A stretch of 4,065 nucleotides of DNA, from the IMG/VR virus record IMGVR_UViG_2695420822_000018; one strand, written 5' to 3'. Within the stretch, counting starts at the first letter, position 1, and each line of letters starts with the position of its first letter. Below the pieces are notes generated by a model, which saw only the letters and a list, made by a program, of their open reading frames with translations, searched no databases and was not told the origin of the DNA. Of this stretch, positions 1-4,065 are shown one piece after another. This stretch comes from a virus. Lineage: Duplodnaviria > Heunggongvirae > Uroviricota > Caudoviricetes. A program made the position numbers and the translations under genes.

Positions 1-341
1 CAAAGTGATCTACTATTCCGCGCAGCTATTTAGGAGTAGAGCGATAACGTGTTTTAATTCTGTCTCGTTCATTTTACTCACCTGAACACGCCACATACCA
101 GAGATTCGTTGTTGCCAAGATCGATAGTATTCATGTTGACCCCATTTCCCCTTAACGCCGGGTGGCGGAACGTTTTATCTACTGCGCTTTGTATCAATCA
201 ACAACTGCCGTCATGTTCGTATGCCTCAGGCTGGCTACTTAGCCCTGTTCAGTGACTGGATAACTCGAGGTATTGTCCTGCCGTTCTCTGGTGGGGCGTT
301 GTTTGGATATGCTTATTAAACACAATTTGTTTTCTTGTGTC

Positions 342-356
342 AACACGCAATGTGTT
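342..356. promoter_or_regulatory. Candidate distal operator AACAC-gcaa-TGTGTT, same arms as the palindrome at 917-931
   Basis: Seen in sequence: 5+4+6 inverted repeat with arms identical to the 917-931 site, inside a cluster of ACACA/TGTGT half-sites (319-356). Function is inference. Confidence 0.3.
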
Positions 357-385
357 TTATGGTGAGTGTCATATGATGATGCTAC

Positions 386-409
386 AAAAAAGCCCGCTGA
401 TAGCGGGCT
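386..409 (-). terminator. Rho-independent terminator downstream of the repressor gene
   Basis: Seen in sequence: stem GCCCGC (392-397), loop tgata, stem GCGGGC (403-408), flanked by A6 on the plus strand (386-391), which is a U6 tail on the minus-strand transcript. It lies about 30 nt past the repressor stop codon (440-442). Confidence 0.6.
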
Positions 410-439
410 GATTGGCATATTACTGTGATAGCAAGATCA

Positions 440-859
440 TTATTCCGGTGGGGGATTATCTTTAATCCTGCCTCTCAAATATTTTTCTACATACTCATCG
501 ATTTCTTTTAGCCGGACTTCAAATAGCTCAATCATTCGTTGTTGTTCTGAGCCCGGTAGCTGGTTAAACAACTCAAGAAGTTTTCGTTGGGATTCATTTA
601 ACCACAATTCAGAAGATTCCTGTTCTCCAAAGAGGAGCTCAGGAGGAGATATGCCAAGTGCCTTTCCCAATACGACAGCGTCATGTACTCCAACATTTCT
701 GCTGCCCGCCTCATAGTTACCTATACGCGATTGCGTCCATCCGCAGATTTCAGCAAGTTTTCCTTGAGATAAACCAAGCTTCTGCCTGCGCTCTTTAAGA
801 CGCATTGCAATTTTGTCATTGAGCCTACTAGCGGCAATTTTTTCGTTTTCTTTTTCCAT
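440..859 (-). CDS. Prophage repressor, HTH XRE family, DicA/CI-like, 139 aa, with no LexA-like S24 peptidase domain
   Basis: ATG at 859-857 preceded by AAGGA; stop TAA at 442-440. N-terminal HTH (LGLSQGKLAEICGWTQSRIGNYEAGSR). The C-terminal motif LLELFNQLPGSEQ resembles the DicA motif LELLELFNALPESEQ as I recall it. Divergent to a Cro-like gene, the classic immunity layout. Confidence 0.85.
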   Translation of the reverse strand: MEKENEKIAASRLNDKIAMRLKERRQKLGLSQGKLAEICGWTQSRIGNYEAGSRNVGVHDAVVLGKALGISPPELLFGEQESSELWLNESQRKLLELFNQLPGSEQQRMIELFEVRLKEIDEYVEKYLRGRIKDNPPPE

Positions 860-870
860 TGCATCCTTGT

Positions 871-885
871 ATCACGAATCGTGAT
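871..885. promoter_or_regulatory. Perfect palindrome ATCACGA-a-TCGTGAT, candidate operator next to the repressor start
   Basis: Seen in sequence: 7+1+7 inverted repeat 12 bp upstream of the repressor ATG (859). Operator role is inference. Confidence 0.4.
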
Positions 886-916
886 TTACATAAAACACAA
901 AACAGCTTGGCTATAT

Positions 917-931
917 AACACAAGGTGTGTT
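917..931. promoter_or_regulatory. Perfect palindrome AACAC-aagg-TGTGTT (AACACA-agg-TGTGTT), candidate operator over the rightward promoter
   Basis: Seen in sequence: inverted repeat lying between the candidate -35 (TTGGCT) and -10 of the Cro-like gene promoter. A second copy of the same arms is at 342-356. Confidence 0.4.
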
Positions 932-955
932 TAAAATTGTCATCGGAGGTTTTCA

Positions 956-1198
956 ATGAACAAAATTTCAACATATCGAAAACAGCTTGGGCTGTCTCAA
1001 AGACAACTTGCTGTTCAGTTAGGGTGGATACAAAGCCGACTGGCAAATTACGAAGCAAATTTTCGTACCCCTGGACTAGAGGAGTGCAGAAAAATTGTTT
1101 CTACCCTTAATCGGCTTGGCGCTCATTGTGGACTTGACGATGTATTCCCCCCAGACGGTAAGCATAGCGAAAACAGCATAGGAGCGGTTGATTCATGA
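956..1198 (+). CDS. Cro-like HTH XRE transcriptional regulator, 80 aa
   Basis: ATG at 956 with GGAGG 6 nt upstream. The HTH segment LGLSQRQLAVQLGWIQSRLANYEA is near-identical in pattern to the repressor HTH. The stop TGA (1196-1198) overlaps the ATG (1195-1197) of the next gene as ATGA. Confidence 0.8.
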   Translation: MNKISTYRKQLGLSQRQLAVQLGWIQSRLANYEANFRTPGLEECRKIVSTLNRLGAHCGLDDVFPPDGKHSENSIGAVDS

Positions 1199-1331
1199 AA
1201 ATCAGGCATGAGCACATCGAATCAGTGTTGTTAGCCCTGGCAGCCGAAAAAGGGCAGGCGTGGGTCGCTAACGCAATTACTGAAGAATATCTGCGCCAGG
1301 GGGGCGGCGAATTGCCCCTTGTACCAGGCAA
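1195..1331 (+). pseudogene. 5' fragment (about 45 codons) of a YdaT/CII-like gene, cut off by the N run at 1332
   Basis: Seen in sequence: in-frame translation MKIRHEHIESVLLALAAEKGQAWVANAITEEYLRQGGGELPLVPG. Nucleotides 1189-1331 are about 99% identical to 1626-1767, the start of the longer copy. Confidence 0.5.
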
Positions 1332-1336
1332 NNNNN
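1332..1336. other. Run of 5 N (assembly gap or ambiguity)
   Basis: Seen in sequence. Sequence homology to the second ydaT-like copy stops exactly at this gap. Confidence 0.95.
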
Positions 1337-1420
1337 TTTTTCATATTAGGGAATTCTAATTTTTCTTGACTTAGGTTTCTCTACGATCTAGTTTCCTTAG
1401 GAAAATCTAAGGAGCTCGAT
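1337..1420 (+). promoter_or_regulatory. Candidate promoter and operator region for the DicC-type gene
   Basis: Seen in sequence: TTGACT (1366-1371), 17-bp spacer, TAGTTT (1389-1394); palindrome TTCCT-t-AGGAA (1393-1403); RBS AAGGAG (1409-1414) 6 nt before the ATG at 1421. Function is inference. Confidence 0.3.
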
Positions 1421-1648
1421 ATGTTGAAAATTGATGCTATAGCGTTTTTTGGCAGCAAAACAAAGCTTGCCAATGCCGCAGGAGTTAGGCTGGCAAGCAT
1501 TGCTGCATGGGGGGAACTGGTTCCTGAAGGTCGCGCGATGCGCCTGCAAGAGGCATCTGGCGGGGAACTTCAGTACGACCCCAAAGTTTATGACGAATAT
1601 CGTAAGGCAAAACGACCTTGGAAGGTGATTCATGAAAATCAGGCATGA
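1421..1648 (+). CDS. dicC: DicC-type (YdaS/DicC family) Cro-like regulatory protein, 75 aa
   Basis: Good RBS. The translation MLKIDAIAFFGSKTKLANAAGVRLASIAAWGELVPEGRAMRLQEASGGELQYDPKVYDEYRK closely matches my recollection of E. coli Qin prophage DicC (76 aa). Its 3' end overlaps the start of the ydaT-like gene by 17 nt. Confidence 0.8.
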   Translation: MLKIDAIAFFGSKTKLANAAGVRLASIAAWGELVPEGRAMRLQEASGGELQYDPKVYDEYRKAKRPWKVIHENQA

Positions 1649-2053
1649 GCACATCGAATCAGTGCTGTTGCCCTGGCAGCCGAAAAAGGGCAGGCGTGGG
1701 TCGCTAACGCAATTACTGAAGAATATCTGCGCCAGGGGGGCGGCGAATTGCCCCTTGTACCAGGCAAGGACTGGAACAATCAGCAGAATATCTATCACCG
1801 TTGGTTGAAAGGTGAAACGAAAGCGCAAAGGGAAAAAATTCAGAAACTGATCCCTGCGGTTCTGGCAATTCTTCCGCGTGAGCTGCGTCACCGACTCTGT
1901 ATCTTCGATACCCTGGAACGCCGTGCATTACTGGCGGCGCAGGAAGCGTTGAGTACGGCAATTGATGCGCATGATGATGCAGTCCAGGCCGTTTACCGGA
2001 AAGCGCATTTCAGCGGCGGCGGGTCTTCCGACGATTCTGTCATTGTTCATTAN
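1632..2053 (+). CDS. YdaT/CII-like protein (about 140 aa), disrupted here by a 1-bp deletion near 1670 and with an ambiguous stop codon (taN at 2051-2053)
   Basis: ATG at 1632 with AGGTGA RBS. Frame 0 stops at 1806-1808 after 58 codons; the first copy (1195-1331) is intact across the same stretch (gttgttagccctgg versus gctgttgccctgg). Downstream frame 2 (track ORF 1748-2071) continues to ...AHFSGGGSSDDSVIVH. The YdaT family call is from position after the Cro-like gene, size and recollection, not from a search. Confidence 0.6.
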
Positions 2054-2159
2054 GTTGAGTACGGCAATTGATGCGCATGATGATGCTGTCCAGGCCGTTT
2101 ACCGGAAAGCACATTTCAGCGGTGGTGGGTCGCCCGGCGATTCTGTCGTAGTGCATTGA
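2054..2159. repeat. Divergent duplicate of the last 35 codons of the ydaT-like gene (about 90% identical to 1948-2053)
   Basis: Seen in sequence: 106 bp aligning to 1948-2053 with about 11 substitutions, mostly at third codon positions, ending in TGA. It is joined to copy 1 through a single N at 2053. Confidence 0.7.
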
Positions 2160-2248
2160 TTGAAATTAATCGTGCCGGATTGTTTTGTTCGGTATCAGTT
2201 AAATGTAACGCTGCGAGCGTTACAAGGTGAAAACAAATGGCTTCAAAC

Positions 2249-2259
2249 NNNNNNNNNNN
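2249..2259. other. Run of 11 N (assembly gap or ambiguity)
   Basis: Seen in sequence. Confidence 0.95.
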
Positions 2260-2375
2260 CGCAGGAAGCGTTGAGTACGGCAATTGATGCGCATGATGAT
2301 GCAGTCCAGGCCGTTTACCGGAAAGCGCATTTCAGCGGCGGCGGGGCTTCCGACGATTCTGTCATTGTTCATTAA
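2260..2375. repeat. Third copy of the ydaT-like 3' end (about 99% identical to 1938-2053), ending in TAA 12 bp before the O-like gene
   Basis: Seen in sequence: 116 bp with one substitution relative to 1938-2053 (gggtcttcc versus ggggcttcc). This is probably the true 3' end that adjoins the replication gene. Confidence 0.7.
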
Positions 2376-2387
2376 GCAAAAGTTTCC

Positions 2388-3587
2388 ATGCTGTTTGTGC
2401 TTATTCTAAGCAACCGGGCAGCATCATACGGGGCAATTATGGCCGCATTACCATACATGCAACTGTACATAGCTGATTACCTGGCTGACACCATGCATTT
2501 GTCAGCAGAGGAGCACGGCGCGTATTTGTTGCTGATGTTCAATTACTGGCAAACAGGAAAGCCAATACCCAAAAACAGGTTGGCAAAAATTGCCCGTCTG
2601 ACTAACGAGCGATGGGTTGATGTTGAACCATCCTTGCGGGAGTTTTTTTGTGATAACGGCGACGAATGGATGCATCTTCGGATTGAGGAAGATCTGGCAT
2701 CTGTCAGAGAAAAATTAACCAAAAAATCAGCCGCAGGAAAAGCATCTGTTCAGGCCAGAAGAAGCAGAAAGGAAGCAGATGTTCAAACAAAACAAGAGAG
2801 AAATTTAACAGGTGTTCAAACAGATGTTGGAGTGATGTTCGAACATGATGCCAACACAAAGGCAACTAATAAAGATACAGATAAAGATCTAAAAACAGAT
2901 CTAACCCATCCCAAACCCTTCCCTTCCGGAAGGGAGTTTCGGGATTTTGTGGCTGGAGTGCTTGAGGGGAGATTATCTGGCGGTACTGCAGCGGAATTTT
3001 GTAATTCTGCGGTGGTTGCGTTGCAGGCTGCTGGCCTGGATGTCTGTCGTGAGTATCCGGTGCCAGAGCGTGGTGACGGTTGCGGAGGGCGGATTGATAT
3101 CGTCGTGACTGACAGGAACGGTGTCCGGTGTGGGAGCGAGCTTGACCGAAATTCTCCGCGACAGAAATCACTGCTCAAAATCGGTGCTGTTGAAACCGGG
3201 ATATGTGTCTTGCGGCGCAGTGATATCGCAAGGCACACCGAGCAGGGAATTCTGGTTATCGGTGGGGCTGTTCGCCAGAAAAAATTTGACCCGTTGTCAG
3301 TTGATCTGCCCGACTGGTTGCCAGAAACACTCTGGCATGAGTGGGTCCAGTTCAGGCAGGCATTGCGAAAACCGATTCGAACGGAGCAGGGCGCTAACGG
3401 GGCGATACGGGAACTGGAAAAATTCCGTCAGCAGGGTTTTACACCTGAGCAGGTGATTCGACACAGCATCGCCAATGAATACCAGGGTCTGTTCGCGCCG
3501 AAAGGTGTTCGGCCTGAGACGTTGCTCCGACAGGTTAACACCGTCTCGTTGCCGGACAGTGCGATCCCGCCAGGCTTCAGGGGGTAA
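2388..3587 (+). CDS. O-like replication initiation protein: DUF1376 (YdaU-like) N-domain, K/D/T-rich linker, Cys-containing central segment, DnaT-like C-terminal tail
   Basis: Long ORF, stop TAA at 3585-3587. An alternative start at 2439 (MAALPYMQLY...) is plausible because the first 17 residues (MLFVLILSNRAASYGAI) are hydrophobic and atypical. The C-terminus ...RQVNTVSLPDSAIPPGFRG matches the E. coli DnaT C-terminus (...RDVNTVSEPDSQIPPGFRG) as I recall it. It sits immediately upstream of the DnaC-like gene. Confidence 0.85.
   Translation: MLFVLILSNRAASYGAIMAALPYMQLYIADYLADTMHLSAEEHGAYLLLMFNYWQTGKPIPKNRLAKIARLTNERWVDVEPSLREFFCDNGDEWMHLRIEEDLASVREKLTKKSAAGKASVQARRSRKEADVQTKQERNLTGVQTDVGVMFEHDANTKATNKDTDKDLKTDLTHPKPFPSGREFRDFVAGVLEGRLSGGTAAEFCNSAVVALQAAGLDVCREYPVPERGDGCGGRIDIVVTDRNGVRCGSELDRNSPRQKSLLKIGAVETGICVLRRSDIARHTEQGILVIGGAVRQKKFDPLSVDLPDWLPETLWHEWVQFRQALRKPIRTEQGANGAIRELEKFRQQGFTPEQVIRHSIANEYQGLFAPKGVRPETLLRQVNTVSLPDSAIPPGFRG
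2743..2905. repeat. Iteron-like repeats (core TGTTC/TGTTG at 2747, 2780, 2813, 2825, 2836) followed by an AT-rich tract with two AGATCT palindromes; candidate phage origin inside the O-like gene
   Basis: Seen in sequence: cagatgttcaaaca, caggtgttcaaaca, cagatgttgg and gtgatgttcgaaca with 33-33-12-11 bp core spacing, then aaagatacagataaagatctaaaaacagatct. Established knowledge: the lambda origin lies inside the O gene and consists of iterons plus an AT-rich region. Origin function here is inference. Confidence 0.4.
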
Positions 3588-3593
3588 CAGACC

Positions 3594-4065
3594 ATGAAAA
3601 ATATTGCGACAGGAGGCGTTCTGGAGCGTATCCGCAGACTGACCCCACCACATGTAACCGCCCCATTCAGAACGGTTGCGGAGTGGCGCGAGTGGCAACT
3701 TGCTGAAGGCCAGAAACGTTGCGAGGAGATCAACCGCCTGAATCGTCAGTTGCGGGTGGAAAAAATCCTGAACCGCTCCGGCATCCAGCCGTTGCACCGG
3801 AAGTGTTCGTTTGCGAATTACCGGGCGCAGAACGACGGTCAGCGACATGCACTGAGTCAGGCGAAATCCATAGCTGACGAACTGATGACAGGCTGTACGA
3901 ATTTTGTGTTCAGCGGTAAGCCCGGCACCGGAAAAAATCATCTTGCAGACGCGATTGGCAACCGGCTGATGGCGAAGGGGCGTAGCGTGATTATCGTCAC
4001 CGTGTCCGATGTCATGAGCGTGTTGCATGAGAGCTACGACAACGGCAAATCCGGTGAAAAATTTT
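3594..4065 (+). CDS. DnaC-family replicative helicase loader (prophage paralog); 5' partial, continues past the window end
   Basis: ATG at 3594 with AGGGGG RBS. The translation MKNIATGGVLERIRRL...NRSGIQPLHRKCSFANYRAQNDGQRHALSQAKS...FSGKPGTGKNHLADAIGNRLMAKGRSVIIVTVSDVM aligns closely with E. coli DnaC, including the Walker A motif GKPGTGKN. No stop codon before the window end. Confidence 0.92.
   Translation, partial: MKNIATGGVLERIRRLTPPHVTAPFRTVAEWREWQLAEGQKRCEEINRLNRQLRVEKILNRSGIQPLHRKCSFANYRAQNDGQRHALSQAKSIADELMTGCTNFVFSGKPGTGKNHLADAIGNRLMAKGRSVIIVTVSDVMSVLHESYDNGKSGEKF

Follow-up and report, generated by a model that had tools for sequence, protein, structure and literature searches.

The question raised by this locus is why an operator-like palindrome from the control region of a phage repressor gene recurs on the far side of that gene. 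The window, by which we mean the whole stretch of 4,065 nucleotides analysed here, carries AACACGCAATGTGTT at 342–356 and AACACAAGGTGTGTT at 917–931, and a preliminary description of this DNA had likened the pair to the operators that bracket the repressor genes of lambda and 186-type phages. Both strings were found in place, as were the neighbouring AACACAA (319–325) and TTGTGT (335–340). The two palindromes lie 575 bp apart from centre to centre, and the symmetric form of both is the 15-bp motif AACAC-N5-GTGTT. We conclude that the region 319–356 very probably serves a Rac/Qin-type lambdoid prophage as its left operator and promoter (OL/PL), under the control of a DicA-like repressor; binding, promoter activity and repression are what we infer from sequence comparison. 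The arrangement is the classical lambda OL/OR plan, a textbook layout that will not surprise a phage biologist, in a prophage that is widespread but little studied.

The window spans the part of a Rac/Qin-type lambdoid prophage of E. coli that is devoted to immunity and early replication. Bases 31–1330 are 99.7% identical to a prophage of E. coli VL40 that adjoins ttcA, the Rac attachment site, and at least 80% of this stretch is present in about 150 complete E. coli genomes. The VL40 prophage contains intR, xisR, recE-type genes, a Rha-family gene, a DUF1391 gene, the repressor gene and the cro-like gene, the last of which is annotated as a helix-turn-helix transcriptional regulator and is followed by ydaT, ydaU, a dnaC-like gene and then a complete lambda-like late gene set. 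Rha, KilA-N and ORF6N proteins are annotated in this prophage. The DUF1391 gene, which is intact in VL40 (PF07151, E = 5.8e-29), is cut short in the window by a 95-bp deletion relative to VL40, so the prophage copy in the window may be partly decayed. The window is also composite, with N runs at 1332–1336 and 2249–2259, a single N at 2053 and duplicated segments, and at 1421–1648 it has a further cro gene (P22_Cro family in Pfam), which belongs to a different immunity type. The coordinates of the features discussed below are collected in Table 1.

Table 1. Features of the left and right operator regions and of the genes that adjoin them, with positions in the window and the basis of each assignment.
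Feature	Sequence or product	Position	Strand	Basis or remark
First gene of PL operon, truncated	DUF1391 / ydfA-like	78–134	−	Alignment to VL40
Leader of PL transcript	Approximate start site to first gene	135–308	−	π 0.015, against 0.04 at four-fold sites
Proposed −10 of PL	TTTAAT, 17-nt spacer	315–320	−	Invariant in 66 loci
OL2, weaker operator	AACAC-AATTT-GTTTT (AACACAATTTGTTTT)	319–333	+ (reading)	9 of 10 arm bases
Proposed −35 of PL	TTGACA, perfect hexamer	338–343	−	Read from the sequence
OL1, perfect operator	AACAC-GCAAT-GTGTT	342–356		Exact motif; overlaps −35 of PL by 2 bp
Intrinsic terminator of repressor gene	8 pairs, then a T run	391–409	−	Terminator scan
Repressor gene	139 aa; HTH_3 N-terminal and short helical C-terminal domain	440–859	−	Pfam, BLASTP, structure model
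OR3, perfect palindrome	ATCAC-GAATC-GTGAT	871–885		12 bp from repressor start codon
OR2, degenerate operator	AACAC-AAAAC-AGCTT	894–908		Overlaps −35 of PR by 2 bp
Proposed PR	TTGGCT, 17-nt spacer, TTTAAA	907–935	+	Read from the sequence and relatives
OR1, perfect operator	AACAC-AAGGT-GTGTT	917–931		In PR spacer; overlaps −10 by 2 bp
Cro-like gene	80 aa, HTH_3	956–1198	+	Pfam, E = 6.7e-10

The exact motif AACAC-N5-GTGTT occurs exactly twice in the window, at OL1 and OR1, and was not obtained in any of 200 dinucleotide-preserving shuffles. When it was relaxed to AWCAC-N5-GTGWT with at most one mismatch, four sites were returned (OL2, OL1, OR3 and OR1), against 0.43 expected. The motif search across the full prophage that the preliminary description had suggested was performed on 49.9 kb, comprising the entire VL40 prophage and its flanks; it located the exact motif at these two places only, and the one-mismatch search of the same region added a single further site, the equivalent of OL2. 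With only two exact copies in 49.9 kb, the motif is not found at similar density elsewhere. Each of the 80 loci collected from IMG/VR likewise contains exactly two exact copies, 574–587 bp apart. These counts bear on the reading that the second palindrome is a chance match or a functionless relic, in favour of which the truncation of the first downstream gene in the window may be cited. However, chance would be expected to yield no matches, the arms do not vary among 66 near-identical loci although their neighbours do, and phages isolated as particles (Chris1 and pAEv1818) have this same architecture, so that we give this reading almost no credence.

The far-side cluster also matches the rightward control region in its layout. 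On the minus strand, positions 356–315 read AACACATTGCGTGTT-GACACAAG-AAAACAAATTGTGTT-TAAT, which contains the promoter-like TTGACA-N17-TTTAAT. The centres of OL2 and OL1 are 23 bp apart, and OL2 sits in the PL spacer with a 2-bp overlap with the −10. PL and PR share the same geometry, in which one site reaches 2 bp into the −35, another reaches 2 bp into the −10, and the distance from one site to the next is 23 bp; strong and weak sites change places between the two promoters, the strong one lying on the −35 at PL and on the −10 at PR. OR2 is 23 bp from both OR1 and OR3. Thus arranged, the divergent repressor and cro-like genes with a three-site operator between them, together with a second cluster of the same motif past the repressor gene over a promoter-like sequence that points away, make up a lambdoid immunity region. 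The terminator listed in Table 1 separates the repressor gene from PL and is kept in the relatives, with one compensated variant.

A consensus promoter scan of the window called neither PL nor PR. Both were missed because their −10 hexamers, TTTAAT and TTTAAA, are without the consensus A at position 2, and we retained both on conservation and geometry despite the scan. The TTGAC of the PL −35 is kept in almost all of the 80 loci and in the distant relatives, the bases right after it being variable, and the PR −35, TTGGCT in the window, is TTGACC in most relatives. The placement of the PL −10 is uncertain by ±2 bp; the relatives have TATAAT or TAATAT 1–2 bp further on.

OL1 had originally been described as part of a cluster of half-sites, and one of these held up: the AACACAA at 319–325 is the strong arm of the 15-bp site OL2. 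The other, TTGTGT at 335–340, did not, since it is not conserved; positions 335, 336 and 337 are polymorphic among the near-identical loci, with 337 split 36:30, and the string overlaps the −35 hexamer and the beginning of the promoter spacer of PL. A 21-bp palindrome, ACACAA-N9-TTGTGT (320–340), was rejected on the same polymorphism, the relatives having the 15-bp site at 319–333. YdaT-type sites (TTGATT-N6-AATCAA) were also searched for near OL and none was found, the sole good match lying at the cro/ydaT junction.

Natural variation was analysed in loci from a scan of viral contigs, which yielded the 80 loci mentioned above: 65 with a repressor 97–100% identical to that of the window and 15 with one about 84% identical. 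The 65 loci and the window were aligned as a set of 66 sequences with repressors at least 97% identical. None of the 40 arm positions (OL1, OR1, OR3 and the good arms of OL2 and OR2) was polymorphic (π 0). Polymorphism was found at 13 of the 25 positions in the 5-bp site centres (mean π 0.121) and at 18 of the 24 positions in the 8-bp stretches between sites (mean π 0.115), compared with 17 of 56 four-fold degenerate sites in the repressor gene (mean π 0.037) and 12 of 32 in the cro-like gene (mean π 0.052). Centre and spacer positions combined were polymorphic at 31 of 49, against 0 of 40 for the arms. At OL1, all ten arm bases are invariant and four of the five centre bases are polymorphic. 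The strong arm of OL2 is invariant and its weak arm nearly so (π 0.03); in OR2, the AACAC arm is invariant and the other arm variable. The arms of OR3 are invariant as well; in every relative, OR3 and OR1 show a systematic difference in their outer bases. This pattern has the appearance of a natural footprint, in which the bases that a 434/P22-type HTH dimer would contact are fixed and the others are free.

The same alignment bears on the possibility that 315–333 and 342–360 form one long inverted repeat, giving rise to an RNA or DNA hairpin (an attenuator, terminator or cruciform). A repeat finder indeed pairs these segments, with arms 74% complementary and 8 nt between them, but two similar palindromes side by side account for the complementarity, and the frequent substitutions in the site centres are uncompensated between the arms. 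The stem would moreover be AT-rich with no T run, and the region, lying upstream of the likely transcription start, would be absent from the leftward RNA. As compensatory changes are lacking, the hairpin was dropped as highly improbable.

Haplotype diversity was observed to peak locally at the operators, with 25 haplotypes in the 38 bp of OL and 21 in the 61 bp of OR, compared with 21 in the whole 420-bp repressor gene and 1–11 per 38-bp window away from the operator regions. Outside the arms, operator positions are about 2.8 times as diverse as four-fold sites (Mann-Whitney p ~1e-4); in several alignment columns there are three or four alleles. This variability may reflect neutral drift at the sole unconstrained bases, selection on operator strength, or a locally raised mutation rate.

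Homologues of the repressor at 57–65% identity were found in Citrobacter, Enterobacter, Citrobacter phage Chris1, Aeromonas phage pAEv1818 and a phage deposited as vB_Apl-pPE4 (pPE4). In all of them the plan is kept: the repressor gene is preceded by three sites and followed by a terminator, and two or three more sites lie beyond; the far-side sites are 23 bp apart over a TTGAC promoter directed away. The position of OL1 is occupied also in the Salmonella-type, Citrobacter, Enterobacter, pAEv1818 and pPE4 relatives, and equivalents of OL2, 23 bp from OL1, read AACACATTTAGAGTT in locus L003, GACACAAGATGTGTC in L006 and GACACGTATCGTGTC in pAEv1818. Across these relatives, the outer operator bases change together at OL and OR, and together with the recognition helix of the repressor. 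At OL and OR alike, the arms are AACAC/GTGTT where the helix is QSRIGNYE, GACAC/GTGTC where it is ASRVGNYE and (C/T)TCAC/GTGAG where it is SSRIANYE; in L007, where an unrelated N-terminal domain stands on the same C-terminal domain, both clusters carry TAAG-N7-CTTA. The PL leader of pPE4 is identical to that of the window, whereas its operators and repressor are different, which places a recombination joint at the PL −10 and implies that OL is inherited with the repressor module. The invariance of the arms and the co-variation of operator and recognition helix support binding by the repressor, although the binding itself is what we infer from them. Together with the promoter geometry, these two lines bear out the earlier suggestion of a second operator cluster for the same repressor beyond its gene, in the manner of lambda OL and OR.

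Alternatively, the main ligand of the sites might be not the 139-aa repressor but the 80-aa cro-like protein or some other factor. The cro-like protein likewise has an HTH_3 domain, lambdoid Cro proteins and repressors bind the same operators, and PaaR2 and YdaS protect the same region in prophage CP-933P (PMC8630535); as the cro-like protein may bind these same sites, the main ligand is not decided by conservation alone. It is the outer operator bases that discriminate, since across the relatives they co-vary with the recognition helix of the 139-aa protein. Furthermore, an orphan homologue from Raoultella (L005), which has neither cro nor PL, keeps two AACAC-type sites upstream of its own gene, and this points to the repressor rather than Cro as their ligand. 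Predominant binding by the cro-like protein or another factor is accordingly, in our judgement, decidedly unlikely.

The repressor itself, which public databases name only "helix-turn-helix domain-containing protein", matched HTH families only in Pfam (HTH_3, E = 4.6e-13). No S24 peptidase domain was detected by Pfam in its 139 residues, and the structure model shows a helical hairpin and not the beta-rich S24 fold, which sets the protein outside the self-cleaving CI class of lambda CI, P22 C2 and 434 CI. BLASTP aligned it with Qin DicA at 29% identity over 129 residues (E = 2e-15), including the C-terminal LF-x-LP-x-EQ. Alignment and model agree in giving it the DicA-like composition of an HTH_3 domain and a helical C-terminal domain of about 50 residues with the motif LF-x-LP-x-EQ ... 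RLKE. The modelled monomer consists of a five-helix HTH domain followed by the helical hairpin (pLDDT 85), and its HTH domain superposes on C.AhdI, P22 c2 and the 434 repressor at approximately 1.1–1.4 Å (Foldseek). Sequence and fold searches against the PDB gave matches to the HTH domain only, with no convincing match for the C-terminal domain; SinR was rejected as a structural match for the latter, the alignment being long and poor with an rmsd of 7.8 Å. Conservation is higher in the C-terminal than in the DNA-binding domain, and repressors with unrelated N-terminal domains have the C-terminal one in common.

We propose that repressor dimers would occupy OL1, the strong site at the upstream edge of the −35, and OL2, the weak site extending from the spacer to the −10. 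So placed, they would occlude RNA polymerase at PL and keep the early-left operon silent. The PL transcript would run through a long conserved leader into the DUF1391 (ydfA-like) gene and on through the early-left operon, which in an intact prophage would comprise a Rha-family regulator and the recombination and excision genes. The repressor would also bind OR1, OR2 and OR3 between its own gene and cro, with the dimers on OR1 and OR2 silencing PR; OR3 appears placed to regulate the repressor's own promoter and is likely the preferred site of the cro-like protein. As the repressor has no self-cleavage domain, induction presumably proceeds via an antirepressor, by analogy with the Qin and Gifsy phages.

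Besides this local repression, repressor oligomers bound at OL and OR might touch, enclosing approximately 575 bp with the repressor gene in a loop; we regard such looping as possible but lean against it. Both clusters are multi-site with a strong site beside a weak one, which is the lambda layout for cooperative binding and octamer formation, and a conserved C-terminal domain common to unrelated N-terminal domains is as expected of an oligomerisation or partner-binding module. In addition, PaaR2, which is likened to this repressor by its corresponding position in CP-933P, forms octamers in solution (PMC8630535). The distance between OL1 and OR1, however, is 574, 575, 576, 578 or 579 bp in the near-identical loci, 585–587 bp in the 84% group and 510–560 bp in the distant relatives. 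Helical phase is therefore not kept over the range of 510–587 bp, which is a weak argument against a phase-dependent loop. If looping did occur, it would provide tighter repression of PR and feedback on the repressor's own promoter, as in lambda. A more elaborate reading, in which OL and OR are bridged by repressor oligomers in a loop of about 575 bp and the non-contacted bases are in addition under diversifying selection, with immunity specificity held fixed, seems to us improbable; in that case, the variable centres and spacers would tune operator strength, cooperativity or loop stability in each lineage.

Local repression by the 139-aa protein, the reading we prefer, has several consequences. 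It assigns the operator motif AACAC-N5-GTGTT and a set of five sites to a repressor present in about 150 complete E. coli genomes and with close relatives in prophages of Salmonella, Citrobacter, Enterobacter and Klebsiella, and it would make the immunity groups of these prophages predictable from sequence. Natural variation would give a direct readout of the bases contacted by the repressor. The AACAC, GACAC and (C/T)TCAC variants, each with its own recognition helix, would also constitute a small set of possibly orthogonal repressor–operator pairs.

The leader downstream of PL is itself unusually well conserved. It shares the blocks AAGTAGC, GGCATACGAA, GCGCAG and ACGTTCCGCC..GGCG with the leaders of the distant relatives. 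In minimum free energy it does not improve on shuffled sequences (z = 0.06), and an Rfam search of the window and a canonical relative assigned neither OL nor the leader to a known RNA family, the sole match being a terminator look-alike to the trp leader at 384–470. Within about 20–25 nt after PL, the relatives from Citrobacter, Enterobacter and pAEv1818 carry a conserved stretch of about 64 nt, GUCAUCGAGGCAGGAAGCCCACGAAGUAGCUGCCGGCGGCAUACGAAACACCGGAUGAGAUGAC. This element recurs among viral contigs, in at least 120 of them, and in 52 deposited phages, the operators of which belong to many unrelated types. Its closing stem covaries (GUCAUC/GAUGAC, GCGAA/UUCGC and CCACC/GGUGG), with changes on both sides in five of the six pairs, 89% of cells paired and a covariation score of 0.41, compared with at most 0.12 in slid controls. 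A covariance model, R1, was built here for this RNA of about 64 nt, with its covarying closing stem and the core AAGUAGC...GGCAUACGAA. Searched with R1, the window leader gave no significant match even with filters off, and only the GGCAUACGAA loop aligned. The element resembles putL, an antiterminator RNA of phage HK022, in position (just after PL), in size (about 70 nt) and in the lack of an N gene. It was nevertheless rejected as an HK022 put element, as it has no convincing alignment to the HK022 PL region and R1 gave no hit there.

Among known systems, the likeness to lambda OL/OR drawn in the preliminary description stands, that to phage 186 applies only loosely, and the closest counterparts are DicA and dicBp of Qin and PaaR2 and PL933P of CP-933P. 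The window shares with lambda the divergent repressor/cro pair with a three-part operator between, the second operator cluster beyond the repressor gene over a promoter pointing away, and neighbouring sites 23–24 bp apart with strong beside weak. It differs from lambda in that the repressor is without an S24 self-cleavage domain, there are no rex genes and no N gene, and the repressor mRNA, rather than being leaderless, carries a Shine-Dalgarno sequence. Moreover, OL has two recognisable sites compared with three in lambda, and OL and OR are separated by 575 bp compared with 2.4 kb.

The likeness to the 434 repressor and P22 c2 lies in the N-terminal fold (Foldseek probability 1.0, rmsd of approximately 1.1–1.4 Å over about 63 residues) and in the use of short palindromes that are contacted at their outer bases and not at their centre. 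In 434 and P22, the operator centre tunes affinity. The proteins are only about 30% identical and have unrelated C-terminal domains, and the operator is 15 bp long (5-5-5) in the window compared with 14 or 18 bp in 434 and P22.

With the Gifsy-type repressors of Salmonella prophages the resemblance is one of description: these are short lambdoid repressors with no cleavage site that are controlled by antirepressors, and induction via an antirepressor is shown for DicA/Rem in Qin and for the Gifsy phages (PMC10448788). In CP-933P of E. coli O157:H7, PaaR2 and YdaS regulate PL933P, which has three operators, OL1–3, similar to those of PR and was shown to be repressed in reporter assays (PMC8630535). 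Looping has been proposed there too, given that PaaR2 forms octamers (PMC8630535). CP-933P likewise has a short CI-like regulator without a cleavage domain and a cro analogue followed by ydaT. Unlike the window, it has a toxin–antitoxin pair between paaR2 and PL, its operators are 18-bp repeats of another sequence, and its cro analogue belongs to the YdaS family, whereas that of the window is a plain HTH_3 protein.

The DicA protein of Qin, a cryptic prophage of E. coli K-12, represses dicBp, the promoter between dicA and ydfA that immediately follows dicA; operators are present at both dicCp and dicBp (PMC10448788, PMC3441716). DicA is homologous to the repressor of the window, belongs to the same length class, has the same C-terminal LF-x-LP-x-EQ and is likewise without a cleavage domain. 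The gene order is also the same, a cro-like gene and the repressor gene being followed, just past the latter, by a promoter that drives DUF1391 (ydfA). Unlike Qin, the window prophage occupies the Rac site (ttcA) and carries replication genes of the ydaT/ydaU type, and the leader from promoter to first gene is about 170 nt long compared with about 70 nt. DicA was shown to bind Oc, TTGTTAGTCATAACTAACAA (PMC3441716), and the K-12 Qin sequence contains a site related to Oc in the dicBp spacer. Oc has the form TTGTTAGT-CATA-ACTAACAA (PMC3441716), whereas the operator of the window is AACAC-N5-GTGTT; since their operator sequences differ, the two systems should be heteroimmune, that is, members of the same family with different immunity types.

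Operator diversity was assessed over 66 aligned loci, comprising the window and the near-identical loci L008–L072, across the sites at the leftward promoter PL (OL, 319-356) and those at OR (871-931). The 38 bp of OL resolved into 25 haplotypes and the 61 bp of OR into 21, with 21 found for the entire 420-bp repressor gene and 1-11 for each of the 38-bp windows outside the operators. Within the centres of the 15-bp sites and the spacers between sites, pi was 0.118; four-fold degenerate sites gave 0.042 (p about 1e-4). Three or four alleles were present at several operator columns (327, 328, 335 and 348). The arm bases were invariant throughout (40/40). Operator bases predicted as non-contacted are unusually variable.

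Within the DicA-like repressor, the C-terminal helical hairpin was more strongly conserved than the DNA-binding domain, and the same hairpin was found attached to unrelated N-terminal domains in the repressors of other immunity types (L007, L106 and L210). Such conservation combined with swapping among N-terminal domains is the pattern expected if the hairpin formed a common oligomerisation surface or antirepressor target.

In the phage deposited as Actinobacillus phage vB_Apl-pPE4 (L090, 3990-4300), the PL leader and the cro-distal flank were nearly identical to the E. coli window, but with a different repressor (62% identical), (C/T)TCAC-type operators and a mosaic joint exactly at the PL -10. 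Its stated host looks odd given the E. coli-like sequence. An orphan repressor homologue (59% identical) was found in Raoultella sp. BIGb0138, with two AACAC-type sites 23 bp apart upstream of its own gene (2420-2470 of L005); no cro gene, terminator-PL-OL unit or phage-like neighbours were found within the locus.

The window is a composite. The ydaT 5' end and a ydaT 3' segment each occur in duplicated or alternative forms with N runs between them, as would result if alternative alleles or collapsed prophage copies had been strung together. Past the first N run, the region 1337-1648 holds a second cro gene, which belongs to a different immunity type (75 aa; Pfam P22_Cro, E = 3e-13) and is preceded by its own control sequences. 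The YdaT of CP-933P recognises the inverted repeat TTGATT-N6-AATCAA (PMC9986795). One base off this repeat, TTGATTCATGAAAATCAG at 1188-1205 extends across the stop codon of cro and the start codon of ydaT; the duplicated copy has it again, at 1625-1642. Feature coordinates are compiled in the table.

Coordinates of features in the window and of the conserved leader element in comparison loci
Feature	Coordinates	Strand	Remarks
N positions	1332-1336 (run), 2053, 2249-2259 (run)
Repeat, two copies	1189-1331 = 1626-1767
Repeat, three copies	1938-2052 = 2044-2158 = 2260-2374
Small hairpin	152-164	minus	Just 5' of the first PL gene's ribosome-binding site
Deletion joint in DUF1391 gene	85/86		Relative to strain VL40
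Repressor hairpin motif	461-595 (residues 89-133)		LLELFNQLP-SEQ-RMI-LF-RLKEIDEYVEKYLRGR
TTGACT hexamer	1366-1371		Upstream of second cro gene, among its control sequences
Two TTAG-N6-CTAA palindromes	1346-1359, 1397-1410		5' of second cro gene, among its control sequences
~64-nt element, L003	3049-3112		Just downstream of own PL promoter
~64-nt element, L006	3008-3071		Just downstream of own PL promoter
~64-nt element, L089	about 4053-4117		Just downstream of own PL promoter
~64-nt element, L092-L211			Just downstream of own PL promoters

The small hairpin before the first PL gene was present at the equivalent position in L003, L006, L094 and even Qin (L002, about 1975-1990). Its sequence is CGCC-ACC-CGGCG in the window; Citrobacter and Enterobacter have CGCCA-GCC-TGGCG, and L094 has CGTC-GGCCA-GACG, where the change looks compensatory. 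The DUF1391 (ydfA-like) gene (78-134, minus strand) retains 18 codons owing to a 95-bp deletion relative to E. coli VL40, from which window bases 1-30 also diverge.

The window's PL leader (135-308, minus strand; pi 0.015) was conserved far above synonymous sites. With the ~64-nt leader element of relatives it has in common only short blocks (AAGTAGC, GGCATACGAA, GCGCAG and ACGTTCCGCC..GGCG); it carries an inserted palindrome, GGACAATACCTCGAGTTATCC, and a possible closing stem, CAACAAC/GTTGTTG. The leader was not recognised by the covariance model of that element, and its predicted fold was not better than those of shuffles.

In the relatives, the conserved RNA-like element lies 20-25 nt past the PL -10. 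Its carriers number at least 120 among viral contigs and 52 among deposited phages, including SfV, SfII, ST64B, mEp237 and SPN3UB, and their operators are unrelated. Its closing stem (GUCAUC/GAUGAC, GCGAA/UUCGC, CCACC/GGUGG) covaries. The element had no match in Rfam, and similarity to HK022 putL, which occupies the same place, was not detectable. It may act in cis as a leader or antiterminator RNA.

Follow-up and report, generated by a model that had tools for sequence, protein, structure and literature searches.

Can two Cro-type genes, each running into the same downstream gene, follow one another in a single lambdoid prophage, or does this order exist only in an assembly? The question arises from a stretch of 4,065 nt (hereafter the window), in which an XRE-type gene in the Cro position and a dicC gene are each followed by the 5′ end of ydaT. 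A preliminary description had offered two readings: a scaffold that joined or collapsed two related prophages with different immunity modules, and a real tandem duplication of the module. We conclude with great confidence that the tandem Cro modules are a scaffold artefact, in which two related cryptic prophage loci were merged at the ydaT gene that they have in common. These are termed locus A and locus B. They are the immunity-replication regions of Rac-like lambdoid cryptic prophages, in which repressor and Cro form a divergent switch, and the genes for YdaT, the CII equivalent, and for O/P-like replication proteins come next (PMC9986795, PMC5917428). YdaT is a functional equivalent of CII (PMC9986795), and the roles of cI, cro and cII have been argued from genetic context (PMC5917428).

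Repeated ydaT segments and the genes around them

The duplication is present as originally described. The first copy of the ydaT 5′ segment (1189-1331, plus strand, 143 nt) and the second (1626-1767, plus strand, 142 nt) are about 99% identical, and a repeat finder returned one SNP and one 1-bp indel between them. Segment 1189-1232 differs from 1626-1669 at one position (T1228 against C1665), the first copy has an extra base (A1233), and from there 1234-1331 and 1670-1767 form an exact 98-nt repeat. A 98-nt exact repeat in 4 kb cannot have arisen by chance. In the first copy the ydaT start codon lies at 1195, the first 137 nt of the gene are in an intact frame, and the A-type allele is found at 6/6 discriminating sites. 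It was also described as stopping at a run of N, and indeed its last base is 1331 and the N run occupies 1332-1336. The second copy carries C1665 and the 1-bp deletion and is frameshifted. We considered the deletion as a sequencing error, a reading we rejected because the same allele (C1665 plus the deletion) occurs in locus B of the Shigella sonnei 53G chromosome, a finished sequence, and many contigs without interruption carry it too.

The preliminary description was confined to this duplication. Two further N runs lie at 2053 and 2249-2259, and around them the ydaT 3′ end occurs in three copies (1938-2052, 2054-2158 and 2260-2374), each delimited by an N run. Identity is 99% between the first and third of these, and 2054-2157 matches both at 90%. 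The ydaT core, 1768-1937, occurs once in the window.

Locus A has the gene order HTH_3 repressor, XRE cro, ydaT, ydaU, ydaV, and locus B the order dicA, dicC, ydaT and a different replication gene. The locus A repressor gene (440-859, minus strand) encodes 139 aa, occupies the cI/RacR/DicA position and matches the HTH_3 family (PF01381, 49.4 bits). Its match to the DicA subfamily is weak and falls under the cutoff, and it is annotated as a helix-turn-helix protein in Escherichia coli VL40 and FDAARGOS_944. Divergent from it, across a 96-nt intergenic region, lies the Cro-position gene of locus A, here croA (956-1198, plus strand). It encodes 80 aa of XRE/HTH_3 type (PF01381, 39.3 bits against a cutoff of 23), with a further match to PHROG 3, transcriptional repressor, and its stop codon overlaps the start of ydaT. 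The Cro-position gene of locus B is dicC (1421-1648, plus strand, 75 aa), a P22-Cro-type gene whose product scores 153.8 bits with NCBIfam NF007282 (cutoff 130) and 49.7 bits with P22_Cro, PF14549 (cutoff 30.2). The difference between the two Cro partners, already part of the first description, is borne out by these profile scores, which lie above their cutoffs. The exact DicC protein adjoins dicA in nine finished chromosomes among the matches listed. The DicA-type repressor of locus B is 135 aa long and divergent from dicC, and the names dicA and dicC are those given to the homologues in phage and E. coli records.

Direct comparison found no detectable similarity between the croA and dicC proteins, and the repressor/cro intergenic regions of the two loci could not be aligned. 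Because the two repressors are only 30% identical and the Cro-position proteins are unrelated, the two prophages are very probably heteroimmune, as judged from sequence. The palindromes ATCACGAATCGTGAT (871-885) and AACACAAGGTGTGTT (917-931) are located in the locus A repressor/cro intergenic region and a third, AACACGCAATGTGTT (342-356), downstream of the repressor gene; all three are candidate operators for the switch of locus A. A scan against Rfam gave no matches, and a promoter/terminator scan gave no enrichment over shuffles.

Directly after the Cro-position gene sits ydaT. The locus A YdaT of the window has a close, intact homologue in E. coli VL40 (L001), and that protein matches PF06254 at 44.4 bits (cutoff 21). 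The 53G locus A protein (L082), identical over window positions 1195-1331, matches PHROG 163, "CII-like transcriptional activator", at 127 bits. Downstream lie ydaU (2388-3587, plus strand, 399 aa, DUF1376/O-like) and the 5′ part of the DnaC-like ydaV (3594-4065, plus strand), both assigned from Pfam, NCBIfam and PHROG profile matches. The 399-aa ydaU frame is composite, with an N-terminal DUF1376/primosomal-type part and a C-terminal O-like part. The segment in between (about aa 172-276, numbered on the 382-aa form) matches a different PHROG of unknown function and gave no family match in a Pfam scan. In both E. coli VL40 and FDAARGOS_944, PGAP splits ydaU into two partial pseudogenes, though the frame is open.

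Three gaps, four pieces and two finished loci

The three N runs, of 5 N (1332-1336), 1 N (2053) and 11 N (2249-2259), divide the window into four sequence pieces, c1 to c4. The first, c1 (1-1331), is the left arm of locus A and contains the repressor gene, croA and the first 137 nt of ydaT, where it stops at the N gap. The gap at 1332-1336 lies between this locus A piece and a locus B piece, c2 (1337-2052). The latter opens with TTTTTCAT, which reads in reverse complement as the start of dicA (its first 8 nt) and forms a dicA stub on the minus strand (1337-1344). This is followed by the dicA/dicC intergenic region (1345-1420), dicC and a ydaT with a −1 frameshift. The end of c2 comes one base before completion of the ydaT stop codon, and the single N at 2053 stands in place of the last base of that codon. 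Next, c3 (2054-2248, plus strand) holds the ydaT 3′ end of locus B with its stop at 2157-2159, then the locus B spacer, and in its tail (2237-2248) the first 4 codons of the locus B replication-region ORF. Beyond the gap at 2249-2259, c4 (2260-4065, plus strand) is the right arm of locus A, with a ydaT 3′ end (stop 2373-2375), ydaU and ydaV.

All three junctions coincide exactly with N runs, and redundant sequence lies on the flanks of each. Genes are cut arbitrarily at these junctions: ydaT after 137 nt, dicA down to its first 8 nt, ydaT again one base before its stop and the locus B ORF after 4 codons. The gaps differ in length (5, 1 and 11 N), each with duplicated flanks. The artefact is thus not limited to 1189-1768 but includes two more gap junctions downstream.

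We located the two loci in S. sonnei by exact-protein look-up. In the finished chromosome HE616528.1, which is that of S. sonnei 53G (PMC10673971), locus A lies at about 1.957 Mb in reverse orientation and locus B at about 0.777 Mb in forward orientation, some 1.18 Mb apart. The same two loci are found about 1.1 Mb apart in the finished CP061367.1. E. coli FDAARGOS_944 also has both, 716 kb apart, with repressor, XRE cro, ydaT, ydaU and ydaV at 5.01 Mb and dicA, dicC, ydaT and another replication ORF at 4.29 Mb. The expectation that one genome holds at least two versions of this region is supported, as finished S. sonnei chromosomes carry both, 1.1-1.2 Mb from each other.

The pieces of the window match these separate loci. 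Compared with 53G locus A (L082 4277-4362 and 4456-5702), c1 is 100% identical except for a 95-nt deletion at 86/87, and c4 has one mismatch (G2346) in 1806 nt. Compared with 53G locus B (L093), c2 is 100% identical over 1337-1731, and c3 is 100% identical both to 53G locus B (L093 5528-5722) and to locus B of E. coli FDAARGOS_944. Moreover, each locus can be rebuilt from the window. Removal of 1332-1767 and 2053-2374, with the 95-nt deletion restored, yields 53G locus A over 3,402 nt with 2 mismatches, at window positions 1879 and 1900. Joining 1337-1947 to 2054-2248 yields an uninterrupted draft contig of locus B (L018) with 0 mismatches in 806 nt; the same join has 4 mismatches against 53G locus B. 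Since both loci can be rebuilt from the pieces, two separate loci with a common ydaT account for the window down to the last base.

The order seen in the window is itself absent from the 5,426 complete E. coli genomes and from the finished S. sonnei chromosomes examined. The best place among the former covers only 89% of the window, and what it lacks is exactly 1337-1625 and 2158-2248 together with the redundant copies. As coverage does not exceed 89% and what is missing is the inserted material, no complete E. coli genome has the tandem order. Of the two readings first offered, the joining or collapse of two prophages thus agrees with pieces that match separate finished loci at about 100%, whereas the real tandem duplication is contradicted by an order absent from every finished genome examined.

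Taken together, the features by which a collapsed repeat is recognised are present: N at the junctions, redundant flanks with a single core, separate loci in finished genomes and junctions that are not reproduced between assemblies. The window is a scaffold of a short-read draft assembly, almost certainly of S. sonnei or a near-identical Escherichia/Shigella lineage, in which two paralogous Rac-like cryptic prophage regions are flattened into one line. The two loci have different left arms, different right arms and a nearly identical ydaT. The assembler would have collapsed the shared ydaT core (about 1768-1937), assembling it once, and the four arms would have remained as separate short contigs. 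Scaffolding or gap filling would then have set the arms in line, with small residual gaps and duplicated flanks. Collapse of the core is evident from the composition of the pieces; for the software we infer a collapse of the repeat and, after it, scaffolding by paired reads or the filling of gaps. Placing the arms one after another would account for the ydaT redundancy at each gap flank, and the succession Cro, ydaT fragment, DicC, ydaT is therefore not a structure of DNA. An overlap of de Bruijn unitigs was also considered, as c1 runs 98 nt past the last A-specific base, which fits k = 99. This reading was dropped because the remaining contig ends stop 33 and 43 nt short of the first discriminating base, and no single k fits.

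Other drafts, ydaT haplotypes and rival explanations

Junctions in related drafts are not those of the window. The IMG/VR contig L011 has the same starting base as the window, is 99.7-100% identical and likewise interleaves the left arms of A and B. Its junction runs from ydaT nt 248 through a single n to dicA nt 160, unlike that of the window (ydaT nt 137, dicA nt 8). The near-identical drafts L076, L077/L087, L080 and L081 have croA, ydaT and ydaU contiguous, without dicC. Draft L086 concatenates locus A with part of locus B in a different way, across a single n, and in draft L089 dicC-ydaT is joined to the ydaU of locus A with no N between. Several other public S. sonnei drafts have different mis-joins at the same place. 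As the junctions shift between near-identical assemblies and are always at N, they are contig ends and not biological joints.

The exact ydaU protein is found mostly on contigs of 2-5 kb (276/319 index blocks), so that this IS-flanked region is routinely fragmented in drafts. The window, L011, L078 and L081 all begin at the identical base; in finished S. sonnei, a DDE_3 (IS630-type) transposase gene ends 72 nt away from it. This shared start is probably an IS boundary.

The 95-nt deletion at 86/87 relative to 53G cuts a DUF1391 gene (minus strand, about 74-134) to 18 codons. The interval of about 130 nt in which it falls is common to loci A and B at 93-100% identity, and drafts L081 and L079 have other deletions in it (100 and 106 nt); no deletion was found there in the finished genomes examined. 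The 95 nt seem to have been lost when a gap was wrongly closed, and not by a real deletion.

To follow the alleles of ydaT we tabulated haplotypes at 19 sites that separate the A and B copies of 53G. Finished S. sonnei chromosomes, among the matches listed, have a pure A or a pure B ydaT with matching arms. Haplotypes mixing A and B alleles were found in drafts only, in several patterns, one of which (croA-BBAAAABBA...-A right arm) recurs in five drafts. By 53G alleles, c2 reads B (1665 and the indel), A (1732-1756), B (1879 and 1900) and A (1981-2052), its last 72 nt thus carrying locus A alleles. However, c2 is not simply a random consensus chimera, a reading that we kept only in part, since long stretches of it are found elsewhere. 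The uninterrupted locus B contig L018 matches 1337-1980 without a difference, and in five drafts (including L076, L077, L080 and L081) the ydaT that separates croA from ydaU has exactly the sequence of 1626-2052. Only the crossover from B to A inside the shared stretch of c2 is clearly non-contiguous. The mixed haplotypes reflect either consensus mixing of the collapsed repeat or gene conversion between prophages about 1.2 Mb apart. Gene conversion could have occurred; it is a weaker claim than the real tandem order, and a more likely one.

Natural recombination within ydaT is seen in other prophages. In 23 IMG/VR contigs the XRE cro is paired with a right arm of B type and the alleles cross over within ydaT; this combination is a common natural mosaic in which ydaT serves as the crossover linker. 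Among the IMG/VR loci L037-L075, from E. coli prophages, most B-type right arms are paired with an XRE cro left arm, and in the ydaT of these loci A-type alleles give way to B-type ones between nt 271 and 350.

A one-base disagreement exists in the overlapping ends of c2 and c4, which read T2024 and G2346. All reference A and B loci carry T at this site, and G2346 is private to the window. The disagreement could stem from a third ydaT-bearing locus or from an error near a contig end.

An explanation different from the collapse of two loci of one genome is that the immunity modules came from two strains in one sample and that the scaffold merges strain variants. Such a mixture could produce both the T/G disagreement at 2024/2346 and the ydaT haplotypes that combine A and B alleles. 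However, 53G, CP061367.1 and FDAARGOS_944 each carry both loci at 100% or near-100% identity, which makes a second strain unnecessary, and NCBI and IMG record the sister assemblies that share these features as genomes of isolates. We therefore consider a mixed template most improbable, and both loci would reside in one genome.

The remaining explanation is that the tandem is real, recombination between prophages having put the dicA stub, dicC and the ydaT 5′ end into locus A. The N runs would then be merely short ambiguous stretches, and two Cro-type modules would stand serially in one prophage. If true, this would be a composite S. sonnei prophage in which two non-homologous Cro-type genes precede, in series, a single replication module. 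The order A-left, B-left, ydaT, A-right is shared by the window and L011, L089 has a dicC-ydaT-ydaU arrangement with no N between, and ydaT is a genuine natural linker for recombination, as the 23 croA contigs with B-type right arms attest. The same relative order in two assemblies and the L089 join could hint at a real rearranged lineage. Against this, the window and L011 junctions fall at different places in ydaT and dicA, in both cases at N, and the combination of redundancy and N recurs twice downstream, so that three independent, unsequenceable illegitimate junctions would be needed. Likewise, dicC-ydaT-ydaU of locus A is found in 0/5,426 complete E. coli genomes. With two separate loci accounting for every base, and with the order missing from the finished chromosomes of both species, a real tandem is extremely unlikely.

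Comparison with known systems

The merging of loci A and B in the window resembles the collapsed-repeat artefacts known from short-read assembly. In these, contigs end at repeat boundaries, the core is present once and the arms lie side by side, as in the window, and drafts of one clone break at differing coordinates, as they do here. Nothing essential is different. The main value of this analysis is in quality control of annotation. The truncated or duplicated ydaT fragments, the 8-nt dicA stub, the apparent operon with two Cro genes and, probably, the loss of 95 nt from the DUF1391 gene are not to be annotated or read as biology. Moreover, where lambdoid immunity regions share a conserved linker gene, short-read scaffolds are systematically led astray.

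The underlying biology belongs to established lambdoid mosaicism, for which two prophages with different immunity modules in one genome and a ydaT linker are already known. Locus A has the gene order and roles of Rac of E. coli K-12 (racR/ydaS/ydaT/ydaU/ydaV) and of its counterpart CP-933P. In contrast to Rac, the Cro-position protein of locus A is of HTH_3/XRE type and was not among the hits of the YdaS family (PF15943), the place of RacR is taken by an HTH_3 repressor resembling DicA, and the ydaU of the window has an extra middle segment. Locus B corresponds to the dicA-dicC switch of Qin (Kim) in having a divergent DicA-type repressor together with DicC. The two differ in what follows dicC: at this position Qin has dicF/dicB, whereas locus B continues with ydaT and Rac-like replication genes.

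Follow-up and report, generated by a model that had tools for sequence, protein, structure and literature searches.

In phage records the homologue of YdaT is labelled as a cII activator. The protein is the functional equal of lambda CII and carries a POU-type HTH domain (PMC9986795). Its helix alpha6 builds a four-helix-bundle tetramer and is followed by a disordered C-terminal tail, extending in CP-933P from Tyr125 to His141, and the CP-933P protein binds the sequence TTGATT-N6-AATCAA at the border between ydaS and ydaT (PMC9986795). A second kind of system that has to be considered here belongs to genome assembly: 'duplicated overlapping contigs' and 'duplicated contained contigs' have been described as classes of false duplication (Kelley & Salzberg 2010, PMC2864568; see also PMC9516828). 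Concerning artefacts of gap closing, we found in the literature nothing specific beyond such general papers on false duplication.

The stretch of DNA analysed here, which we call the window, comprises 4,065 bases, which is all of the source record, and displays the 3' end of ydaT three times. Its runs of N coincide exactly with the joins, as the original prediction had claimed, and they divide the window into four contigs, A to D (Table 1). We conclude that the tandem copies are very probably the overlapping contig ends of two related prophages, joined across N gaps, and not a biological repeat. The original prediction had also proposed a concatenation of variant ends by the assembler, and this proposal is sustained by the contig-end boundaries and by the colinear de-duplicated paths described below. 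The biology beneath the artefact is already known, and consists of two Rac-like modules in which a conserved CII-like ydaT lies between exchangeable cro and initiator genes.

Table 1. Contigs, gaps, genes and ydaT 3'-end copies of the window
Feature	Position	Strand	Remarks
Contig A	1-1331		left portion of the type-1 Rac-like module
Gap A/B	1332-1336		5 N
Contig B	1337-2052	+	chimera: type-2 promoter region, type-2 Cro, mixed-allele ydaT
Gap B/C	2053		single N
Contig C	2054-2248	+	copy 2, then type-2 intergenic region and initiator start
Gap C/D	2249-2259		11 N
Contig D	2260-4065		begins with copy 3, then YdaU-like initiator and 5' part of ydaV
IS-related sequence	1-34		contig A
DUF1391 gene remnant			contig A
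CI/RacR-like repressor	440-859	-	Pfam HTH_3
Cro-like protein, type 1	956-1198	+	Pfam HTH_3
ydaT 5' end	1195-1331		first 137 nt; contig A
Type-2 Cro, 75 aa	1421-1648	+	Pfam P22_Cro; contig B
ydaT, mixed alleles	1632-2052	+	contig B; one base short of a full stop codon
Copy 1	1938-2052	+	ydaT codons 103-140; 3' end of B; type-1 alleles
Copy 2	2054-2159	+	true type-2 allele; stop TGA at 2157-2159; opens contig C
Type-2 replication initiator	ATG at 2237	+	first four codons; contig C, within the rest of C (2160-2248)
Copy 3	2260-2375	+	type-1 allele; stop TAA at 2373-2375; opens contig D; unique G2346
Type-1 replication initiator, YdaU-like, 399 aa	2388-3587	+	Pfam DUF1376, 7.3e-25
ydaV 5' part, DnaC/IstB-like helicase-loader ATPase	3594-4065	+	Pfam IstB_IS21; gene leaves the scaffold end

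The intact YdaT of 140 aa scores 44.4 bits against the Pfam family YdaT_toxin (PF06254; cut-off 21) and matches PDB 8bt1, a YdaT_toxin domain protein which is the solved CP-933P YdaT, over residues 2-140 (E = 1.2e-5), besides PDB 3c4r (1.6e-6). In the annotated loci (L001-L005 and L007-L026), all in Rac-like prophages, the gene has a cro-like gene on one side and replication genes on the other. Judged by colinearity, the repeated part probably spans most of alpha6 and the tail, and all the amino-acid differences among the copies, found at residues 132, 133, 134 and 138, would fall within the tail. A candidate YdaT operator motif occurs where it would be expected, at 1188-1205 with one mismatch and at 1625-1642 with two; just three of 200 shuffled sequences reached three matches, and these are predicted binding sites. 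Concerning the replication genes, the YdaU-like initiator matches phrog_6451, a primosomal protein (2.3e-116), and contains an insert of about 105 aa (aa 189-293) whose sole match is phrog_1347, of unknown function; sequence searches of Pfam, NCBIfam and PDB returned nothing for it. The gene that follows it is called ATP-binding protein or ydaV in the annotation of L001 and L004.

The three ydaT 3'-end copies were recovered where the original prediction had placed them by a repeat search (family D1: 1938-2052, 2044-2158, in a gapless register that is slightly off, and 2260-2374), by Tandem Repeats Finder (period 106, 1.9 copies, 92% matches, head-to-tail over 1948-2147) and by alignment; the end given for copy 1, 2053, is the N itself, and was corrected to 2052. 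A repeat of such length and identity is far beyond chance, and an Rfam search of the repeat for an RNA or non-coding element returned nothing at gathering thresholds. Pairwise alignment revealed a single difference in 115 nt between copies 1 and 3, T2024 versus G2346, which turns TCT (Ser) into GCT (Ala) and is therefore nonsynonymous, and 11 differences in 105 nt between copies 1 and 2, the stop codon included. The stop is TAA in copy 3 and TGA in copy 2, and in copy 1 it is cut to TA followed by the N; the encoded peptides end in ...GGGSSDDSVIVH (copy 1), ...GGGSPGDSVVVH (copy 2) and ...GGGASDDSVIVH (copy 3), exactly as had been read before. Third codon positions hold 7 of the 10 sense-codon differences between copies 1 and 2, and three amino acids change from the one to the other (S>P, D>G and I>V). 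By the Nei-Gojobori method, 7 synonymous and 3 nonsynonymous differences give a dN/dS of 0.11 (Fisher p = 0.0018), and the value for the whole ydaT gene between type-1 and type-2 loci is 0.10. The original prediction had counted about 11 differences in copy 2, mainly at third positions, and had taken mostly synonymous change as the signature of diverged paralogous alleles under purifying selection. This holds for copy 2, whose changes are real and represent a genuine divergence of two paralogous ydaT genes, but not for copy 3, where the one change is Ser>Ala. We also found a second overlap, absent from that prediction, at the ydaT 5' end, where 1189-1331 corresponds to 1626-1767 (families D2 and D3); here the last 143 nt of A differ from B by one SNP and a 1-nt deletion.

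All copy boundaries that face a gap coincide with contig ends: copy 1 runs up to the final base of B, C and D open with copies 2 and 3 at their very first base, and the overlap between A and B runs to the last base of A. The overlaps measure 143 nt (A/B), 105 nt (B/C) and 115 nt (B/D), and SNPs also lie at varying distances from the contig ends. A single constant k-mer overlap, which would have pointed to a specific de Bruijn assembler, was rejected on these values; the overlaps are not one constant k-1, and a plain de Bruijn account does not fit, needing a later step of extension or gap filling. At its left end the window matches a sequence with up to 10 occurrences per genome, located beside IS91-family transposase genes, and its right end is within ydaV, with about 88% identity between the two prophages. 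This agrees with a small scaffold delimited by repeats.

A search of 5,426 complete E. coli genomes with the whole window gave, at best, five pieces over just 3,372 bp. E. coli FDAARGOS_944 has two loci about 716 kb apart. One of these is colinear with A plus D and encodes, in order, repressor-139, HTH-80, YdaT, YdaU and the ATPase; the second prophage encodes repressor-135, Cro-75, YdaT, a replication initiator of 262 aa and ydaV. The part of C beyond copy 2 is colinear with positions 4107-4195 of this second locus (L002), in which the initiator CDS starts at 4184, and the initiator matches phrog_2509, a replication initiation protein (1.2e-89). Through look-ups of exact proteins we also reached the chromosome of S. 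sonnei 53G (accession HE616528.1, as named in PMC10673971), where a type-1 and a type-2 Rac-like immunity/replication module lie 1.17 Mb apart, with one ydaT apiece. The two regions of that chromosome are 773,546-779,773 and 1,952,629-1,959,828. Contig A is 100% identical to the 53G type-1 locus (L007) over 1-86 and 85-1331, a window-specific 93-bp deletion being its sole departure; D agrees with the same locus at 1805 of 1806 positions, with G2346 versus T as the one mismatch; C is identical at 195 of 195 positions to the type-2 loci of 53G (L018) and FDAARGOS_944. Because A, C and D match the 53G loci at 99.9-100%, the source is almost certainly a draft assembly of S. sonnei.

After removal of the duplicated parts, A + B(1768-1937) + D forms an ungapped path of 3,223 nt, identical at 99.69% to VL40 and at 99.91% to 53G, and B(1337-1947) + C forms a path of 806 nt, identical at 99.5% to the 53G type-2 locus. 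In S. sonnei 53G, E. coli FDAARGOS_944 and VL40 each locus has a single ydaT, of 140 aa or frameshifted. The separate Rac-like loci of 53G and FDAARGOS_944 agree with the proposal that the alleles belong to different resident prophages. The further claim, that the source should hold at least three related prophage junctions, found no support, as two loci explain all but one base and B is chimeric.

Contig B aligns to the 53G type-2 locus with no gap and 15 mismatches, all 15 of which are the type-1 allele. Along B the alleles run from type 2 (1665-1669) to type 1 (1732-1756), to type 2 again (1879-1900) and to type 1 (1981-2052), with at least three switches between paralogues; the type-2 marks are 1665, a 1-nt deletion after 1668, 1879 and 1900. 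None of the 852 complete E. coli genomes with a match to that stretch has the deletion. An assembly error was rejected as its origin: it is present in the 53G type-2 locus and, since B aligns there without a gap, it is a true frameshift in the type-2 ydaT of S. sonnei, a gene that appears in gene calls as a fragment of 101 aa. We then tabulated the alleles of 24 ydaT copies taken from the loci that had been fetched. Each of the 10 finished-chromosome loci obtained from the protein look-ups is pure (L007-L009 type 1, L017-L023 type 2), pure type 2 is also the state of L024 and of two type-2 draft contigs, L025 and L026, and mixed patterns are confined to short draft contigs, namely B, L013 and L012. 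L012 shows type 2 at 1879/1900 only, and L013 (CXAR01000170.1) has the mixed pattern of B within type-1 flanks, on a contig free of N. The mixed pattern would fit SNP bubbles that were resolved independently of one another where a repeat of two copies had collapsed, and by its alleles B is a collapsed-repeat chimera of the two paralogues and not a third locus. A natural third haplotype was also rejected for B, given mismatches to type 2 that are all type-1 alleles, the number of switches, and a pattern never met in the finished genomes examined.

It could be argued, nevertheless, that the source has three or more Rac-like ydaT loci, in line with the three junctions of the original prediction, B being a recombinant third locus (type-2 Cro and a gene-converted ydaT whose 3' end is type 1, with T at 2024) and D carrying a real Ser>Ala SNP, with the tandem arrangement still an artefact. 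The window does contain three distinct 3'-end sequences, an independent draft (L013) repeats the pattern of B, some E. coli genomes have up to three places matching the ydaT end, and T2024 lies in B between type-1 alleles at 2020 and 2026, which implies reads with T on a type-1 background beside the reads with G. We nevertheless consider this unlikely, with a chance of being correct that is small. No complete E. coli genome among the 5,426 matches the whole of B above 98%, the finished S. sonnei type-2 locus reaching 98.0%, and the fetched finished S. sonnei-type loci are all pure. B also terminates at the ydaT stop codon, exactly where the paralogues cease to align, as a collapsed repeat would and a unique locus would not. 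It is similarly improbable that the pattern shared by B and L013 is a real allele, generated in an S. sonnei lineage by repeated gene conversion between two resident Rac-like prophages; if it were, the source would hold a combination of type-2 cro and type-1-like ydaT end unseen in the finished genomes examined.

G2346 is the only base of the window left over by the two loci. None of the 5,426 complete E. coli genomes has it, their best match standing at 99.4% and lacking just that base; a 37-mer around it has 0 matches in species-representative genomes and 0 in JGI metagenome contigs, and 10 of 10 fetched contigs encoding an identical 399-aa YdaU are without it. Its context is GGCGGCGGG[T>G], a change of T to G within GGCGGCGGGT. 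The strongest systematic-error motif of Illumina sequencing is GGT, with T miscalled as G, typically following GGC motifs (Meacham et al., PMC3295828). Because of this motif context and of its absence from other collections we read G2346 as a systematic sequencing error, which is the most likely origin and one we propose with moderate confidence; an allele found nowhere else in the collections searched, at a known error motif, also speaks against a real SNP in D. The mismatch may be the reason why B and D stayed unmerged despite their overlap of 115 nt.

A very improbable alternative is that the sample was mixed, with alleles of two strains or of a metagenome, and that the scaffold concatenates strain variants. 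The structure of variant bubbles would look identical in such a case, and T and G at 2024/2346 could be strain heterogeneity. However, no mixture is needed, because single finished genomes, 53G and FDAARGOS_944, carry both locus types, and A, C and D are nearly or fully identical to 53G; strain variants would moreover be expected with common flanks, and not with different cro and initiator genes.

To search for real tandem junctions we used a query of 121 nt centred on the join between copies 1 and 2. It matches 1,511 of the complete E. coli genomes, at the top places by two pieces that fall on one and the same stretch of 105 nt in a single ydaT; no single piece has an E-value better than 3e-21, and a contiguous junction, which would rank first as a single piece, was found in none of the 5,426. 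The ten fetched contigs with identical YdaU also contain no tandem array, with one ydaT end per locus. An artefact of this class is also seen in an independent draft, the scaffold FUDH01000158.1 (L011), where a type-1 module is followed by a single N and then by a type-2 ydaT. Drafts routinely break this locus into pieces, since the longest contig with an identical YdaU measures just 2-5 kb in 276 of 319 collection blocks.

On the sequence alone a real rearrangement may formally have occurred, its junctions being hidden by the Ns. Lambdoid prophages commonly recombine with each other. However, a tandem array truly formed by inter-prophage recombination, through partial duplication of the 3' end of ydaT and with Ns standing for unresolved bases only, has beyond this just the literal order of the scaffold in its favour, and we regard its probability as negligible, since it needs three or four breakpoints all falling exactly in unsequenced gaps, C breaks off 12 nt into a different gene and B one base short of the stop codon, the arrangement was met neither in the 5,426 complete E. 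coli genomes nor in the ten fetched contigs, and the de-duplicated paths are perfectly colinear with normal loci.

We therefore return to the joining of overlapping contig ends and propose how it could have arisen. The source would be a small draft scaffold from a genome with two Rac-like modules and a nearly identical ydaT in both, type 1 having a Cro-like HTH_3 protein upstream and the YdaU-type initiator downstream, type 2 a P22_Cro-like protein upstream and the other initiator downstream. The block of ydaT common to both loci is about 430 bp long, from 6 nt before the ATG to the stop codon, with unrelated cro genes on one side and, on the other, initiators that differ in their N-terminal parts. 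Short reads would be too short to cross this block, so that the contigs with unique flanks, A, C and D, would enter ydaT by 105-143 nt, about one short-read length, and then stop, and the shared core would be assembled only once, as the collapsed and chimeric contig B. Read pairs would tie B to all four flanks, and the scaffolder would presumably have placed the contigs in the order A-B-C-D with estimated gaps of 5, 1 and 11 N. The overlapping ends would have been left unmerged where the paralogues differ (A/B and B/C) or where a single base differs (B/D), and the outcome would be a ydaT 3' end shown three times and a 5' end shown twice.

The value of this result is in quality control: the tandem array, the extra ydaT fragments and the novel Ser>Ala allele that gene callers and repeat finders would take from this record are not to be believed. 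It is also a case in which two resident prophages with a common gene of about 430 bp break a short-read assembly. Scaffolding can chain paralogous contig ends and yield a chimeric consensus that mimics recombinants.

Compared with the known systems, the window resembles the described false duplications (PMC2864568) in the near-identical facing ends of neighbouring contigs, with a gap between them and an alignment that reaches the contig ends, in the short and partly redundant contig C placed in between, and in real polymorphisms that mimic a recent duplication. It differs from them because the duplicated sequences are prophage paralogues within a haploid bacterium and not the haplotypes of a diploid, and because B is also chimeric. 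With the immunity region of Rac and CP-933P it shares the order racR (cI) - ydaS (cro) - ydaT - ydaU/ydaV and the protein families, with the CI-like repressor and the Cro-like gene transcribed divergently and YdaT, DUF1376/YdaU and a DnaC/IstB-like ATPase after the latter, and an inverted repeat TTGATT-N6-AATCAg across the cro stop and ydaT start of the window is a putative operator like the CP-933P operator OM (PMC9986795). Unlike in Rac and CP-933P, the S. sonnei type-2 ydaT is frameshifted and the type-1 YdaU has the additional segment of about 105 aa; functionally there is no difference. Finally, as in lambdoid mosaicism, a conserved ydaT joins exchangeable cro and initiator modules, and this mosaicism is here the context of an assembly failure and nothing new.

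The replication initiators of the two Rac-like prophage modules, type 1 and type 2, differ in their N-terminal parts, which match DUF1376/phrog_6451 in the former and phrog_2509 in the latter, while a C-terminal domain (phrog_18589 and the O-like phrog_678) is common to both. At the DNA level, homology between the two types restarts at window position 3279, at about 88% identity, and continues through ydaV. The initiator gene therefore contains a mosaic joint at the level of domains.

The type-1 initiator of the window is of the YdaU type and is longer than the usual YdaU, such as that of E. coli O157:H7 (L004; 285 aa). For its additional segment the sole match found was phrog_1347, a family of unknown function, and none was obtained in Pfam, NCBIfam or PDB. 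In FDAARGOS_944 and VL40 this ORF, also intact there, is split by PGAP into two YdaU pseudogene fragments; the split is apparently an annotation artefact caused by the inserted domain.

Coordinates of the features discussed in the text
Feature	Location	Remarks
YdaU-type replication initiator	window 2388-3587	intact ORF, 399 aa
Additional segment of YdaU-type initiator	window, about 2952-3266	~105 aa; aa 189-293
Shared C-terminal part of type-1 initiator	window 3279-3587	
Type-2 initiator	window 2237-2248; L002 (FDAARGOS_944) 4184-4972	start only in window
Mixed ydaT, L013 (draft contig CXAR01000170.1)	1275-1701	
Mixed ydaT, L012 (draft contig FTUR01000185.1)	1314-1741	
Deletion in DUF1391 gene (51 aa)	window 86/87, between CACCTGAA and ACACGCC	93 bp (31 codons), in-frame

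Upstream of the initiators, three inverted repeats similar to the CP-933P YdaT operator, TTGATT-N6-AATCAA, were found in the window and are considered here as putative sites. In both locus types such a candidate operator spans the cro stop and the ydaT start (1188-1205, with one mismatch, and 1625-1642, with two), and the third (2156-2173, two mismatches) overlaps the stop codon of type-2 ydaT. The expected number of such matches was 0.44, and three were attained in 3 of 200 shuffled sequences.

The type-2 ydaT of S. sonnei (3206-3633 in the type-2 locus of strain 53G, L018) is frameshifted past codon 13 by a 1-nt deletion, which falls after position 1668 of the window, in contig B; in S. sonnei this cryptic prophage therefore carries its CII-like regulator as a pseudogene. 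In finished genomes gene callers report it, where they call it at all, as a 101-aa fragment, and the deletion was present in none of the 852 complete E. coli genomes having this stretch.

Concerning the left end of the window, positions 1-34 match at 100% a sequence of which chromosomes and plasmids hold as many as 10 copies per genome. In plasmid p1_ST866 this sequence adjoins transposase genes of the IS91 family; in S. sonnei 53G, positions 1-86 are unbroken, and the neighbouring gene encodes a transposase of the IS630 type (DDE_3). The scaffold thus begins within repeated, IS-associated DNA. The DUF1391 deletion is specific to the window when compared with all related loci fetched (L001-L003, L007-L016), its borders share only a GAA microhomology, and no complete E. 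coli genome covers at least 80% of window 1-110 at one place. It could be strain-specific, or another assembly error.

Type-1 and type-2 ydaT alleles are also mixed within N-free contigs of two further draft assemblies. In L013 the gene carries the allele pattern of the chimeric contig B, frameshift included, yet its flanks are type 1. Both mixed genes are probably recurrent collapsed-repeat chimeras, by which analyses of SNPs or recombination in S. sonnei drafts would be misled. In a third draft scaffold (L011, FUDH01000158.1), a type-1 module is followed, across a single N at 4215, by a type-2 ydaT beginning at about nucleotide 57 of the gene. The N comes not far past the point where the DUF977 gene (3722-4144) ends, and paralogues are chained in the same way in this scaffold and in the window.

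Follow-up and report, generated by a model that had tools for sequence, protein, structure and literature searches.

Gene content of the ydaU-ydaV region

The window, by which is meant the whole 4,065-bp stretch of DNA analysed, shares the gene order racR-ydaS-ydaT-ydaU-ydaV with the Rac prophage and corresponds in place to the replication region of prophages of the Rac type. It matches the Rac ydaU-ydaV genes of many E. coli genomes with 65% coverage and about 96% identity. Within ydaU, the segments follow one another in the order N-domain, putative origin, extra middle domain and DnaT-like C-domain. The PGAP start of the gene is an in-frame upstream ATG at 2388, while the sequence MAALPY, with which the YdaU homologues of other genera begin, corresponds to position 2439. 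Only 7 bp past the ydaU stop begins a gene labelled ydaV or ATP-binding protein in E. coli genomes, the product of which is presumed to be the partner of the initiator. The features of the region are as follows:

2439-3587, plus strand: ydaU-type replication initiator gene, with an intact, mosaic ORF
2439-2807, plus strand: DUF1376 winged-helix N-domain (aa 1-79) and the following long helix (aa 80-123), the presumed iteron-binding module
2534-2542, plus strand: upstream auxiliary copy GATGTTCAA, within the part coding for the N-domain
2619-2630, plus strand: upstream auxiliary copy GATGTTGAACCA, the counterpart of upstream clusters in Kluyvera and Pseudomonas
2743-2756, plus strand: weak repeat 0, CATCTGTTCAGGCC, a TGTTC half-site only, on the same 11-bp lattice as the other repeats
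2776-2789, plus strand: iteron 1, CAGATGTTCAAACA, with the near-palindromic core TGTTCAAACA, from the repeat search
2809-2822, plus strand: iteron 2, CAGGTGTTCAAACA, from the repeat search and haplotype alignment
2825-2856, no strand assigned: 32-bp imperfect palindrome TGTTGGagtgaTGTTC/GAACAtgatgCCAACA, centred on iteron 3
2857-2905, plus strand: A-rich tract of low stability, the presumed DNA-unwinding element, from composition and duplex stability
2897-2905, no strand assigned: mosaic junction, where sequence of the Rac ydaU type stops and another initiator type starts
2906-3278, plus strand: extra middle domain, absent from K-12 YdaU (a gap in the alignment with K-12-type ydaU) and outside the origin proper
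3594-4065, plus strand: ydaV, a DnaC/IstB-like AAA+ helicase-loader gene (Pfam IstB_IS21, 9.6e-10), cut by the window end

The sole Pfam match over the whole YdaU protein is DUF1376 (PF07120), which covers aa 5-87 (E 6.7e-25; 87.7 bits against a gathering cut-off of 30.1). The fold of this N-domain is a winged helix, with similarity at the level of the fold only, and a Foldseek search of the domain against the PDB returned no match at E <= 0.001. Two PHROGs, 6451 and 678, are matched by YdaU, of which the latter ('replication initiation O-like') covers only aa 279-356. Residues 290-382 match the C-domain of DnaT (2ru8, E 1.9e-4; 9zbt, E 7.6e-4), and this accounts for the name 'primosomal protein I' in databases; with the NCBIfam DnaT model, YdaU reaches 15.6 bits, below the cut-off of 201. 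The original prediction had described ydaU as an O-like gene, which does not hold in the sense of a lambda O homologue: the DNA-binding part belongs to DUF1376/YdaU and lacks sequence homology to lambda O, and only the C-terminal third matches the O-like PHROG and the DnaT C-domain. As judged by these comparisons, the initiator family of the putative origin is different from that of lambda O.

Repeats and A-rich tract in the linker-coding segment

The five TGTTC/TGTTG starts that had been predicted lie, exact to the base, at 2747, 2780, 2813, 2825 and 2836, with spacings of 33, 33, 12 and 11 bp. Their proposed spacing in roughly whole helical turns is likewise borne out, as all five fall on one 11-bp lattice (8, 8, 8, 9 and 9 modulo 11). 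The five related repeats are all present and are unequal in strength: three are strong 10-mers (TGTTCAAACA twice and TGTTCGAACA once), and the copies at 2747 and 2825 comprise a 5-bp half-site only. The repeat expected to be a perfect palindrome is iteron 3 (TGTTCGAACA, 2836-2845), which has a weak half-site on either side (TGTTG, 2825; CAACA, 2852). The consensus TGTTCRAACA is matched three times, all within the 66 bp of 2780-2845, against 0.03 matches expected in the 4,065-bp window on both strands, and this count was reached in none of 200 shuffles. Elsewhere in the window the motif occurs on neither strand, the promoter/operator region included. When one mismatch is allowed, GATGTTSAA is found nine times against 2.5 expected, including the two auxiliary copies at 2534 and 2619 upstream in ydaU, for which the K-12 Rac equivalents are GCTGATGTTCAA and GCTGATGTTGAA. 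Upstream clusters of three to four copies at 11-bp spacing occur in the Kluyvera and Pseudomonas homologues, where they are located at gene nt 160-210 (loci L097, L103-L105, L110 and L004).

The region of the repeats and the A-rich tract is about 97% identical to K-12 ydaU, in which the three core sites are retained. The third site in K-12 Rac, TGTTTGAACA, repeats iterons 1 and 2 exactly in inverted orientation, and the Rac array is sparse, with three strong sites spaced 33 and 23 bp apart and no tight array. Iteron 1 is unaltered in most of 37 E. coli haplotypes, with single changes in a few. The three strong sites and the weaker half-sites are located in the linker segment between DUF1376 (aa 5-87) and the C-domain, and in K-12 racR-ydaW no clustered repeats occur outside ydaU. 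DnaA boxes (TTATNCACA with one mismatch) are found only at 316, 598 and 926 (3.2 expected), with none near 2700-2950, and as far as DnaA boxes are concerned a DnaA-dependent origin of the oriC type finds no support here. The Rfam scan of the window gave no match and no sigma-70-like promoter was found in 2400-3300, so that neither an RNA gene nor an internal promoter is supported as an explanation of the element.

As had been predicted, the repeats are followed by an A/T-rich stretch. The tract at 2857-2905 is 71% A+T and 55% A, is the joint most AT-rich 49-mer of the window and contains the least stable 40-bp duplex (2866-2905; nearest-neighbour dG of -41.9 against a mean of -55.1, sd 4.3), which lies 3 sd below the window mean. 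Hexamer repeats (ATAAAG-ATACAG-ATAAAG) occupy 2869-2886, and the tract carries two GATC sites. On the minus strand of 2866-2905, GATCTGTTTTTAG and GATCTTTATCTGT agree with the oriC 13-mer GATCTnTTnTTTT at 9/11 and 8/11 specified positions by hand count; this resemblance is suggestive only, and the second copy lies on an allele-specific junction. Both AGATCT palindromes of the original prediction are in place (2885-2890 and 2897-2902), although the second coincides with the same junction, where K-12 Rac has AGATCC. Most alleles carry one AGATCT only, and a pair of AGATCT palindromes is therefore rejected as a designed feature of an origin.

Layout of DUF1376 genes and mosaic structure of ydaU

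The layout of the window was compared with that of 62 DUF1376 genes, a non-redundant set spanning many phyla, with codon-shuffled genes as controls. Short repeats are found in the linker after the N-domain of these genes; their sequence is lineage-specific, their spacing is about 11 bp, and they are followed by an AT-rich tract, often of the form (GATACA)n. Clusters of at least four copies are present in 42 of the 62 genes (5.8 expected) and at least five copies in 11 (none expected), while the cluster centre falls at gene nt 300-430 for 28 clusters, against 10 expected. Spacings of 10-12 nt make up 42% of the total, compared to 8.7% in the codon-shuffled controls, and at least two such spacings occur at 22 loci where 0.5 would be expected. 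Taken over a single locus the 8-mer cluster count is weak (four in the window against a shuffle maximum of three; four against four at many loci) and not significant, and count, position and spacing were therefore used jointly over the 62 loci. The AT content peaks family-wide at gene nt 400-440 (+0.12 +/- 0.013), the same gene position as the tract in the window, and the most AT-rich 40-mer begins at nt 380-470 in 38 of the 62 genes. The same layout thus recurs across the poorly studied DUF1376/YdaU initiator family.

These counts bear on whether the repeats have a function at the DNA level or are a by-product of a low-complexity, duplication-prone linker (DVQT/GVQT, KDTDKD) together with chance. 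Iterons 1 and 2 are in frame and 33 bp apart, coding for DVQT and GVQT, and the tract that follows codes for a D/T/K-rich linker in which slippage would readily make tandem hexamers. Iteron 3, however, lies in a reading frame unlike that of the other four repeats, and at the dominant family spacing of 10-12 nt successive copies fall in different frames, so that the encoded peptides do not repeat and a peptide repeat cannot be their source. The repeat counts are also far above those of the codon-shuffled controls. In genes of at least 53% GC, the codons of the D/T dipeptide tracts do not vary and run counter to the usage in the remainder of the gene: Asp is encoded by GAT in 41 of 41 cases (72/193 elsewhere) and Thr by ACA in 43 of 43 (17/171 elsewhere), a test which is inflated by slippage and by the common descent of tandem hexamers. 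An origin of the repeats in the linker peptide alone is accordingly considered most improbable. The repeats do fall in the linker-coding segment, as had been proposed, but the peptide motifs ASVQ, DVQT and GVQT that accompanied this proposal are by-products of the DNA repeats, given the 11-bp period of the family repeats and the lack of any repeat at the peptide level.

Phage homologues with N-domain identities of 36-69% are encoded by the Pseudomonas phages UFJF_PfDIW6, PfAn1 and AH02 and by Acinetobacter phage IME-Ap7. In all four, the corresponding position of the gene holds repeats of their own, after which comes a purine/A-rich tract; examples are CGTTCAACGA, CGTTGAAAT, CGTTGAACGA and ACTCAACGA at 11-bp spacing, as well as AAACCCAAGTGGTT, which occurs twice. 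Gene order, too, is the same as in the window: the DUF1376 gene is followed in the three Pseudomonas phages by a gene with a helicase-loader annotation, and in IME-Ap7 by one annotated as hypothetical. Among 61 diverse loci, a YdaV-like loader is encoded downstream at 15 and a DnaT-like C-domain is present at six (tblastn), suggesting that the N-domain and the putative origin form a unit which pairs with varied partners.

Past the junction at 2897-2905, the sequence of the window shows 97% identity with another type of initiator, P0099 (376 aa), and the GATC at the junction, where the second AGATCT is located, is common to both parents. The middle domain that begins here corresponds to PHROG 1347, of unknown function, and gave no Pfam match even at E = 5; a word-index search retrieved five relatives only, and the AF2 model built on the alignment of these five sequences is poor (pLDDT 46.8). 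A 16-bp palindrome, TCCCTTCCGGAAGGGA, lies within the domain at 2920-2935. At least four alternative downstream modules attach exactly where the A-rich tract ends, and in a second type of initiator, whose N-domain is unrelated, the corresponding place is taken by GTTAC/GTAAC repeats of its own and a (GAGGAA)n tract, as would be anticipated if N-domain and origin were a single specificity unit. The E. coli alleles were compared in a MAFFT alignment, since an ungapped scan of 88 E. coli-type sequences is invalid past about position 2850 as a result of indels and mosaic junctions. Recombination dominates the variation among the E. coli-type ydaU sequences, and the mosaic ydaU allele is mislabelled as a split pseudogene by automatic annotation.

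That mosaic junctions cluster precisely where the A-rich tract stops might point to a DNA element to which YdaU or some other early protein binds and which is nonetheless not an origin, such as an autoregulatory or handcuffing operator, an intragenic transcriptional roadblock or boundary sequences that promote the exchange of lambdoid modules. The palindromic sites do look like operators, and the extra copies 160-250 bp upstream in ydaU could support looping. Such a function is nevertheless unlikely: the promoter/operator region of the window lacks the motif, and a repeat array beside the least stable duplex, at the position of the family-wide AT peak, has the anatomy of an origin rather than that of an operator. 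The exchange of modules at the end of the tract is equally expected if the N-domain and the origin constitute one specificity unit, which would also explain why the recombination junctions lie just past the tract.

Relation to oriJ and proposed mechanism of initiation

The origin oriJ has been known genetically since the late 1970s, and oriJ plasmids were reportedly constructed by Potrykus et al. in 2000. An active origin of this name has been reported for Rac (PMC3945230). No base-level description of oriJ was found in the accessible literature, nor any paper in the open literature that links DUF1376 or ydaU to an origin, and oriJ is missing as a feature from the RefSeq annotation of K-12 (NC_000913.3). 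In at least one study the oriJ primers were placed in the neighbouring gene: the primers said to frame oriJ, which give the sole published coordinates in the accessible literature, amplify K-12 positions 1,422,240-1,422,394, inside ydaV and approximately 650 bp downstream. This placement would favour a true Rac origin located in ydaV, or else between genes beyond the window, with the ydaU repeats serving as a relic or some other purpose. The ydaV segment is, however, 48-58% GC and without clustered repeats, the sole repeat clusters of K-12 racR-ydaW being those in ydaU, and the layout is kept in DUF1376 genes with differing downstream genes. A 155-bp qPCR amplicon near an origin would measure copy number equally well, so that the primers do not define the origin, and a location elsewhere is regarded as very unlikely.

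A lambdoid prophage of the Rac type probably has its replication origin at positions 2743-2905, within its own initiator gene ydaU, and this origin is most likely oriJ. This reading, which agrees with the original proposal of a lambda-like origin in the linker segment, draws on sequence-derived evidence, namely the family comparison, the instability of the duplex, the fold of the N-domain as a winged helix and the loader gene directly downstream. It would provide base-level, testable coordinates for the putative origin of Rac, a prophage that ranks among the most widespread in E. coli. The window allele belongs to the same prophage type as K-12 Rac, with a different module past the A-rich tract. 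DUF1376, formally a domain of unknown function, would become an origin-binding winged-helix domain, and its initiator family would carry the origin inside its own gene, a rule that could be used in the annotation of thousands of prophages and phages.

Lambda has four iterons of about 19 bp, whereas the sites in ydaU are 10-bp dyads on an 11-bp lattice. The two systems share their plan: in the lambda, lambdoid and Stx phage origins, as in ydaU, an array of dyad-bearing repeats is followed by an AT-rich tract in the linker-coding segment of the initiator, and the lambda origin, too, lies downstream of a cro/cII-type early operon and has the gene for a helicase-loading partner downstream. The arrangement of repeats and an AT tract within gene O has been described for lambda (PMC7466680). 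YdaU differs in its DUF1376 N-domain, which has no sequence match to lambda O, in its DnaT-like C-domain, in a partner of the DnaC/IstB-type AAA+ loaders instead of lambda P, in an AT tract composed of GATACA-type hexamers and in the extra copies of the site inside the part coding for the N-domain. Plasmid iterons are usually direct repeats of 17-22 bp in non-coding DNA with DnaA boxes nearby. Compared to the winged-helix Rep plasmids (staphylococcal RepA, PDB 4pta; pPS10, F and R6K), the ydaU sites are short dyads inside an ORF with no DnaA box near. With DnaT, a protein of the PriA restart pathway, YdaU shares the C-terminal stretch of about 90 residues; what sets it apart from DnaT are the DNA-binding winged helix of its N-domain and the putative origin inside its gene, and nothing suggests a dependence on PriA or PriB.

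From these features we infer repeat binding, unwinding and helicase loading, along with the identity with oriJ. By analogy with lambda, transcription from the early rightward promoter would yield YdaU, the DUF1376 winged-helix domain of which would bind the weaker half-sites as well as the three strong TGTTCRAACA copies. To judge by the dyad symmetry of these sites, YdaU is probably dimeric on DNA, and on the 11-bp lattice the bound sites would all face one side of the helix. The resulting nucleoprotein complex may stress and open the adjacent A-rich hexamer-repeat tract at 2857-2905, and the DnaT-like C-domain of YdaU, together with the DnaC-like YdaV, could then load the host DnaB onto the opened strands.

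It is also conceivable, if doubtful, that the hexamer tract of (GATACA)n and its variants acts beyond AT-rich unwinding as a sequence-specific assembly site, where, for instance, the loader, the helicase or the DnaT-like C-domain recognises the single strand. If so, DUF1376 genes would represent an unusually dense overlap of protein and origin codes, with iterons in all three frames running through a folded winged-helix domain, and would form a new class of phage origins, widespread and with a defined consensus. The hexamer tract is kept at the nucleotide level in Enterobacteria, Pseudomonas, Azotobacter and MAGs labelled Planctomycetaceae.

Gene content of the window and domains of YdaU

The window represents the region for immunity and replication in an E. 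coli lambdoid prophage of the Rac type and encodes the following genes:

440-859, minus strand: cI/RacR-like repressor gene
956-1198: Cro-like HTH protein gene
YdaS-like and YdaT-like genes, present as pieces
2439(2388)-3587: DUF1376-domain ORF of 382/399 aa, ydaU
from 3594: DnaC/IstB-like gene, start only

Megablast against 5426 complete E. coli genomes matched segment 2388-3600 in 1506, with annotation as ydaU and ydaV, and the same operon, racR-ydaS-ydaT-ydaU-ydaV, occurs in prophage Rac of K-12 MG1655; the gene originally described as O-like is therefore ydaU. The 2388-3600 segment was matched end to end in only two of these genomes. Region 1189-2375 resembles scaffold sequence with collapsed or alternative pieces. 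N runs occur at 1332-1336, 2053 and 2249-2259, 1189-1331 is duplicated at 1626-1767, and the 3' end of ydaT is present three times (1938, 2044 and 2260) in pieces separated by N runs, while the distance between the cro and ydaU starts is 758 bases shorter in the complete genome of FDAARGOS_944 than in the window. The mosaic ydaU is intact in the window as a single ORF of 382/399 aa. The RefSeq/NCBI pipeline splits the same mosaic gene of FDAARGOS_944 (NZ_CP065613.1; L001 4001-5200) into two pseudogene fragments, one labelled 'missing C-terminus' and the other 'missing N-terminus'.

The AlphaFold model of YdaU residues 1-125 (55 sequences; pLDDT 89.5) has a helix-helix-helix-hairpin core, after which comes a long helix. 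The last ~90 residues of YdaU have matches to the C-domain of DnaT (2ru8, E 1.9e-4) and to PHROG 678 'replication initiation O-like'. The model and these matches suggest that YdaU consists of a winged-helix part which would bind the origin, a linker and a DnaT-like domain, with a DnaC-like loader encoded alongside. By analogy, it may work as lambda O does, but its DNA-binding part is not homologous to lambda O; the match to an O-like PHROG is confined to the C-terminal part. The candidate origin is separated from the DnaT-like domain by an in-frame extra domain of ~115 aa (2906-3278). This extra domain matches PHROG 1347 (function unknown) and no Pfam family, its AF2 model is poor (pLDDT 46.8), and it is shared with a Salmonella YdaU (P0001) and initiators of the P0099 type, which is distinct from YdaU. 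It contains GRIDIVV...ELDR...RQKSL, which may resemble Vsr/DUF559-type PD-(D/E)xK nucleases.

Repeats and A-rich tract within ydaU

The best reading of the element at 2743-2905 is an origin of the lambda type, in which iterons and an unwinding tract lie within the gene of the initiator. All coordinates of the original prediction were correct on re-examination, and its five related repeats are present at 2747, 2780, 2813, 2825 and 2836. They are of two grades: three are strong TGTTCRAACA sites, namely TGTTCAAACA, present at 2780 and again at 2813, and TGTTCGAACA at 2836, a perfect palindrome; those at 2747 and 2825 are 5-bp half-sites only. TGTTCRAACA has no further match on either strand of the window; shuffled sequences averaged 0.03 matches, and the observed count was reached in 0 of 200. 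A single 11-bp lattice holds all five repeat starts, with the site at 2836 in a different reading frame from the other four and at the centre of a 32-bp imperfect palindrome (2825-2856). Two extra copies of a longer motif, GATGTTSAA, are found upstream within ydaU (2534 and 2619).

The A-rich tract (2857-2905; 71% A+T, 55% A) includes the 40-bp duplex of lowest stability in the entire window, promoter regions not excepted (2866-2905; -41.9 versus a mean of -55.1, sd 4.3). Both predicted AGATCT palindromes occur there, but the second is a mosaic junction, where K-12 has AGATCC and the crossover took place at a GATC common to both parents. DnaA boxes are absent near the element, promoter-like sites from 2400-3300, and Rfam families from the window. 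The iterons and AT-rich tract, the low duplex stability and the family-wide layout support the candidate origin in ydaU, at which binding, unwinding and helicase loading would take place.

Repeats in the DUF1376 family

The candidate origin belongs to the DUF1376/YdaU initiator family. Searches with the N-domain (tblastn) identified DUF1376 genes in Pseudomonas phages (69, 62 and 54% identity), in an Acinetobacter phage (36%) and in further phages. In these Pseudomonas and Acinetobacter phages a small Cro-type HTH gene precedes the DUF1376 gene, and the gene that follows carries a helicase-loader annotation in the three Pseudomonas phages and is labelled hypothetical in IME-Ap7. Each homologue carries its own short repeats directly after the conserved 'AAGKAS..AR' closing the N-domain: CGTTCAACGA, CGTTGAAAT, CGTTGAACGA and ACTCAACGA at 11-bp spacing in UFJF_PfDIW6, related sets in PfAn1 and AH02, and two copies of AAACCCAAGTGGTT in the Acinetobacter phage. 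A purine/A-rich tract, such as (ATACAG)4-5 or AAGAAGAGAAGAGAAGAGAAGAGAA, follows the repeats in every one.

A scan of one genome per species yielded 80 further DUF1376 loci, and 62 non-redundant genes were compared with codon-shuffled versions of each.

Densest 8-mer cluster per gene (up to 1 mismatch, either strand, minimum distance of 9 nt between copies, 80-nt span) in 62 DUF1376 genes: observed; expected from shuffles
4 or more copies, loci: 42; 5.8
5 or more copies, loci: 11; 0
Cluster centre within gene nt 300-430: 28; 10
10-12-nt spacings: 76/180 (42%); 8.7%
2 or more spacings of 10-12 nt, loci: 22; 0.5

With an 11-nt period, successive copies change reading frame and the encoded peptides are non-repeating, as in L125, where four 11-bp units encode SVRTHSERKANAEQT. 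Judged from sequence, the repeats are thus selected as DNA. The A+T content peaks at gene nt 400-440 (+0.12 +/- 0.013 over the gene mean), and in 38 of the 62 genes the 40-mer richest in A+T begins at nt 380-470. Tandem hexamers, usually (GATACA)n, occur at this peak in most of the genes, even in a 65%-GC Azotobacter gene. Within these tracts in genes of at least 53% GC, Asp is encoded by GAT (41/41 versus 72/193 elsewhere) and Thr by ACA (43/43 versus 17/171), a comparison inflated by slippage and shared descent but clear in direction. What most merits follow-up is the rule seen across the family, together with the conserved hexamer tract.

Three to four copies of CGTTGRA at 11-bp spacing also occur in Kluyvera, Serratia and Pseudomonas homologues (L097 gene nt 165-215; L103-L105, L110, L116; L004 2678-2718), inside the folded winged-helix coding sequence (NDRWxxVExxLxEFF), and hence one DNA motif is written in all three frames. 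At this place the window has no more than single copies (2534 and 2619).

Module exchange and relation to oriJ

Rac has been reported to possess an active origin, oriJ (PMC3945230), and the element is probably oriJ at base resolution. RefSeq K-12 contains no oriJ feature. A single set of qPCR primers for 'oriJ' was located (De Paepe et al. 2014; PMC3945230, supplementary file 4); it amplifies 155 bp within ydaV (6241-6395 of the K-12 Rac locus L003, window about 3853-4007), ~650 bp from the repeat array. This segment has 48-58% GC and no clustered repeats or origin-like features, and in K-12 racR-ydaW repeat clusters are found in ydaU only.

Most of 37 E. coli-type haplotypes retain the three core sites without change, and a few single-base variants occur; the third site of K-12, TGTTTGAACA, repeats sites 1 and 2 exactly in inverted orientation. 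The downstream sequences joined right after the A-rich tract in these haplotypes are of at least four kinds. That of the window shares 97% identity from ~2900 on with P0099, a 376-aa 'phage protein' whose N-domain is unrelated to DUF1376. P0099-type genes have GTTAC/GTAAC repeats of their own, followed by a (GAGGAA)n tract and GATATAAATACTGATCTAACCC, so the layout holds for a second initiator type, likewise of Rac-type prophages. The module joins and this layout indicate that N-domain and origin move as a single specificity unit, like those of lambdoid O genes. The P0099-type repeats and tract (L169 2822-2935) occupy the same relative gene position as in ydaU; the repeats include the palindrome GTAACGCTGGCAGCGTTAC, and an A/T-rich stretch follows (GAGGAA)n.

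Three alternative downstream modules each open with a G+C-rich palindrome 15-35 bp past the A-rich tract: TCCCTTCCGGAAGGGA in the window (2920-2935), CCCCCGGGGG in K-12 Rac (L003 5639-5648) and ACGCGCGCGT in a third type (L019 and relatives). In lambda a palindrome also lies to the right of the AT-rich region. A hairpin plus T-run resembling a terminator (TTCCGGAAGGGAGTTTCGGGA TTTTGTGG; 2924-2944, plus strand) overlaps the 16-bp palindrome within the ORF; three sites of this kind occur in 2400-3300 versus 0.9 expected, so this one may be chance. In several E. coli and Shigella loci (L013, L016, L088 and L089) ydaU is interrupted past the third iteron, directly after TGTTCGAACATGATGC, by a sequence starting with TGGATTTGCCCCTATATTTCC, presumably an IS2-like end, which cuts the ORF to 591 nt inside the putative origin.

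Follow-up and report, generated by a model that had tools for sequence, protein, structure and literature searches.

An optional cassette with a predicted restriction-endonuclease-like fold in the linker between the domains of YdaU-type prophage replication initiators

One of the questions raised by this prophage locus regards the middle of its replication initiator. The window, which is the whole stretch of viral DNA that was analyzed (4,065 nucleotides), encodes a 399 amino acid protein whose central segment could not be assigned to any family in the original prediction. An acidic pattern loosely recalling PD-(D/E)xK nuclease cores was noted there, and a nuclease-like fold, a metal-binding domain and a purely structural domain were all considered. 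The quoted peptide is present in the 2388..3587 (+) translation, where positions 2916-3287 encode residues 177-300, and its five cysteines are C205, C220, C232, C248 and C273. The layout of the gene and its neighbour is as follows:

2388..3587, + strand: whole ORF, 399 aa, YdaU-type (lambda O-like) prophage replication initiator with an extra central module (ORF list)
2451..2699, + strand: DUF1376 N-terminal domain, aa 22-104 (Pfam PF07120, E 7.3e-25)
2901..3278, + strand: in-frame block that is not in the 285-aa ydaU, aa ~172-297 (protein and DNA alignments with locus L003)
3279..3587, + strand: C-terminal domain common to ordinary YdaU, O-like/DnaT-like tail (PHROG, NCBIfam)
3594..4065, + strand: start of the downstream gene ydaV, which runs past the window end (collinear with 'ATP-binding protein'/ydaV in loci L001 and L003)

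In a Pfam scan of the 399 amino acid protein DUF1376 was the sole match, at 87.6 bits against a cut-off of 30.1, and the central segment was without a match. The N-terminal domain also matches PHROG 6451 'primosomal protein' and is presumed to be the origin-binding module. Residues 296-386 match PHROG 18589 and PHROG 678 'replication initiation O-like', while the one NCBIfam match of the protein is weak and DnaT-like (aa 381-399, E 0.01); this C-terminal domain is presumed to recruit the helicase or its loader. The ydaV start lies 7 nt beyond the initiator stop, and by analogy with the neighbours of the fused relatives described below YdaV is taken here as a putative helicase loader of the DnaC/IstB-like type. 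The Lambda-O-type theta initiator module likewise has such a gene, for a loader or a helicase, directly 3' of the initiator gene. Six IMG/VR contigs encode the identical 399 amino acid protein, and two E. coli chromosomes match it over its full length with 99.8-99.9% identity.

Comparison with ordinary YdaU shows where the extra residues lie. E. coli ydaU has 858 nt and encodes 285 amino acids, which agrees with the earlier remark that 399 residues are too many; being 114 residues longer, the protein is not collinear with YdaU from end to end. The YdaU of the Rac prophage (285 aa, DUF1376, 'YdaU family protein' at NCBI) occupies the same slot between ydaT and ydaV, and its N-terminal 171 and C-terminal ~77 residues are 96-100% identical to those of the window protein, with full identity from aa 323 onward. 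Between them, the window protein has a block of ~126 residues where the Rac protein has 12 (PPLNPPRGNRGV, 36 nt). The block is in frame, as expected of the inserted module that had been suspected, and its edges read ...KTD/LTHPKPF at the start and ...GGAVRQ/KKFDPL at the end. The corresponding junction in cassette-free ydaU reads ...AAAAACAGAT/CCCCCCCTAAATCC... From 3279 to ~3360 the sequence departs further from that of ordinary ydaU and matches the L004-type allele exactly. The gene has a match in 1506 of 5426 complete E. coli genomes, with at least 80% of it covered in just two, and the central block is found in 40 genomes, in a single copy each. Alleles with and without the cassette differ cleanly, in frame and at one fixed site, and the cassette is dispensable for basic initiation, because ~1500 E. 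coli genomes carry cassette-free ydaU. The original prediction had allowed that the segment might be a conserved part of all DUF1376 initiators, yet most DUF1376/YdaU initiators do without it.

The current annotation gives a different picture of the gene. In two E. coli chromosomes PGAP splits the 399 amino acid ORF into two 'YdaU family' pseudogene fragments, with a gap between them that is exactly the block 2901..3278; the split arises because the protein is 114 residues longer than the 285-residue YdaU. If taken literally, ydaU would here be broken into two pieces with meaningless DNA between them. Such pairs of partial pseudogenes are called in every genome inspected, and some alleles do carry real disruptions (frameshifts, or loss of the upstream part). 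Yet the ORF is unbroken over 399 residues here and over 374-378 residues in other genomes, dN/dS of the block is 0.03-0.14 for the more diverged alleles (16 distinct alleles compared), the domain is modelled at pLDDT 96.4 and it has 357 relatives at E <= 1e-3. A junk reading is exceedingly improbable on this evidence and we regard it as already refuted. The block is under strong purifying selection, and the NCBI pipeline thus turns genes that are intact and selected into pairs of pseudogene fragments. With a model for the new family, many genes of phages and prophages would be recovered, in at least 357 clusters at 50% identity.

Several other origins of the block were considered and rejected. 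The antisense ORFs 2816-3238 and 2866-3171 are not supported as coding, since the selection pattern agrees with the + frame. The residues of an intein (N-terminal Cys/Ser; C-terminal His-Asn followed by Cys/Ser/Thr) are absent at both junctions, which argues against an intein or an intein-borne homing endonuclease. In a repeat scan of 2650-3350 the positions 2901 and 3278 were not joined by any pair of repeats, inverted or direct; a transposable element, IS or MITE is rejected by junctions free of terminal inverted repeats and target duplications and by a block that is in frame and under purifying selection. Base composition is no sign of foreign DNA either: the G+C content of the cassette exceeds that of the N-terminal half, but the same is true of the C-terminal domain shared with ordinary ydaU.

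What kind of domain does the block encode? A cysteine-based metal-binding domain can be discarded, as none of the five cysteines is conserved; for example, C205 is replaced by His in 61% and C232 by Arg in 65% of the relatives. The original prediction had named Foldseek and AlphaFold as ways to recognize the fold. An AF2 model of the complete protein from its single sequence reached a pLDDT of just 42 and told us nothing about the fold. When the domain alone was modelled from an 87-sequence alignment, the pLDDT was 96.4 and the model contained the core alpha-beta-beta-beta-alpha-beta fold of the PDDEXK superfamily. Foldseek gave no significant match of the domain in the PDB, and by sequence the segment matched none of the PDB chains; a word-indexed homology search of the segment returned near-identical fragments only. 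Based on the alignment-derived model, the segment is predicted to be an autonomous domain with a restriction-endonuclease-like (PD-(D/E)xK) fold. The predicted domain and its most conserved elements are:

2919..3272, + strand: PD-(D/E)xK (restriction-endonuclease-like) fold domain, predicted, aa 178-295, ~118 aa
3051..3053, + strand: E222 codon, beta-1 (column conservation; strand from the model)
3069..3098, + strand: R228-G-D230-G-x-x-G234-R-I-D237, RGDG loop and beta-2 (column conservation)
3135..3146, + strand: S250-E251-L-D253, beta-3 (conservation, profile alignment, model)
3156..3182, + strand: P257-R258-x-K260-S261-x-x-K264-L265, basic helix after beta-3 (conservation 83-99%)

Column conservation was computed over 151 domain sequences. 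Five acidic residues stand out, namely E251 (100%), D253 (99%), D237 (97%), E222 (92%) and D230 (91%), together with four basic ones, R258 (97%), K260 (92%), K264 (99%) and R276 (98%), and the window protein retains all nine. As in the superfamily, a conserved Asp lies on beta-2 (D237) and an acidic residue on beta-3 (E251), and in profile matches to AF1548, UPF0102 and Cas4 the catalytic Asp/Glu of these families align with D237/E251; D237 is a candidate metal-binding Asp. The position of the (D/E)-x-K lysine is taken by D253, which is Asp in 99% of the 151 relatives. The suspected PD-(D/E)xK likeness holds for the fold and the conserved acidic residues and fails for the motif itself, which is E-x-D instead of (D/E)-x-K. 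The active site thus appears to be non-canonical, with an Asp at the canonical Lys position. Lys-less variants of the superfamily are known, such as BamHI with E-x-E, and so the missing lysine does not exclude membership in the fold class. We infer that the basic helix after beta-3 (residues 259-265 in the structure model) is a candidate source of a catalytic or phosphate-binding lysine. Beside the invariant E251, the window protein carries Ser (S250) where 92% of the relatives have Ile, Leu or Val; S250 and I250 differ among otherwise identical alleles, and S250 could weaken the window copy of the domain. One alternative is a catalytically inactive module of this fold that binds DNA structures or oligomerizes, and so helps the initiator to assemble at an origin that is left uncut. 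We consider this rather unlikely.

Profile searches place the domain in a large family of phage and prophage proteins, one that is unnamed in the libraries searched. The exhaustive profile search gave 357 cluster representatives at E <= 1e-3, and neither Pfam, NCBIfam nor PHROGs offered a name or function for the domain; in the literature searched (DUF1376/YdaU, PDDEXK with replication initiation, MTES_1575) it is undescribed. PF18741 REase_MTES_1575, which we group with the DUF559 and Vsr-like PD-(D/E)xK domains, is treated as the nearest curated family and not as the domain's own. Sub-threshold matches to it came from 34 of the 87 relatives (best E 3e-5), and all other Pfam families matched by more than one of the 87 belong to the PDDEXK clan. 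The homologues score 13.9-14.5 bits against its gathering score of 38.2 bits, a threshold that none of the 87 relatives scanned reached, and the window segment had no match to it at all. Compared with PF18741, our family has two elements of its own, the RGDG-x-x-GR loop and the PR-x-KS-x-x-KL helix. Among nucleases of solved structure, the NucS C-domain (2vld), AF1548 (1y88), BamHI/OkrAI, Bax1 (6p4o) and Hjc are 11-21% identical to the domain; the minimal PD-(D/E)xK nucleases among solved structures have other flanking elements and belong to other biological contexts.

The family has two forms: a cassette, preceded by origin-binding N-domains of various types and followed by a C-domain that recruits the helicase, and a free-standing phage protein of 100-140 residues. 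In 88 long proteins scanned for domains (the window protein and 87 relatives) the N-domains include DUF1376, HTH_36, DUF6291, Phage_rep_O and DnaD_N, with DUF1376 in only 7 of the 88, and the C-domains include Phg_2220_C and DnaT. A block that is 96-99% identical is joined to another N-domain (PHROG 2509 type) in intact ORFs of 376-378 residues, and in Providencia phage PSTCR7lys the block is joined to a Phage_rep_O N-domain. The hosts of the fused form range from E. coli and Providencia to MAGs of Clostridia, Bacteroidota and Acidobacteriota. Three-way domain shuffling in initiator genes is clearly illustrated by the locus, with an exchangeable N-domain, cassette and C-domain. Related loci were searched with a 9-sequence core alignment, and a profile scan of genome contigs confirmed at least five. 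In a sample of ten neighbours of nine fused relatives, nine are DnaC/IstB-like loaders, DnaB helicases or a primase and one is without a Pfam match; those equivalent to YdaV match IstB_IS21/Bac_DnaA or DnaB. In Stx2a phages the gene of the free-standing homologue runs into the first part of an SF2 helicase gene, and a primase gene comes next. Several other free-standing homologues lie in mixed early regions (HNH, GIY-YIG, amidase, RusA, Dam) and not beside a helicase.

This distribution bears on whether the cassette could be selfish. PD-(D/E)xK and Vsr-like homing endonucleases exist, and a homing-endonuclease-like gene in the initiator linker might persist by cutting cassette-free alleles while having no role in replication. 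Such a reading would fit the clean in-frame polymorphism at a fixed site, the divergence of the flank up to ~3360, which suggests a co-conversion or recombination tract, and the HNH and GIY-YIG genes that adjoin some free-standing homologues. However, the fused architecture is old and broad, with many N- and C-domain types and hosts; the domain always stands at the same inter-domain position with the reading frame kept; the junctions (LTHPKP... and ...GGAVRQ/KKF) lack intein motifs; and the Stx-phage homologue overlaps a helicase gene start. We find a selfish insertion quite improbable.

Two features were found in the DNA just before the cassette:

2780..2845, strand not assigned: three palindromic 10-mers TGTTCRAACA (2780, 2813 and 2836) in the linker-coding region (repeat search)
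2868..2905, strand not assigned: A+T-rich stretch (AATAAAGATACAGATAAAGATCTAAAAACAGATCTAA) directly 5' of the block's left junction (sequence)

The three TGTTCRAACA sites give 6 strand-wise matches against 0.86 expected, a count reached in 0 of 200 shuffles. The GC content is 0.39-0.41 in windows between 2688 and 2927 and 0.51-0.59 in windows from 2928 on. By analogy with the lambda origin, which lies inside gene O, the TGTTCRAACA copies may be the iterons of an in-gene origin, and the A+T-rich stretch 2868..2905 may be its DNA-unwinding element. Lambda O (Phage_rep_O) and the window protein have in common an N-terminal origin-binding domain and a C-terminal domain recruiting the helicase loader (both presumed here), in-gene linker repeats with an A+T-rich tract, and, as the very next gene downstream, one for a loader or helicase. 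They differ in that lambda O is without a nuclease-fold domain and that the N-domain here is DUF1376 and not Phage_rep_O, although some cassette relatives have a true Phage_rep_O N-domain as lambda O does.

A mechanism that fits this layout, to which we give about an even chance, is that the nuclease-fold domain, as an optional cassette lodged in the linker between the domains of the initiator, acts as an origin-tethered, Mg2+-dependent endonuclease or nickase and aids helicase loading. The insertion, the purifying selection, the fold, the residue conservation, the modularity and the constant proximity of helicase or loader genes are what the analysis shows, and the catalysis, the substrate and the link to helicase loading are what we infer. 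The protein would combine a DUF1376 origin-binding domain, a linker that apparently encodes the origin, the nuclease-fold cassette and a loader-recruiting C-domain. The N-domain would tether the initiator to iterons within its own gene and so hold the cassette beside A+T-rich origin DNA, where it may cut or nick. The candidate catalytic residues are D237, E251 and D253, plus E222 and D230, and K260, K264 or R258 of the following helix might substitute for the canonical lysine. A cut or nick could give the C-domain/YdaV/DnaB machinery an entry point, or provide a 3'-OH for sigma-type replication. Several points speak against this mechanism: the active site is non-canonical, the window copy has the unusual S250, a nick at the origin would release supercoiling on which initiators of the O type normally draw, several free-standing homologues lie away from helicase genes, and the cassette is missing from most ydaU genes and is not needed for initiation as such.

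Initiators that cut their origin themselves to start replication are found among the HUH-type Reps (phiX174 gpA, P2 A, plasmid Rep). The analogy with the cassette initiator is functional only, as these have an unrelated fold and chemistry (HUH, covalent Tyr intermediate) and are without the loader-recruiting O-type C-domain. A parallel in architecture is ICP1 Odn, in which a RepA_N-like DNA-binding domain is joined to a nuclease that cuts the PLE origin at iterons (PMC8263062). Both proteins fuse an initiator-type DNA-binding domain to a nuclease domain (here a predicted nuclease fold), and in both cleavage would be directed to origin iterons, which for our protein is a proposal. The nuclease of Odn is of the T5orf172/GIY-YIG type, whereas the cassette is PD-(D/E)xK; Odn is also without a replisome-recruiting C-domain, is not its element's own initiator and attacks the origin of a parasite.

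The Odn precedent raises another hypothesis, that the origin-binding domain guides the nuclease to competitors sharing its iterons (phages, prophages or satellites) and destroys their origins (compare PMC8263062). The cassette is optional and patchy, being present in 40 of ~1500 ydaU-bearing E. coli genomes, and it is shuffled among N-domain types, as expected of conflict-driven modules. Unlike Odn, however, the window protein retains the replisome-recruiting C-domain, and in annotated E. coli loci its gene takes the place of ydaU just before the loader gene, while the annotation shows no other initiator in the vicinity. Such a protein would recognize and cut its own origin too, and the PADLOC-DB defence models matched neither the protein nor the domain, the relatives giving just noise at E 0.01-0.05. 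We judge a conflict weapon to be unlikely.

Returning to the origin-tethered endonuclease, a broader claim can be put forward tentatively, as one that we consider rather unlikely: that a subset of lambda-O-like theta initiators carry such an enzyme of their own, whose nick would give entry to DnaB and its loader or a 3'-OH for a theta-to-sigma switch. Initiator-borne nicking would also explain the free-standing copies directly before replicative helicase genes. To our knowledge, nick-based initiation or a nick-based switch of mode is not described for lambdoid phages, and O/YdaU/DnaD-type initiators are, as far as we know, thought to act only via DNA binding, melting and helicase recruitment. 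A conserved nuclease-fold cassette between the binding and recruiting domains, with free-standing copies before helicase genes, lies outside this picture. If the cassette is active, two questions follow: does some temperate phage replication start or switch by a nick, and are origins targets in phage-phage conflict, as with ICP1 Odn? A single small protein and an origin of 150 bp would then suffice to test both directly.

The 399 amino acid protein encoded by the ORF at 2388-3587 (+), whose translation contains the peptide quoted in the original prediction, is a YdaU/DUF1376 initiator by its N-terminal domain, yet it is not collinear with that family. DUF1376 (residues 22-104) is its sole Pfam match, and the one NCBIfam match, DnaT-like and weak, is confined to the last 19 residues. 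The central segment, residues 177-300 (nt 2916-3287), has no match in Pfam or, by sequence, among PDB chains. By megablast the gene was matched in 1506 of 5426 complete E. coli genomes, with full coverage in only 2 of the 1506; the partial matches listed take in 64% of the gene, in two pieces with an 858-nt span, which is the ordinary ydaU of 285 amino acids. Protein alignment shows residues ~172-297 as an extra in-frame block in place of 12 YdaU residues (PPLNPPRGNRGV), and therefore the earlier idea of an inserted module, like the YdaU length of about 285 aa given there, was correct. Of the 5426 genomes, 40 carry this cassette, each as a single copy, and in every case it occupies the ydaU position of a Rac-like prophage. 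Since ~1500 E. coli genomes have ydaU without it, its function is accessory and not essential for initiation.

One question is whether the locus is a pseudogene. At both E. coli loci with the full gene (L001 6001-7200 and L002 6001-7200) PGAP gives two partial 'YdaU family' pseudogenes, with the gap exactly over the block, and at three loci with the cassette behind another N-domain (L004, L005 and L006, ~3560-4700) it likewise splits the gene into two partial pseudogenes or gives part of it no annotation. Despite these calls the frames are open, and these are intact initiator genes of 374-399 aa, mis-annotated because the PGAP YdaU models stop short of spanning the cassette. For the more diverged of 16 distinct alleles dN/dS is 0.03-0.14, with dS up to about 2 and dN near 0.14 (Nei-Gojobori, central 354 nt); the block is genuine protein sequence under selection. 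Genuine decay, through a frameshift or a missing N-terminal part, is seen in some cassette copies, as expected in cryptic prophages, but not in the window copy, and the identical protein is found in six IMG/VR contigs. The pseudogene reading of the window locus is refuted and keeps next to no credence. Alleles that start at or just before the cassette were also seen (L026-L031, L040 and L091; ORFs of 212-251 aa), their N-terminal part frameshifted or swapped for unrelated sequence upstream of ...ANTKATNKDTDKDLKTDLTHPKPF; such alleles are either decayed or artefacts of the contigs.

In the DNA alignment the left junction of the block lies at ~2901, after ...AAAAACAGAT, and the right one at ~3278, before AAAAAATTTGACCC. 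Terminal inverted repeats and a target duplication were looked for at the junctions and none was found; an intein was ruled out, as the junctions are without intein-type residues. Between the right junction and ~3360 the window has many differences from ordinary ydaU but none from the L004 allele, so the gene is a recombinant: its N-terminal half (DUF1376 and linker) comes from ydaU and its cassette and C-terminal half from an L004-type initiator. The cassette and C-domain of L004 (3568-4698), L005 (3568-4698) and L006 (3562-4698) show 96-99% nucleotide identity to the window, while their N-domain is unrelated (MASNWIKLEV..., of the PHROG 2509 'replication initiation protein' type, no Pfam match) and is accompanied by an acidic EEEEEE linker. 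These ORFs are intact (376-378 aa), and further examples of the type come from IMG/VR contigs. This form was found in 3/3 loci inspected, out of 38 further cassette-bearing E. coli genomes, and the DUF1376 and cassette combination is whole in only 2 E. coli genomes. Transposition as the source of the block was rejected in favour of module shuffling.

When 1.84 billion cluster representatives were searched exhaustively with a profile of the domain, 357 relatives were found at E <= 1e-3, 30 of them at E <= 1e-10. Among the best 150 of the 357, 63 are free-standing (83-145 aa) and the other 87 are 154-505 aa long, in many of which the domain is mid-protein (~residues 120-330). An alignment of 151 domain sequences, the source of all conservation figures, gives these signature elements:

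E222-x-x-V
R228-G-D230-G-R-x-G234-R-[IV]-D237-[LI]-V
[AG]-I-E251-L-D253-R-x-S-P257-R258-x-K260-S261-x-x-K264-L265
V-V-L-R276

The most conserved residues (E251 100%, D253, K264 and S261 99%, R276 98%, D237 and R258 97%) are all kept in the window protein. Metal binding by cysteines, one of the earlier suggestions, was dropped because none of the five cysteines of the segment is conserved in the 151 sequences (most have His in place of C205 and Arg in place of C232). The domain model (AlphaFold2, 87-sequence alignment; pLDDT 96.4, pTM 0.89) has helices at 181-192, 201-214 and 259-265, strands at 218-225, 234-241, 247-253 and 270-275, and two short strands, and contains the alpha-beta-beta-beta-alpha-beta core of restriction-endonuclease-like proteins. 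The family profile matches AF1548 (E 0.009), UPF0102, Cas4 and OkrAI, and D237 and E251 align with the catalytic Asp and Glu of the first three. A Pfam scan of the 87 relatives at a relaxed threshold gave REase_MTES_1575 for 34, Mrr_cat for 9, Hjc for 6 and NucS_C, BamHI, UPF0102 and PDDEXK_4 for 3 each, all families of the PDDEXK clan and all matches below the gathering score. The suspected PD-(D/E)xK core was thus right in its fold and in two of the three motif positions, both acidic, but the Lys is missing and the motif reads E-x-D. In the DUF559/Vsr-like group, where we place PF18741, the third strand likewise carries E-x-D and not E-x-K. The cassette domain forms a separate family within the PD-(D/E)xK superfamily, as yet uncurated, with PF18741 as its nearest curated neighbour; it belongs to none of the Pfam, NCBIfam and PADLOC families tested, and PHROGs holds the region within PHROG 1347, 'unknown function'. 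Its named relatives in a 5.8-billion-protein collection are all 'hypothetical protein' or called after the N-domain. The missing Lys would suit a non-catalytic DNA-binding or oligomerisation module, which we consider unlikely given the active-site-like conservation.

The codon at 3135-3137 (AGC) encodes S250, adjoining the invariant E251. Because 92% of the relatives have Ile, Leu or Val here, the window copy may be weakened, possibly by a mutation within a lineage of cryptic prophages. E. coli alleles that are the same in every other respect carry ATC (Ile), and the Ser allele is common to six IMG/VR contigs. The closest named relative comes from Shigella sonnei.

In 88 long proteins (the window protein and the 87 relatives) the cassette sits between varied N-domains, among them DUF1376 (7), HTH_36 (7), DUF6291 (5), Phage_rep_O (4), DnaD_N and MarR/TrmB/Crp-type HTH, and varied C-domains, including Phg_2220_C (4) and DnaT (1); a Providencia phage is one example. 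Hosts among the matches listed extend from E. coli and Providencia to Clostridia, Kapaibacterium and Terriglobales MAGs. A Pfam scan of ten neighbours, taken from nine fused loci, gave four DnaC/IstB-like loaders, four DnaB helicases directly downstream, one DnaB helicase behind a loader and one DnaG-type primase; one protein had no Pfam match. In the window, ydaV comes next (start 3594). Stx2a phages (TL-2011c gp29, PA2, phi191 type) carry a free-standing 125-aa homologue:

L008 2926-3303, phage TL-2011c gp29
L009 2926-3303, phage PA2

This gene shares 7 nt with the start of an SF2 (DEAD/ResIII) helicase gene, a primase gene follows, and no O/P-type initiator was found in that region of TL-2011c and PA2. 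Elsewhere the free-standing copies are found in early regions, in the company of lambda P, O, YqaJ, RusA, Dam, HNH or GIY-YIG genes. The cassette is embedded in bona fide initiators and otherwise precedes replicative helicase genes. Selfish insertion in frame, of the homing type, would agree with the clean polymorphism for cassette presence and with the divergence of the flank, but the architecture is broad, old and position-fixed and the Stx2a-phage homologue overlaps a helicase gene, and we find this explanation improbable.

Upstream of the replication genes lies a divergent HTH pair, with a 96-nt intergenic region, which is the prophage immunity switch:

440-859 (-), repressor-like HTH gene, 139 aa (PGAP helix-turn-helix protein in L001)
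956-1198 (+), Cro/YdaS-like HTH gene, 80 aa (PGAP helix-turn-helix protein in L001)

Over 1195-2375 the window is not a simple genomic stretch. It has N runs (1332-1336, 2053, 2249-2259), two different ydaS-like genes (956-1198, 1421-1648), the ydaT 5' end twice (1195, 1632) and its 3' end three times (from near 1949, 2055 and 2271, N runs between), and only outside these pieces is the window collinear with the L011, L014 and L001 loci. It looks like alternative ydaS/ydaT-region alleles end to end, as in an assembly scaffold or when a variant graph is flattened.

Two further features lie within the window gene, immediately 5' of the cassette:

2780-2845 (66 nt), three copies of the palindromic 10-mer TGTTCRAACA
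2868-2905, A+T-rich tract adjoining the repeats

The 10-mer has 6 strand-wise matches in the window against 0.86 expected, a number reached in 0/200 shuffles. Ori-lambda is located inside gene O, and by analogy the repeats and tract, similarly placed inside the initiator gene, are a probable replication origin of the Rac-like prophage. We would propose that the domain actively cuts or nicks DNA in a Mg2+-dependent manner, with metal bound by D237, E251 and D253 together with E222 and D230, and a Lys or Arg of the PR-x-KS-x-x-K helix standing in for the Lys absent from the strand. The N-domain would tether the cassette to the origin, where a cut or nick could aid the loading of the helicase brought by the C-domain and YdaV, or give a 3'-OH for sigma-mode replication. 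We put the chances of such an origin-tethered nuclease at about even. A weapon against replicons sharing the same iterons has a precedent in the origin-directed ICP1 Odn (PMC8263062), but the window protein keeps its recruiting C-domain and is the element's own initiator, which would cut itself, and this makes the explanation quite unlikely.

In a limited literature search, where absence is not proof, no description was found of a nuclease-fold domain inside O/YdaU/DnaD-type initiators. The cassette is optional, selected and independently folding, with a PD-(D/E)xK fold and a set of acidic and basic residues that hardly varies; it joins a known fold to a known initiator type in an undescribed combination and family. 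The fold assignment is in itself unsurprising; what merits specialist attention is that the initiator-nuclease architecture recurs, on such a scale, and is systematically mis-annotated. Nick-assisted initiation, or a theta-to-sigma switch, by the cassette is rather unlikely, and would be important if true.

Follow-up and report, generated by a model that had tools for sequence, protein, structure and literature searches.

In bacteriophage lambda, the origin iterons lie inside gene O, whose product is a two-part initiator ending in LDLTNTDWIYGVDL, and gene P comes next. Binding of P is ascribed to the C-terminal region of O, and the loss of only the last five residues abolishes O activity (PMC6022878). 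In Escherichia coli, dnaT and dnaC adjoin, as the first-pass annotation of this DNA had stated, and the C-terminal tail of DnaT is highly flexible by NMR (PMC5778457); dnaC is regarded as a phage gene that has been domesticated (PMC5509034). In preprimosome structures, the C-terminal domain of DnaT docks onto PriA and forms a filament on ssDNA, and its N-terminal domain has been proposed as the recruiter of DnaB/DnaC (PMC13377028). The DopC-DopE pair (Brezellec et al. 2017, PMC5509034) consists of a lambda O-related protein, with its C-terminus replaced by a 'DnaT_C' motif (HHpred, 2ru8_A), and an adjacent loader-type gene. Finally, the Rac prophage of E. coli K-12 and its relatives carries the pair ydaU-ydaV, whose initiator already bears the label 'primosomal protein I' in some phage annotations. 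Our literature search on YdaU function retrieved no experimental paper, and none demonstrating origin binding by DUF1376, the domain that defines the YdaU family.

The window analysed here, a stretch of 4,065 nt of Caudoviricetes DNA, is 99.9% identical to a prophage of E. coli (NZ_CP065613), which contains, in this order, an HTH repressor, a cro-like gene, ydaT, a gene annotated as YdaU family, an ATP-binding protein (ydaV) and DUF977. Rac-type prophages share this gene content, arrangement and surroundings (repressor, cro-like, ydaT, ydaU, ydaV, DUF977), with DNA that is about 92% identical outside an in-frame insert in ydaU (Table 1); their YdaU has an identical C-terminal module and an identical tail, but lacks the insert. 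From the annotated neighbourhoods of two related loci and Pfam searches on the window ORFs, ydaU lies after the repressor, the cro-like gene and ydaT, between ydaT and the DnaC-like gene, as in a lambdoid early-right operon. The gene pair is an ordinary, well-distributed ydaU-ydaV module.

Table 1. Features of the ydaU-ydaV replication module in the window
Feature	Position	Strand	Remarks
ydaU-family replication initiator gene	2388..3587	+	399 aa; contains the in-frame insert; ORF call
DUF1376 N-terminal domain (aa 22-104)	2451..2699	+	Pfam PF07120, E 7.3e-25, 87.6 bits
Three near-palindromic GATGTTCRAACA repeats in the linker-coding region	2778..2845	.	Candidate origin iteron set; repeat search
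In-frame insert (about aa 172-297, roughly 126 aa)	2901..3278	+	Missing from standard 285-aa YdaU (alignment with YdaU of a related locus)
YdaU-type three-helix C-terminal module (aa 298-375)	3279..3512	+	LPDWLP...W..W...R....KP.T...SIANEYQGLF
DnaT-like C-terminal tail RQVNTVSLPDSAIPPGFRG (aa 381-399)	3528..3584	+	Proposed loader-docking peptide
ydaV, DnaC-like AAA+ helicase loader	3594..4065	+	First 157 of about 248 aa; gene cut by the window end

The product of ydaU matches PHROG 6451, 'primosomal protein' (E 2.3e-116), and its DUF1376 match is well above the Pfam cut-off (30.1 bits), which places it in the YdaU family. This domain is presumed to be the origin-binding part of the protein, from its position and from the modular architecture of these initiators. 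The earlier description of the protein as O-like holds for its position and role, and fails for the N-terminal domain, which is DUF1376 and not Phage_rep_O (PF04492, no match in YdaU); the downstream gene is DnaC-like instead of PF06992. Like the lambda O-P pair, the locus has its position after the immunity region, a two-part initiator and repeats inside the linker-coding DNA. It differs in its N-terminal domain, in its tail (IPPGFRG versus TNTDWIYGVDL) and in its loader, AAA+ and DnaC-like versus P. With DUF1376 at the N-terminus of the initiator, lambda P absent, and the start of a DnaC-like gene 6 nt past the ydaU stop codon, the locus agrees with the earlier proposal of an initiator plus a DnaC-type loader rather than a lambda O/P pair. 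DopC also differs from YdaU, because it is a domesticated chromosomal gene with a lambda O-like N-terminus (HTH_36) instead of DUF1376, and its partner DopE is lambda P-like and not DnaC-like (PMC5509034).

As also anticipated, ydaV encodes a close relative of DnaC: from residue 1 to 156, its product shares 43% identity with E. coli DnaC (E 2e-51), and it matches the DnaC chain 6qel_G (E 1.3e-41) and IstB_IS21 (E 9.6e-10). The translation contains both an AAA+ core, with a visible Walker A motif (GKPGTGKNH), and the EcDnaC-type N-terminal (DnaB-binding) region. With 157 of about 248 residues available for scoring, it obtained 309.9 bits with PRK12377 (cut-off 389) and 166 bits with PRK07952 (DnaC; cut-off 357); because the YdaV-type subfamily model outscores the DnaC equivalog, we consider YdaV a paralogue and not DnaC itself. 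By homology, YdaV would bind and load DnaB.

A single-sequence AF2 model of the whole 399-aa initiator was poor (pLDDT 47), whereas the C-terminal 103 aa, modelled with an alignment, gave three confident helices (aa 313-325, 333-348 and 353-362; pLDDT >90) followed by a tail predicted to be disordered (pLDDT 50-67). An HMMER search of representative sequences matched the C-terminal module in 2716 cluster representatives (E<1e-3), with HTH_36, DUF1376, Phage_rep_O or DnaD_N as N-termini upstream of it; a word-indexed protein search with the 103-aa piece yielded just 19 near-identical fragments, and a locus search seeded with the single protein retrieved only loci of at least 94% identity.

The in-frame insert is rare: out of 5426 complete E. 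coli genomes, only two have full-length ydaU matches containing it, and the PGAP annotation of the insert-bearing gene there consists of two pseudogene pieces. The insert matches phrog_1347 (E 9e-20) and no Pfam family, and is 40% identical to part of the 'replication protein O' of Providencia phage PSTCR7lys. A D...E.D pattern prompted us to consider a PD-(D/E)xK-type nuclease, an idea that was dropped after family and structure searches gave no support. Upstream of the insert, the motif TGTTCRAACA with up to one mismatch has six strand matches versus 0.86 expected, a number reached in none of 200 shuffles. The GATGTTCRAACA repeats are candidate origin iterons, and their placement recalls lambda, where the ori iterons lie within gene O.

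The first-pass annotation had claimed that the last 100 residues of the initiator resemble DnaT. This stands for the final ca. 19 residues and not for the rest. YdaU ends in RQVNTVSLPDSAIPPGFRG and E. coli DnaT in RDVNTVSEPDSQIPPGFRG, with 16 of 19 identities to DnaT residues 161-179, its extreme C-terminus; the DnaT query is 99–100% identical to database DnaT. The pairwise comparison proposed earlier as a check does give 37% identity over 98 columns (BLASTP, E 4e-10), and phmmer against PDB retrieves 2ru8_A, the C-terminal domain of DnaT (E 2e-4), but the similarity is lost once the tail is removed: in profile-profile comparisons (hhalign), the tail-less YdaU-type module showed no significant similarity to DnaT 84-160 (E 0.16), nor did the module to an enlarged DnaT-like profile (E 0.11–0.89). 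The NCBIfam model for DnaT, PRK02854, aligns only residues 381-399, to model positions 161-179; it scores the whole protein at 15.5 bits and the last 99 aa at 19.8 bits (E 4.7e-4), far from the equivalog cut-off of 201 bits.

Outside the tail, the resemblance between YdaU and DnaT comes down to a short 'PDW.P' stretch at the start and three similarly spaced helices in a bundle. YdaU had no match to PF17948, the DnaT DNA-binding domain, at E≤1, although this family does match other phage initiators (1e-14 to 1e-18), and the DnaT residues named as contacting ssDNA (F124, Y127, W128, K143 and R146) have no aligned counterparts in its module. Likewise, phmmer and BLASTP gave no alignment to DnaT 1-88, and YdaU has DUF1376 in place of the oligomerisation domain and the acidic PriB-binding linker (D66, D70). 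The likeness of the locus to dnaT-dnaC thus resides in the 19-residue tail after a three-helix bundle and in the DnaC-family gene downstream.

The tail itself is conserved in DnaT, with a majority-residue fraction among orthologues of 0.83, compared to 0.89 for the folded domain and 0.79 for the N-terminal domain. Such a conserved yet flexible segment, with the pattern RDVNxxSxPDxxIPxGFRG that is also present in YdaU, is what would be expected of a binding motif. We found no description of a role for the flexible tail of DnaT in the papers that we searched. We also considered that the tail could mimic the C-terminus of SSB (DDDIPF-COOH), and ruled this out since its Phe is not C-terminal; such mimicry may apply to another tail class, ending in ...EDF-COOH.

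Searching viral contigs with a degenerate DNA pattern for PDxxIPxGFxG-stop, we found, among the 120 stretches listed, 119 in-frame, stop-ended ORF ends, all from initiator-sized proteins and falling into 20 clusters. Their 35 distinct tails agree with DnaT also outside the positions fixed by the pattern, at R-19, D-18, V-17, N-16, I/V-14, S-13 and R-2. The tail is portable, since it follows at least five different penultimate domains: the YdaU-type module, a genuine PF17948 domain, Phg_2220_C, a lambda O-type C-terminal domain and a further type. For instance, the lambda O-type domain aligns with lambda O 145-277 at 35% identity (E 4e-26), up to a point just before the tails, and one tail-bearing PF17948 initiator has the same DUF1376 N-terminus as YdaU. 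The earlier wording, that the initiator mimics DnaT, presumed a direction; the reverse may hold, with dnaT-dnaC derived from an initiator-loader module of a phage, since phage initiators with genuine PF17948 domains exist and dnaC is viewed as a domesticated phage gene.

Many DnaT-tailed initiators have no loader of their own. Among 103 complete ones, 44 lacked a DnaC-like or DnaB-like ORF in the fetched locus, with DUF977 often as the next gene, and their tail is unchanged; therefore, the tail does not need a phage loader, and in these phages it would have to act with host DnaC or another host protein. These cases fit host DnaC as the partner, and any other host partner equally well.

To examine tails and loaders on a common background, we gathered 119 initiators with the YdaU-type module, using a degenerate DNA pattern for IANG[WY]QGLF. 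Tail type predicts loader type almost perfectly among these sequences, with counts that are phylogenetically non-independent. The DnaT-like tail precedes a loader with the EcDnaC-type N-terminus in 36 of 39 cases, IPxWAR tails precede a different DnaC-like loader (27/29) and HTGF tails a short DnaC-like loader (4/4). In many initiators with the same module, the tail is lambda O-like and the next gene is lambda P: the HWN (18/18) and DFNNTDW (6/6) tails are associated with loaders of the lambda P family (PF06992, E 1e-50 to 1e-62). Both the portability of the tail and its tracking of the adjacent loader gene are new here, and the tie of a DnaT-like C-terminus to a DnaC-type loader, put forward in the first-pass annotation, gains comparative support from tail types that predict loader types and from at least five unrelated penultimate domains. 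This co-variation suggests that the tail recruits DnaC-type loaders.

Physical linkage could contribute to the association, because the tail-coding DNA adjoins the loader gene and mosaic recombination could transfer both. In its strongest form, the tail would recruit no partner, serving instead for self-assembly or ssDNA binding, and would owe its loader association to this linkage. The tail codons lie only 6 nt from the loader start, so that they are easily co-inherited, and the formation of dimers by DnaT 1-161 versus trimers by the full-length protein led to a published model where the third subunit joins through C-terminal contacts. We nevertheless regard this explanation as very unlikely: the association holds while the loaders behind DnaT-tailed initiators diverge to 47% (47–100% mutual identity) and the upstream domain is repeatedly exchanged, with each loader lineage found behind several C-terminal domain types; the tail stays unchanged in phages without a loader; and lambda O cannot do without its corresponding last residues, which lie in the P-binding region (PMC6022878).

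A second possibility is that the loader alone is not the target, and that the tail contacts the DnaB helicase directly or recognises only DnaB in complex with DnaC. Tail-bearing phages without a loader must indeed capture a host DnaB complex, but two other DnaC-like subfamilies and lambda P, presumably all loaders of DnaB, are paired with different tails (in hosts that were not controlled for). Because loaders presumed to share DnaB have different tails, the loader appears as the variable partner, and we consider this second possibility very unlikely.

The tail could also dock onto host PriA or another restart protein (PriB, PriC), with the initiator replacing DnaT and the restart primosome loading DnaB at the phage origin. 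The C-terminal domain of DnaT meets the HD2/CTD of PriA via a conserved hydrophobic interface whose residues are named in the figures and not in the text (PMC13377028), so the tail could belong to it; moreover, some phage initiators carry the complete PF17948 domain plus the tail, and the 44 loader-less cases are as expected from a host partner of this kind. Yet the crystal structure of tail-less DnaT 84-153 'fit the protein density well' in the preprimosome (PMC13377028), the tail is also found after domains that have no relation to DnaT, and docking to PriA does not predict that the tail switches with the loader on one and the same module, including in enterobacterial-type phages that use lambda P. 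On balance, this alternative seems unlikely to us.

We thus favour, at about even chances, reading the locus as a Rac-like E. coli prophage replication module whose tail docks a DnaC-type loader on the initiator-origin complex and is probably homologous to the tail of DnaT. YdaU would be the origin-binding initiator, a positional and functional analogue of lambda O composed of DUF1376, a linker with iteron-like repeats in its coding DNA, the three-helix module and a disordered 19-residue tail. YdaV, as a DnaC-family AAA+ loader, would deliver host DnaB. The tail would act as a short linear motif that brings the loader, either YdaV or host DnaC with its DnaB, to the complex of initiator and origin, just as lambda P is recruited by the C-terminal end of lambda O. 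Because the tails of YdaU and DnaT share the same motif, and both genes lie directly upstream of a DnaC-type gene, they are likely to be homologous docking peptides, and the docking role may extend to the flexible tail of DnaT.

A review describes contact between DnaT and DnaC as undocumented, despite their common operon, and the phage data provide a concrete and inexpensive hypothesis here, that the conserved flexible tail of DnaT is a DnaC-binding peptide. Taken jointly, and more tentatively, with a probability that we place somewhat short of even, the 19-residue tail would dock DnaC-family loaders and be the missing link by which PriA-PriB-DnaT recruits DnaB-DnaC, an exchangeable tail code would set the loader, and dnaT-dnaC would be a domesticated phage module that keeps this code. 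If true, the code would comprise IPxGFRG, IPxWARD, TNTDW..., HWN..W..F and others, independently of the preceding folded domain. The general rule that these results suggest is that the last 10–20 residues of a phage initiator tell which helicase loader is used; such a rule would aid both the annotation of phage replication modules and the design of tail swaps.

The window initiator belongs to the YdaU family; with the gene behind it (ydaV) it forms a pair of the known YdaU/YdaV (Rac-type) kind. The N-terminus of YdaU is a DUF1376 domain (E 7e-25, Pfam), and the protein matches PHROG 6451 (E 2e-116), a family that already carries the name 'primosomal protein'; likewise, ydaU is labelled 'primosomal protein I' in some GenBank phage records. 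An E. coli FDAARGOS_944 prophage is 99.9% identical to the whole of 2388-4065, the ydaU-ydaV genes of Rac-like prophages from many E. coli genomes are ~92% identical to it, insert excepted (see below), and 1751 of 5426 E. coli genomes match some part of this query. Annotated matching loci show the order HTH repressor, cro-like HTH, YdaT family, YdaU family, ATP-binding protein (ydaV) and DUF977, with which the upstream ORFs of the window agree (HTH_3, HTH_3 / P22_Cro, YdaT_toxin). In a lambdoid early-right operon, this is where O and P lie. The 'O-like' label of the first-pass annotation holds for this position, although not for the N-terminus, which is DUF1376 instead of the Phage_rep_O of lambda O; YdaU is not a member of the lambda O family.

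Features of the initiator-loader region and of the upstream stretch
Feature	Position (nt)	Strand	Remarks
Initiator ORF (ydaU)	2388-3587	+	399 codons
Next gene (ydaV, loader)	3594 to window end	+	first 157 codons inside window
Region flagged by the first-pass annotation	3288-4065		3' third of ydaU ORF and first 157 codons of ydaV
Three near-palindromic GATGTTCRAACA repeats	2778-2845		inside linker-coding part of ydaU
In-frame YdaU insert	~2901-3278		aa ~172-297; ~126 aa in place of 12 standard linker residues
ydaT 5' end, two copies	1189-1331; 1626-1767		98-100% identical
ydaT 3' end, three copies	1938-2052; 2044-2158; 2260-2374		
Alternative cro-like genes	956-1198; 1421-1648		HTH_3; P22_Cro/YdaS
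N runs	1332-1336; 2053; 2249-2259		

Unlike the standard Rac-type protein, the window YdaU carries a rare in-frame insert, and full-length matches of the insert-bearing gene were found in only two of the 5426 E. coli genomes; there the PGAP annotation has a pair of pseudogene fragments in its place, yet the reading frame is intact. The insert has no Pfam family, matches phrog_1347, of unknown function, and shares 40% identity with part of a Providencia phage PSTCR7lys protein, 'replication protein O'. Further upstream, the window looks composite between 900 and 2400 rather than one natural sequence: the ydaT ends are repeated, with a 1-nt spacing difference between the 5' copies that shifts the frame, while the matching E. 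coli genome has a single copy of each ydaT end and of the cro-like gene.

The linker-coding part of ydaU contains three repeats, the third of which is a perfect palindrome, TGTTCGAACA. They amount to six strand matches where chance would give 0.86, and six were reached in 0 of 200 shuffles; an A/T-rich, GATC-containing stretch adjoins them, to about 2905. Because their placement is analogous to that of the lambda ori iterons within gene O, repeats and stretch together are a candidate prophage origin.

YdaU ends in RQVNTVSLPDSAIPPGFRG and E. coli DnaT in RDVNTVSEPDSQIPPGFRG, with 16 of 19 residues identical at the extreme C-terminus (the DnaT sequence used was 99-100% identical to database DnaT). 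The NCBIfam DnaT equivalog aligns only to YdaU residues 381-399, at model positions 161-179 (E 4.7e-4 for this tail piece), a phmmer search of all PDB sequences picks up the C-terminal domain of DnaT (E 2e-4), and pairwise BLASTP gives 37% identity. The ydaV product, in turn, shares 43% identity with E. coli DnaC in an alignment of 156 residues that begins at residue 1 (E 2e-51), matches the solved DnaC chain 6qel_G and has its highest score on PRK12377, the model of the YdaV-type subfamily, with 309.9 bits from only 157 residues. These matches confirm both the terminal DnaT motif and the DnaC-like neighbour proposed at first pass. The proposal that the last 100 residues of YdaU are DnaT-like did not hold: PF17948, the Pfam DnaT DNA-binding domain, gave no match on YdaU at E<=1, and a profile of the tail-less YdaU-type module (148 sequences) was insignificant against both DnaT 84-160 (E 0.16) and a more diverse DnaT-like profile including phage homologues (E 0.11-0.89). 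Outside the tail, a 'PDW.P' start and a similarly spaced three-helix bundle are common to both proteins, which is weak evidence of kinship at best. YdaU lacks three of four defining features of the DnaT family, having only the tail, and is not a member of that family; its similarity to DnaT is already registered by annotation pipelines.

A full HMMER search with YdaU residues 297-399 against 1.84 billion representatives retrieved 2716 clusters at E<1e-3, most of them spanning only the three-helix core (consensus LPxWLxxxxWxxWxxxRxxxxKPxT...SIANGxQGLF). This core lies near the C-terminus of 250-350-aa proteins with varied N-termini (HTH_36 in 33 of 127 scanned, DUF1376 in 25, Phage_rep_O in 13, DnaD_N in 8, and others), which makes it an adapter module in wide use among phage initiators. 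The DnaT-like tail ends 16 of the best 147 representatives, the others ending in different recurrent short motifs. Tails seen on the same module (proteins P0140-P0286, loci L203-L313) include LYRREGVM, ...RTID.E / IDMG.IDA.H and ...[FI][IS][ST/P]EDF-COOH, the last recalling the SSB C-terminal tip.

Conversely, viral contigs were searched for DNA encoding PDxxIPxGFxG plus a stop codon, which yielded at least 120 stretches. Among the matches listed, 119 of 119 ending in a stop were genuine ORF ends, and the 103 complete tail-bearing proteins, in 20 clusters, had at least five kinds of penultimate domain: the YdaU-type module; a genuine PF17948 DnaT domain (E 1e-14 to 1e-18), once fused to the DUF1376 N-terminus of YdaU; Phg_2220_C; a lambda O-type C-terminal domain (35% identical to lambda O 145-277, E 4e-26), whose alignment stops exactly at the start of the tails; and a further 'YP..AF.AW...TFFGP' type. 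Module and tail are separate units. This diversity of domains, and agreement with DnaT at positions left free in the search pattern (R-19, D-18, V-17, N-16, I/V-14, S-13, R-2), indicate that the tail is a portable, homologous short motif.

We then classed 119 viral-contig initiators with the YdaU-type module, picked by the pattern IANG[WY]QGLF, by tail and by the gene immediately downstream.

Tail type and downstream gene among the 119 initiators; the counts are not phylogenetically independent
Tail	Gene immediately downstream	Count
DnaT-like (..PDxxIPxGFRG)	DnaC-like loader with EcDnaC-type N-terminus	36/39
DKDYGxTEIPxWARD	different DnaC-like protein, roughly 290 aa, Cys-rich N-terminus	27/29
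HTGF...	short DnaC-like protein, then DnaB in 3/4	4/4
HWNxxxAW[ER]DF[LI]	lambda P family (PF06992)	18/18
DFNNTDW...	lambda P family (PF06992)	6/6

Four lambda P-type representatives scanned on PF06992 gave E 1e-50 to 1e-62. At loci L247, L255 and L286, '...HTGF..K.Y..QDPHWF' tails precede a ~200-aa DnaC-like protein and a DnaB-like helicase; this subgroup is the only class sampled here with its own helicase. Because of these associations, and because the lambda O-type folded domain bears a DnaT-like tail in another phage set, loader type is matched by the tail and not by the folded domain that precedes it. Loaders that follow DnaT-tailed initiators share 47-100% identity with each other and 47-54% with host DnaC, and every such lineage occurs behind several C-terminal domain types; the association is therefore old and outlasted many domain exchanges. 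Since 6 nt separate the tail codons from the start of the loader gene, linkage in mosaic recombination contributes to it.

Among the matches listed, 44 of the 103 tail-bearing initiators lacked DnaC-like and DnaB-like ORFs throughout the retrieved locus, the next gene often being DUF977; these loci fit the use of host DnaC, and any other host partner equally well. Many DnaT-tailed initiators (L083, L090, L110 and others; clusters c0, c1, c5) are directly followed by DUF977 without an intervening DnaC-like gene, which near-identical initiators on other contigs do have; phages thus seem able to do without their own loader, or to lose it often.

In the best-supported reading, which we infer from sequence comparisons, YdaU would bind an origin, possibly the repeats at 2778-2845, and its disordered tail would then serve as the docking site for a DnaC-type loader that brings host DnaB. 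In lambda, O ends in ...KPKLDLTNTDWIYGVDL and the P gene comes next; P binding is ascribed to the C-terminal region of O, and Oam29, an allele missing the last five residues alone, is inactive (PMC6022878). The analogy suggests that DnaT's own tail, highly flexible by NMR (PMC5778457) and conserved to much the same degree as the folded domain, may have the same docking role. The main rival is that the tail binds PriA: preprimosome structures from 2026 place PriA docking, and ssDNA filament formation, on the DnaT C-terminal domain, and propose that DnaB/DnaC is recruited by the N-terminal domain, through a mechanism that 'remains unknown' (PMC13377028); according to a review, a DnaT-DnaC interaction was never documented. 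DopC is a published example of an O-like protein with a DnaT C-terminal motif (PMC5509034); our literature search retrieved no paper on YdaU function or on loader binding by the DnaT tail.

At locus L086 (cluster c3), a natural chimera joins a DUF1376 N-terminus nearly identical to that of YdaU to a genuine PF17948 DnaT domain and the tail, and in clusters c11, c14 and c15 unrelated N-termini are joined to the DnaT domain. The gene pair itself is of a known kind, and the co-variation of tail and loader is the part worth following up; the chimeras of DUF1376 or other N-termini with the DnaT domain, in turn, bear on the origin of the chromosomal dnaT-dnaC operon.
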